Below, piece after piece: positions 1-64,000 of a stretch of DNA of 64,000 nt. The stretch is from the NCBI GenBank assembly GCA_965644315.1, contig CBFFRQ010000078.1, positions 310,001 through 374,000 on the forward strand, read 5' to 3'. Below the pieces are notes generated by a model. The model was not told the origin of the DNA. It saw only the letters and a list, made by a program, of their open reading frames with translations, and did no database searches. Numbering within the stretch: position 1 is the stretch's first letter; the number at the start of each line of letters is the position of its first letter. The position numbers were made by a program, and so were the translations under genes. Origin of the DNA: Caecitellus pseudoparvulus. Lineage: Eukaryota; Protista; Bigyra: Bicosoecida.

Positions 1-3000
1 AGAGACCTGCACCGTGGCTCCTTCCTTCGTGCCGCGGTACATGAAGTCGAACAGGTGCCCGTAGTCTGAGTTGGAGGTGTCTGCGTCAGGCAGGTCCTCC
101 CCTGCTGCCTCCTCCAACAGGCGGTCCTGCTTCACTTGCCCGACGTGGCGCCGGAAGAGGGCGGTAAGGAGGGCCTGGGAGGCAGGGGCTTGCTTGGCAA
201 TCCACGCATCGGTAACGGGCTTCCAGTCCAGATCCACGTCGGACACGTACACGATGCCAGACCGGGACACTGTCGCAGGGGACGCGTTGCGCAAGTCCAT
301 GGCTTCGAAGAGCAGGCGGCACTTCTCAGACATGGCGAAGCGGTCGCCGTTCGGCAGGGTGAGCAGCTTGTTGTCGTCCATGACGGAGTTCAGGCTCTCG
401 ATCCACATCGTGTCCACGGGGCCATCCATGATGAGCCATGAGATGTACGCGTTGTCGCGGCGGTTGGCACGCTCGAAAATGGAAGAGAAGATTCCCACCG
501 TCCACTCCCCAGTGTTGATGTCCGTCTCACCGTACAGCTCTGTCTCGGCGACTGACTTCGGGTTCATGCGGGTGATGCGGTACTGCTGGCCGTCCTTCTC
601 CTGCAAGGCGCGAGCCAGCGTGTTGAAAATGGCACTCTTGCCGCCACCTGAGGGACCGATGACCATGAGCGCATGTCGCACCAAGTTGGTGTCATTCAGC
701 TGCTTCACCTTGGAGACCCAGCTGCTCCACGGCACCAGCTGCGTCGTGCGCAGAGCGGACTCGATGTACGGCAGCAGGTCATCGGTGGCACCCTCGGCTT
801 GCTCGGCAACACCAGGGAAGAGGTCCCGCAGCATGCTCAGGAACAGGGGCACATCCTGAGCCACCAGCTTGGACAGGTTCATGTCACGCAGGGTGCGGTA
901 CAGCAGGATGTACTCATCCACGTCCAAATTGTCTCGCTTGGTGGCACCGGCAGTGCGCAGCACGGATAGGATGTTTCGCAGGCCGAAGTCATAGTGGCGC
1001 TGGTTGGACAGCTGCTGGGAGGCGATGAAGTACGCCGTGAAGAACTTCTTGGACAGCTGGGAGAAGAGGGAGTACCCAGCCGTGACCAGCTTCACCTTGA
1101 TGATGGCCTCGCGGTCGGGCACCATCATGGCCACGGAGCGGAACAGCGCCTTCAAGTTCTCAGGCAGCTCCTGGCGCCCAGCGTAGCCGGGGTTCATGGT
1201 GATGTAGAAGCCGCAAATGGGGTTCAGCGTCACGTAGTTGGGCAGGCCCGTGTCTCGCGTCAGGGCAGCGGCGTCGCCAGGGAAGGCGAACTGCTTCGCG
1301 CCCGCACGGCGTGCGTTCAACACCGCCTGCACCTGCTGTGCCACCACGGACAGCACAGGCAGGGTGATGCGGTTGAACTCATCGAAGCAGCCCCAGAGAC
1401 CAGCCTGGCACAGGCCCTTGAAGATCTTGGCACAGTCAGTGTACCGCATCTCGGAGGAGCAGTTTGTGACGACGACGTACAGGCCCAGCGTGCGCCCCAT
1501 GTCCTTCACCGTCTCCGTCTTGCCCGTGCCAGCGGGGCCTGCAGGCGCCCCGCCGAAGTACATGGAGTATGCTTGAGCGAGGGTGATGTAGCAGCGGTCG
1601 GTGAGCTGTGTGATGACGAGGCGCTCCTTGCAGCCGAGGTACTCGTACTGGTACTTGAAGTCCACGTCAGTGACGGAGATGACAATGGAGCCGTCGGGGG
1701 ACACGTCATCCCCTTCATCGGCACGGGAGTAGAAGCGGCACTGCTTCAGCCAGTCGAACATGTTGGGGGACAGGGTCATGCCACGGTTGGCCTTGAGGGT
1801 CTCCAAGAAGTCGTCGATGATCTGCGTCTGGTGCACTTGGATGGTCACGAGCGTCTCGATCTTGATGCGGTTCAGCTTGGAGCCGAGGTCTGTGAGGCAC
1901 CAGCGGGACAAGTCAGCCTGCACGCCGTCATGCTTGGCCTTGACGCCCTTGAGCGCGCCCCGGCTGCCAACTGCCAGCGCTGCCTCCATGTCTGATGTCC
2001 ACAGCAGCTGGATGCCCAGCAGTGCGTACTGGCCACAGGACTCGTTGACAAAGCCCCTCAGGCGGTTCTCGATGTTGCTGGAAATGATGGCGATCTCTGT
2101 CGCGCAGTCATCAGCCTCGTCCTTCATCGTGCGCCGCATCTCCGTCAGCAGCTGGTGCAGCCACTCCTCAATGATGTTGGACTTGATGACGACTGGGCGC
2201 CGCAGCTCGATCTCTTCCTTCGCGTTGCCCAGGCGAGACATCATCTTCGTGATGCGGTTCTTGTCCTTGCGGTCATGCTCTACTCGGGAAATGGCGTCAA
2301 AGAGCTTGGAGTAGTACTCCTGAATAGCCTGCGGCTCGGAGCCCTGGCTCAGGATCTTCAGCAGCACCGGGTCTGACACGAAATAGAAGCGAGGGAAGAG
2401 GTTGCGCTTAGTCTCCAGGTACCCAAACAGGCTCTTCTGGCAGTTCTCCAGCTCCTCGAACATGCCCGGCAGGGACGTCTTGAGCACTTCGTTGGCGCAA
2501 GCAGGCAGAACAAAGTCAGTGCTGTGTGCGGAGGCCTGGTTGCGCACAAAGTCCGTGTCCAGGCGTGCGAAGCGCCGGGCGACGCGGGGCATCTGCTTGG
2601 GAATGTCGCCCTTCAGGAACACCGCCTCCAAGGAGGACCACATGCTCTGCACCTTGATCCACAGCTCCAGCGTCTCGCTGGTGTCGCTGAGCTCCTTGAG
2701 CATGCCCTGGGCTCGGCCCTTGAAGCGGCCAATGTGACGGGCGGTCAGCATGGTCTGCAGCTGCAACTGGCTCTCCTCCAGCTCCTCCACTGTGACAGGC
2801 ACGTTTTGCAGGAGGGGCACGGCGGTCTTGCGGTCAGCAGCCATGGTGAAGGAGAAGCGGGCTACGCGCCACTTCTCCTCGATCTCGTCCAGCTTCTGCA
2901 GGATGGCCATCTGCTGCTGCGCGGAGTGGCACAGCGCCTCGATGTCGTCTGCGTGGTCCACGAGGTTCGCCTCCACCAGGTCCTTCAGGCGAAACTCAGG

Positions 3001-6000
3001 GTTGTACACGGACAACTCCTTGCCCACCAGCGTAGACAGCTCCTCCCAGTGCCAGGACTGCATGTAGTCCGCTGACAGCCGGTGCAGGAGAGGCAGCACG
3101 GTCTGGAAGTCCTCGATGCTGCCTCGCAGCTGCTTGTACGCATCCCACGTGCGCAGGCGCTTTGGCATCTTCTTGCAGCGCATGAAGAAGGAGTCCATCT
3201 CGTGGGTCATTGTGTCGATGTTCTTGACAACGTCAGCCCACAAAATGGTCTCGAACTCGCCCATCTTGCCCATCACATCGCGGTACAGGGTGTACAGCTT
3301 GCTGAGCAGCTGCAACTGTGTGCGTGTCTCCTCCAGCAGAGGGTACTCCGTGATGGGCAGGGCGAACAGCTGCTCGCCACCCTGGTACAGCTCTGCTTTG
3401 CGCTGCATGATCTCGAACTTGTCCTCGAAGCGCTTGAGCCGGTCCATGGCCTCTTCTGGGGCCAAGCCCTGCACCATGGGTCCGTTGCGCTCGTAGTCCT
3501 TCCAGAAGGCCTCCACCTGCACGACAAAGGCCCGCACGTCAGACAGCAGCTCCTTGCGGAAGCCGCCCTGCAAGGACGTGATGGAGTCCTGCACCTTGTC
3601 TGCCCGGTCCACGAGCTTGCCCCAGGACGACTGCAGGACTGTCTTCAGGTCCTGCTCGTCCTTGGACATGTACCCGGGTGGCATGTAGCTCTCCAGCATG
3701 TCGTACACCTGCATGACGGGGCGAATCTCGTTCTCAATCACGCTTTCCTTCTCCCGCACCTCCACCAGCGTGTTCATGACGAAGCGCAAGCTGTCCAGGG
3801 TGTCCACTGGGCGCGTCACCTTGGTGCTCTGCGTCTTGATGTACTCGGCGATGTCGCCCATGGCAGCACGGGTGGCCTTGTGCAGGTTCTCTGCATAGCG
3901 AGCCTTCCACGTGTGTGCCCGCGCTGCCAGCGCCTGCTTCAAGTGGGCAGTCTGCAGGGACAGGGCGCCAATGTGGTTCACATCTGCGATGTCCTCTGCC
4001 TTGAGCGCGACAGACTTGAAGTGCTTCAGGCGCCCCTCGTACTGCTCAATGCCGGGCTGGCCGCCCTTGATGAAGGCTGCGTAGCTCTCGTCCACATCCT
4101 GCTCCCACAGCCAGGAGTACTCGTCGAAGGAAGCGAGGTACTCTGCCACCTGGTCCTTCAGGCTCTGCACTGAGCCAGTCAGCAGCAGCGCCACGCGCAC
4201 CACCTCGATGTCCCGCCCCACACGCTGGAAGAAGGACACGCGGTCCTCCTCGGGGACGTCCCCTTGCCCCCACTCTGCCAGTTCCTTGGTGCTGTGCAGC
4301 ACCGCGTGTGCGGTGCGCGTGATGGCCCGCTGTACATCGCCGAGGGAGGGGGACAGCGCAACCTTGGCTTCGTAGGTGCCGGAGGGCCTGGGACCAGCAG
4401 GCTCCGAACCAGGTGGGCCCTCGCCGGCACCTGTCGCTGCCCCACCGACGCCGGGCACGTATGTGTCCAGGAGCTTCAGGTCCACCTCGAAGAAAGGGTG
4501 CACGAGGCCGAGGTAAGCTGTCTTGGCGGGGTCCAGGGAGGACATGCGGGAGGACACTCGTCGCTTGAGGGCGTTGAGGGAGGACTTGATGCAGGCCAGG
4601 AGGGAGGAGAAGAAGAAGTGGTTGTAGTGCTCCCGCAGGCGCAGGATGTCTTCTTCCTTCACAGCGGCGATGTGGGGGTCCAGGGGATACCCCACGATGA
4701 GGGACAGCAAGTCCTCCACGGCGTTCTCCACCTCCAGGTTCTTGCCCTGCAGGAAGGACACGCGCTTCGTGATGCTGTCCTGCTGCAGGGACACGAAGTC
4801 GTCCAGTGTGAAGGCGGCGTCCTCAGGCAGCTCCAGGAGCAAGGTCTGGGACACGGTCTTCAGGTTCTTCTCCACGCGGTTCTCAATGACGTCGTTGATG
4901 TTGCACACGAGCTCCTCCAGGCGCCGCAGGCCTGCCATGACGTGCTGGATGTACGAGTCGATGTTCATGCTGGTCCAGGTCAGGGTGACCATGCCCGGGC
5001 GCAGCTTGTACTCGAGGTCGTGCACAGCTGGGCGCAGCAGCTGGGCTGTGACGGGGATGATCTTGTTGGTGATGCGGGCGTACTCGTGTAGGGCGTGGGT
5101 GAGCTGGGCGTAGTACGCCTTGAACTTCTCCTCCTGCAGCAGGACAGTCTTGGCCGCCTCAGGCACCTCGATGCCCATGCGGTCCAGGCACTTGGCCTCG
5201 CGGATCAGCTGTGCAATCTCGCTGTCGAAGTTCACGTACAGCTTGCCATCCTCGGGGTGCCGCACGATGAGGGTGGCTTGCAGGCCACCCTTGGCCACCT
5301 CCACGCTGTCCACCCACGCCTGGTACCACAGGTACTCAAACGCCACCAGGGTGCGAGCGATGCGGTTGTACGCCTTGATCACACGGCGGGAGTCCTTGGA
5401 GGCCAGCAACACGCTCTGCTGCTCGAACTCCTTCATGGGCGCCTCAATGCGCTTGAGCAGGTGGCGAGCCCAAGCGATGTTGCCGGCGACGGGCGGCAGG
5501 TTGCGCGGCACAGGCGGCGTCAGGCGGTGCTTCTCGTACAGCGCCCGCACCACCTCCAGCTCGCCGTAGTACGTGGCGAACACCAGGGCGTACTTCTCAG
5601 CCAGCTCAGCTTTGAGGCTCTCCCGCTGCAGGATGCTCTGGAACTTCTTGAGCAGGCGCAGGGCGCGCATGACGTTTGCTACCCGCTCGAAAGAGGAGTT
5701 GATGAAGGCCTGCAGCTTGCCCTCCAGGTCCTGGATCTGCACGTTGAACTCCACGTAGTCGCGGTCGAAGTTGTTGTCCTCGAACGCCAGCAGGTCGTGC
5801 TTCTTGGCCTGGAAGGCTTGAATGTCCGCTTTAAACTCTTCCACCAGTGGACCCATGCCCTCCAGCTGGTGCGTTGCGATGGCGGCGAACTGCACCCGTG
5901 TCGCGGACAGGTCCATGAGTTTGATGGTGCGGCGGGCAAACAGCTCCATGCGACCAAAGATCGCCTGCTCGTCAAAGGTGAACTGCTTCACCTGCGCCTG

Positions 6001-7549
6001 CGCCGCCAGCGCCTCCTTCGTGAAGCGGTACGTGTCCTGCAGCGCCTCGTTCAGGCGCAGGGTCTGCTCCAACGCGTGCAGCAACACCGTGGGGTCCTTG
6101 CTCCACAGGTGCGTGCCCTTCTGCTTCACGTCGCCGCCGGCAGCGAGGATGTACTTGCAGCACCGCGCGATCATCTGCGCTGTGATGCGCTGGAACAGGT
6201 CCTGCATGCGTTCACGGTCGTTGCCGAAGTAGCGGGAGATGTGGAACACCATCTTGATGCTGTTCATGAGGGCTGGCAGGGCATCCACAATCTGTGGCGG
6301 CGTCTGCGTGTACAGCGGCTCGATGAACTTCTCCAGCGTGGAGAGGTACTTCACGTTGTCCCGCGCTTCGTTGGCAGCCTCCGTCACGGACACGTCCAGC
6401 GTCTTCCACCGCCGCAGCAGGGTGAAGGAAGTGGACCGCACGTGGTCTGACGCGGAGCCAGAGCGAGACACCATCTGGGTCATGACTGTGATCACTTGCC
6501 GGAAGCTGCGCGAGCGGGTCTGCTCAACGATGCTGGCCAGCTTCTGCGTGCGAATGCGCCAGAACTCGATGATGCCGCGGGGCCCCACGCGGTCCGTCAC
6601 CATGCTCTCTTCGTCCTGCTCGGACAGGTGTGCCTCGATGTCGTCACACCAGCTCTCCAGCAGCGTCTCCAAGTTCCGCACCAGGTCTGGATGCGCTGCG
6701 CTGTACGCCACGACGTCGATGGCGGCCTCCTCCAGGTCATACTGTGGTGGGGGCTGCTCCAGCTCGATGCCACCGCCGATGTTGCGCAGCGTGTCGCCCA
6801 GGCTTCCAGCGAAGGCAGACACGTCAGCACGGAAGGCCTCCACTTCGCCCTCCTTCAACTGCCCCCAGGCCGCATGGGACTCGGCCAGCAGGGGCATGAA
6901 CACTTCTGACAGCTGGCTCTCCAGCGCAGCCAGCAAGTCAGGCGTCAAGTCGCCAAACGCGACCTTGCCGTCCAACGCCACATCCATGCTGAGACGTTCA
7001 CCCTCCGGCGCCGACCGCATGACAAAAGCGCCCTTCCCGGTGAGGCGGTCAGAGTCACCGTGGGTCAAGAACATCTCAGGAGGGCCAGTGCCGGGAATCA
7101 CCTCGCCATCCTGCACAGGGGGAAGCGGGGAGGGCGTGGGGCCGAGCGTTCGGCTGATGCACGATCTTGCCGTCGCATGCGACATGCCGTTCGACGCACA
7201 GGCGTGATGTCGTCCCGGCTCTGGTAGAAGATGAGGAGCTTGGACACCCCGCCAGTGCCTTCCAGCAGCTGCCGAAGGGCAGCCTGCACATCATCCTGTT
7301 CCAGGAATGCCGCCACAGCGTCCTGGCTGACGCCGAAAGACGTGGCCAGCCTGTGGGGGACGAAATTGCACGTGCCGTTTTCGAGCCGCTTGCAGTGAGG
7401 GACAGGCGCCGGCACAGGGCGCGCCCCGCGCTCAACACAGAGCAGTGCACACACCTGTCGGCAATCCATTGGATGCGAGGGGCGTGGCGGGAAGAGGGTT
7501 CAGGGTCCTCCCCGATCGCCCGCCGGGCTCCATACAGAGCGGCTGCCAT
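1..7549 (-). CDS. Axonemal dynein heavy chain, outer-arm gamma type (DNAH5/DNAH8-like); 5' part only, continues past the left edge
   Basis: Manual translation of the minus strand gives the AAA1 P-loop YFGGAPAGPAGTGKTETVKD (~1500-1560), LWGCFDEFNRI (~1370-1400), ITMNPGYAGRQELPENLK (~1150-1205), AAA2 IGPSGGGK (~637-660) and the tail motif LPPVAGNIAWARHLLKRIEAPM (~5435-5500). ATG at 7549, two short introns (~7455-7352 and ~7202-7111), then one long exon to position 1. It is missing from the ORF track because it has no stop in the window. Confidence 0.96.
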
Positions 7550-8081
7550 GCTGCGAGGCCGGCTGAGGACAGCTGCCGAGCACGGGCGCCACGAGAAGGG
7601 GCACAGCGGGGGGCTGGGAGAGCCCTAGGCACACAGATTACTCTGTGCCTTTCGCTCGCCACTCGCGCGCCAACCAGGCACGGCAGTGGCGGGGGCGGCG
7701 TGACGAGTGCTGCCGCTTGCTGTGCAGGTGAGCTGCACAGGGGAAGCAGGGAAAGCCGGAGCTGGCCTGCTTGAATCGTATTGCTGTCGTGGGGCGTGTG
7801 GTCACGAAGCAGGGTCTTGTTTGTCGCAGATATCGCGGGTGCGGGAATGTGTGCAGCTTCGACCTCTGGTTCCGCAGCCGCATGCGACGAGGCGCATTTG
7901 GCACAGCCGGAGCACAGACAGGTGCCTGACCTGCGTCAAAAAAATCATTCATCCTGCCGCATCGTATACACACAAATCAATTTCCTCTGCTCTTACTTCC
8001 TGCACATGCCTGCGAAGGGCTGAGTCGTCGCAGCAGGGTGTGAGGCGATTTCCGCACGAACCGCTGCAGACAACGGACACC

Positions 8082-9331
8082 ATGCGGGGCCCAGCGTGGA
8101 AGGTGGCAGCCGCTCTTGTTGTATTGAGTGTCACCTGTGTGGCGGCTGACTACACGCCGCCTACGTACGTCGTGGACGTCGGCCTGCCCCCCAAGCAACG
8201 CTGGACGCAGGCGATCTCAGGCGTGGTGGCAGCTCATGGTTGGGAAGGCTCGTTTGGGACTTTGCTGGGCTGGGCGCGCAGCATCCCCTTCTTCCCAGAG
8301 CTGCTGGACATCATCAACCCTATTTTCGAGGATGTCTTGCCGTACATGGGCGAGTACGGTGGCGAAATCGAGGTGAGGCGGTCAGGGCAAAGTGCACTGC
8401 ACCTGGCTCCACTTTCACTCCGCTCACTGCTGCTTGGCCGCAGGGCGTGTGGGAGACACTGCAACAGGTGCACCCAAACGTGACAGCCGAATCGTCATTG
8501 GGGGAAATCGTCGCGCTGAATGCCATCTACTCCCTGTCTGCCTTTTGCACGAGCATCGTGGCCGAGCACGCCAACGGCACAATTTTCCACGGCCGTAACT
8601 TGGACTACCCGCTGCCTGGCCTGCGCGGATTGACAGCCGACGTGACCTTCATCAACTCTTCCACGGGGTCCAGCTCTCCGTTGTATCACGGGACAGCTTT
8701 CCTGGGCTACGTTGGCTTGTTGACTGGCATGAAGCCGGGTGTGGTCAGCATCAGCGTGAACCAGCGCACAGTGAACGGCAGCCAGCCCGTGCAGGAGTTC
8801 CTGAAGAACATCGAGCAGGCACTGTCGGGGGGCAAGCTCACAGGCCTCTTTGTTCGGGAAACCCTGGCAACTGCGCCAGACTACCACTCGGCCGTGGCGT
8901 CCCTGAACAGCACCGCACTCATCGCCCCAGTGTACTTGACTGTCGGCGGTGTCAGCCGCGGCGAGGGCGCCATCATCACCCGAAACAGAGACCACGCAGA
9001 TGACTCAGCTGGTGCAGCCAACGGCATCTGGTCCCTGGACACGGCGACTGGCGGCTGGTATCGCCTGGAAACGAACTACGACCACTGGAAGCCGGCGGGC
9101 GACGGCCGGCGCGCGGCGGGCAACGACGCCATGCGGCGCTTCACCAGCAACACCATCGATTTGACTGCCCTGCGTAAGGTGCTGTCCACCCACCCGGTGC
9201 TCAACGCCGACACGCAGTACACGTCTCTCATGTCTGCCGCCACCGGGGCGTACAGCACAATCGTGCGGGAATCCAGCTCGGCAAAGGGGCACTTGCGCCT
9301 CGGCAGCGACGGCGTGTGGCGTGTGCAGTGA
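8082..9331 (+). CDS. Acid ceramidase / N-acylethanolamine acid amidase family (Ntn hydrolase) with signal peptide
   Basis: Signal peptide MRGPAWKVAAALVVLSVTCVAA, then YVVDVGLPPKQRW. One intron (~8373-8443) joins the frame carrying the catalytic N-terminal-nucleophile motif CTSIVA...FHGRNLDY, GYVGLLTGMKPG and LETNYDHWKP. Confidence 0.93.
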
Positions 9332-9334
9332 TGC

Positions 9335-9357
9335 AATGCAGCGGACAAGTGTGCATT
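9335..9357. terminator. Paired candidate polyadenylation signals (AATGCA on + at 9335-9340, on - at 9352-9357) between convergent genes
   Basis: The 27-bp gap between two stop codons holds one sense-oriented AATGCA per gene. The same motif recurs at most 3' ends in the window. Confidence 0.65.
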
Positions 9358-9358
9358 G

Positions 9359-12300
9359 CTACGCCATGGCTAGCAGCAGGGAGTCGTCGGCGTGGCGATG
9401 GGGCGGCTGGGCGGCCGGCTGCACGTCGTCCTGCTCGGTGCTGCCGTCGCCCAGCGCGACCAGCTCCTCAAACACGACCAACGCGTTTCCCGACAGTGTG
9501 ACGGAAGGCACAGTGCCCCCCGATGCTGCTAGGTCGCCGGCAGTGCGCCCTTCCACCTGCCCGGCCTCCCACACCCTCAGTGGCAGCACCTCCCCTTCGT
9601 CGCCTGTGGCGAGTGTCGCGTGCGCCAGCCAGTGCCCAGCGACGGCGCGGTGCTCGCCGGCAGCTTCCCCCGCCTCCTGCACACTGCGGCACAGCCTGCG
9701 TGTTGTATCACCGAGCACCTGCGAAGCCTGCTCCACAGCAGGGGCCATGGCAGTGGCCAGGAATGTAGTGAGGAGGCGAGAAAGCTGTGGTTTGGCCAGG
9801 AGGCCGTTGTGGGCGATGTCGAACTCTGCCGCGCCGAGGACGACTTCCGCAGCTGCTGCCAGCGCCCCGACGCTCCCGATGACCTTCGAGACACCCACGA
9901 CACAGTGCGCCGTCAGGGCGGCAGGGCTGAGGGATGTAGCAGTGGCTGACGTGAGGCCAGCGGACCCTGTGAGTGCCCTGCACCGCTCCAGCACGCCGGC
10001 ACCCGCACCAGTGCGCACAGCTGCTGCGAGAGCCCCTGACGCACACTGTGCGAGTTGCTGTGCAGTGGGCGCCCCCTGGGGAAGGCTGGTCAGCAAGAAG
10101 GATGCCAGGCACATGGACTGGGCGGCCCCCTCAAGCTGCGGGGTGTGGGTCTGGCTCGGGCCAGGAGCCAGCAGGCCCAACGCTGCAGCGGTGAACAGCC
10201 GTGCGACAGGCCACTGCCCGGCCAGAGACGCCAAAGTCTCGCGCACACTGGAAATGCTGCCGCTTCCGCTGGGCAGGAAAGAGAGGGGGGCCGTCGCACC
10301 ACTTACAGCTGCTGCAGTGAGGCTGTGCAGCTGAGCGAGAACGGGGTGCGGCACGTCTTGCCCGGTCAGGGCGTGGTCCAGCACGGCGCGGACTTGGGCG
10401 CTTTCAGAGAAGAACACAAGCTCTGTTCCGACTCCCGCCTGCTGCAGGGCCGTCTCCGACATGCCAGGCCTCTCCATGACAGCCGTGTGCATGCACTGCA
10501 ACAGGCGGGTGCGGGCGCCGGAGCCGCCTTCTTCGCCCTTGCCCACGGTCCGTAACAACACCCACTGAGCTGTGAGGTACCCCAGAGCATGCCGAGCAGC
10601 GGTGGAGACGCCCGCTGCGGGAGCCGTCATGAGCAGCAGCAGCAACACCCGCACTGCCTTGGACGTGAGGGCCAGCTGAGCAGCGACAGGCCACGAGGCA
10701 GAGCCGACGCCCCCCACACTGCGCGCTTCCTGCAGCATGCGTGGCGTGGGCTTGGAGGCCAGGATGCTGGCCAGGACCTGCGTCTGGGCCTGTGCGAGGT
10801 GGGCGCTGCGCAGGGCAGGAGCCGCCGTGGCCACAGCCTTGACCAGGGCGCTGCGCAAGACAGCGGTGGTGGACGTGGCTGTGAGAGCTGTTGCTGCCAC
10901 CATGTCCACGGCGCTGGTGAGGGGGAGGGCTGCAGCGGGGGCAGAGGCCGCCACGCCGCCACTGGCGCCGCCCGCGTCGGCCCCGTCCAATGCTGCCCCA
11001 ATGCACTGCGCACACGTGGCCAGGCGAGCCACCACCTCATCGGGCAGGCATGCCAGCAGGGGGTGCGCAGGGGTGGTCGACTGCGCAGTGGCAGCTGCCA
11101 GTGGACCCTCCCCGCCACTGGCCTGGGAAGGTTCCGTTGAAGCACGCCCCCCTGGTTGCTGCAGACGAGGCCAGGGGGGCAAGTGGCTCATGAGAGCCAC
11201 ACTCACAGCAGTGTGGCCCAGCATGACCAGAGCAGCGGGGTCATCCTGCAGGGAGGCAGCCACCGGATCCCCCCCCAGGCGCACCTGCAGCCCCGTGCCC
11301 GCGTCGGGCGCCCACCCCACAAGCGTCAGTGTGCCATCCTCTCCCTCCAGCACCGCGTACACCAACGCATCCCCCTCGGTGGGCGAGCCAGCAAACACCA
11401 CCTCCAGCACTGTCGCACATGTATCTGGGGTGGCTGACTTCAGAGAGCCTGAAGCTAGCCCCTCTGGGGAGCTGGTGAAGGCAGGCAGGTCTGCCAGCGG
11501 CACGGCCGCGGTGCAGGCCCAGGCTGGCCCTGTGGCGTCCTGGCTCACAGCGTACTTCCACAGACTCAGCTCAGGCCCTCGGGGTGTGTCCAGCACGCCG
11601 GCCACGCAGCGGGAGCCCAGGTCCGCCCCTGCGCCCAAGACGTCTGCAGCCTCCACTGGCCACGCCAGCGTGCCGCAGTCCTCCTGAGCTGCGCCAGTTT
11701 GCAGGTCCAGGGACACAAGGTGGGCCCCCGTGTCTGTGAGCAGGGCGAGGCGAAGCACCGTGCCTGTCAGGGCAGCCTGCAGGCCCAACGCCGTGCAGCC
11801 CTGGCGCCCCTGCAGCAGGGAGACGCTGCGCACATCGCCAGGAGGCGCCCCTGCGGCTGTGGGGGGGGGCAGCACCCCCGCACTCAGGGCACCGCCGTCT
11901 GTTGCGGCAGCAAAGGCCACCTGCCCTTGACCAGGCAACGCGGCCAGGCGCAAGTGGCACGGCGCGTCAGGGGAAGCGGCGGGCGACGCAGGCAGGGGTG
12001 TGCAGTGGGAGGCGTGCACAACAAAGGCAGAGGAGGCAGCTGCACCTGCCCCACTGGGCACCGTTGCGTTCGCGCTGTGCCACGCCGCGATGTGCAGGGC
12101 GCCATCCTGGCCGGCCAAGAGTGCAGCGAAGACAGAGCCAGCGGCGTGGGAACCCTGCAGGGCCTGCACCGTCACCACAGAGACGGAGGAGATGGGAAAG
12201 TGGCAGAAGTAGGAACTGCCGCCTTCAGAGAAGATAATGTAGGCCGGCGTGATGGCCACGGCTGTGGTTCCACTCAGCCTGTGCTGGGCATCTCCGCCTG

Positions 12301-12436
12301 CGCGCCCGTTGGAACGAACAGTGGTGACACATCTGCAGGGCCTCACGCTGACACTTGGCAAGCGCACAGTGCAGCTCAGGGGCTCACCTTTCTGGATGAA
12401 TGCCTGGTGCACATTACTCAGCTCGTGTGTCGCCAT
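9359..12436 (-). CDS. Hypothetical protein (~1025 aa, Ala-rich; possibly beta-rich N-terminal half and helical C-terminal half)
   Basis: Long uninterrupted ORF 9359..12646; first plausible ATG is MATHELSNV at 12436. AATGCA follows the stop on the sense strand. No family recognised. Confidence 0.7.
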   Translation of the reverse strand: MATHELSNVHQAFIQKGEPLSCTVRLPSVSVRPCRCVTTVRSNGRAGGDAQHRLSGTTAVAITPAYIIFSEGGSSYFCHFPISSVSVVTVQALQGSHAAGSVFAALLAGQDGALHIAAWHSANATVPSGAGAAASSAFVVHASHCTPLPASPAASPDAPCHLRLAALPGQGQVAFAAATDGGALSAGVLPPPTAAGAPPGDVRSVSLLQGRQGCTALGLQAALTGTVLRLALLTDTGAHLVSLDLQTGAAQEDCGTLAWPVEAADVLGAGADLGSRCVAGVLDTPRGPELSLWKYAVSQDATGPAWACTAAVPLADLPAFTSSPEGLASGSLKSATPDTCATVLEVVFAGSPTEGDALVYAVLEGEDGTLTLVGWAPDAGTGLQVRLGGDPVAASLQDDPAALVMLGHTAVSVALMSHLPPWPRLQQPGGRASTEPSQASGGEGPLAAATAQSTTPAHPLLACLPDEVVARLATCAQCIGAALDGADAGGASGGVAASAPAAALPLTSAVDMVAATALTATSTTAVLRSALVKAVATAAPALRSAHLAQAQTQVLASILASKPTPRMLQEARSVGGVGSASWPVAAQLALTSKAVRVLLLLLMTAPAAGVSTAARHALGYLTAQWVLLRTVGKGEEGGSGARTRLLQCMHTAVMERPGMSETALQQAGVGTELVFFSESAQVRAVLDHALTGQDVPHPVLAQLHSLTAAAVSGATAPLSFLPSGSGSISSVRETLASLAGQWPVARLFTAAALGLLAPGPSQTHTPQLEGAAQSMCLASFLLTSLPQGAPTAQQLAQCASGALAAAVRTGAGAGVLERCRALTGSAGLTSATATSLSPAALTAHCVVGVSKVIGSVGALAAAAEVVLGAAEFDIAHNGLLAKPQLSRLLTTFLATAMAPAVEQASQVLGDTTRRLCRSVQEAGEAAGEHRAVAGHWLAHATLATGDEGEVLPLRVWEAGQVEGRTAGDLAASGGTVPSVTLSGNALVVFEELVALGDGSTEQDDVQPAAQPPHRHADDSLLLAMA

Positions 12437-12642
12437 GGCAGGTGGGGCGCCACCAGTGGCGCAGCGTGTGGAGTTTCGCACGAAACTCCGGACTGCAGAC
12501 CAGCTCTGGGACGACCACGCAAACAGCTGCTTGGGAGCTGTGCGGAACCCTGCAGGCAGTTCAAATACATTTGCTGCTGTCATCAATCCGTCTGCTACGT
12601 CGCGGCCTTCCGCCAGGAGGGGGGGGGCACCCGACGTCCAAG

Positions 12643-15600
12643 TCAAGCCTTGCGTCGTCGTTTGGTGGAGGATTGTGGGGGCGCCAAGTGTGCCAGATGT
12701 GCTGGCGCCTGAGCGAGGTCGGCGCTCTCCACCTCCAAGTCGCTCTCCAGGTCGCTGCCCTCAGCCTCGTCCTCGCCCTCGTCGCTGGACCACGCCGCAG
12801 AGCCCAGGACGGCCGTGTTGGCCGCCTTCTGGATATCGTCGGCAGTGACCAGGCCCCCTGAGTTCGACAGGTGTGAAGCAAGCGCAGGTGCGGCCCCCTG
12901 CACGCCGCCCACAACTGTGCCTGCTGCGTCAGACGTCTTCACGCCCAGAGACTGCAGTGCCACAGCGGACGTGATATACCGCTGGGATGTGCCTGTGGGC
13001 AGCAGGGGCTGGGCCATGAGCTCCGCCAACTCCTGCCGCATGGCGCGCTGGGCGCGCGCCTGGGCAGGCGTGCGTGCAGCGGACCTGTTGGCTCGCCCAC
13101 CCATGCGGGTGGACTGTGTAGCGCCGCCTGCCGCTGTGTGCAACACCGCCATGTCCAGGTCGTCCTCATCATCAGGCAGGCGGGAACTGAGAGCCCCGCG
13201 GCCGTCCCCCGTGCCCACCTCGCGCAGCATGTCCTCATCTGCAGCCAGATCACTTGCCTCTGTGCTGCGCTTGAGCCACAGCTGGTCTGCGGCGGTACGG
13301 GCCGTGTCACGCTCCGCAGCCAGGATGCGCTTGACCAGGGACAACCGCGCGACCACCTGGCGGTGATACCTGCTGTCCAGGACGAGGCTAGGCAGCCCCT
13401 CTGGCATGTGCAGCGCTGAGAGGAGGCGATTGTACCCCGGCAAGTCCCGTGGGGAGACGAGGGCCACCGCCTGGCCGTTCTGCCCTGCTCGTGCCGCTCG
13501 GCCAGAGCGGTGCACGAACGTTTCCGGCTCCTTTGGAAGGTGGTAGTGCACGACACTGGTGATGCCAGGCACGTCGATTCCACGAGCCACAACGTCTGTG
13601 CAAATGAGCACCGATGGCGATGACGTCGCGAAGCGGTTCACGCGCTTGACGCGCTGCTTCTGCTGCAGGTGCGCGTGCAGGGCGAAGGTGGGCAGATCAA
13701 GCAGTTCGCAGGCGGCAGCGACATGCTTGAGGACGGAGATGGCGTTCACAAACACCACCACTCGCCCGGGGTGTGTCAGCAGGTAAGTGTACAAGGCCTC
13801 GGTCTTGTCCGCCTCGGCACACACCACCTTGAAGAGGCGCAGGCCAGACGGCAGTGCCATGCGAGTCGCACCTTCCAGACCAGGCGCTGCGGAGCCCTCG
13901 CCTTCTGTCACGTCACCCCAGCGCAGGACTGAGGAGTCCGCGGGAGTGTCTGTCTTGGCAGCAGCCTTTGCTGGAGCCAGGGAGCGCTCAATCGACACGA
14001 TGGCGGGGCGGGGGCGCATGCCCACCCGGTGCTGGATGATTTCCAGCGGGCTCAGCCCGACCAACTCGGAACGCAGCCTGAGCTCTTCGCCCTTGGTCAG
14101 GGTGCCACCAACATTGGCAGCACTGATGGCTGCGCGTATGAGGTCATCGGAGCTCGTGCCGCCGTGGGCACCTGCTGTGAGGGTGGCACTGAACAGGCAC
14201 GTTTGGCGGAATCCCCGCCCCGTCCACTGCACGGGCACATGCTTGGCGCCAGCGCCAGCTTGGTCGGTGGACGGCGCAGTAGACTCTGCCAATGCTGCAG
14301 CAGCAATGTCATCTGTGCTGTCCTCCCGCTGTGTGCCGGGGTGCAGGGCGTGCAGCAGCGCAGCCAGGTCGGCAAAGTGGCCCGGCGCGACCAGCCTGTC
14401 AGCCTCGTCCAGCACGAGGAAACGCAGGGAAGTGCGGAGGGAGGACAAGTGTGCGTGTTTCCCACTGCGAACCATGTCCCACAACCTGCCTGGCGTCGCC
14501 ACGACGATGTCTGGGCGCCGCTTCAGCATGCGGCTGTGCTTGTGCTGGCTCAGGCCGCCCACGACAGCCACACACCGCAGCACTGTGCCCTGCAGCAGAG
14601 AATTGGCGTGGTCACGCACTTGCAGGGCCAGTTCCCGGGTGGGGCACAGGATGAGCGCCGGCAGGCCGTCCCAGAACCTGGGAAAGTCCGTCACGGCATC
14701 CCGTGCCTCTGTCGGCTCAGGTGGACCGGCAACATCCGCTTCGCCAGCCGCCGCCTCCTCTGCGTCCTCCCCACGAAGGTAGGCCGCCACGGCAGCAGCA
14801 CCAGTTGGTGCGGAGAAATGTCTGTCATGCTCTCGGACGAGTTCTGCCAGGGGGGAGGTGGTGCGGCAGACCCCAAGGCCTCGGCGAGCCCGTGCGACGA
14901 GCAGGCGCTGGACGATTGGCAGGAGGTAGGCCAGGGTCTTGCCGCTGCCCGTCTCAGCGGTGCCGATGACATCCTTGTGGTGCAGGAGGGCTGGTGGCAG
15001 GGTGGCTTCTTGGATGGGGGTCGGCTTCGTGAAGCCCTTCAGCGCCAGAGCACGCAGCAGCACTGGGTGCAGGTTCAGCCCATCCCAGGCAGACAGGTCC
15101 ACCATCATCCACGCATCTGGGTCGCTGCCGTCAAGAGTAGACTTGGCCAGCTCACCCAGTTCAGCTGTAGGTGCAGTCCATGCCTCGCTGCGTCGAGAGC
15201 CCCCCTGCTCGGCCTGAGCTGGTGTTCGCTGTCGCTTGGTGCCTTTCGATTTCCGCACGGCGACAGGCGCACTGCTGTCTTGAGTTTCAGTTGGTTCAGG
15301 CTGCTTCGCAGCTTGCTCCTTATTAGATTGTGTCTTGTTGCCTGCATCCAGCTCCTTCTTTTGGCGCTTCTCTCTCTGCCGTGCCTTCCTGCTCTTCTTC
15401 GCCTTCTTCTTGCCGGCGGCTGGCTTCCTGCTGCGGTGGTGTAGGGGGAGCGTGGGTCGGCTGTCACGCAGGCAGCACAGCGCGCCTGGTCCACGCACGG
15501 CACAATGACACCCCCTGCTTCATCAGTCTGAGTCACGGTGTACGCGTCGCCTGTGCATGGCGAGGGGCGGCAGCGTGCCGGGACTCGCCGCAGCAGCAAT

Positions 15601-15805
15601 CACTGCATGCACACGCACCCTCAACGACTTCCAGGCCCAGGAAGCCACCATCCTCAAAGCTGGTGGTGCCAGAGTGCAGCGCTGTCACGTCCACACTCTG
15701 CCAGGGCAGGTCCCCCCCGCTGGAGTCCTGTGCCACACCCTGGATGCTGGGCAGACCCAGCGCTGAGGACGGCACAGGCAGCCAGCCGTCGCCTTCCACA
15801 GACAT
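12643..15805 (-). CDS. DDX24: DEAD-box RNA helicase DDX24/MAK5-like (ribosome biogenesis)
   Basis: Q motif GFTKPTPIQ, AETGSGKT, PTRELALQ, TPGRL, LVLDEADRL, SAT, ARGIDVP and HRSGRAAR. An upstream exon (15533..15805) carries WQSVDV...EDGGFLGLEVV, resembling the Mak5/DDX24 N-terminal motif. Lys-rich linker. Confidence 0.88.
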
Positions 15806-16356
15806 GCTGCGTTGCGTACTTGAGAGTCAAGTGTGCGGGGCTGCGCCGCTGCCGATTCTCAGCACACCTGCCGCGGGGTGGAGGACGGTGGAGATTTGTT
15901 TGGAAGTGCGGTATGCCGCGGAGAGTGCGGTGGCCCGATGCACCCCGCCTCGCGAGCTGCGGAGTGCCACACAGCACCAAGACGGGAAACCAAGAATGTG
16001 GAAGCATTGCTTCAGTTGGGGTCGCAACTATGCTTGTCGCTGGCTTGGCAGTGGACGCTGGGCGCTGGTCTGCAGAACGCGTGAGCCACAGGTGGACCCC
16101 AGCAGGCACCCGCAGCAGGCAAGGGCGGGTCACATTGACAAACCGTCAATCAAATCCCACCTTTCCGCACAAGGTTGCCCTTGTGCTGTGCTTACTGCCG
16201 CCAGTGCTTGGCCAGCGCCCCCTTTGTCGGCGCACGGCGAGCGTGCGGAAATAGAGCCCTCCGCCGACGAGGCGTTGCAGCGAAGGGCAGCGGCTCAGGG
16301 CGACTGCAGACTGCCGTGCACGAAGTTTGCACATTTAGACGCTGCTTTACAGCGAC

Positions 16357-19300
16357 ATGGCAAGCTCCGAAGTTGTGGCATGGTTCGACAAGGTGTGTGC
16401 GCCGGCGCCGAGTAGCGGAAGGTGCGGTGCACTGCACATGCACCTGCCTCACCCTGCGCTTTGCCGTTCAGGTGGAAGCGGCGGTGCAGAAGCACCCCAA
16501 GCGAGTGGGCAAGGTGAACGGCATCATCAAGTTTGTCATTTCAGGCTCGTCAGAGTGGGTCATTGACGTCAAGAACCAACCTGGCTCCGTCCGGCAGGTG
16601 AGCGCCGAGGCACGTGCTGGCAGCGTGACACTTGTTCAGCTCCAGAGCTGCCCCTCCCACCGCTCCCAGGGCACTGTGGACGACGCGGATGCCACCGTCA
16701 CATACACCTCTGAGAAGGCCTTTGTGGACATCGTGACGGGCCGCATGAACCTGGTCAATGCCTACTTCAAGCAGAAGTTCGTGGTGAGTGACCCAGCCCC
16801 CTGGAGCCCACGCCCACAGCACAGCTGGACACCCACGGATGCCCCCCCATGATGCAGGCGGAAGGAAACACCAAGTTGTTGGAGAAGCTGACCAAGGTCA
16901 TGGACAGCATCGCCAAGGAAGAGAAAGCGGCTGCCGCCGCCCAGCGGTCCCACACAGCTGCTGCAGCCGCCAGGGCACGCGCTCCCTCGTATGCTCTGGG
17001 CGGTGAAGGGGAGGGGGGGGACTGGCAGGAGGGGGAAACCGCCTCTACAGGGGGCATGGGCGCGTGGGCGCGCAGTGCGGTGAGCTCTCTCTTCGGGGGA
17101 GGCGGAGGGGGCGCCGGCGGCGGCGAGGGGGGGCGCCTGGATCGTGTCCCCCACATGGGGGAAGCCAGCCCCGCCTCCCCCACACAGGGCCAGTGGCTGC
17201 CTGACCACCTTGTGAAGCACTGCATGATGTGCAGCGTCGGCTTCAGCATCTTCCAGCGCAAGCACCACTGCCGCATGTGTGGCGGCATCTACTGTTCCGA
17301 GTGCTCCACGCACAAGTTGGAAGGGCAGCGCATCTGCGACCTGTGCTACGAGCGCGCGCACAACCTGAGGTCGGCCCGCCTGGCGCACATCCTGGGCGAC
17401 CACACGCCTCTCCCCCCGCCAGGTGTCTCCATCACGCCCCAGCCCGCGCCCAAGTCCGCCAAGCGCCGTGGCGCTGCGCCTGCCAAGGCTGGCGGTGGGC
17501 AGGGTGCCACTGCCCCCTCGCCGCAAGGCGGCCCAGCTTCTGCTGTGGGCACAGCCAAGACACACACGTCTGCAGACTCAGCACGGGATCGATCTGAGGT
17601 CGCGCAGGCGTACTCCGCGCGCTATGGTGCAGCCCCTGCCATGGCGGCCTCGGCAGGGTCCGAAAGCAAGTTGCTGAGCGGGCAGCGGGAGGAGGACAAG
17701 CCCGCCGTTCTCATGGCCCGATCCGCCTCCACAGGCATGCTCACCTCTGCTGCTGCTAAGGCTGCTGTGCAAGCTGCTGCACCTCCGGCGCCCGCCCCAG
17801 CCCCCGCCCCAGCTCCAGCTCCAGCCGCCGCAGTGGCAGAGGCGACGGCGGGCGCTGCGGCGCCCTCACGGGTGGTAGGGCATGGAGATGAGGCTGCCGT
17901 CGCGATGAATGATCGCATGTTGCAGTTGGAAGCCAACTTGAAGCGCGTGCAGGGCGAGTTGCACGCAGCCACCCACGCCGATGCCCTGCCGCCTGACCCA
18001 TTTGGGGTACTGTTGCGCTCTGAGCTGCTGGCAGCGGTGCTGCTGCCACTCTTGTATGCCCTGGCACGACTGCAGTGGTGGGTGCTGCCCATCACCTGCT
18101 GGAGCGTGGCAGTGGGCGTGTCGCTGCTGGGCATCGGGCAGGGCTGGACCCTGGGCAGCTGGCTCGGAGGCGCACTCATGTGGTGTGCCGATGGGCTGTT
18201 CAGCTTGCCCCTCGCCCCCCTCGCGTCGGCCGTGGGCGTCATCCCGCTTGTCGGCGGCGCTGCAGCCCAGGTCCTGGATGCCCTGCGCCCCAGCTCACTG
18301 CTGTGGTTGCTGGGCGTACATGGGACCGGTGCCTGGACGGCGCTGCTGGTGTGGTTCTGGCTGCTCCTGCCTTGCGCCATCGTGTACGCCGCGACAGCTG
18401 AGAGCCCCGGCATGCAGCTGTTCCGCCGGCGCATGCGCGTGTATGGCCTGGGCGCCACTGTCTTCTTCGACTACAAGCTGGCGGAGTGGTTCACGTCTGC
18501 CGCCGCGCGTGGCATTCGGGAGGGGGAAGACGACGTGGCGGCGGCCCGGGGGGACGATGACGTTGCCGGGTGGGTGTGGGAGGCTGTGCACCGGCGCAAC
18601 GCTGCTCGCGTCATGAGCCTCATGCTGGACCTGCGTGGCCTGTGGGTGAAGGCGGGGCAGTACCTGTCCTCCCGCCCAGATGTCATGCCCGACACGTACA
18701 TTCGCACCATGTCCCAGCTGCAGGACGGCATGCCAGCCCGGCCGCTGTCGGAGGTGCGCGCCGTCATCGAAGCCGACATGGGGCGCAGTGTGGACGACAT
18801 GCTGACGGAGCTGGATGCCACTGCCTTGGCAGCTGCCAGCGTGGGGCAGGTGCACCGGGGCGTGCTGCCGGATGGCTCGGCAGTGGCCATCAAGGTGCAG
18901 CATAAGGGCATGGAGGTGATCTTGGACCAGGACTTGAAGAACCTGGGCACCATGCTGGACATCCTCACGTGGGCGGCGCCCTCTTTCGACTTGAAGAGCA
19001 TCATGGACGAGTGGAGCAAGGAGGTCGCGGGGGAGCTGGACTTCAAGCAGGAGGCGTCCAACACGGAGCGCGTCCGGCGCAACATGGCCGCCGCCAAGCT
19101 CAACGTGACCCTGCCCCGCATCATCCCTGGCCTGGTGGGGGACAAGGTCATGGCCATGCGCTTCGTGCCGGGCGTCAAGGCCTCCGACCGGGCGGCGCTG
19201 CTGGAGGCAGGGGTGAACCTGGAGGCCTTCGTGCACGACATCTGCTGCGCCTTTGCCCACCAGATCTACGTGGACGGCTTCTTCAATGGCGACCCACACC

Positions 19301-22287
19301 CTGGCAACATCATGGCTGTGCAGCGGGGCGAGCTGCGGCGGGGCGAGCCCTTGTACCAGCAGTGGCTGCGGGCTGAGCGTGAGGGTGCTGGTGCCAGCTC
19401 CATTGGCGTGGAGGATGGCGTGGACATGCTGTACCCGTACAAGGCGGGGCATGACGCTGACTGGATCCCCGTGCTGCTGGACTTTGGCTTGACGAAGAGC
19501 CTAGAGCCGCCCATGCGCCTGGCCTTTGCCAAGCTGGTGGTGGCGGGGGAGGAGATGGACTACGCCATGCTGCTGGAGGCGTTCGATGAGATGGGCATGA
19601 AGTTCTCCTCAGAGTCTGCGGGGGCCGACATGGAGAACCTGCAGCACATGTTCCGAGACGCCCTGCCAGCGGACGAGGCCCGGGCGCAGGCGGCCAAGCG
19701 GGAGGAAGAGAAGGCCGCCAAAGCCGAGGCGGTGAAGAAGGCGAAGGAGACGGCAGCCGCCAAGCGTGCCGAGCGTGCTGCTGCACGCAAGGCGGGGCAG
19801 TCTGTGCCTGAGGAGGAAGAGGAGGAGGAGGAGCGGCAGGTGGACGCCTGGCCCTCTGAGCTCATGTTCTTCCTGCGCTCCTCGGAGCTGCTGCAGGGCC
19901 TCAGCAGCCACTTGCGGGTGCGGTACTCCTTTATGGGCACCATGGCCGCTGCTGCCCGCACTGGCCTGAAGCTGCGGGTGCCGGCCTCGGCCAGCCGACG
20001 CACCATGGTGTACCCGGCTGCACCCCCCCTCACGACGCTGACGCAGGGGGGGGACCTGGTGCACATGGCGCCCACGGTGGGGGCGGGCATGGACTCAGAC
20101 GAAGACGAGTACACGCCCCTGCACTACGGGGAGGTGCTGTCCGTGCTGCCTCCCCCTGTGCCGCCACCCTCCCGGCCCTGGAGCCACCTGGAGAGCCTCG
20201 TGGCAGACGCGGTGGGGCAGTGGATCAACGCAGGTGGCGTGCAGGGCATGCAAGTGAGCGTGTGGCGGGGCGGCGCCTGCCTCGTGGACGTCGCAGCGGG
20301 CTCCATGGGCCCCCTGGACTCGCGGCCCGTGACGCCGGCCACTCTCTTCCCCGTGTACGGCGCGGGGCGCCTGGCGGTGGCGGCGGCCACGCAAGACATG
20401 CTGCAGACTGGCGCCATTCCCAGCTTGGAGTCAAGGGTGTCCGAGGCATGGCCTGCATTTGACCAGCATGGCAAGGGCGGCTGCACGGTGCGGGAGCTGC
20501 TGTGCTGCCGGTCGGGCGTGGAGGGCGCCTGCGCCGACAAGATCTCCACGCGCAGCCTGGCGGGGGAGGGCTTTGACAGCGGCGTGGCGGCGGCGGCGGC
20601 GGTGCGCCCCATGCTGCTGCCCTCCTACGCTTCGGCCTTGCGGTCCGTGGTGCCCAGCGACACGGCCCACGTGGCCAGCCCACGGCCTGGCATTGGCTCT
20701 GGAGATGCCAAGCACGGCTATGTTTGGGGCGAGGATGCGTATGGGGACGATGACGACGCGTTCATGGAGGGCCTTCCACCGCCAGACCTGGGCCTGGCGG
20801 CAGGGCCCACTCGGCACCAAGAAAGCGTCGCGCACTTGTACTTTGGTTGGGGATGGGCGGTTGCTGGCTGGCTCGCGGCTGTGGGGCAGGGTGGCCTGCC
20901 GCCCACCACTGCAGGCGCCCCCCCACCGCTCAAGACCTCCGCGCCGCCAGACACCACTGGCCTGCAGGCCATCGCGAAGGTGTTCCGGGAGCACGTGCGT
21001 GCGCCCTATGCCCTGGCGGCTGAGTGTGTGCTGGGCACGCTCAGCGAGCACGCTGACGAGCAGGCTGCCGTGCTGCTGGAAGGCACCCACAGCCCCGCAG
21101 GCACCGAGGCAGAGGCTGCCCGCAAGGCTGCAGCGTGTGCGCTGACCCAGCGCCGCCCGAAGCCCAACGCGGCAGGGGAAGTGGGCACGGGGGCGGACTG
21201 CATGCACCGCCTGGCACCCGTGTCTCTCAGTGTGGATGTGGACCTGGACGACGCCGAGGGCACCGCGACGCCTGGCACACACCTCGCGTCGCCTACCAGT
21301 GGGGACGGGGACAGCGACGAGGCGCCGCCTGGCATGCCCGGCAACACGGTCACCATGGCGGCAGCCCTGGCGGCAATGGAGCTGGTGGGCACCATGGAGC
21401 GCGGCCTGGAGGACCTGGAGGACCTCTGCTCCGGCGGCAAGGAGCATATTATGGACCCCCGCCTCGTGAACGGCCGGGTGGCCCAGCGCTGCCCCCTGCC
21501 CAACCTCAACGTTCGCGCGTCAGCCCGGGCCCTGGCGAAGATGGCTTCCGCCCTGGCAGGGCGCCTGGCGAGTTCTGGCGCTGACACGTGGGGCAACGAG
21601 CCCGCCGCAGCCTTTGACGATGCGACAGCTGCACCCGCAGCGTCCACGTCAGCCGGCACGGGCATTGCTGAGGTGGACATGTTGGTGACCACCCGCCGCG
21701 TGTACCCTTCGCGCCCGGCCGCCACGCAGGTGGTCCAGGCCCTGCGTGAGGCGGCCCCTGGACGCCACGTGGACTTGGTGGGCAACGCAGTGCACACGTA
21801 TGCTCGCATCCCCAAGGGTGCCGCCCTGCCCCCCGCGGGGCCTGTGTCCCCTGACCTCGCCCGAGCGCTGGACCCTGTCGTGTTGCCCTCTGGCCTGCCG
21901 CGAGCTCTCGTCACGCAGCACACGCTGGCCCCAGCGACGACGGTGCAGGCGTGCCGTGGCTTGGGCCTGCGCCCCATGCTGCTGGACACTAACCCGGGGC
22001 CCGTGGAGGCGCTGGGCGCAGTGGCTGTGGAGCACCCCATGCTCAAAGCCAACACCTCAGCAACCGCGTCGCCCCGCCCCAAAGCACCCTCTGCCGTGTC
22101 CCTGGGCTTCGGTGTCTTTGGCCTGGGCGGCAACTTGGTGTTCGTGGACCCTGCCAACAAGAACACGGCAGTGGCCATCACCGTGTCGCAGCTGTCGCGA
22201 GGGCGGCAGCCCTCTTTGCGCATGCTTGCCGTGCTGGCACGTGGCCTGGGCATCCGAATCCCCGCCGAGCTCACCGCCGAGCTGTGA
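16357..22287 (+). CDS. Multidomain protein: SCP2 sterol-binding domain + FYVE finger + hydrophobic TM region + ABC1/ADCK atypical kinase + degenerate beta-lactamase-fold domain
   Basis: Exons 16357-16392, 16472-16597, 16670-16783 and 16858-22287 splice in phase 0 at GT..AG. SCP2: WVIDVKN...DADATVT...AFVDIVTGRMNLVNAYF...EGNTKLLEKL. FYVE: WLPD...CMMC...RKHHCRMCGGIYCSECS...RICDLC. ABC1K: WVKAGQYLSSRPD, AAASVGQVH, VAIKVQH, GDPHPGN, LLDFGL. Beta-lactamase-like: GMQVSVWRGG...LVDVAAG...TLFPVYGAGR. Confidence 0.9.
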
Positions 22288-22301
22288 TGCCGCCCGCGTT
22301 G

Positions 22302-22317
22302 AATGCAAGTATGCATT
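22302..22317. terminator. Paired candidate polyadenylation signals (AATGCA on + at 22302-22307, on - at 22312-22317)
   Basis: AATGCA-AGTA-TGCATT in the 42-bp gap between convergent stops at 22287 and 22330. Confidence 0.65.
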
Positions 22318-22329
22318 GCTGCTTCGCCT

Positions 22330-24281
22330 TTACTCGTTGCTCACCAATGCCGCGCTGTGCAGCTTGCCAGCTGTCACACCCACAACCTTGGGGCTGCCGG
22401 CCATGCCCGCGGCAGTGGCCGCAGCGCTGATGGCATGAACCTCCACCGGGTCCAGCCGGGCCGCTGCCACACTCTCCAGGCTGTCGCCGCGCCCCAGCTG
22501 CCCCTCCCTGCCACGGCCGGTCACGAACACGCGGTTGTCATCAGTCAGGAACACCGTGTGTCCCCCCGCTGCTGCGTCCACAACCTTCAAGCCCAGCAGG
22601 CCGTCCACTGACCGTGGTGTGCCGGCGTTGGTGCGGTCGCCTGTGCCCAGTTGGCCGTCCTTGTTGGCACCCCACGCAAACACTGTTCCGTCGTTTGCAA
22701 GGGCCAGCGAGTGGTACTCCCCAGCAATCACCTGCGCAAGGAAAAACCGTTGGAGTGCGTGGGAGCACAGCAACCTGAAAAAAACGACTGAACACGCATG
22801 GGGACCCTGAGCACACAGCACGGACAAGGTTCAGATCATCTAGTAGCTGAGCGATCCTCAGTGCAGCATGAAGCTGACTCGGACTTCAACGAGAAATAGC
22901 GATCATCAACACCCCGCCCCAACTCACACACACACACACACACACGAGCACACGGCACGGACAAGGTTCAGATCATCTAGTAGCTGAGCGATCCTCAGTG
23001 CAGCATGAAGCTGACTCGGACTTCAACGAGAAATAGCGATCATCAACACCCCGCCCCAACTCACACACACACACACACACGAGCACACGGCACGGCCAAG
23101 GTTCAGATCATCTAGTAGCTGAGCGATCCTCAGTGCAGCATGAAGCTGACTCGGACTTCAACGAGAAAAAGCGATCATCAACACCCCGCCCCAACACACA
23201 CACACACACACACACACACGAGCATACAACACAGCCACAAAAGCACCCATTGTACACCAGCGAAACTCACCTTGACGATGGGCTTGCCGTCGAAGCCAGA
23301 CACTTGGACGGGCTCACGCTCTGCGCGGTTCTTGAAGCCCACGCCACACTGGCCGTACTCGTCTGAGCCAAAGGCAAAAACTTTGCCGTCGGCGAGCAGC
23401 ACCACGGTGTGGTCGCTGCCGGCTGACACATGGATGACGGGGCTGCGGAAGCCTTGCACCAGTGTGGGCTCCGGGCAGTCCTTTCGGGAGCCATGGCCCA
23501 GCGCGCCGTAGTGCCCGCCACCCCACGTGTACAGCTCGCCCTCCCGCGTCAAGGCGACTGAGTGGCGGCGCCCCGCTGCCACCTGCACGATGTCCTTCCC
23601 CTGCAGGGCCCCGCCGACCTTGCCTGGGACTCCAGGGGAGGCGGCACCTGCCCTGCCCACGGGGCTGGCCCGGCCCTGGGCGCCCCAAGACCACACCGTG
23701 CCAGTGGTGTCCAGCGCCAGCATGTGCATGCCGCCGACGGCGATGGAGGCCACGCGGCAGTCGGCAGGCAGGCCAGACACCCAGCGAGGGGAGTCTTGGT
23801 TGGGGGCGTCGCCACCGTCGCCGTGACCCAGCATGTTGTGCTTGCCACAGCCGAAGGTAAAGACGCTGCCGTCTTCGCTGATGGTGGCAGTGGCAGAGCT
23901 GGAGAGGGCGGCAAGGTGCAGTGTGTGCCAGTGCTGGGTGGCGTATTGCGGGAGCGAAGGACGCACCTTGCTGCTCCGCTAGTGACGTTGAAGATGGTGT
24001 GCTTCGACAAGGCATCAATCTTCGTGGGCTTGAAGATGTCCTTCTCGTGCCCCAAGCCCAGTTGGCCTGTGGGGAGGCGGGGAAGGCGCGGCGGTTCCAG
24101 GCAGGGAAGGGTTCAAATTCCGACCACCACAGCGCCGCCGCCGCCACGCACCGTACTGGTTGCTGCCCCAAGAAAAAACCTCACTGTCTGCCGAGACAGT
24201 CGTGCCCACAAGCCAGGCAGCCGAAGCAGCTGCCGTGGCGGGCGCAGCAGCCGCAGCGAGAGCTCGCACGGCGCTGTACAT
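22330..24281 (-). CDS. RCC1-repeat (beta-propeller) protein with a possible mitochondrial presequence; host gene of the intronic snoRNA array
   Basis: Repeated RCC1 motifs (VFSWGSNQYG, VAAGRRHSVALTREGELYTWGGGHYGALGHG, VSAGSDHTVVL, IAGEYHSLALANDGTVFAWGANKDGQLGTG). The N-terminus MYSAVRALAAAAA is Ala-rich with no acidic residues. Short introns plus one 539-nt intron (23270-22732, GTGAG...GCAG). Confidence 0.9.
22826..22915 (-). ncRNA. Box C/D snoRNA, copy 1 (dual guide, 18S and 28S rRNA)
   Basis: Minus strand reads GGGGT-GT-TGATGA (C) ... ATTTCTCGTTGAAG-T-CCGA (D') - CAGC/GCTG hairpin - CTGAGGA (C') ... CAGCTACTAGATG-AT-CTGA (D)-ACCTT. The terminal stem GGGGU/ACCUU with a 3-nt bulge fits a k-turn. 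Guides complement the conserved SSU CUUCAACGAGGAAU and LSU CAUCUAGUAGCUG. It lies in an intron on the host sense strand. Confidence 0.88.
22963..23052 (-). ncRNA. Box C/D snoRNA, copy 2
   Basis: Identical to copy 1 across boxes, guides and terminal stem. Confidence 0.88.
23098..23187 (-). ncRNA. Box C/D snoRNA, copy 3
   Basis: As copy 1 except one A>T change at the distal end of the 18S guide (GCTTTTTCTCG versus GCTATTTCTCG). Confidence 0.86.
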
Positions 24282-24401
24282 GCTTGTGCAGGTGTCAGCA
24301 AGCCGGCAATGCACACGCCTGAGCGAAAAAAGGGGAAGGAGGGGCGGCAGGCTCGCGGGACGTGGGACACGGTGGTGTTTAAGTAAAGTGACTGGGGTGC
24401 A

Positions 24402-27400
24402 TTACTGGTCCGCCTCAAAGCCCAGAACGTCATGTGTGAATGACGTGGCGCCCAGCACCACCGGCGCAGACACACCCTCCCCCATGAGCGTCTCCAACGC
24501 CTCACGCAGCTCAGCCTCGCTCATGGCTTCTGCCTTGCCGCGCAGGGCAGTAGAGAGCACGCGCCAGGGCAGCATGGTGCCGCCATCCTCCGTGTCGCCG
24601 TCTGGCGCCACTGCGAGGCCGCCGGCGATGGCAGCTGACACCTCCGCCCCCATCTCCGCATCCTCCTCACTTTCACGCACGAGGGCCAGGGCCTGTGCAA
24701 TGGCGCCCTTGCCCACGCCCAGGACAGGCCGGTGGTTCACGAATAGCCGAATGACTGTGGCCAGGCTGACACTGTCCACGACCGCCTTGCCTGCTTCGCC
24801 GCCGGCGTGGCGCACCTCCTGCAGCAAGGCATCCACCTCCGCCTCCGTAGGGTAGTACCCCAGCGCCCGCACGAGGTTGGGCACTTCGGAGAGGGGCAGC
24901 GTGTCGCCTGCGCGGCGCGGGTCTGTGCTGCCCTCGCCCTCGGAGCGGATCTGGGCATACGCGAAGAAGTCACAGATCTCCTGGTACAGGTCGCCGCCTG
25001 CACCCCCCTCCAGCATGCCCTCGAAGGGCGCCAGACCACCCCCTCCCTCGGCAGCAGCCGCAGCCAGTGCGCCCGTGTCCAGGCTCCACAGCCCCACCAT
25101 GCCGTCAGCTCCCCCTGCAGTGAGCAGGCCTGAGCCATCGCTCACCGCTGCCACGTCTGCAATCACGCCGGGGTGGGCGACCACCCCCGCCGACCGGTGT
25201 GGGTTGCCGTCCAGCGGCAGCAGCGTGACACCCACCACCTTGTCCCCCGTGCTGTACGCCATGAAGGGCGTGCGCAGGGGACTGCCGCCACCCACCCCCG
25301 CTCCGCCGGCGAAGGCAGTGGCAGTGGCCACCTGCTCTGGCGATGGGGTGGGCAGTTTGGCAAGGCGGGCGTCAGGGATGGGGACCAGGCGCGTGAGGGG
25401 GCCGCCGAAGGTGGGGCACAGCGTCGTGCGCCGCACGCCCAGGCCTGTGCCAGACAGCACCCTGCACCGGTACTCGTCCGTGGCACACAGGAGAAGCTGC
25501 TCTCGGATGCGCACACTGAGGTCTTCAGGTAGCCCGGACCCGCTGGCGTCGCCCCCTCCGCTCGCAGACGGCTCAGAAGGCGTGGAGGAGGGGCTCGTGG
25601 ACGTCGCCTCGGCCGTCCGTGGTTCCCCCTGCGCCTTGCCTGCCGACGCATCCCGGGCGACGGGGCCTTTGCTCGCAGGCGCTGTGGTGGGCGGCAGGGT
25701 GCCCGGCGCCTCGTCAAATGCCTGCAGGGCCGGCACGCCACGTGGGTACCACGTCAGGGCAGTGGGCACAGCCGACTGCTCCACCTTCACACGGGGGTGC
25801 TTGATGACCAGGCCACCCGTGACGCAGCAGCGCAGGGCGTCATACAGTGTCACACGGCGGTCTTCCCCCACTGACGCCAGCAGGGGCGCACCAGCCACCA
25901 CTTCCGCGCCAGAGCCTGCCCCACCCACTATGCTGCGGGCAGGCACGTCCTCCTCCGTGCCGGCGTACGCGTCGTCGCCCGCGTCCCGTGGGGCGGCGGG
26001 GTCCCCCACGCCGAACGACAGATCCACGATGGGCTGGGAGTGCGAGCGGGCTCGGCCGATGAACACCCACGCGTCCACGACGGTCTTGGTGCGCGTCTCG
26101 CCCTCCTCCAACTGCCACTCCCGCTTGGCCCCCGCTGAGGCGTCGTCCACTGCTGTGCGCAGGTGGCGGTACAGACACACGTGGCGACTGGCATCCGCCG
26201 TGGCGAGGAAGCGCCCACAGTGGGAGTAGGCCAGGTGTGTGATGGCGCCGCCCGCCGCAGTCAGGGGCTCCTGCACGTCAGTCAACTGACTGCCGTGCAC
26301 CACCAGCACCGCCCCCTGCGCAGTGCCGATGGCGGCTGTGGTGCCAGTGGCATCCCACGCCACCGCCGTGGGCGTGTAGGCGCCGCTGTCCAACAGGCGC
26401 ACCATGAGCAGGCGGCGGTCTGACAGGTCCCACAGCTGCAAGCTGCCCGTGTCCGTCACTGTCAGCATCTGGGTGTCGGAGGGGTCTGGGTGCGCCGCCA
26501 CAGCCACCACGGCCCCCGCCATGCCCTGCACCAGCACTGTGCCCTGCCGCTCCGCAACGGTGAGCCGGGCAAAGGCGGAGCCCTGCATGCCCACGATGAG
26601 AGATCGCGTGGTGCCCACGACGAAGTCCGGGATGGAGAAGGCGCCCTGTGGCGTGATGGCGTCGGCGGCCCCCCGCGCGGCAGCACCCAGCCACGAAGCC
26701 CCCACAGCCCCGCCTGGCGCCGCGAAGGAGATGGAGGTGACGGGTCCGGCGTTCATGTCGTCGAACCACGCCACCAGGCGCAGGCCGTAGTCAAAGAACC
26801 GCACCGCGCCATCGGCATCCCCCACTGCCAAGTACTCCCCCACCAGGGTCAGGGTGAGCACGGGGATAGCAGCAGGCGTGCCAGTGAAGCCGGGCAGCGT
26901 GGAGGAGTCGTCCTGCGTCACCCGCACCATCTTCATGGCGGATTTGTCGCCGAAGCGGCCCTCTGCCAGGGCTGACGGCGGCGCGTCCCACAGCACCACC
27001 TCCCCGGACAGCGTGCCAGTGAGTGCCTGCGTCGTGCCCGGCATGAACGTGGACACGGTGAAGGGCGCCACTGCGCCGCCCAGCTGCTTGGAGGAGATGG
27101 GCGGCGCGAAGAAAGACAGCTCCCCCACCTCCTCCTCCCCGCCCTTGCCCTCGCTTGCCCCTGGGGCAGGTGGCTCCACCGTCCAGAACACCACCCGCTC
27201 AGGGCCCGTCGTGACCAGCTCGTCCACGTTGGCTGGGTTGATGCTGACGTGCGTGTGGGTGTCGTGGGTGGGCAGCTCGGCCGCCGCCACGGGGGTCGAG
27301 CGATCAGCGGCCCAGTCCCACAGCGCCAACACCTGTGCTTCGGAGGCGCCCTTGGGCACATGGGACAGCGTGGCCAGGCGGTTGCCGTCTGGCGTCAGCG

Positions 27401-27989
27401 CCACCGCAGCGACGCCGTCTGGGTGTGCGTTGGTCAGGGTTCGCACGGGGGCGCCAGAGTAGCTGTCCCACACCACCACCATGGAATCCGGCCCCGCGTC
27501 GGCAGTGACAATCCACCGCTTGTCCAGGCTCACGCATGTCGCGGAGATGGCGTTGCACTGTGCGGGGGGGGTGGGGGGCAGTGCAGAGTGTTGGGCAGTC
27601 ATGGTAGAGAAGGCGAGCCAGCGACGGCGTTGCACACGCACATGACCCAGCAACAGCTGCTGTTTGTCTTCCGCAACGTCATACAACACGCCCACATGTG
27701 CAGTCACGTAGAAGAGCAGCTGTGGAGAGGCAAAGCGAAGGGCAGGGGGCGTGGCTTGGGCACCTGCGCGATGAGGGATCGACTGGCTGAGCCACGCACA
27801 TCCCGCTCCGCATCCGCAAGTGTGTGAGCTCCCTCCTTGATTTCACTGTTGAAACCGAAAGCCCAATCAAGTGTCTGTGTGGAAAACAGGAGGAGTTGTG
27901 CCACACAGGCCTGGGAAGGCCGCGCCACGGCCAACACCCACCAGAGCTGGCTCAGCATCAATTCCCGCTCCCTCACGCCCGCTCGCCAT
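24402..27989 (-). CDS. CFAP251: Cilia/flagella-associated WD40 protein CFAP251/WDR66-like with C-terminal EF-hand-like region
   Basis: LDWAFGFN, FYVTAHVGVLYD, LLGH/CNAISATCVSLDKRWIVTADAGPDSMVVVWD, VRFFDYGLRLVAWF, LPLDGNPHRSAGVVAHPG and EICDFFAYAQIRSEG...LVRALGYYPTEAEV, all typical of WDR66/FAP251. Several short 5' introns; the start position is approximate. Confidence 0.88.
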
Positions 27990-28755
27990 GCTGCCTCCCC
28001 TGCCACAACAAGGCCAAGACCGCAGTAAGAAAGTAGCCTCGCATGAGAGAAGCACGGGTTGGACAACTAAGCACGTCTGCTGTCTTATTTTAGTTTGTCG
28101 TGATGTTTTGTGGTGCATTTGGTTAACTTCTATCCAACTCCCGGGCCAAAGGTCTTTTCGCAACCCGCACTTTTGTTATCCCTTCTGACGTTGTGTCCCT
28201 GCGCAAGATGAAAGCACGTCTAAGGGGCGAGATGAGCCTGGGCCGCTTGTGCTTTCGTGTAGTTTCCATGAACGGAAGATGCACTTCACAGACTGAAGCA
28301 GAGTCGCACCTCAAACACGCCCACCCTCTTCTCCACACAAACTAGAGCTGTAGCCGCACGCCCCCTGCACTCCCTACCACGTCACAAAACACTCACCATT
28401 TCGTGCTCCCCCAGCCCCCCTCGCTTTTTCCATGCCACGTGGGCTGCTTGGTTTCGCGAGCACGCTGGCAAGACCTGAGGAGGGCCAGGACCACCAACTG
28501 AGGGGCTGGACTTTGGAACGCGAGCCCGACACGACCATATTTGTCTGCAGGCGGAGCTTCATCGCACGTTCACTTGCTCCCACTGCGTGCTGCCGGTCGC
28601 ACTTCCCAGCTCAAGGCGCAGGAAGGGTGAGAGGCGTCCGTTGTGGGTGCCATTTCCGCAACCAGCTTGCAAGGGCTCCCGCGTGCCGTTTGCAAAGCAC
28701 AGATTCACCAGCAGCTAGGACAGAGCCGGGCGGTTTAAAACAGCCTCCACAAACC

Positions 28756-31700
28756 ATGGACATTGATCGCAGCTTGCTGGGGGACAGCATGGTGTCCAAG
28801 GCCGACAGTGTTGGCGCTTCGTTCTTGGCAGGCGGAGGGCAGTTGGGGCAGGCTGCCGCTGCAGCCCACGACGCCGCCTTCATCGACGCCGCACTGCCGG
28901 TGTGTCCGCCTGACGCGGAAAGCAGTGATGGGGAGGAAGGGGATGCCGTCTTGGCCACGGGCCGTGAAGCGGGTGACGCGACGTCCCTGGCGAACTTGCG
29001 TGCGGCGGCAGCTGCAGCGCAGCGTAGCACCGTGGCGAGTGAAGGCACCCCGCCGAGTCAACTGGCGCCCCTGCACCACATGCTAGCGAATGAAGGGCGC
29101 CTGTGGGCCCTCGTCAGCCACCTGGCAGTGTATGACTTTGGCAGGGCCGTGACGCCTGCACGGAGCGAGCCCCTGCCAGCCGACGCAGCAGCACACCACT
29201 CGCGGGAGGCGGAGCTGGCCCTGGCGTCACACGCCGAGCTGCAGCTGCTGCATGCAGTGGTGGCATGGGGGCACTCCACCCACACTGCCCGCATCGTGCT
29301 GCCCAGCACGGCAGTGTCTGGCAAGGGGGACTCAGCCGCCAGTGTGGCTGCTGCGAATGCCCGGGCATGGCAGGGGGGTGCAGGGGGCATTGCGGATGTC
29401 TTTGCGTTCCTGGGGCCTGAGGCGGTGCAGGAGACCACTGATGGGCGCAGTGGCGAGCTGGTGGCGCCGGCGCTGACCCCCGGCGCTTGGCCCGCCACAC
29501 ACAAGGCGGGCGGTGGCGACGGCGATGGCCATGGTGGTAGCTGCCGCGGTGATGCCGATGCCCCCCGCCTGACCCTGCACCAGCAGGACCAGGCAGGCGA
29601 GGTGGACCTGCTGCGGTCCGTGTGGCACCTGCTGCGGGCTGGGCACCCACGCTACGCCCGTCTGCTGTGCCAGCTGTACGGCCAGTCGTGGCGGGCAGCC
29701 ACTCTGCTGGGCCCAGAGGCACCGGTGGACACGCACGTGGACGGCGTGCGGGACCCCACCTTGGTGGCCACGCTGGGCTTCCTGCCGTCAGAGGCGGCGC
29801 CCCAGCCGGCCATCGTGGACTTCGTGCGGCGGGGCAACCCAGGCATGGCGGCTTGGCGCGCCATTGCCAGGCGCTTCGCTGCCAGCCGAGCTGGGGAGGC
29901 GCTGGGCGATGCGGGAGACGGGGTTGTGCGGGATGGCGCCGCTCTGGAGGCGGCCGTGTACGCTCTGCTGAGCGGGGACACGGGCACGCTGCTGCGGCTG
30001 CCGCAGGCGGTGGGGTCGTGGTGGGATGGGCTGTGGGTGGCAGCTCACACGACCCTGACCAACGCGGTGCAACACCACATGCAGGGCTATGCAGAGCGGT
30101 GCGAGGGGGCTGTGCAGGGCGGGGTGACTGACGACAGCGGCGCGGCGACGGGGACACGCCCAGCTACCGACGTGGAGTCACTGCTGGCCACGGTGGAGCG
30201 CGAGGCTGCCAAGCGAGCTGCTGCCTCTGCCGCTGCTGAGCAAGGCGCATCCCGTGCGGGACCGACTTCTCTGGCCCTCACGGGTGGCGGGAGTCTGAGT
30301 GCTTCTGGCCTGCTCTCACCAGTAGGCAGTGCTGCTCCCGCTGGGGCCGTCAGCGGCGGGTGGGTGGACGGGGACACAGCGTGGACGGCAGTGGCTGCCA
30401 GCCTGCTCCGGTGTGCTCAGGACCCCGGCACGGTGGGCAGCGTGCTCGCCACCCTCGTCACCGCCACGACACAGGCGTCCCTGGCTCGCACCGTCGCGGC
30501 AGCCGTCGCAGCGGGCGGGCAGGGTGCCGACCCCGATGCCTCAGCCAGCGTCTCCCAGGGCGCTCTCGCCTCCACCCTCTCCCGTGTGCGCGCATCTCTC
30601 TTTGGCAGCACACAGCTGCAGGGCAGCGTGTCAGCCGCGGGGGCGGCGAGCTCAGCAGTGGGGGCCGCCGTCGTGCCTCTCCTACGCTGTGCGGCGTTGC
30701 TCGTGACGCACCTGCGTCGCCATGGGGCGGCATCTGCCCTGCCTTCACCCTCCGACGCCTGGGCCCCCGGTGCAGGCCACCGCCTGGGACCCGCCTGTCG
30801 TCGTGGACCGCCCTCGCTGGCGCCCGACGCACTGGCCGCAGCGCCAGCCGTGTGGCGCAACGGGGATGTCGTGCTGGGTCGGTACGTGGTGCACCTGGCT
30901 CGCACGGAGCAAGATGAAGCCATGGTGCGTGTGGCTGCGCAGCTGCACCACGCCGCGGGGGTGCCGCTGCTGGCCCACGCACTGGTGGGGCGTGTCCTCC
31001 TGCCGCCTTCTGCCACGCACTCCAGCGCACCACTCGGTGCCGAGGTGGTGGACCCCGTGGCGGCCGTGCCGGGAGCTCTGCGCCTCATCCAGTGCCTGCT
31101 GCTGCACACGCCTTTGTGGGCACGGGCGGTGTGCCGTGTGGCGGCTGCTCACCTCCTCGCCATGGGCCGAGCAGAGCAGGCAGGGGGGGAAGTGGACTCG
31201 GCCTATGCGCCAGCGCCTGTTGTGGCGGTGGGCGTGCTGCCCCAGCACTGGCGTGTCTGCCAGGCGGTGGCTCTGGGCATGGCTGCGGGGCGCTCCCGCA
31301 CGCGCCTAGCAGTGGCAGAGACACCCTGCCTCGCCCCACCAGGCTGGGAGTTCGTGCTCGACGCCGTGGCAGTGGCCAACGCAGGCAGCCGGTGGCTAGC
31401 CATGCAGGCCGCCCAGCCTGGCACCGGCGTGCGTGTGGGAGCCTTCCAAAGCGCAGCAGCTGCTTGCCAGCTGCTGTGGCAGGGCCTGGGCCAGGCTGCA
31501 GTGGGGGGTGCCTCTGGCCCTCTGCGCACGGCCATGACACGGGGAGGGCAGGGTGTGCCAGATGCCGTGGGTGCCTCCAAGCGCCAGCTGCTGGGACGCG
31601 TGGGCAGTGGCGTGCCTGCCCTGGTGCCACCCGCTGCTGCCGAGGCTGTGCGGGATGGCCTGGAGGGGGGGTCCGAGGCGGAGGTGGAGGGGCCCTCAGC

Positions 31701-32613
31701 GCCCCTCCGCGGCACTGGTGGCGTGCTGGCTGTGCTGGAGGAGGCACAGGCCTGGGGCGCCTGGGGCGTCTTCCTCTCAGCGCTGCAGGACTGGCAGGTG
31801 GTGCGGTGCAGCCTGCTGCCACAGCCCGCCCCCGGCTCCCACGTGCGGGTCCTGCTGGATGCGGCAGCTGCCACCGCGTCTGCCATGCAGGGGTCCCTGC
31901 AGGCGTTGGGCACGGCCGTGGGGGCACTCTCCGATCCACGGGCTGTCTGGCTTGCGGGTTGCGAGGAGGGGGCGACTGTGCTGTTGGAGGGGGACCCACA
32001 CCCCCCCCGGGCTGGGCTGGAGGCTGGCACGACAGGTGTGCGTGTGGAGACTCTGGCCGCTACGGGCGTGCCCGAGCAACACGCGGCGGCGACAGCGGAG
32101 TGGTCTGCAGCCTGCGTGCCGTGCCTGGACCAGGTGCAGGCCGCCACGCTGCCCTTCGTCGTCAGTCGCTTGCAGGGCGCCCTCGTGTCCAGCGCCAGGT
32201 GGGTGGTGGGCGCCGAATGGCCTGCCGGGGTGTGGCGGGCGCCGCCCACCACCCGCGGCACCGCCGTGGCCTTGCAGCGCCAGGGGCTGCCCTTGGCAGC
32301 CGCGTGGGCTGGTCAGGCGGTGGACACCCTGGCCGCCTGTGCCGGGCGTGTGAGTGGGGAGGCTGCCTGGGCAGACGCCGCGGCTGCAGTCCAGGCAGCC
32401 TTGAGCCTGCTCTCCACCCTCCCCGTGGGGGTGGAAGTAACACAGCCAGAGGATGAGGGGGCAGTGGCACCGGGCAGTGCGACCCCGGCCCGCCAACCGC
32501 CCGTTTTGCCTGGGGAGCTGTCCTTCGCTTCCTCCCCTGGCATGAGCCCGGGTCCGGGCATGGATGCCAGCGCTGAGGACGCGGACCTCATTGCGGAGAT
32601 GCTGCAGGGGTGA
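28756..32613 (+). CDS. NUP107: Nucleoporin Nup107/Nup84-like (divergent, Ala-rich)
   Basis: Ordered family motifs EVDLLRSVWHLLRAG...ARLLCQLYGQSWRAATLLG, GNP...WR, LEAAVYALLSGD and SWWDGLW. ATG at 28756 (MDIDRS) within ORF 28432..32613. Confidence 0.75.
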   Translation: MDIDRSLLGDSMVSKADSVGASFLAGGGQLGQAAAAAHDAAFIDAALPVCPPDAESSDGEEGDAVLATGREAGDATSLANLRAAAAAAQRSTVASEGTPPSQLAPLHHMLANEGRLWALVSHLAVYDFGRAVTPARSEPLPADAAAHHSREAELALASHAELQLLHAVVAWGHSTHTARIVLPSTAVSGKGDSAASVAAANARAWQGGAGGIADVFAFLGPEAVQETTDGRSGELVAPALTPGAWPATHKAGGGDGDGHGGSCRGDADAPRLTLHQQDQAGEVDLLRSVWHLLRAGHPRYARLLCQLYGQSWRAATLLGPEAPVDTHVDGVRDPTLVATLGFLPSEAAPQPAIVDFVRRGNPGMAAWRAIARRFAASRAGEALGDAGDGVVRDGAALEAAVYALLSGDTGTLLRLPQAVGSWWDGLWVAAHTTLTNAVQHHMQGYAERCEGAVQGGVTDDSGAATGTRPATDVESLLATVEREAAKRAAASAAAEQGASRAGPTSLALTGGGSLSASGLLSPVGSAAPAGAVSGGWVDGDTAWTAVAASLLRCAQDPGTVGSVLATLVTATTQASLARTVAAAVAAGGQGADPDASASVSQGALASTLSRVRASLFGSTQLQGSVSAAGAASSAVGAAVVPLLRCAALLVTHLRRHGAASALPSPSDAWAPGAGHRLGPACRRGPPSLAPDALAAAPAVWRNGDVVLGRYVVHLARTEQDEAMVRVAAQLHHAAGVPLLAHALVGRVLLPPSATHSSAPLGAEVVDPVAAVPGALRLIQCLLLHTPLWARAVCRVAAAHLLAMGRAEQAGGEVDSAYAPAPVVAVGVLPQHWRVCQAVALGMAAGRSRTRLAVAETPCLAPPGWEFVLDAVAVANAGSRWLAMQAAQPGTGVRVGAFQSAAAACQLLWQGLGQAAVGGASGPLRTAMTRGGQGVPDAVGASKRQLLGRVGSGVPALVPPAAAEAVRDGLEGGSEAEVEGPSAPLRGTGGVLAVLEEAQAWGAWGVFLSALQDWQVVRCSLLPQPAPGSHVRVLLDAAAATASAMQGSLQALGTAVGALSDPRAVWLAGCEEGATVLLEGDPHPPRAGLEAGTTGVRVETLAATGVPEQHAAATAEWSAACVPCLDQVQAATLPFVVSRLQGALVSSARWVVGAEWPAGVWRAPPTTRGTAVALQRQGLPLAAAWAGQAVDTLAACAGRVSGEAAWADAAAAVQAALSLLSTLPVGVEVTQPEDEGAVAPGSATPARQPPVLPGELSFASSPGMSPGPGMDASAEDADLIAEMLQG

Positions 32614-32635
32614 AGGGGTCATGCAGTACCATGCA

Positions 32636-34863
32636 TTAGTGCAGGTGGGAGCGGGTGGGGGGTGCCACGTTCGGGGCGGGTCCGGAGTTCCCACTCGTGG
32701 TGCCGTGGGGGGCAGAGCCGTCCCCCCCCCCGCCGCCGCCTGCCACGAAGGGGGCAAAAGAGAAGTCTTCCGAGTCAGAGCGGGCGTGCGTGAGGCCGGG
32801 GGCTTCCGGCAAGTCGAATGCAAGGGAGTCGGAGGACCCCATGATGCGGCTGCGGGCCATGGTGGGCCCACCCGCCGCTGCACGGGGCTCCCCTGCGAGG
32901 GAGTCCTCGCCAAAGCTGCCGCGGGGTGCTGCAACGCCGCCCCCACTGACGCCGCCCCACATGCCTTGCTCTCCCACCAGCGCGCCTCTGGACATGCCTG
33001 CAGAGGCAGTGGGCAGCTCCCCCCCCCCTCCCTGCCCGAGACTGAAGGGGTCTGGCGCATCAATGGAGAAGGGGTGATCGCCCCCACCGACGGCCCCCAT
33101 GCCCAGGTCGTAGTCATCCGCATCTCCGTGGTACGAGGGGGGTGCTGCCGCGGATGCCATGCCCACCAAGTCCGTGTCAGACGCCGACCTCCCCCCTGTC
33201 GTGCTGGCCGGGTGCCCGCCGCCCACGCTGGAGCCACCATCCCCGTGCCCCTTGGCCATGCCAGCTGCCAGCCCGCCCCCCGCCGTGAGCTGAGGCATCA
33301 TGTGGCGCTGGCCGGATGCAGGCGCGGGGGCTTGCAGCAGCAGCCCAGGATTGCCCTGCCCTGCCCCCCCCCCTCGAGCCGCCTGCACCGTCTGCCCTGC
33401 GTGGCTCGTTTTCACCTGCTCCAGCCAGGCACTCTCGGCGTACACCAGCCCCTCCCACCGCGTGAGGTCGTCCAGAGACATGAAAGCACCCGTGAACTTG
33501 CCCGCGCTCTGCACCAGAATGGCACGCAGGCGCTGCAGACGCTTTTGCAGTGTGCCCAGCTTCGCCCCCATCGTGGCCAGGACGCTGCGAGGCACAGTGG
33601 CCAGCACATTGTCATCCAGTGCCGCGTCCACTTGCTGCCGTGCGGCGAAGTACCCGTGCGCATACGACATGACCTTGCCCAGCTGCTGGTTGAAGGCTTC
33701 CACACGACGGGCATGTTCGGCGTCTGCTGGCGGGGGGGCGGGTGCCGACGCTGAGGGTGCCGGGTGCGACGACGCGCCCATCCCACCGCTGCCGCCGCCG
33801 CCGCCGACCTCAAGCGCTGCCATGCGGGCCGTGAGGTGGTGTACCTCAGCACTCACTCGGCGAAAGCCGCCTTCTGTCGCTTCTTGGTGCCGGGTCAGGT
33901 GCTGGATGTTGGCCGCCAGAGACGTCACGAACTCCTTGAGCGTGGCCACCTCCCGCGCCACAGAGGAGGTCTGTCCCCCTGCCACTGCCGCCACGCCCAC
34001 TGTCGTGCCTGCCTGGGGGTCGAAGGCAGGCTCCATGGCCCTGCGCTTGTGGCCCCCTGTCGTGCCACCAGATGCACCCGGCATGCTCGCCAGAGAACCC
34101 AGTGAAAAGCTGCCGCCCAGGGTGGGGGGGCCGTAAGCTGCTGTTGACAAGGGTGTGGGCGCTGAAGAGTGCGCTGGGGAGGGGGGCACAGTGCCCCCAC
34201 GAGAGCTGGCCGGGCGGTATGCACCCGGGCCACCACCAAGGCTGACATCACCCTCCTCGTCGTCGTCCCCTGGCGAGGTGGCTGACCGCGCAGCGTGCAC
34301 ACGGCGGGCCGAAGCAATGTCCACCGTGCCCCGGGAATCTGGCTGCTTGCGCTTGTTCTTGCAAGGGCACTCGGCCAGGCCGGCGTCCACACACCGATGG
34401 TACCACTTCCCGTTGCCGTCCTTGACGCAGCAGCAGCGCGCAGAACACTTCGGGCACCGCCCTGCAAAGTACTGCAGCAGCAAGTCCACACACGCCTCAC
34501 GATCACACACCGCCAAGCCCTGGCGAGCGTTCTGGCCCTCTGACCGGGCCTGCACACAAGTACCATTCCTGCACCGGTAAAATACACGCTTGGGGTTGCT
34601 CTTGCTGTGCCCTGAACAGAAGTGGCACGTCAGCCGCATGCCCTCGTCTGCGCAAGTGTCACGGAGCCAGTGCGGAAATTCGACAAGTGCACTGCACTAG
34701 CGCAGAGAGCAGCCCCAGCGCACAGGATCGCCTCACCTCCCCGGACGCGTTCAAAATTCACCAGAAGTGGGTCACCATGTTCATGAGCCAGTGCATGAAG
34801 CTCCGCCTGCTCCTTCTCTGCACGTGCAGCGTTCCGTGTGCTGCGCGCTGCTGCAGAAGCCAT
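32636..34863 (-). CDS. Cys-rich zinc-finger protein (loosely zf-4CXXC_R1/CDCA7-like spacing) with central coiled coil; putative nuclear regulator
   Basis: Exon 1 (34863-34737) splices in phase 1 to 34647. TCHFC...C...C...C...C...CPKCSARCCC...C...CPC is followed by basic KNKRK, a coiled-coil segment and a low-complexity Gly/Ala tail. Confidence 0.65.
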
Positions 34864-35193
34864 TGCAGGCTGGTGCTGGCGTATCCCTGCTCCGTTGAAT
34901 CAACGGATTTAGAGAGCTTCACCAACATGCGAAACCAGACAACAAAACCATGATTTAAAATGAAACGGTACGATGCATGGTTTGGTTTTGAACCGCGACA
35001 AGCAACATGAGGAGTGATCCCCCTCACCAATCAGCGAAAACCCATCTTCTTGGAAGCCCATTCGCGGGTGCATTCTGAAGGAGTCGGGGACTGCCCACGT
35101 GCCTGCACCCATACTCTGCTGGGAACACTCACCCAGCTTCCGGGGTGGCACTTGTACACATAGTGCCAGACGTTGGGGGCCGTCTCGACAGAC

Positions 35194-38171
35194 TTACTTC
35201 TTGGCGGGGATGTCACCGGGCTTGGTGCAGGCGTCGCAGCACAGCAGGCACTGGCAGCAGGTCATGTCTTCCTTCCCGTTGGCCGCGCGCCAGCGCTTGG
35301 CCTGGGCGTACATGTACACCCAGAACATGATGAGGAGCAGGATGACCATGGCAGTGGTGCCCAGCTCGGTGGAGGCGTTGGTGTTCTCAGCGAACGTGCG
35401 CACAGTGCCGTCCACATCCATGGCGGAGAAGGTGCGGCCGTTCAGGCACACCTTGCCCTCTGCGCCGAAAGTGCTCTCGCCAGGGTAGCACTCGCGGCAG
35501 CGGCCGTTCACGCACACGCCAGTCCACAGGGCAGCACGAGGCGTGCCGTCCACGTTGGCGTTGCCAGCGGCATTGATGACAGAGAGAGGAGCAGAGCCGT
35601 TGTAGTAGCGCCATTCACCGCAGGCACCGCCTGAGCCCTGCACGAAGTCCTTGTTGGTGGGCTCGCCCTTGATGGGGAAGGCGCCAGGCATGGTGTTGCT
35701 AGTGCCATAGGGAGCGCCAGAACCAGAGGGGTTGCCGATGTTTGCGCCAGGGTACACGACGTCCTGCACGTTGACAGAGGTGGCGCCGTTGTTGGCACCG
35801 TACACAGAGCGGCAGCGGCTGCCCAGCACCTGGGGAGACTTCTCGCGGCACAGGCCAAGCAGCTTGTGGGAGTCAGAGTCGCACAGGTAGTAGTTGCCCA
35901 CGGCGTCCGTGCACAGGCCCTCGTCGATGTGGCAGTACTGGCCACCGGAGCACTGGTTGTCAGCAAAGCACTCGACACACTTGGTGGTGGGAGCGATCTT
36001 GCCGTTGGTGGTGGGGGTGCGCCCCACGATGCAGTTGGCGAAGCGGTTGGCAGCCTTGTTGGCGCTATCAGACGCCTGGTCTGCGTTGGGGTTGTCGGCG
36101 GAGGCGACGAGGCAGTCAGCTGCAGCGGAGCACTGGTCGGCCACGCTGGACGTCTCGAAGGACGCGGAGCCGATCTTCAGCCAGTCAGACCCGCAGGACT
36201 TCACGTCGTTGTCCTCGTCCACGTCGAACACGGCAGAGATGCGCACCAGGTACCACGCGTTGCGCTTGGGGGACACGTCAGCCAGCAGGCTACCGACCTG
36301 GTTGGTGGCGTTACCGCCCTTGTTGCGCCAGTACTCGTTCACCATCCAGCGAGAGGAGGTGGTGACAGGGGATGCGCTGTCGCTGTAGAAGTCCTCGAAG
36401 TTAACCTCGCCCACCTGCCCAGCGGCGGCCCAAGGCTGGCCATACCCGTTGTTGTCATGCTCGACGTTCCAGTCGCTCACACGGGCGATCTCCCACAGGG
36501 GGCTGCAGCCGGGCTGGTCACCCGTCACGCCCTCGGGCATGTTCAGGTTCACCACACCAGAGAAGGCGACGCGGGCACGCCACCACATGGCAGATGCCTG
36601 CACACGGAAGATAGCGGTGGGGGTCTGGGTCTTGGACCAGGTCCAGGAGTGCCCCCTGTCCTCGTTGTTGTCCCAGTTGCGCAGGGTGAGGTCGGACAGC
36701 TGGCTCAGCATGGGGTAGTCCTTCACCCAGGTGATGGTCAGGTCCACGTCCAGGAAGGGGGATGTCTGCCCAGTCCAGTCGTACCGGAAGATGGTCAGCT
36801 CAGGCAGCTTGAAGGTCAGGGTGCCCAGGTCGGAGGAAGAGGGGCTGGTCACATCCAGAGGCAGGTCCCACGTGCGGGTGATGAGGTCGGCGCCAGTGGA
36901 CACGGTGTGGGTGGCGTTGCCAGCAGCAGGGCCGAAGATCTGGCGGTGGCCAGGGTCGGAGTAGTTCACGTGCAGGGTCTGGGCCGGGATCGTGCCGATG
37001 TTCACGGTGCCGTTGGCGCCACCGAAGCCAGACCAGCCCTCCACCATGGGCATGGAGCTCCTCCAGTCAATGTTGCCGATCTGGGTGCCGTCCAGGCCAG
37101 TGGCGCGCACGTTGGCGGTGTACGCGAAGCCGGCGATGGCCCACCCGATGCGGGCGAACTGCTCGTCCACAGGCAGCGTCACGGAGGTACCAGGGGACAG
37201 GAAGTTCTCGACGGACACAGTGCGGCCCATGGCCAGGGAGCCAAAGGCAGCCCGGGCAACGGCGCCGCTCGCGCCACCCACAGCGTTGTTGATGGTGTCG
37301 GGCTCGGGGTACACGAAGCGGTACAGGAACTTGCCGGCGTAGTTGGCCTGGGACGCCAGGAACAGGTTCCCGGGGTTCTTGATGGTCAGGATGTTGCGCC
37401 CAGGGTTCAGACCGATGGTGGCCGTGAAGGCGTACACGCCAGAGGCATTGGCAGCGGCGGTGTGGCCGTGGATCACACCCACGCTCTGCATGGTGCTCAC
37501 AAGGCTGTACCGGGTGTCAGTGGCGTTGGTCCAGGCAGTGGGCAGGCTGGCCAGATCGTTCTGGCCGTTCCTGTGCAGCGCAGTGGGCAGTGGGCAGTGC
37601 AGTGCCCGCCAAGCCGGGGCCAAGCCACGCGCCACTGCACGTACTGAGGCGTGGCGAAGTACAGCCAGTCCCGTCCATTGGAGCTGTCGTGCCAGCGCCA
37701 GTCACCGTTCACGCCACGACCACCCTGCTGCTCATCGTTCCAGGCATACACCTGCAAGAAGGAGGGCAGGCGTGCGCAGTGCCCAGCTGTGCGTGGTCGT
37801 GTCAGTGTCAGCTGCGGCACCTCACCTGCAGGACTGCCTTGGACATCTCCGCCGTCACATCCATGTAGTAGTTCTGGCGCTTGCCCTTGGCGACGCTGAA
37901 GCTGAAGCAGCTCCATGCACCATTCGAGCTCAGGCTTGGCTGCAGGGCCGTGGAGTCAGTAGTGACGGCATCGGCGCAGGAGCTCTTGGCGAACGGCTGC
38001 TCTGTGGGCCGGGAGCGGCGGCAGAACAGGGTGAGGCGGCGCGCCAGGGCGAGGCGCCCGGCGGCGGCAAGCCGCGGAAAGGGTGCAGGTGTGTGTGAAG
38101 AACGAGTACGTACGGGCAGAAGCGGTGGCGGCCGCGGCCAAGACGGCCAAAGTGGCGAGCAGAGTGCGCAT
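35194..38171 (-). CDS. Type I membrane surface glycoprotein, paralog A (unknown family)
   Basis: Signal peptide MRTLLATLAVLAAAATASA, three short 5' introns, a large ectodomain with N-glycosylation sequons, a Cys-rich membrane-proximal region (CVECFADNQC...YCH...GLC), one TM (AMVILLLIMFWVYMY) and the tail MTCCQCLLCCDAC. Strong C/G3 codon bias. Confidence 0.9.
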
Positions 38172-41100
38172 GGCTGGCAAGGCGTGGTGGGCAAACTCGA
38201 GCACGTCGCGTGCTTGTGTTTGCACTGTACGCAGCTCAACACCGGCACAGATCGTGAGGTGGGAGTGAAGTGTTGCGAGAGAGTGGATGAGATTTCATCA
38301 TCACAAAGCGTAGGGGGGGGTCGAGCGGTGCTCGAACGGCGAGGGGGGGGTCGGCAAGTTGTACTTGGCACCGGAATGTCGAGCTTGAACAAGCGCTCGA
38401 TTGCATCCTGGGGCAAGCAGGCAACAGTACCGCCTACAGTCTGATAAAGGGATCTGCATGATCTCCGAAGGCCCTCCGAAGCCGGCGCAGCGGCCAGTAC
38501 GGGTGTGGTGCGACACGGGCGAAATGCGGAAATGGAGATCGGATGGTGCGGAAGAAGAAGCTCCACGTTACGCACACCTCGAGTAAGGTGAAACATGTTG
38601 AGCCCCAGAGGCGGGGTGTCAAATTCATTGCATCATACTGGAGCTCATTCAAGCAGTCGCTTGGATGACTTGACCTCCATCTCCGATCAACGCCTCGCCA
38701 ATAGCGACGAGGCGCACCACCACGCCTTGCCAGCCATGCGCACTCTGCTCGCCACTTTGGCCGTCTTGGCCGCGGCCGCCACCGCTTCTGCCCGTACGTA
38801 CACGTTCTTCACGCACACCTGCACCCTTTCCGCGGCTTGCCGCCGCCGGGCGCCTCGCTCTGGCGCGCCGCTTCACCCTGTTCTGCCGCCGCTCCCGGCC
38901 CACAGAGCAGCCGTTCGCCAAGAGCTCCTGCGCCGATGCCGTCACTACTGACTCCACGGCCCTGCAGCCAAGCCTGAGCTCGAATGGTGCATGGAGCTGC
39001 TTCAGCTTCAGCGTCGCCAAGGGCAAGCGCCAGAACTACTACATGGATGTGACGGCGGAGATGTCCAAGGCAGTCCTGCAGGTGAGGTGCCGCAGCTGAC
39101 ACTGACACGACCACGCACAGCTGGGCACTGCGCACGCCTGCCCTCCTTCTTGCAGGTGTATGCCTGGAACGATGAGCAGCAGGGTGGTCGTGGCGTGAAC
39201 GGTGACTGGCGCTGGCACGACAGCTCCAATGGACGGGACTGGCTGTACTTCGCCACGCCTCAGTACGTGCAGTGGCGCGTGGCTTGGCCCCGGCTTGGCG
39301 GGCACTGCACTGCCCACTGCCCACTGCGCTGCACAGGAACGGCCAGAACGATCTGGCCAGCCTGCCCACTGCCTGGACCAACGCCACTGACACCCGGTAC
39401 AGCCTTGTGAGCACCATGCAGAGCGTGGGTGTGATCCACGGCCACACCGCCGCCGCCAACGCCTCCGGCGTGTACGCCTTCACGGCCACCATCGGCCTGA
39501 ACCCTGGGCGCAACATCCTGACCATCAAGAACCCCGGGAACCTGTTCCTGGCGTCCCAGGCCAACTACGCCGGCAAGTTCCTGTACCGCTTCGTGTACCC
39601 CGAGCCCGACACCATCAACAACGCTGTGGGTGGCGCGAGCGGCGCCGTTGCCCGGGCTGCCTTTGGCTCCCTGGCCATGGGCCGCACTGTGTCCGTCGAG
39701 AACTTCCTGTCCCCCGGTGGCTCCGTGACGCTGCCTGTGGACGAGCAGTTCGCCCGCATCGGGTGGGCCATCGCCGGCTTCGCGTACACCGCCAACGTGC
39801 GCGCCACTGGCCTGGACGGCACCCAGATCGGCAACATTGACTGGAGGAGCTCCATGCCCATGGTGAATGGCTGGACTGGCTTCGCCAACGCCAACAACTC
39901 CGTGAACATCGGCACGATCCCGGCCCAGACCCTGCACGTGAACTACTCCGACCCTGGCCACCGCCAGATCTTCGGCCCTGCTGCTGGCAACGCCACCCAC
40001 ACCGTGTCCACTGGCGCTGACCTCATCACCCGCACATGGGACCTGCCCCTGGATGTGACCAGCCCCACTTCCTCCACCCTGGGCTCCCTGACCTTCAGCC
40101 TGCCTGAGCTGACCATCTTCCGGTACGACTGGACTGGGCAGACGTCCCCCTTCCTGGACGTGGACCTGACCATCACCTGGGTGAAGGACTACCCCATGCT
40201 GAGCCAGCTGTCCGACCTCACCCTGCGCAACTGGGACAACAACGAGGACAGGGGGCACTCCTGGACCTGGTCCAAGACCCAGACCCCCACCGCTATCTTC
40301 CGTGTGCAGGCATCTGCCATGTGGTGGCGTGCCCGCGTCGCCTTCTCTGGTGTGGTGAACCTGAACATGCCTGAGGGCGTGACGGGTGACCAGCCCGGCT
40401 GCAACCCCCTGTGGGAGATCGCCCGTGTGAGCGACTGGAACGTCGAGCATGACAACAACGGGTATGGCCAGCCTTGGACCGCCGCTGGGCAGGTGGGCCA
40501 GGTTGACTTCGAGGACTTCTACAGCGACAGCGCATCCCCTGACACCACCTCCTCTCGCTGGATGGTGAACGAGTACTGGCGCAGCAAGGGCGGCAGCGCC
40601 AACAACCAGGTTGGCAACCTGCTGGCTGACGTGTCCCCCAAGCGCAACGCGTGGTACCTGGTGCGCATCTCTGCCGTGTTCGACGTGGACGAGGACAACG
40701 ACGTGAAGTCCTGCGGGTCTGACTGGCTGAAGGTCGGCTCCGCGTCCTTCGAGACGTCCAGCGTGGCCGACCAGTGCTCCGCTGCAGCTGACTGCCTCGT
40801 CGCCTCCGCCGACAACCCCAACGCTGACCAGGCGTCTGACAGCGCCAACAAGGCTGCCAACCGCTTCGCCAACTGCATCGTGGGGCGCGCCCCCACCACC
40901 AACGGCAAGATCGCCCCCACCACCAAGTGTGTCGAGTGCTTTGCTGACAACCAGTGCTTCGGTGGCCAGTACTGCCACATCGACGAGGGCCTGTGCACGG
41001 ACGCTGTGGGCAACTACTACCTGTGCGACTCTGACTCCCACAAGCTGCTTGGCCTGTGCCGCGAGAAGTCTCCCCAGGTGCTGGGCAGCCGCTGCCGCTC

Positions 41101-41707
41101 TGTGTACGGTGCCAACAACGGCGCCACCTCTGTCAACGTGCAGGACGTCGTGTACCCTGGTGCAAACATCGGCAACCCCTCTGGTTCCGGCGCTCCCTAT
41201 GGCACTTTCAATGTCATGCCTGGCGCCTTCCCCATCAAGGGCGAGCCCACCAACAAGGACTTCGTGCAGGGCTCAGGCGGTGCCTGCGGTGAGTGGCGCT
41301 ACTACAACGGCTCTGCTCCCCTCTCTGCCATGACGGGCATTGGCAACGCCAACGTGGACGGCACGCCCCGTGCTGCCCTGTGGACTGGCGTGTGCGTGAA
41401 CGGCCGCTGCCGCGAGTGCTACCCTGGCGAGAGCACTTTCGGCGCAGAGGGCAAGGTGTGCCTGAACGGCCGCACCTTCTCCGCCATGGATGTGGACGGA
41501 ACTGTGCGCACGTTCGCTGAGAACACCAACGCCTCCACTGAGCTGGGCACCACTGCCATGGTCATCCTGCTCCTCATCATGTTCTGGACTTTCTCTTACG
41601 CTCAGGCCAAGCGCTGGCGCGCGGCCAACGGGAAGGAAGACATGACCTGCTGCCAGTGCCTGCTGTGCTGCGACGCCTGCACCAAGCTGGGTGACATCCC
41701 TACCAAG
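35200..41707. repeat. Large inverted repeat: arms ~35200-38190 and 38717-~41707, spacer 38191-38716 (526 bp)
   Basis: The arms are reverse complements and colinear: matching positions sum to 76907 at the ATGs (38171/38736), the inner ends (38190/38717) and internal ORF ends (37635/39272). Confidence 0.97.
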
Positions 41708-41755
41708 GGTGGTGGCAAGAGCGTCACCAACCCTGCCGCAGGGCAGAGCGCCTGA
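38736..41755 (+). CDS. Type I membrane surface glycoprotein, paralog B (inverted near-identical copy of A)
   Basis: Same exon structure and signal peptide as A. About 35 amino-acid differences in patches and a longer C-terminus (…PTKGGGKSVTNPAAGQSA). Confidence 0.9.
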
Positions 41756-41921
41756 GCGGCATGTGGATCGTGAACCGCTTGCAGTGTGCGAGCGAGAGTG
41801 CAGTGCCAAACCCCACGCCTGCGCTGTGCAAAGAATGCATCGTCAAGTGCAAGAGTGTTGTTGGGATAGGCGCTCGTACGCAATGCGTTTTTGCATTGGA
41901 GAGTGGGCACAGTGGAAGTGC

Positions 41922-44900
41922 CTAGGCGTGGTCGGCGTCGCCGCCGGTGGGGGCCGTGGCGCCCTCATCGGTGGCGGGGGCTCCTGCCGCGTCGTCGCTG
42001 GCAGGGGCAGGGGCAGTCTTGCTGGAGTCCCCGGCCTTGGCACCGCCCTCGTCGGCACAGGCACCGCAGCAGAGGATGCACTCGCAGCAGGACATGGGCT
42101 TCTTGCCGTTGGCAATGCGCCAGCGCTTGGCCTCGGTGTACATGTACACCCAGAAGAGCAGGATGAGGAGGACAATCATCATGGTGGTGCCCAGCTCAGT
42201 GGAGGCGCGGGTGTCCTGGGTGTAGGAGCGCACAGTGCCGTCCACGTCACGAGCAGAGTGGCTGCGCCCGTTCAGGCACACCTTGCCAGGGTTGCGGCCG
42301 TTGCTGGCGGCGCCGTTGAAAGACGAGCCGGGCAGGCACTCCACACAACGGTGGCCCTTGTTGCCGCCCATGTCAACACACAGGCCGTTCCAGAGGGTCG
42401 TGCGCACCTGGCCGGCAACGCTGACCCAGGGATCAGACGATGTCACAGTCTCGAAGGCGCCCGAGGGAGGGGCTGAGCTGTTGTAGTAGCGGAACTCACC
42501 GCAGGCGCCGTTGGAACCCTGTGCGAAGTCCTTGTTCTTGGGGTCGCCCTTGACAACGAACTGCTTGTATGGTGCCGTGATCGACCCTTGGTTGCCGCCG
42601 TTGGCCTGCCCGCTCCACTGATACGTTGATGCTCCCGGCACGAAAGCTCCGGTTGACACACCAGGGAACTCGTACTTGAAGTTCGCACCGTTAATGTAGT
42701 TGGAGGGGCGGCAGCGAGACCCAAGAATGCTGGTGTCCTTCTCTCGGCACAGGCCGTAGAGGTCGTACGAGGATTTGTCACAGAAGTATGTGTCACCGAC
42801 AGCGTTAGTGCACATGCCATAGTCCGTGTGGCAGTACTGGCCACCGTCGCACTGGTTGTCAGAGAAGCACTCGACGCACTTGGTGGTGGGGACAGTCTTG
42901 CCACGGCGGATGCTCTGCACAATTCGGCAGGTGGAGAAACGGTTGGCGGCGCCGTTTGCGCTGTCCGAGGCCTGGTCCTTGTTAGGGTTGTCAGCGGAGG
43001 CCACCATGCACTCAGAGGAGGCTCGGCACTGCCCAATGGCGGAGTCGGCCTCGAAGGATGCCGAGCCGATCTCGATCCAGTTGGACCCGCAGTCGTCCAA
43101 GCCAGAGGCGGTCATGGCAGGGGCGGCGGAAATGCGCACCAGGAACCACAGGCTGCGGGTGGTGCTGTAGTCAGCCAGACCATCGCCGTAGTTGCTGGCC
43201 CAGAAGTTAGAGCGAATCTTCGACACTGACTTCTTTGTCAGCAGGCCGGAAGGAATGGAGTCGGTGTAGAAGCTCGCAGTGTTGAGAGACGAAGACATGG
43301 CATCGCTGAAATCCTCAAACCAGCCACTCTCGTGCCTGCCGTAGCTGCTGCCTGAGGTGGAATAGGTGGATACCTCTTGGATCTCCCACAGGGGCTGGCA
43401 ACCAGGGGAGTTGGCAGCGGTGATGGTGGTGGCGCCAGCGTTGGTGAGGGCATTCAAGTTGGCCACATTCTTGGCCACGATACGCCCGTCGTACCAGTAG
43501 GCGTCGGTGCGGAGCAGGTACAGGCCGAAGGGCTCCTGGTTGTTGATGTCCGTTGCCTTGTGGCCGGAATCCTCAGAGTCGTCCCAGTTACGGAGGCGCT
43601 TGTTGGACAGCTCGCTCAGCATGGGGTACATGTCCACACGCACGATAGTGACACGAACGTTAAGGAAAGGTGAGCTCTGCTCGCCCCAGTTGTACAGGTC
43701 AGAAGACACTGCGTTGTTAGAGGCATCAACTGCCTGGAACGTGGGGAGGCGCACTCGCACCGAGCCGAAGGCAGAGGAGCCGGGGCCTGTCACATCAAGG
43801 GGGCCGACGAAGTCAGCAGTGAAGGTGTTCACGTTGGCACTGCTATCCCACGTTGCCACGCGCTCAGCCGACTTGGCACGGATGCTGAAGTCGGTGATGT
43901 TGTAGTACGCAACACGGGAGTTGCTACCCGTATGACCCAGCGTGACCACGTTGGCTGCGCCAGGCTTGGACAGGGTGGCGTCCTTGAATGTGTACCCTTC
44001 AGGCTCAATGAGAAGGTTCTGGCCACGGCCATTTCCGCTGGCACCCAGGCTAGTGATGTTGCCAACGCCGTTGCCGAGCACCTCGACTTGCACCTTGAAG
44101 CCCTTGATGGGCAGGCCCACCTTGGCGAAAGTGGCGTCGATGTCCAGGTTCACGTATGTGCCGGGCAGGAAGAAGTCAGACACGGTGCGTGCCTCGCCCA
44201 CCTTCAGGGGGCCGCCAAAGTCAGCCTTCATGGCAGGGGAAATAGACGACGAGTACGAGACATAGTTGGTCAGAGCGCTGTCGTCATTGGGGTTCACGAA
44301 GCGCCACATGAAGACGCCCTCAAAGTCGGCGACGCTGCCAGGGGAGCCGCTGGTGGGCACCACGCTGGGGTGGCCGATCTGCAGGAAGTTCATGCCCAGG
44401 TTGAGGCCAACGTGATAGTCCTTGCCTTGGTTGCTCGAGCTGGGAACCCAGGCATACACGCCGTTGTTGCGTGCACCGGAAGTCCAGCCTCGGATGGAAC
44501 TCAACTGGATGCGAGTGGTGCGGTTGGAGTAGTCGAAGACATCCGGGTTGAAGCCGCTGATGTCCACCTCGTCGCTGCTCTTCTCGCCTCTGCGCTTGGG
44601 TGTGTGCGTGTATGTGCATGCCTGCCACGGTGAAAAGCAAGCTGTCCCACGCACTGGGCTCGCAAGATGTAGACGAATTCGTCTTCTCCCCGGTTCCAGC
44701 GATGGTCGGCTGGGGAGGCAGACATGTCGCCACCAGCACTGCGAGGGATATAGCATGCACCGGGTGGAGCGGAGTGGGCAATTGCGGCAGAGTCAGCCTG
44801 ATGATGGTGTTGTGGAACTCACCGGCCGTTGTTCCACATGATGAACTGCGATGAGGGGTGGTGGATCGGGTGTAGCACCGCTCGCTGAAACGAGTGGCGG

Positions 44901-45215
44901 TGGCAGCACACACCTGCAGCTCGGCGCCCTCGTTCGCGGGAGACACGTCGATGCGCATGGTGGCCACGCCTGTCGTAGAGACATCAAAGTTAATGCAGCT
45001 CCAGGCGCCATCGCTGGTGGGAGTGGCCTGGTAGGCGTCCGTCGAGAAGGAGTTGGTGGTGCAGCTGTCCTTATTGAACGTCGGGCCGATGACTGCGTGA
45101 GCCAGCCGGATCAGGTGAGACTGGGGACACACACACGATAGGTGCGCATGTACATACCAGCCTGGGCGGACCAGACCGCCGCGAGGGCGGAGAGCACGCC
45201 AAGAACGGTGCGCAT
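41922..45215 (-). CDS. Type I membrane surface glycoprotein, paralog C (diverged)
   Basis: Signal peptide MRTVLGVLSALAAVWSAQA followed by an intron at the same position as in A/B. Shared blocks GAWSC, YPMLSELS...LRNWD, PGCQPLWEI, IGSASFE, VASADNPNKDQASDSAN, PTTKCVECF, GACGEFRYYN, GKVCLNGR and STELGTT, a TM and the tail MSCCECILCCGAC. Confidence 0.9.
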
Positions 45216-46259
45216 ATTGAACGGCTAAACTGTCGACAGAAGGTCGGGACCAACGGCAACAGCAACTGCAGTCTGGAGCAGACTGAGAGAGGAAAGGGCT
45301 TGGACACCAGGGGGTGTGCAAGCTGGTAAAGTTGGAGGAAAATTGGGTTTGGGTGGAGAGGGGAACTGAAAGTGTGTTGGTAGGGGGGGAGGGGGGGTCC
45401 GCTGTGTCACAGCGCGACCCCGCCACCACCAGCTGGTCGGAGCGCGCACGGCGCAACCACCGGGTTGTGAGCTTGGAACCGTGGTAAGCATGACACGAAA
45501 GTGTGATTTCAGTGTAAGGATGAGCGCATTTTTCCGGAGGGGACGCAGAAGCGCTGCATTGCTGTGTTCAGGAGCAACAGCGGCAGTTGGCGGGGTGGTG
45601 GCACAGAAGCGGAAACCATGCGCATGCATGCCACACCAGCGCCTCGCACCGCGAGACCAGAACCAGAAGCAGAAGCATACAATCACTTTCTCTGTTCACT
45701 TCCTGTGCTCAAAGATGTAGCGCCGAGGCAGGTGCCGACACCTTGGCAGAAACGCTGGTGGCAACGGGCGGCTGGTGTCGAGGTGAGGGACGCGATGCTG
45801 TGACGAGGCTGGCATGGCGAGGGACGCCAAACTCGCCATCAGGACGGCTACGAGATGGCGTATGAACACTGCAGCGGAGCAGTGCAGTGCCCGGACGTGA
45901 CGCCTGCTCGCTGGGTGGTGCTCAGCCCGCAGAGGGCTGCAGGCGGTGGGTGCAGCTAGCCGTGCAGATAGCACGAGGCGCCCTCGTCACGAGCAATGTC
46001 AGCCACTCGCGGCGCACACCGCACTGAGCCCAACCCTTCAACCCTGCAGAGCAGCTGTGACTCGCCATGGTCGATCCTGTGACACGCACTTGGCCGGCTT
46101 TGAACCCCGCGCCCCCCCATCGCATGGCTGATGCAATCCGGCACCCAATCTAGCCCCTGCCGAACCCAGAGCGCAGCACCCTTTGCATGAGGCGGCCTCC
46201 CTTGCTTGCGCACCCCTTGGTGGAAGCTGTTGCGCATGCCGCCGACGGACGCTCCACTT

Positions 46260-48115
46260 TCATGATGGCTCCTGGGCTGGGGTATTGGGGTGCACTTTGC
46301 CGCGCACCACCGCATGCGGCTTGCTCGCGCTGCCACCCGCTTCTTTTCCCGCCTTTGGCGTCGGGTGGGGGCTGGGCTGCGGGATGTGGGTGTCTGGCGT
46401 GGACGGGGGCACCCCCGTTGCAACGGACACCTGCACTGCAGGGGAGGCCTCTTGGGCCTCCTGCTCAACCGCCACATTCTTGGCATCGTCAAGGACAGGC
46501 GCGAGCTTAGGGGCCGCGTCCCCCGGCTGGCTGCTGGCGCTGGCACTTGGCAGGGTTCGGAACTGCTGCCTCCCCCGCAAGGACCGCTTGGGCCCCCTGG
46601 CTGCCCCTGGCCCAAGGACGACTTCGTCTGAGACCGCTGCAGCGAAGCTGGATCGGTACAGAACGTGGCGTGCCAGCGCCTCTGTGACGAGGTGTGCCAG
46701 GCCGAACAAGACGATTGCCTCCACCAGGCGCAGGATGACGTGCTCCCACCTGGGTCGCCCCAGCGTGCCGCCGTGGATGATTTGCAGAGTGATGCCGGTG
46801 CGGGTGCGCTGCACAGGGATGTCCAGGTGTCGGTCCATGACCTGGTCTGTGCCCAGGAACCCCCACGCGCCAGGCAGCGCGCGCACGGTAATGTCACAGC
46901 GGGGGTCGGGCCACAGTTCCCAGGGGCGGTAATTGGAGTACTCCATGCGCAGGAGGAGCACGAGGCCGGTGAGGCGGTACGTGGGCTGCTCTGACGGGCG
47001 GCCGCCTCTAAACCACTCCATGATGTGCTTGGCGTTCAGGTCTGGAACACCCCCCAAGAGCAGCCAATCCGCCATGGTCAGGCGGCTCAAAAAGGCGCCG
47101 TCTGGGAAAGCAGCCCGCACGGAGCCATCTTCACGTAGAACTCGGGTGTGCACGTTGGTCAGCCCGCTGTCCATCCCTGTGCAGGGCAAGTGGGGAAGAC
47201 GTGGCGGGCTGCGTGGAAGCCTGTGCAGGGCGTCACCCACATGAGGCAGACGCAACGTGGATCATGTTCATGAGAGCGGCCTCAGGGTGGTCTGTAAAGC
47301 GAGACTGCTCCACAGAGGATCCATTGGGCAATTGCCCGGACACTGCCTGACGAAGGGGGGAAGTGGAGGGTCGCGTGTACCGAGTCTGGCCACAGCAGCC
47401 AGGAAGGAGGCAACGCCACGCACACACCTCCCACGTCACAGCCGTGAAGGTCCCAGCCCCGGCCTGCACAGTGATGTGCTGCCTATCGTCAAATGGGACG
47501 CATTCCTGGGGGGCGTGGAGGCGGGGGAAGTGCCTGTCACGCTGCGTGCCGTGCCGAAGCGAGGAGCCAGCGCCGTACAAAGTCCTCCGTGACGCTGATG
47601 GAGCTGGACTGGATGGTCTCCTCACGAGTGAAGCCCTCTCCCCACGTGACGAGGGTCTTGTTGGAGCAATGCAGTGGGGTTGGCTGGGGCGCGGGAGGAG
47701 CGGGAAAAGGTGCCTTGTGCGCAAAAGGTGCAGGATGCCCCACAAGGAAGGCAGTCCACCCCACGAACCAACTGGCCTCTGGTCGAGGGATTGGACGTCG
47801 CAGGCCACATGTTTGAGTATGCACTCGGTGATTCGAAAGCAGCGTGGGCGTGGTTCAAGAGGAACTGTGCTTGGGCCAGCGCGGAAGGGATCGTTTCACA
47901 CACGTTTCGGCGCTGCCAACGTTCATGGACACAGCGCGTGCTCGGCGCAGACACACCTGGACGACGACCACATACAGCACAACCAGCATCTGAAGGAACA
48001 CAGATATCCAGCTGAGGCAGGCATCGTGCACAATCACCGTTCGCGGGGTCTTGAAGCGTGTGGAGAAGTAGAGCAGGTCACCACAGGCTGCCCTGCATTC
48101 GGCGGGGCAACGCAT
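46260..48115 (-). CDS. P2X receptor-like two-TM ion channel (protist type, divergent)
   Basis: N-terminal FKTPRTVIV (cf. YxTxK/R) then TM1 (ISVFLQMLVVLYVVVV). Ectodomain motif YRLTGLVLLLRMEYSN as in amoebozoan/algal P2X. Pre-TM2 RTGITLQIIHGGTLGR and TM2 (VILRLVEAIVLFGLAHLVTEAL). Internal exon boundaries are not fully resolved. Confidence 0.72.
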
Positions 48116-48255
48116 GGAGGCTGCAAGGTTCCATGCAAACGCCTCACGTGGCACCGTCCCCGATCCAGTAGGATGAACGACTCCAGGCGCCCAGGCGTGG
48201 CAATGGTTTATACATTACAGCAGTGCCTGCCAGGCAACGCCTGCCAGCGGCCCCC

Positions 48256-50534
48256 TCAGCCCAGGCGCGCGCCCCCCCTCCGCACGCCCACTTTCGCGAC
48301 GTGCTGCAGCTGTTTAACGAGGAAGGCGAAGGCAGCAGCGAGAACAGCTGCCTGGGCCTCGGTGGCCGCCTGCATGTCCAGCGTGCGCGAGCTGGTGAGC
48401 AGGGAGAAAAACGTGTCTGCAGATGCAGCATCCACGCCGCCTTCGCTCGCACGCTGACACAGCAGTTGCGTGCTGATGCCCCGAGTGACTCCTACGACGT
48501 GCAACATGGGGATGCTGCGCTGGGTGTCGCCCATGAGCCGGTCCAGCAACCGCCCCGTGCGCCAGTGCACTTCCGTCAAGTCGTCCGAGAGCCACATGTG
48601 CCTGGGCTTGGCGCCGCCCGTGCGCCCATGCTTCACGACTTGAAAGCCATGCACGACCAAAGGTCGCAGGGCGACGTGGAAGGTGGACCAACTCATGTCG
48701 TCAGAGTCCAGGGCGCCGCTACTGAGCACTTGCTGGGCAAATGCTTCGACATCCAGCGCCCCCACCCGCAGAGCCTCAGCCGGCGAGGCGATTCCTGATC
48801 CGCCCCGGCTGCTGCCTGCCCCGCCGCGGGCAAGGCAGGCAGTGGAGGGAGGGCCCTGGCTCGTGAACAGGTCAAGTGTGGACCCTGTCCGAGACAGGAC
48901 CCCCTTGGAGAGGCCCGAGAGGCTGGGGCGTTTGCCGCCCAGGCCCTCCGAGTGCAGGCTGTGGCGCCGGCGCCGGCTGCCCGAGGGCCGGCGTGGGAGC
49001 ACCCGAGAGGGGGGATGTTTGGGGGGACTGTCGCTGTCCGCCCGCCCTTCCAGCGCGGCGACCCCCCCTTCACCCCCCTCCTCCTCCTCCTCGTCCCACG
49101 CCGCCACATCCGCCTCCTCCACCATCGCAGCCAGCACGTCCAAGTCAAGCCCTTCCAGGTTCAGGTCGGGGTGCAGGTGGCTGCTGGAGGGGGGTGGAGG
49201 GGGGGTGCACGGAGGCGGAGGGGGGTCGGAGTGGGCTGCCTGTGGCTGTCCAGTGTGTGTCTTCCCAGCCTTGTCGCCTGGAGGCGGCGGGGGCGTGGCG
49301 TGGCGTGGCGGAGGGGGGGGCGCGGACGAGGCACCTGGGCCGTCCAGCGCCGGCCCAGGCAGGCCCTGCAGCGACACGTAGCGATTGCCCAGCACCTGCA
49401 GGGGCTTGAACCCCAAGGGCGGCGGGGCTGCCTCCAGCCCCTTCAGGAACAGCAGCAGGTGTCCGTGCCGTGGAGCCCAGTGGCCAGCCCAGGGGAGGGA
49501 TGTCTTGCTGAGGATGGCCGTGGCCAGCTCGTGCAGCGGCAGTGCGTGTCCTGTGGCCGAGATAATCGCGAACACCAAGCCGCGCAGCATGTTCTCTTCC
49601 AGCGTGTGGGAGTCGATGAAGGGGGGGGGCGGCGCTGACCCCGGGTCCTGTGCTGTGCCATCCTCAGGCGCAGGCTCCCCGCTCGCCTGCTCCAGACTGC
49701 TGCCACTGGGGCCCTCCACGAGCGCCTCCACGTGCGAGAGGGCTGCTTCACTGAGGTCGGCGCAGTCTGACTCGGAGTCACCCAGCCCCAGTGCGTCGGC
49801 GAGGGAACGCGAGTCGCCGCTCATGCTCTTGCGGCGGTGGAAGTCAAAGGCACCCCCTGACACGTTGACGGGTGCAGGCTGTTTCACGGCCGTTGCCTCT
49901 GACGGCGGGTTTGACATGGCCTGCACCTCGTCTGCGGCTGGCAGTGTCAGCGAACCAGGTAGCTGCCCAGCCTTGGCTGCGGGTGCGCCGGTCGGCTGCA
50001 GCGGCGCAGGAAGGGCGACTACGACGGCGTCCATAGGAAGCTTGTCAAGCGAGATGACCTGTCCATCGGGGGCGATGAACTCTGTCTCGCCCTGGACGCA
50101 CGGAGGATGTGAGGAGTGCTTGAGTGCTGGCCACCGTCGCAGCGACACACGCAGCTGGCTGAGCGCTTCGCCTCGCACCTGTTGAATGAACTGCGTACCG
50201 GAGTATGCCAGCCCCCCAGCGCCATCATGCAGGCTCTGCAGCGCCTCTCGTTCTGTGTATTCGCACGGGGGGCCAGTGCGGGGTGACCCTGGAGCGCAGA
50301 CGCAGCTTGCGGCGCACCGCCACCACACTCACGAGCTTGCCTGTACGCTTCTTCCTGCTGCCGCTGACGGCGCCGAAATGCCACCTGGCTCAAATGGGCA
50401 GGGGCGCTGCCCTGATTGAATGCTTCTATGAGTCCTGACACGCCAGGGGCGGCTGGCTGTCGACTGCGCACAGTGCTTCGCCTGCGAGTGCGAAGCCTCA
50501 GAGGCTGCGCGGTGCCCGAGCCTGCCTCTGCCAT
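48256..50534 (-). CDS. Pro-rich protein with C-terminal PH domain and a possible central winged-helix (LOTUS/OST-HTH-like) domain
   Basis: C-terminal GFQVVKHGRTGGAKPRHMWLSDDLTEVHW...SIPMLHVVGVTRG...FSLLTSSRTLDMQA matches PLC-like/Mcp5-type PH domains. ATG at 50534 (MAEAGSG), with 5' introns inferred. Confidence 0.7.
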
Positions 50535-50865
50535 GCTGCCCGTGCTGGCTGCGATGGCTCCCTCCCTGGCAGGCGATACAAGGCTCCCCACGAGACGCCC
50601 TTTCACAGTGCAGCTGGGGCGCCTGGGCTGCCTTAGGTGCCCAATTGCGTGGAGGGTTGTGCAGCGAGAAGCGCGAGCACGTGTGTGTCTGCACGATGAC
50701 TGGAGCAAATGACCGACGGGAGCAGGCAAGTGTTCAAAACACAAACACACCGTCCTGTACGTACGTGAGAATTGACTTCGGTTCTGCGATTGTCCAAGAG
50801 TCCCCGCGTGCAGCACTGCAGGCACTGCGTGCGAGGGAGTTGCGGAGGATCTCGACAGCAAAGCC

Positions 50866-52431
50866 ATGCCGGGCGTGACGTCGGACTGTCCTGAAGGACT
50901 CACTCCAGGCGTGCCTCCGGACGGCATTTACTGGGGCAACGTCTTTCACAAACGATTTCACCCCACTGTGCATGCCTTTGAGTACCCGGTGTACTTGACG
51001 TTTCTTGACGTGGAGGTGCGGCTGACGTCGCGGAAATTGTATCCGCTCCAACCCACCCGCCTGCCCTCCCGCACCGTGGCAGAAGGCCCCGACGTCACTG
51101 GGCGCACTGTGGCCTGTGGCTGGATACAACACTGCGGCTTTGGCTTCGTTCTACCGCTCCGACCACGTGCGCAGCGAACCCGAGGAACGCAGCGTTGATG
51201 AGGGGGTGAGTGTGACGTGCATTCCTTCGCCGCGCCTGACGCTGGCGCAGATCCAAGCCGACGCTGCTGCCGCCGCAGATCCGGGACATTGTCCAGCGCA
51301 AGTGTGGCTGGAGACCTGACGGCCCCATCAAAGTGCTCACCCACATGCGATACCTGGGGTATTGCTTGAACCCTGTCTCGTGGTACTACTGCTACCACAA
51401 GGCGCCTGAGGATGAGGCATACCACGTCGCTGCTGTGGTGGCTGAAGTCACCAACACTCCCTGGTGCGTGGGTCTCCTGCGTCTGGGGCACGGCTGTGCC
51501 AGGGGCAGGCGAGGTGTAGCTTGTTGTGGCACTGCCACGCCGCTCACACAGACCCCCTCCTTCCTCTCACAGGAACGAGATGCATCACTACGTGTGCCAT
51601 CCGGGAAACCCAGAGACGACAGACCTGAGCGTGCCCCGCATCACAGTGGGCCTGACAGGCAAGGCCCTGCAAGACGCCAGCACTGTGAATGCGGCTGCGG
51701 AGGACCAAGCCGCTGCTCGCTCGGCCGGTGACGTGCCCAGCCGCCTGGTGCTGGCGCCAGCGCAGCCCCGGCGCAAGGTGCGCTGCCGCTTCGACAAGAC
51801 CTTCCATGTGTCGCCCTTCATGGACATGGACCAGCAGTGCGTTGTGCGGTGTGGGGTCTCCTGCCCGCCCCGTGCCCCAGCCTACACTGAGCCACGCACG
51901 TACCCCTTCCCCGCACAGGTACGACTGGACGCTGTATGAGCCCGGCCAGCAGTGCATCGTGTACAACACCAATACGAAGGGCGGGAAACCGCAGCTCTTC
52001 GCCTCCTTTCGGGGCTCTTACTCGCCCCTGACTGCGTGGAACTTATTCAAGGCTATTGTGGGTGGGCAGCTCGCCTCGACACCGCTTCCGCCGTGCACCA
52101 CCACCTCCCGCTGCCTTTCCAGGTCGCCATGCCCTGTGCTGCCCTAATCGTGCATTTCTGGATTCTGTGGAATGCCGTGTTGCTGTGGTGCAAGGGGGTG
52201 CCGCTGTTCCAACACCCAGCAGGCAGCGAGAGTGCCGAGTCACGATTCATTGGCGCTCTGGCCACGCCGTTTATGGTAGTGGCGGACTGGCTCAAGGGCA
52301 GTGCGGCACCAGAGCCGCCTCACAGAACAGACGATGGGGCAGGGTCGGTCCCCAGTGCCGAGGCGGCCGGTGACTCTCACGAGAAACGCGGGAGTGCCCA
52401 CGGCCTCCGGCAGCGTGCCGTGGCACAGTAA
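50866..52431 (+). CDS. DUF1365 family protein
   Basis: Exon pieces in order: IYWGNVFHKRFHPTVHAFEYPVY, LASFYRSDH, VLTHMRYLGYCLNPVSWYYCY, VVAEVTNTPW/NEMHHYV, KTFHVSPFMDM and IVHFWILWNAVLLWCKGVP. About 6 short introns. Confidence 0.88.
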
Positions 52432-52464
52432 AATGCATGGCAGCGATGAGCTTCCTCCTGCATT
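52432..52464. terminator. Paired candidate polyadenylation signals (AATGCA on + at 52432-52437, on - at 52459-52464)
   Basis: One motif per gene in the 48-bp gap between the DUF1365 and PGK stops. Confidence 0.65.
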
Positions 52465-52479
52465 CACCACACATGCCCC

Positions 52480-54034
52480 CTACTCTGCTCGGGCCTTCTT
52501 AGCGGGGCTGCCGGCCGGCTCTGCCTCCGGCGCGTCTGACAGCGCCACCACGCCCGGCAGCTGCTTGCCCTCCAGCAGCTCCAGGGAAGCGCCACCCCCA
52601 GTGGATACGTGCGAGACGGAGTCCTCAGCGCCAAAGTCCTTGGCGGCAGTGGCCGTGTCACCGCCGCCGATGATGGTGGTGCTGCCGTCAGCTGTGGCAG
52701 CCACCACTGCCTCCATGACAGTCTTGGTGCCGCCTGCGAACGGCTCCATCTCAAAGACGCCCATGGGCCCATTCCACACAACTGTGCGAGCACGCCGGAC
52801 GACGTCGGCGAAGGCGGAGGCTGATGCGGGGCCGATGTCCAGGCCCATCCATCCAGCGGGCACGCCCTCTTGCTGCGTCACCACCTTGTGCTCTGCACTG
52901 GCGTCAAAAGCGGCGGCAGCGACGAAGTCCGTGGGCAGGTGGATCTTCACGCCCTTCGCCTCGGCCTCGGACATGATGTCTGCGACGATGTCAGCGCCTG
53001 CCTCGTCGAACAGAGACGCGCCGATGTCCACACCCTCCAGGGTGCGCTTGAAGGTGAAGGCCATCCCTCCCCCGATGATCATCTCATCCACCTTGTCCAG
53101 CAGGCTGCGGATGAGCTGGATCTTGTCGGCTACCTTGGCGCCGCCCAGGATGGCCACGAACGGCCGCTCCGGCTCGCTGAGCGCCTTGCGGAAGTAGTCC
53201 AGTTCCTTCTTCATCAAGAAGCCCGCCGCACGGGTGTCGGCTGACACACCCACCATGCTGCTGTGCGCGCGATGAGCGGTGCCAAAGGCGTCGTTCACTG
53301 TGCAAGGCGCGGGGATGGTGCCCGAGGACTGTGGCGTGACGAGCTGAAGCCGCGGCAGGTCAACGCACCATAAACGTCCCCCAGCTTGGACAGTGAGGCA
53401 CGGAAGGCCTCCACTTCCTCTGCGGACGGCTTGAACTTCTTGCCGTCCGCGTCCACGCCCTTTCCCTCCTCCGCCGCGTGGAAGCGCAGGTTCTCCAGCA
53501 GAAACAGGCTGCCGGCGGCAGGGTCTGCGCACGCCGCCTCCACCTCAGCGCCAACGCAGTCGGACAGAAACGTCACGGGGACCTCCAGCCGCTCCTCCAG
53601 CACCTTGGCCACAGGAGCCAAGGAGAACTTGCTGGAGGCTTGCCCTGCTGGGCGCCCCAGGTGGGACATGAGCACGATGGACTGGTGGCGACGCGGGGAA
53701 GGAGTGTGCGGAAATTGACACGACACTGCCAACCCAGCTTGCACGCACCTTAGCGCCCGCATCCAAAGCATACTTGATGGAGGGGATAGCAGCGTCAATG
53801 CGCTGGGTGTTGGTGATCTCGCCGGTCTGCGAACACGCCGCAGTGCGCCAGTGTGCTCCTGGCCATCCCGCGCAACTCAGCTGCTTCGACACGCCGCACC
53901 TTCTTGTCTTGAGGCACGTTGAAGTCCACCCGCATGAGAACTCGCTGGCCTGACAACGGAACTGCGTCCAGAGACAGCTTGTGCAGGGCCATGGCCCTGG
54001 AGGCAGTGCCGGCGACAGCCTTTGCGGCAGCCAT
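52480..54034 (-). CDS. PGK: Phosphoglycerate kinase
   Basis: [84 protein letters not shown] and [17 protein letters not shown]. Three short introns. Confidence 0.98.
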
Positions 54035-54427
54035 GGTGCGACAGCTAAGTGGTGCTTGTCTGCTGTGTTGGAGGGTGCTCTTGCAGCTGCAGTGCAAGTG
54101 AAGCGGGGGAGAGTCTCGGTACCTGGTGTTTGTGGCGTGATGAAAGTGTGTCATGCTCTGGCCTGCGCGTGGACATTGCTCAATATTGCGCCGTCGATAG
54201 AGCAAGTAAATAGGTAAGAATGGGCATTGAGTTTGTCGCAGTGCTTTGCCCTCCACCACTCTTCTAGCAATCCTCCACCTCTGCCGGTCAAAATGAACAC
54301 AAGGAGCAATTTAGCCGGAAGGAGACAAGCCACCCCCCACGGCAGGCCTGCTCTTCCTGGCGTGGCGCCAGTCAGGCCCGCTCCGCTTCGAGTTGAGTTG
54401 GCAGCCTTCCGAAGGCGCTTCCCGGAC

Positions 54428-56158
54428 ATGTCCAGCCAAAGCAGCTGGACAGCCCAGCGCTTGCTGCGGGGCGCGTATGCCGCAGGGTGCATGCTTTTTG
54501 TGACATGTGCTGTGATTTCGGGGTTAGTGTTGCAGCCAGTGGCCCTCAGTCGTCGGGTCATGCTGCCTGGCGACACGGCGTGCGGTGACGGAGGGCAGCT
54601 GCCGTCCAGCGTTTCGACAGCGTTGCGCGAGGTGACTGGCTACAGCGATCTGACCTGTGCTTGTGGGCACGTGTCATTGCACGCGCAAGATGCCCCAAGC
54701 AGCCCAAACAAGACTCGAATTATCCTGCCAGAGGCGTCCACTGGGGGAAAGCGCCTGCTGTACGGGTGGCTGAGCTCCACAAGTCAGCTGGTGGCACAAA
54801 GCACGCCAGTGACCCTGGTCGCTGACTTGCCGAGCGGCTCAGCCGCGGTCCTGGACACGGTCACTGGGCCAGGCATGGCTGCTTCCTGCTCCTTTACCCA
54901 GTGGCCGTTATTGCTGACCTATCTGCCCGCTGGTGCGCAAGGCACGATTGACGCGTATGCCCTGGGGACTGATGGGGGTGTTGCCGCTGGCGTCTGGGCT
55001 TGCAGCACTGGACAGGCCACTGCCAGCGCCCCAGACCCCAGCGCTGCGTGGCTGTGGGATGCGCTGGATGCCCCTGACTGCGTTGCGGAGCGCAAGAGTC
55101 ACTCAGTGCTCCTGGACGCCCTCGCCCTAGGCGCATCCCTCGTCGCGACGTTTCTGTCTGCCATGCGACGGGAACACAAGGCGGGTCGCAGGGCAGCTGC
55201 GGCGCGCCAGGAGCGTGCTGCAGCCACAGCAGGCGGTGCAGACAGCTACAGCGCTGTGCCCACTGCTCTGGCCTCTCGTCCTGCGCTCATTGTTGCCCTG
55301 GTGCTGCTGGCCGTGAACACGGTGAATGGTGGGTTGGCGCTGGGAAAGCTCGCCAACCAGCCCCTGCGCTGCGCGGGGCCAGGGGCGGCAGCCCAGTGGA
55401 ATGAGTGGGTTGCTGCGATTGCTTCTTCCAGCCTCATCGTCAGCGTGGTGGGCATCGGCATGGGCATCGCGGCGCTGTCGGCGCACTTCAGCGACATGGA
55501 GGCGCTGTCCAAGCACACCGCCACTGTCGCAGGCGTGTTGGGGGGGCTGCTCTTGCTGGTCCTGCTGCCACACTTGCTGTCTGGTGCCGTCGTGTTCATC
55601 GGCGTGTGGATGTTCAATGCGATCGCACTGCTGCTGGTGCTGCTGGTGGCGGCGGGGTGCCTTGCAGTGCTGGCGCTCGGGGTGTGGAAGCTGTGGCGGC
55701 TTTGTCGCCCCCCTGCAGACACCGCCCCGGAACAGGGCGGCCTCACGACCACGGCAGCATTGCAGCGTGTGCTCTTGGCCATGTCTGCGCTGTCCGTCGG
55801 TGTGTGGGTGGCTGCTCTGCCCCAGTTGGCGGCGGTGCGACTGCGTTTCGGCATGGAGGACACGCTGTGCCACGGGGTGGAGGGCGCCATCGAGGACACG
55901 TACAAGGAGGCCTTTCCATGGGACTTTGCGACCCTGGCGTTCCCGAACCCCATACCGGCCATCCTGTCCCTGAATGTCGGTTTTGCGGCGGTGATCTCGT
56001 TCCTGTCGCAGAACGCGGCGGGGTGTGTGGCCGTGGGAGTGGCGGTGGGTACGCTGTGTGCCTGTGCAGCGGCGCGCAGACACAGCCAGGCCCAGCCGAC
56101 GCCCCCAGCTACCGAGATGTCAGCACCCTCCAAACCTTCCCAGCCAGCAACAGCCTGA
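54428..56158 (+). CDS. Hypothetical multi-pass membrane protein
   Basis: Single long ORF with an N-terminal hydrophobic segment, a Cys-containing loop and about 7-8 further hydrophobic stretches. Start inferred at MSSQSSW (54428). No family recognised. Confidence 0.65.
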   Translation: MSSQSSWTAQRLLRGAYAAGCMLFVTCAVISGLVLQPVALSRRVMLPGDTACGDGGQLPSSVSTALREVTGYSDLTCACGHVSLHAQDAPSSPNKTRIILPEASTGGKRLLYGWLSSTSQLVAQSTPVTLVADLPSGSAAVLDTVTGPGMAASCSFTQWPLLLTYLPAGAQGTIDAYALGTDGGVAAGVWACSTGQATASAPDPSAAWLWDALDAPDCVAERKSHSVLLDALALGASLVATFLSAMRREHKAGRRAAAARQERAAATAGGADSYSAVPTALASRPALIVALVLLAVNTVNGGLALGKLANQPLRCAGPGAAAQWNEWVAAIASSSLIVSVVGIGMGIAALSAHFSDMEALSKHTATVAGVLGGLLLLVLLPHLLSGAVVFIGVWMFNAIALLLVLLVAAGCLAVLALGVWKLWRLCRPPADTAPEQGGLTTTAALQRVLLAMSALSVGVWVAALPQLAAVRLRFGMEDTLCHGVEGAIEDTYKEAFPWDFATLAFPNPIPAILSLNVGFAAVISFLSQNAAGCVAVGVAVGTLCACAAARRHSQAQPTPPATEMSAPSKPSQPATA

Positions 56159-56220
56159 GCCCCCCCCTCTCCAGCGTGACTGCGTGCCCACGCCAGCAAT
56201 AGCTCGGCTCCGGCTGCAGA

Positions 56221-57293
56221 CTAGAGAATGTATTCGCAAATGTGCAGCGCCAGATCCCCGGGCAGCCTCTGCAACAACCTGGCGGCTGCAGCTACTGGAC
56301 ATGACCCTTGCCTTTGCACCGCATGTGCGTCGCGCAGTAGCTTCTGGCGTCCCCAATGTCGCAAGGAGACGCTGTGTTGTGGGGCGCAGGCTTGAGAGTA
56401 GGTCCCGCTGCTGCCGAGGCAGAGGAACGCCGACGCCGCAGAGCAGGCGCTGGGCTTCGCATGTGCACTGGAAACACTCGACTGGGAGTCCTCGGGGGCC
56501 TCCCTGTGAGTGGCAGCTGCGACAGTGCGGCCAGAGCGTCCTGAGCCCAATAGCGGCAGAAGGAGTGTCCAGCTGCCGCGGCTGAGAAGGGCGATGGAGA
56601 TGTCCCAACGCCGAGCAGCTTGCGCCCACTGCAGTGGAGTACTTCGCTCCCATTCGCCCTGACGTGGCGTGTCGGGGCTGGCCCCTGCACGCAGAAGGAG
56701 CTGCACCATGTCTAGGTCACCTGCACGAACCGCAAGCAACAGCGGCGTGAATCCCCCTCCATCTGTCGCGTTCAGGACGCCCGCTGTGGCAGCCACCTCC
56801 GCAAGGCGGGCTGCAACAGCGTGGTGTCGAAGGGAGAACGGCGTGGAGCATGCGACGTGCAGCGGCGTGCTCCCCATCTGTGATGAAGTGCAGTGGGAGT
56901 TCAGGGTTTGGGCCGGTGACCTGGCCCGGGCGCATTGCGGTGCACGCACAGCGTTTCGGCTGCAGACGCTGGCATTGACAGCAAGCAGGCAATCAACAAC
57001 TTTCACGTTCCCATGTGCGCTTGCAAGGTGCAGGGGGGTGGCTTGGGAGATCTGCGAGGGGTGGTCGAGGGGTCGCGTGCCCACCTCGCGAACGTCGACG
57101 TGACGCAGCTGGCGCTCACACTGTGCTCCACGCAGGCGGCGGCATCGCGCCCAACGGCTGTGAGAATGAGTTCAACCGTCCTTTCGTCGCCCATGCGGCA
57201 TGCGATGCACAGCGACCGCTGCGCGGCAGCGAGCATGCCGTTGCTGTGGCCGCCGCTCGTGGCGCCGCGTGCTGCGCTGTGCTGCAGCCACAT
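56221..57293 (-). CDS. Ankyrin-repeat protein with C-terminal LP-x-D-L...I..Y motif
   Basis: ATPLHLASAHGNVKVVDCLL, GSTPLHVAC, GFTPLLLAVRAGDLDMVQLLLRAGASPD and STPLQWA. Two short introns; start uncertain. Confidence 0.82.
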
Positions 57294-57411
57294 GTCTAGG
57301 GAATGTGCATGGAATGCTATACAGTCGAAAGGCGTAGTGTGTGATCGTGAAATTTGGGTTTTGATGCGGGCATGGGCGTTGCAAATGCAGACAGCAGTGC
57401 ATTCGGCCGGG

Positions 57412-59510
57412 TCAACTTGAGGCTGTGCGCGTGACCACGCCCATGATCATGGTGCGGATTTTTTCGTCGTTCTTGGCGATGGTGGCCCGGATGGCGGTGA
57501 TGCGCCGGGACATCTCACGGCACTGCTCCTCTGCCACCAGCAGGCGCTTCTGGTAGGGAGCCAGCGCGTCTCGAGTCGTGCGCAGGGCACCTCCCATGCT
57601 GTCCACGTGCCTCTTGCGCTGGCCGCGCCACTGGGCAAGCTCAGCCTTCATCTCATCCAAGTCTTGCCCAACGTACTCCATGCTCTTGCCCAGAGGGTTT
57701 GTGCTCTGTACCAGGCGCTGGATGGCCTTGCGCAAGTCCTGCACGTCAGCAGTGCCGAAGGAGCCCTCCCCCGCGCGGCGTGAAATGCGGCCGAACCGAA
57801 TGCTGCCATCCTCCGCCTCCTTGCCGTCCCCGCCATCGCCCATGTCCGCCAGGATCTCCTTCGTGAGGCGGCCAGCTCCACCGCGACTGGGGTCGGCGGA
57901 GCCCCCCCCGAATACCCCTGCCTCCCCCGCCACCTCCTCGTCACTGTCACCACCGTCATCCCCCTCTGTCATCAGCCCCTTGGGCGCCGCGGTGGACACC
58001 GTGCCGTCCACCCTAGCGCCGGGCCCCGAGGCAGTGATGGTGCTGCCCCCTTCCTTCACCTTAGGGGGGCGGCGCCGGGCGGTGCTGGGGCGGATGGAGC
58101 GGGGTCCGGTGGGGGCGCCGGTATCCGGCGCAACCTCTGGCGCCAGCGCCTCAGAACCACCGGCGAAGGCACCGGCAAAGCTGCCAGCAGGCTCCCCAGT
58201 GCCGCCTTCGTCTGTCTTACCACCCCACTCTGTCGGCGCTGGAGCTGGTGCTGGAGCTGGTGCTGGAGTGGGCGCTGGCGCTGGTGCTGGCGCCGGTGCT
58301 GCTTGGGGCTGGGGGGTGCCGGCACCGGGGTAGGAGGTGGCCTGGCGCTCCCCTGCATGCACTGCCGCAACGGCTGCCGCGCCGTTGCCTCGCTGGGCGG
58401 CAATGCCGAGCAACTGCAGCAACACATTGGTGTCTGCACACTCCTTGCCAGCCATGATGTTGGTGGGGCTGGCGGGGATGAAGGTGCGGAGATCCAGCGC
58501 CACGGCGTTGATGAAGAGGTCCAAGAACACGGCCTTGTTCTCCTTCACCTTCACGGAGGAAGAGGAGGCCAGCTCAGGCGGCAGGAGGCCCGCCCCCCAC
58601 CCTGTGGCGTCCTGCACGGCGCTGAGCACATCGTGGAGGAAGCGCAGGGGGGGGCGGCCCAGCAGCTTGTCTGAGAGCTTGGGCTTGGAGATGAGGGGCT
58701 GCAGGATCTCCTGTGTCCGCCCCACGCTGCCATCGGCGCCGAAGGCCGACGGCGGCTGGAAGGCGTCGCCACTCCCTCCAGCAGCGGCGTCGGCAGGTTC
58801 AGCCATCTTGCCGCCACCGCCGTCGTCACTGCTTCGGGGGGCAGGGGCAGGCGCAGGAGGGTGGTGAGGGCGCTCTCGTGCAGGCTCAGGAGCTGGTTCA
58901 GCTTCCTTGCCATCTGATGCCTGTGGTTGGGGGGCGAGCGTGGGGCGGTTGGAGGGAGGCAGCGTTTCTGCACAAGCAGCGCCTTCCACGCACCGATGTT
59001 GGGGCGGCTGCTGCGGGCGCTGGGGCCGCTGCGGCAGCAGAAGCCCCGCCACGCGAAGCAGCTCCCTGTGCCAGACCGCGACACACCTTAGCCATTTGCT
59101 GCGGGGAGCGAGGCGAGGGCGGGGACGGGGTCGTGCGTGCAGCCTGGCGTTTCAGTCGGCGTTACGGCACACACCTGCAGCATGGCATTGGTCAGCTCAG
59201 GCTCCTTGCCGGCCATGATGGACTTGATGGAAGCCTGCACAGGCTCGCCACTCATGTCTGTGACGTAGCCAATGAGCTTCTTCAAGTACGCTGCCTTGGT
59301 GTCCTTGCTGGCATTCATTGCCTTGGAGTTCAGCTCATCGCCCACAAACACGCCTTCCGCGAAGCCACAGGCGGCAGTCAAGGCCGAGACGATGTCATGC
59401 AGGAAACGGAAGGGAGGCTTGCTCAGCAGCTTGTCAGATAGCTTGGGCTTGCTGAAGAACTGACCCAGTTCCGAGCGCGTTTCGGCGACGATGCTGCTCA
59501 GGTCAGCCAT
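57412..59510 (-). CDS. IFT54: Intraflagellar transport protein IFT54 (TRAF3IP1/MIP-T3) with two tandem CH domains
   Basis: KPKLSDKLLSKPPFRFLHDI...IMAGKEPELTNAMLQ (exon 1), a second KPKLSDKLLGRPPLRFLHDV...IMAGKECADTNVLLQ, then RPSTARRRPPKVK and the C-terminal coiled coil LRKAIQRLVQSTNPLGKSMEY. Two introns. Confidence 0.93.
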
Positions 59511-59660
59511 GGTGGCTCTGTGGTGACGTGCCTGAGCTGGGCAGTGCCCAAGCTGAGGGGCGCGAGGTGTGTGCGCCAGGGCAGGTCAGCCCGTGGCCGT
59601 AAGCATCGCGGGGTGGTTGCATTTTGCCTGGTTTGCCGCCTGGCTCGGGCGCCCCGCTCG

Positions 59661-60966
59661 TCACATCAGCACCAGCCACCCGTCACCTGCTTCCTTCCAC
59701 GCGACACGCACCTGCACATCGCCTACATCTGCCGCCGCAGCAGCAGCCTGGGTGGCCGTTGCTGCGCTCCGGCTTTCTGGCTGCAGCACCTTGAGCGTTC
59801 CCGTGCAGTGCCCTGCCAGCTGCACATCAGCAGGCCAGCCGCCTTTGGCCGTCCACTGCGTCAAGGCAGAGCAGTGGGCAGTCGCGTCGACCTGGCACTC
59901 GACTACACTCGTCGTGACAGCCGCCAATGCAGCGCCAATGTCGCTCACTTGCTGTGACGCAGTGGGCATCGCGGCGGTGGGCGAGGTCGCGCCTGTGCTG
60001 CGTTTCACCTGGGCTGCAGGTGACTCGACGGCCAGCACTGCCCTGCGCGCCACGTGGCGTGCACTGCCCCCAGCATGCTGTACTGGTGTTGTGGGTGACT
60101 CATGTTGCGCAGTGAAGGGGGAGAAACGCCTGGGGCTGGTGGCAGATGCATGCGGAGAGGGGGAAGGTGGCGAGCCTTCTGGTGCTGTGTGTGGGTTGCC
60201 AATCGAGCTTGCCGACGCCGACTCCAGAGCCGTGCCAAGCAGCAGCACCGCTGTGCGAGCCAACTGCAGGAGGCGCAGCGGGACCGGTGCTTGGAAGGCA
60301 TCCCCCACAGGCGAGCTGCGAGGCGGGGCGGGTTGCGTTGCGTTTCGGCAACGTTTCGCATGGCAGCGGCACCCACGAGTTTGAGAGGCGCAGCAGGCCT
60401 GGAAGGTCCCACAGCGCGAGGACAAATGGGAGGGTCAAGTGCTCATGTGCTCTGTGAAGGTGTGCCAGGAAGTCCCTGGCCTCAGTCAGCGATGAGACGG
60501 TCCTGCGGCAGCGCAGCAGGGAAGAGCGTTGCCAGCCAAGCCAGCCAAAGCGCCAGCAAGTGCGCGTGCCTACCGGATGCCGACGTTCCGTGCCACCCTT
60601 CGTGGCAGGGGAGCAGGCTCTATCGTCGGTGGGTCCATGTACTCCACGAGGCGGGGTGCCGTGGCGATGTGCATGTCGGCAGCGCTGCCTGTCGGCGCGA
60701 GAATGATTGCCGAGCCGCCTTCTGCCGCAGCTGCTGCGCAGTGTCGAAGAAGCAGTTGTTGGCGAAGCCTGCAGTGGGAGGCAGTGCCGTGTCCCCGAAA
60801 AGGTGCACATGAGGGGAGTTCTCGGGCAGATGTGCCGCCTGCAGTGCACGCACCATGTGTTTTCGGCTGTGTGGAGGATGCACGGTGCCGGCGTGTCGCC
60901 AGCTTCCGCAAGTTGACTCCACACACTGCCGCGGGGAGGGCAGGGGGGCGGCGGGGATGAGCTCAT
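59661..60966 (-). CDS. Hypothetical protein (exon structure unresolved)
   Basis: Overlapping minus-strand ORFs (59661..60425 and 60100..61017) with plausible splice sites. AATGCA lies ~40 nt after the 59661 stop. No recognisable domain. Confidence 0.4.
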
Positions 60967-61089
60967 GGTAGACGCAGAATGCACCCTGTTCCAGTAAGCG
61001 TTGGTGGCCAAGCACAACGCATCGGGTGGTGCCGTGCATTGTTTTGGAAGTGTGGCGGCCGCAACACTGCCACCGCAGCACGGCAGGCG

Positions 61090-62440
61090 TCACACATCCT
61101 GCTGCCCAGGCTCACCGCCCACCTTCAGGCGGGCATCCTGGTCCACGTTCCCGCCGAGGAGCGTGTCTCGCTCCTGCTGTGTGCTGGGGCTGTGGCTTGC
61201 CGCTTTGCTGGTGGCCGTGGAGCCTGACTTGCCTGACAGCTTGGCGTAGGTGTACAGAGCTGAGCCGGTGAAGGAGGTGGCGAGGCCGCCGACTGTGTAG
61301 GCTGTGGCGACGAATCCAGGGAAGAGGGCAGCCCCCACGAAGGTGCTGATGACGTCTTTCACATTGCCCGTCACAGACGTCACGACTGGGCTGTTCGTGG
61401 TGGTGCACCAGAACACGGCAAACGTCATGATGACGCCCAGGCTGGAGGCTGCCACGACGGCGATGGCCAGGGAGATGGAGTACCGCTCGTAGGCGGCGAG
61501 GTACTGCACTTCCCCAAAGATCACCATGCACAGCAAGGACAGTGGCAGCGCCACGAGGCTGTTGTAGTACACCATGCCGAAGCCCTTCACGTTGTGTTCG
61601 TCGCTGAAGCGCTTGGCGATGTTCAATTGCACTGTGTGGGGGCGGGGGGGGCATGCGGGGGCGCGGCCCAGCTCCCGCGCCACGGCTGCTGCAACGCACC
61701 AGCTGTGATGGCGTTGTTGAAGAGGGTGAAGACGAAGCCCAGCACTTCCGTCGCAAAGGTCTGCATGCCAGCGATGATGGCACCTGCCCCGATGAGTGCC
61801 ACGGACAACCTGCGTGGGCGGGGGCGGCGCGTGCCGCACGGTGGCAGGGCTGTGCCGTTGGGAGGTGCGATGCTTACATGGCCAGGCCACTTGGCTGGTT
61901 GCCGAGGATGGCCCACTCAGCAGCCATGGTGAAGATGGTGGTGGTGCGGCGCACGGCCAGGAACATGGGCACGTTGACTAGTCGCAGACCCAGGAAGCCC
62001 ACGGCGATGTTGCTGACGAACAGTGTGCCGGGCAGCAGTGCACTGCGGAGGGGGTGGCATTCGATTTCCGCAGCACGTGCACGGGCTGCAAGTGGCTCCC
62101 CCCGCACCTTTTCAGGACGCGCATGCTAAATGGAGGCACGTAGAACGCCTTGGATGAAGAGAGAAACCTCTGCACGTAAAGTCAGGGGTTGAGCAAGCTT
62201 GGGGCGTGAGATGCTGGTCCGGTTCTGGCTCTGTCACGCCAGGCTCACCTGGGCGAAGCTTGTGAACAGCAGCGCCACGAACGTCTGCCCCGCCAGCAGG
62301 GTGAAAGGGGCCTTGAAGTCGAAGGAGGAGAGGACCCCCTTGTACATCATGGAAATCACCATGCTGCAGCTGGCGTACAGCAGCAGCGACGCCAGCTTCT
62401 CAGCTGACGTCGCTTCGCCATGCTGCGCAGCAGACCCCAT
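61090..62440 (-). CDS. Nucleotide-sugar transporter, SLC35D/TPT-domain type
   Basis: LLYASCSMVISMMYKGVLSSFDF, LGLRLVNVPMFLAVRRTTTIFTMAAE, GMVYYNSLVALP and FWCTTTNSPVVTSVTGNVKD. About 10 TMs across 5 exons. Confidence 0.9.
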
Positions 62441-62621
62441 GCTGCACCAGCTCTGGCCGCAGTGCGGGGAGGCAAGCAAAACTCCACTGCGGGAAGCGCA
62501 CACACTGGGAAGCGGGAGTATCGTGCAACGCGTGCGCTTGATTGTGCTCCTGCGTCCGTGCACGCGACGCGACTTTGCGTCCGGTGGTCAGCACAGGGGG
62601 GCTCCACGCCAGTACACGGCC

Positions 62622-64000
62622 ATGGCGCGCGGCGGCAGTGACGCGCCCAACATGGCCTTTGCAGGCTGCTGCTGCTTCACGTTCTTCGTCAGGTGCGGTT
62701 CAGGGCACGGCAGGCGCGCTTCGCTCGCAGCGGCGAGGGCTCAACCCCTCACACTCTGCCACTGCCACTGCGACTGCAGCTGCTTCCTGCTCGGATTCTC
62801 CTTCGATACGCTGGCGCCCAACAGGTGCGTGCAGGCAGCAGGGCGTGGGAAATGGAAGGCAAGCCGCGCCCCATGCCGCCTTTCGCACGCTACCCCCCCT
62901 TTCTCCCGTGCAGGATGGTGAGCGTTGCCGGCCAGAGAGAGGTCCCAGCGACCTGAAGTGCCGCAGCAGCGTTGCAGCGCTGCCTCTGCACACGACGCCG
63001 ACCTCCGCCACAGTCATTCGTGTACGATGCAAACATCCAGAAGCACGAGTACGACAGGCTGTACAACCAAGAGGACGGCCAGGGTGGCCGTTTCTTCCTG
63101 GGTGCGTCCTGGTGCAGTGCCGTGGGCAAAGACTCCCCCCGTGGATATCCCCCCCCCCTCCCTTGCCTCTTGCTGCGCAGGATTGGGCCGCACATTCCTG
63201 TTTCCCTTTCCGCGTGACGTGCAGCGCATCTTGTTCAGCGCAGAGTCTGGGGCTGACTCGGATTTCATCATCGCCAAGGACTCAGAGGGCATCGACATCA
63301 GCATCTCCTGCAGCCTGCAGTACACTGTGAACCGCAACCGGGGCGAATTGAAGGCGCTGTTTGAGCGCTTCGGGTCCCTGCAGGACGCGCTGACCGACAC
63401 ACCGGAGATTGCCGACAAGTGGGGTTGGACGCCCTTCTTCATCTCGTACACCCGGACCACTGTGCGCGATGTCATGTCGCGCTACAACGCCACGTCGCTG
63501 TGGAAGGACCGCGCATCGCTGTCACGTGATATGCGAAGTGCCCTGACGGCGAAGCTGGGCGAGCACCACGTGCAGGTGCGGGGCTTCCAGCTCCTGAACA
63601 TGGACATTCCCGCCGAACTGCAAAACTCCATCATCAGCACGACGGTGGAGGCGGAGGCGGTGCTGCGGGCTCGAGAGAACCTGCGCGCCATCAACGCCAC
63701 CGTGGTCACTGACGTGGCAGTTCAATCCCGCCTGGCTGAAATCGAGCTGCTGGTGGCGCAGGCGGCAGCAGCCGAAGTGGAGGCGGGCGCCCAGGCCCGG
63801 AACGAGTCCCTCGTCCTCTCCATCGCGGCGCAGGTGGAGGCGGTGTCGTCCCTCAAACAGTGCGTTTCACCCCTGCACCCACACCAGACCTGCATGCCGG
63901 CGCAACACGTGCACCCCCCGCCCCCCCGCTCCACAGGTCCATGGGCCTCAACAGCACGGACTACTTGGCACTGCTGTACATGGACACGCTGCAGGCTGCT
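62622..64000 (+). CDS. SPFH/band-7 domain membrane protein (partial; continues past the right edge)
   Basis: N-terminal anchor (CCCFTFFV/SCFLLGFSFDTL). Manual translation from ~63180 gives FPRDVQRILF...AKDSEGIDISISCSLQY...VRDVMSRYNATSLWKDR...QVRGFQLLNMDIPAELQNSI, followed by an Ala/Glu coiled coil. Confidence 0.8.

Follow-up and report, generated by a model that had tools for sequence, protein, structure and literature searches.

Three tandem copies of a probable box C/D snoRNA gene within one intron of an RCC1-repeat protein gene

One box C/D snoRNA of about 90-98 nt is probably encoded by three functional genes, tandemly duplicated within a single intron of a gene for an RCC1-repeat protein. 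The host gene lies in a 64-kb stretch of DNA (the window) from the genome of a marine protist (30.6 Mb, GC about 65%), whose PGK is closest, at about 70% identity, to those of oomycetes and labyrinthulids among named organisms. The three-unit array is an intronic polycistronic snoRNA gene cluster, an arrangement that is already known. The snoRNA itself is uncatalogued, as no Rfam family fits it.

The host intron and the architecture of the array

The array is carried by the third intron of a four-exon gene (Table 1). This intron starts with GUGAGU (GT at 23270), ends with GCGCAG (AG at 22732) and splits an RCC1 repeat, the reading being continuous from ...GKPIVK in the upstream exon to VIAGEYHSLALANDGTVFAWGANKDGQLG (VIAGEYHSLAL...) in the downstream exon. 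The other host introns are 85 and 68 nt long, making the array-bearing intron six to eight times longer. RNA contigs from two metatranscriptome studies stop at the exon borders of intron 3, and their loose ends read exactly into the opposite exon (X15 at 23267, X16 at 22733), so that the spliced junction 23271/22731 is supported by matching loose ends in both. Intron 3 is therefore spliced in two independent metatranscriptomes; the joint of intron 1 is likewise visible in RNA contigs. The preliminary description of an intron several times longer than the others, with a splice at 23270/22732, was thus borne out at the RNA level.

Tandem Repeats Finder identified 3.0 copies with a period of 135-137 (97% matches) at 22809-23217, and the three tandem units, of 135-138 bp, are 97-100% alike with a mean column identity of 98% in their alignment. 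Within each unit, a 90-nt module opens with the 5' stem arm GGGGU and box C (UGAUGA), after which a guide of 20 nt leads into D' (CCGA) and the CAGC-loop-GCUG hairpin; C' (UGAGGA) then precedes another guide of 20 nt, and the module closes with D (CUGA) and the 3' stem arm ACCUU. Three repeats with C/D architecture on the host sense strand had been proposed with a length of 135-139 bp, and all boxes are located as they had been placed. The 90-nt modules of units 2 and 3 are identical, and two changes set unit 1 apart, A to U where the D' guide duplex has its 5' end and a single base (G/U) in the 3' stem extension. Box C and box D are at fixed positions in all three units, with U at the R position of RUGAUGA, and D' and C' are degenerate relative to the consensus, retain their GA dinucleotides and are joined by the 4-bp hairpin. 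The terminal stem GGGGU/ACCUU that had been described is present, but its length was understated, as units 2 and 3 allow its 5 bp to be extended to 9 bp (GGGCGGGGU/ACCUUGUCC, with three G-U pairs). RNAfold returned this 9-bp terminal stem in both the minimum-free-energy and the centroid fold, and recovered the internal CAGC/GCUG hairpin.

Table 1. Positions of the host gene, its array-bearing intron and the predicted snoRNA units (window coordinates)
Feature	Position	Strand	Details
Host gene, four-exon RCC1-repeat protein	22330..24281	-	RCC1 Pfam domains on exon products, searched exon by exon
Host gene landmarks	ATG 24281; exon ends 24152, 23967, 23271; stop 22332-22330	-	
Intron 3 of host gene, array carrier, 539 nt	22732..23270	-	GT...AG; sequence and RNA contigs
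5' part of intron 3	23188..23270	-	(UG)12 tract at 23218-23195; GCTC motif recurring at every unit joint
Predicted snoRNA unit 1, 90 nt	23098..23187	-	box C 23180-23175; D' guide 23174-23155 (variant UUUUU); D' CCGA 23154-23151
Unit 1, remaining elements	hairpin 23148-23136; C' UGAGGA 23132-23127; D guide 23126-23107; D CUGA 23106-23103	-	
Unit 1, stem arms	23187-23183 and 23102-23098	-	
Spacer 1, 45 nt	23053..23097	-	GGCCGUGCCGUGUGCUCG, then (UG)9, then AGUUGGGGC
Predicted snoRNA unit 2, 90 nt	22963..23052	-	box C 23045-23040; D' 23019-23016; C' 22997-22992; D 22971-22968
Spacer 2, 47 nt	22916..22962	-	like spacer 1 but (UG)10
Predicted snoRNA unit 3, 90 nt	22826..22915	-	box C 22908-22903; D' 22882-22879; C' 22860-22855; D 22834-22831
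3' part of intron 3, 94 nt	22732..22825	-	U-rich tracts and 3' splice site

A simple architecture filter was run over both strands of the window; candidates needed a box C with a box D at 50-115 nt, at least 4 bp of terminal stem, and at least 10 Watson-Crick pairs in a guide that covers D+5. Exactly these three loci were returned, each with both guides, and the same filter returned nothing from 20 shuffled windows. A search of the genome for further copies of the unit found none beyond these three. A fibrillarin gene is present in the genome. Judged by their sequence, the units have every feature that defines a box C/D methylation guide.

Predicted rRNA targets and conservation

Guide pairing was analysed against rDNA from the same genome (SSU 1697 nt, 5.8S, LSU 3173 nt). 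The D' guide of units 2 and 3 pairs over 14 bp, including one G-U, with SSU 1475-1488, so that C1478 faces guide position 5; in unit 1 the D' guide pairs over 13 bp with SSU 1475-1487. The D guide forms 13 Watson-Crick pairs and a terminal G-U pair with LSU 836-849, with U838 at position 5. Each rRNA target is present once in the organism's own rDNA, and the complementarities previously reported for conserved SSU and LSU segments (14 bp and 13 bp) were thus found for both guides in the rRNAs of the organism itself. The D+5 targets that had been named in 18S and 28S rRNA are in the correct register, and SSU C1478 and LSU U838 should be 2'-O-methylated if the guides act as their pairing predicts. 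Shuffled guides reached the observed pairing in 11 of 1000 cases for the D' guide and 2 of 1000 for the D guide. With G-U pairs allowed, 1% of shuffled D' guides pair equally well somewhere in the rRNA.

Lineage-specific methylation sites are common. The yeast and human equivalents of both target sites are not known to be modified, in agreement with the earlier remark that neither is a standard site in these organisms. The register of the SSU site fits the nucleotide identities at yeast Gm1572 and m7G1575 and Arabidopsis Am1579. By offset from the Cm1645/Cm1639/Cm1703 equivalence, the SSU target corresponds to Arabidopsis C1574 and yeast C1568, and in the target interval the Arabidopsis 18S list contains only Um1554 and Am1579, and no C1574 (PMC8583080). 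The LSU target U838 was placed by sequence context at U939 in the Arabidopsis RiboMeth-seq per-nucleotide table (A938-U939-C940-U941-A942-G943-U944-A945; PMC8053127, supplement), in which 25S U939 scores as unmethylated, methylation of A945 is guided by snoR12/Z44/snoR30, and U944 is an unused snoR38 site. The Arabidopsis equivalents of both sites are accordingly unmethylated (PMC8053127, PMC8583080). In yeast numbering the LSU target would be at about U930, as estimated from how the snR72 and U80 sites are offset. Identity of the LSU target with yeast Um898 (snR40) was considered and rejected, as Arabidopsis U939 sits 32 nt 3' of the U898 equivalent. Both predicted sites are 4-6 nt from sites used in other lineages.

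The units could also form a real C/D snoRNP whose main role is other than rRNA methylation, for example as a pre-rRNA folding chaperone or in cis control of the splicing or expression of the RCC1-like host. Such a role would fit the lack of methylation at both equivalent sites in Arabidopsis, the sole species checked, and the marked lengthening of the intron by the array relative to its neighbours. However, the D+5 register is exact, the 13-14 bp duplexes are typical of methylation guides and the data contain no sign of another target, and we regard a non-methylation role as extremely improbable.

Searching with the host exon 3 product as the query identified three relatives with DNA context. 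In the first (L009; host protein 70% identical, exon 3) an intron is present at the site and contains the snoRNA unit, the contig ending after C'. The order in this intron is (UG)~11, directly followed by GUGAUGA, the same D' guide, CCGA, the hairpin and UGAGGA, at which the contig ends. From box C through the D' guide and D' to the 5' hairpin arm, 36 of 36 positions match the array, whereas identity is 19/30 in the exon flank and 17/51 (33%) in the 5' intron part; within the hairpin, 5 of 5 loop positions are changed, and the stem and C' are retained. An unchanged core between diverged flanks and around a diverged loop is the pattern expected of a functional RNA. The second relative (L011; 59% identical, exon 4) has an intron of 105 nt at the site and no snoRNA unit, and the third (L008; 54% identical, exon 3) has neither an intron at the site nor a snoRNA unit, with synteny conserved, which indicates that the element entered or was kept at this position only in the nearer lineage. 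A homologue of the unit was seen in one relative only, on the contig that ends before box D.

A scan of JGI metagenomes for both guides in one RNA gave 0 matches, and a scan for box C with the D' guide and D' gave 4, all of them attributable to chance, being located in coding sequence of high GC or high AT content that lacks any further C/D feature. Rfam 15 at gathering thresholds gave no match in the whole window, and at E<=10 on 22700-23300 it gave no snoRNA family and only a spurious lncRNA match on the UG tract. A literature search by guide sequence returned only primers. The lack of an Rfam family and the absence of the element at this site in the more distant relatives are what would be seen if the array were a non-functional satellite or a set of decaying snoRNA pseudogenes degraded with the intron. 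Against this, none of the three copies has lost a box, a guide or a stem, the core shows 100% conservation in a relative although the intron around it is only 33% identical, and both guides are in perfect register with invariant rRNA segments, making decay a very unlikely explanation and favouring functional snoRNA genes.

Copy number, spacers and release of the units

The number of copies was assessed in further assemblies. Two short-read metagenome scaffolds of the same species differ from the array, as one (L010) carries a single unit and the other (L013) has its end in one, starting exactly at the repeat joint. A single copy in short-read assemblies could be either repeat collapse or a real allele, and a lone unit in L010 together with a break at the joint in L013 is what repeat collapse would give. 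These scaffolds are the evidence for one functional intronic snoRNA gene, with the three-copy array being an assembly artefact or a strain-private polymorphism. However, the units differ in the guide (A/U), in the 3' stem extension (G/U) and in the length of the UG tract ((UG)12/9/10), differences that an artefact would not create, and the start of L013 at the joint is expected from a repeat-induced break. Furthermore, a 156-nt contig from an unrelated marine metagenome (X5 record 9, 22818-22975) runs from the end of unit 2 through the spacer into the start of unit 3, with a depth of 27.7 relative to 13.8-15.8 in the flanks (about twice), and contig and depth together imply at least two tandem copies in nature. 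The assembly that contains the array also resolves five 8.45-kb rDNA repeats, which suggests that it was built from long reads. On the basis of the unit-specific differences and the rDNA resolution, three copies are provisionally accepted for this strain, and a single gene is considered rather unlikely.

In the one-copy form (L010) the unit lies between ...GUAUGCUC-G(UG)n... and ...CGUGUGCUC-AGGG, and every joint of the array reads GUGUGCUC-G(UG)n, which places the duplication breakpoints in a short GCTC direct repeat beside the UG tract and not within it. The UG spacers had been suggested as the slippage points that amplified the array; the joints are instead at GCTC microhomology adjacent to the TG tract. 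Unequal exchange or slippage between two short GCTC-containing direct repeats on either side of an originally single intronic copy would have produced the array, whose role would most likely be only a higher dosage of the snoRNA.

The UG tracts, which measure (UG)12, (UG)9 and (UG)10 across the array, are the only dinucleotide tracts of at least 7 repeats in the window. Tracts of (TG)>=8 number about 18 in the genome, three of them in this intron, and (TG)7 followed by UGAUGA within 20 nt is found genome-wide only in this array. None of the 15 other genomic (TG)>=8 tracts adjoins a C/D unit, and a second intronic cluster of this genome, described below, has no such tract. The use of (UG)n as a general flag for snoRNAs was rejected because of these 15 tracts, and the alternative suggestion that the UG spacers are the processing signal likewise found no genome-wide support as a general signal. 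Given their rarity in the genome, and the (UG)~11 tract before box C in a relative whose intron is otherwise 33% identical, the tracts upstream of each unit might be a conserved cis-element of the biogenesis of this particular snoRNA and not a passive microsatellite, serving as a landing site for a UG-binding protein or single-strand endonuclease, or as an aid to splicing of the enlarged intron. As neither the 15 tracts nor the second cluster shows the association, a functional role of this kind is considered unlikely.

The spacers are predicted to be open in the centroid fold, with spacer 1 largely unpaired apart from the stem extensions, and the whole intron folds no better than shuffled sequences (z = +2.35). 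A search of the spacers for an RNase III-type stem found none, and no spacer structure marks a cleavage site. The genome has only one weak RNase III-domain locus, located inside an 1816-codon open frame. Taken together, the open spacers, the unremarkable fold of the intron and the single weak locus do not indicate a yeast-like Rnt1 stem-loop route, and a single-strand cut in the U/G-rich spacer is, speculatively, more likely.

A pathway for the three snoRNA genes can be proposed from established C/D snoRNP biology, from which protein assembly, endonuclease cutting, trimming and methylation are all taken. RNA polymerase II (Pol II) would transcribe the host pre-mRNA, and Snu13, Nop56, Nop58 and fibrillarin would assemble on each C/D and C'/D' motif. 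After splicing of the intron, endonucleolytic cuts in the single-stranded U/G-rich spacers would part the units, and 5'-3' and 3'-5' exonucleases would trim each one to its terminal stem. Exonucleases alone cannot part three units, and the earlier argument that several units per intron need endonucleolytic separation is in line with this established reasoning. In the mature snoRNP, 18S rRNA would be bound by the D' guide and 25S rRNA by the D guide, and fibrillarin would 2'-O-methylate the nucleotide opposite the fifth guide position, SSU C1478 and LSU U838, respectively. No metatranscriptome contigs were found over the units in the data used, which comprise contig-level runs only, with some poly(A) libraries.

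Relation to known snoRNAs and snoRNA gene clusters

A second cluster was located in an intron just past the stop codon of Rpn3/PSMD3 (L037, about 1735-2290). It contains two tandem pairs of C/D-like units with a non-canonical box C, and its guides match LSU G845, LSU U2572 and SSU C544 over 11-12 bp. Its standing as a second tandem-duplicated intronic cluster with the same organisation as the array is partly confirmed, and with it such clusters seem routine in this genome. The preliminary description had considered several snoRNAs per intron unusual, which does not apply outside animals and yeast (PMC2780460, PMC7671301), as the second cluster also illustrates.

The general understanding of snoRNA function is unchanged by the array. 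What it adds is a well-supported C/D snoRNA, so far uncatalogued, for which two lineage-specific rRNA methylation sites are predicted: one beside the m7G/P-site segment in the 40S head, the other in a conserved segment of 25S domain II. The snoRNAs of the marine protist group to which the organism belongs are essentially undescribed. With the second cluster, it also indicates that tandem-duplicated intronic polycistronic clusters exist beyond the plant and green-algal lineage and Drosophila. For annotation, tandem repeats of this kind in long introns are to be regarded as genes, not satellites.

With respect to their targets, the guides resemble known snoRNAs that act on the same segments. The Arabidopsis snoR12/Z44/snoR30 guide for 25S Am945 pairs with the same conserved 25S segment, AUCUAGUAGCUGG, but directs the methyl group to A945, the site predicted here being six nucleotides further 5' at Arabidopsis U939. 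It has no detectable sequence relationship to the units, which gave no Rfam match even at E<=10. Yeast snR57 (18S Gm1572) and Arabidopsis snoR8 (18S Am1579) share with the D' guide the 18S head segment CUUCAACGAGGAAU, next to m7G1575 of yeast, whereas the site predicted here is 4-5 nt further 5' (yeast C1568 and Arabidopsis C1574, by offset).

In genomic organisation, the units resemble the intron-encoded C/D snoRNAs of vertebrates in lying on the sense strand within an intron of a gene transcribed by Pol II. The 3' end of unit 3 lies 94 nt ahead of the 3' splice site, which is near the distance that Hirose and Steitz reportedly found in 2001 to be optimal for splicing-coupled assembly in mammals. 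In contrast to vertebrates, which have one snoRNA per intron, three units share one intron here, so that exonucleolytic trimming of the debranched lariat would be insufficient, and the host gene is unrelated to ribosome biogenesis.

Most Chlamydomonas clusters are said to be local tandem duplicates, according to Chen et al. in Genetics in 2008. Intronic snoRNA gene clusters have been described in rice and Drosophila (PMC2780460) and in Chlamydomonas and Ostreococcus, including intronic clusters 3 and 5 of Ostreococcus tauri, and the polycistronic clusters of Chlamydomonas and Euglena usually give multiple snoRNA isoforms (PMC7671301). Head-to-tail reiteration of snoRNA genes in a single precursor is also shared with the clusters of trypanosomatids and Euglena (PMC2780460; PMC7671301), but these are not intronic and usually mix C/D and H/ACA genes in each repeat. 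The closer likeness in layout is to rice, Drosophila, Chlamydomonas reinhardtii and Ostreococcus tauri, in which several sense-strand snoRNA genes occupy one spliceosomal intron of a protein-coding host, often as tandem-duplicate isoforms released from a polycistronic precursor. The array differs from these clusters in belonging to a marine, probably heterotrophic stramenopile-like lineage, in consisting of near-identical copies of a single snoRNA and not of a mixed cluster, and in having spacers with (UG)9-12 tracts that are otherwise rare in the genome.

Dinucleotide tracts and guide variation in the snoRNA array

Tracts of at least eight TG repeats are very rare in the genome (about 18 in 30.6 Mb), and the 64-kb window holds no other dinucleotide tract of at least seven repeats. 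Despite this genome-wide rarity, a (TG)n tract lies upstream of each of the three snoRNA units, and in a related species one precedes the homologous unit too. Elsewhere in the genome, two (TG)8 tracts located 1.8 kb apart have near-identical flanks, indicating a local duplication there that extends over several hundred bases or more. The D′ guide duplex varies between A and U at its 5′ end: the U variant, which gives a 13-bp duplex, was seen in unit 1, both metagenome scaffolds of the species and the contig from the marine metagenome run X5, and the A variant, which gives a 14-bp duplex, in the assembly's units 2 and 3.

Coordinates of features in the window, in the same genome (G000) and at related loci
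Feature	Location	Remark
(TG)n tracts	window 22925-22944; 23062-23079; 23195-23218	
(TG)8 tracts	L035 and L036, G000:C89:127083-127898 and 128855-129670	two
A/U polymorphism	window 22897 (also 23169 vs 23034)	
Host intron	window 22732-23270	snoRNA
Intron position, relatives	L008:4560-4620	no intron
	L011:283-389	105-nt intron, no snoRNA
	L009:1119-1237	intron with snoRNA, as in window
Second cluster	L037 (G000:C62:460441-463650), about 1735-2290	
RNase III-domain match	G000:C67:331147-331395	weak
18S rRNA	L007 136-1832 (G000:C81)	only 1697 nt
RCC1-repeat protein N-terminus	window 24281-24152	Ala/Arg-rich

RNase III, rDNA and a second intronic cluster

Across the genome, RNase III-domain signal was confined to one weak match within an 1816-codon open frame, and PF00636 and PF14622 revealed no obvious Rnt1-like gene. 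The 18S rRNA has much reduced variable regions and a GC content far below that of the genome; at least five rDNA repeats of 8.45 kb each are resolved on its contig.

A second intronic polycistronic cluster of candidate C/D snoRNAs occupies an intron starting a few bases 3′ of the Rpn3/PSMD3 stop codon. It consists of C/D-like units arranged as two tandem pairs, in which box C is non-canonical (UGACGA, UGAAGA/UGAGGA), and its guides have 11-12 bp matches to LSU G845, LSU U2572 and SSU C544, G845 lying 7 nt from the predicted U838 target of the window array.

Host intron and host protein

The host intron position is polymorphic among relatives, and synteny is retained at the L008 locus, with a WD40/CFAP251-like gene upstream and a FYVE-ABC1-beta-lactamase gene downstream. 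The Ala/Arg-rich N-terminus of the host RCC1-repeat protein (MYSAVRALAAAAAPATAAASAAWLVG...) looks like an organelle presequence, and the protein may be an RCC1L/WBSCR16-like mitochondrial protein.
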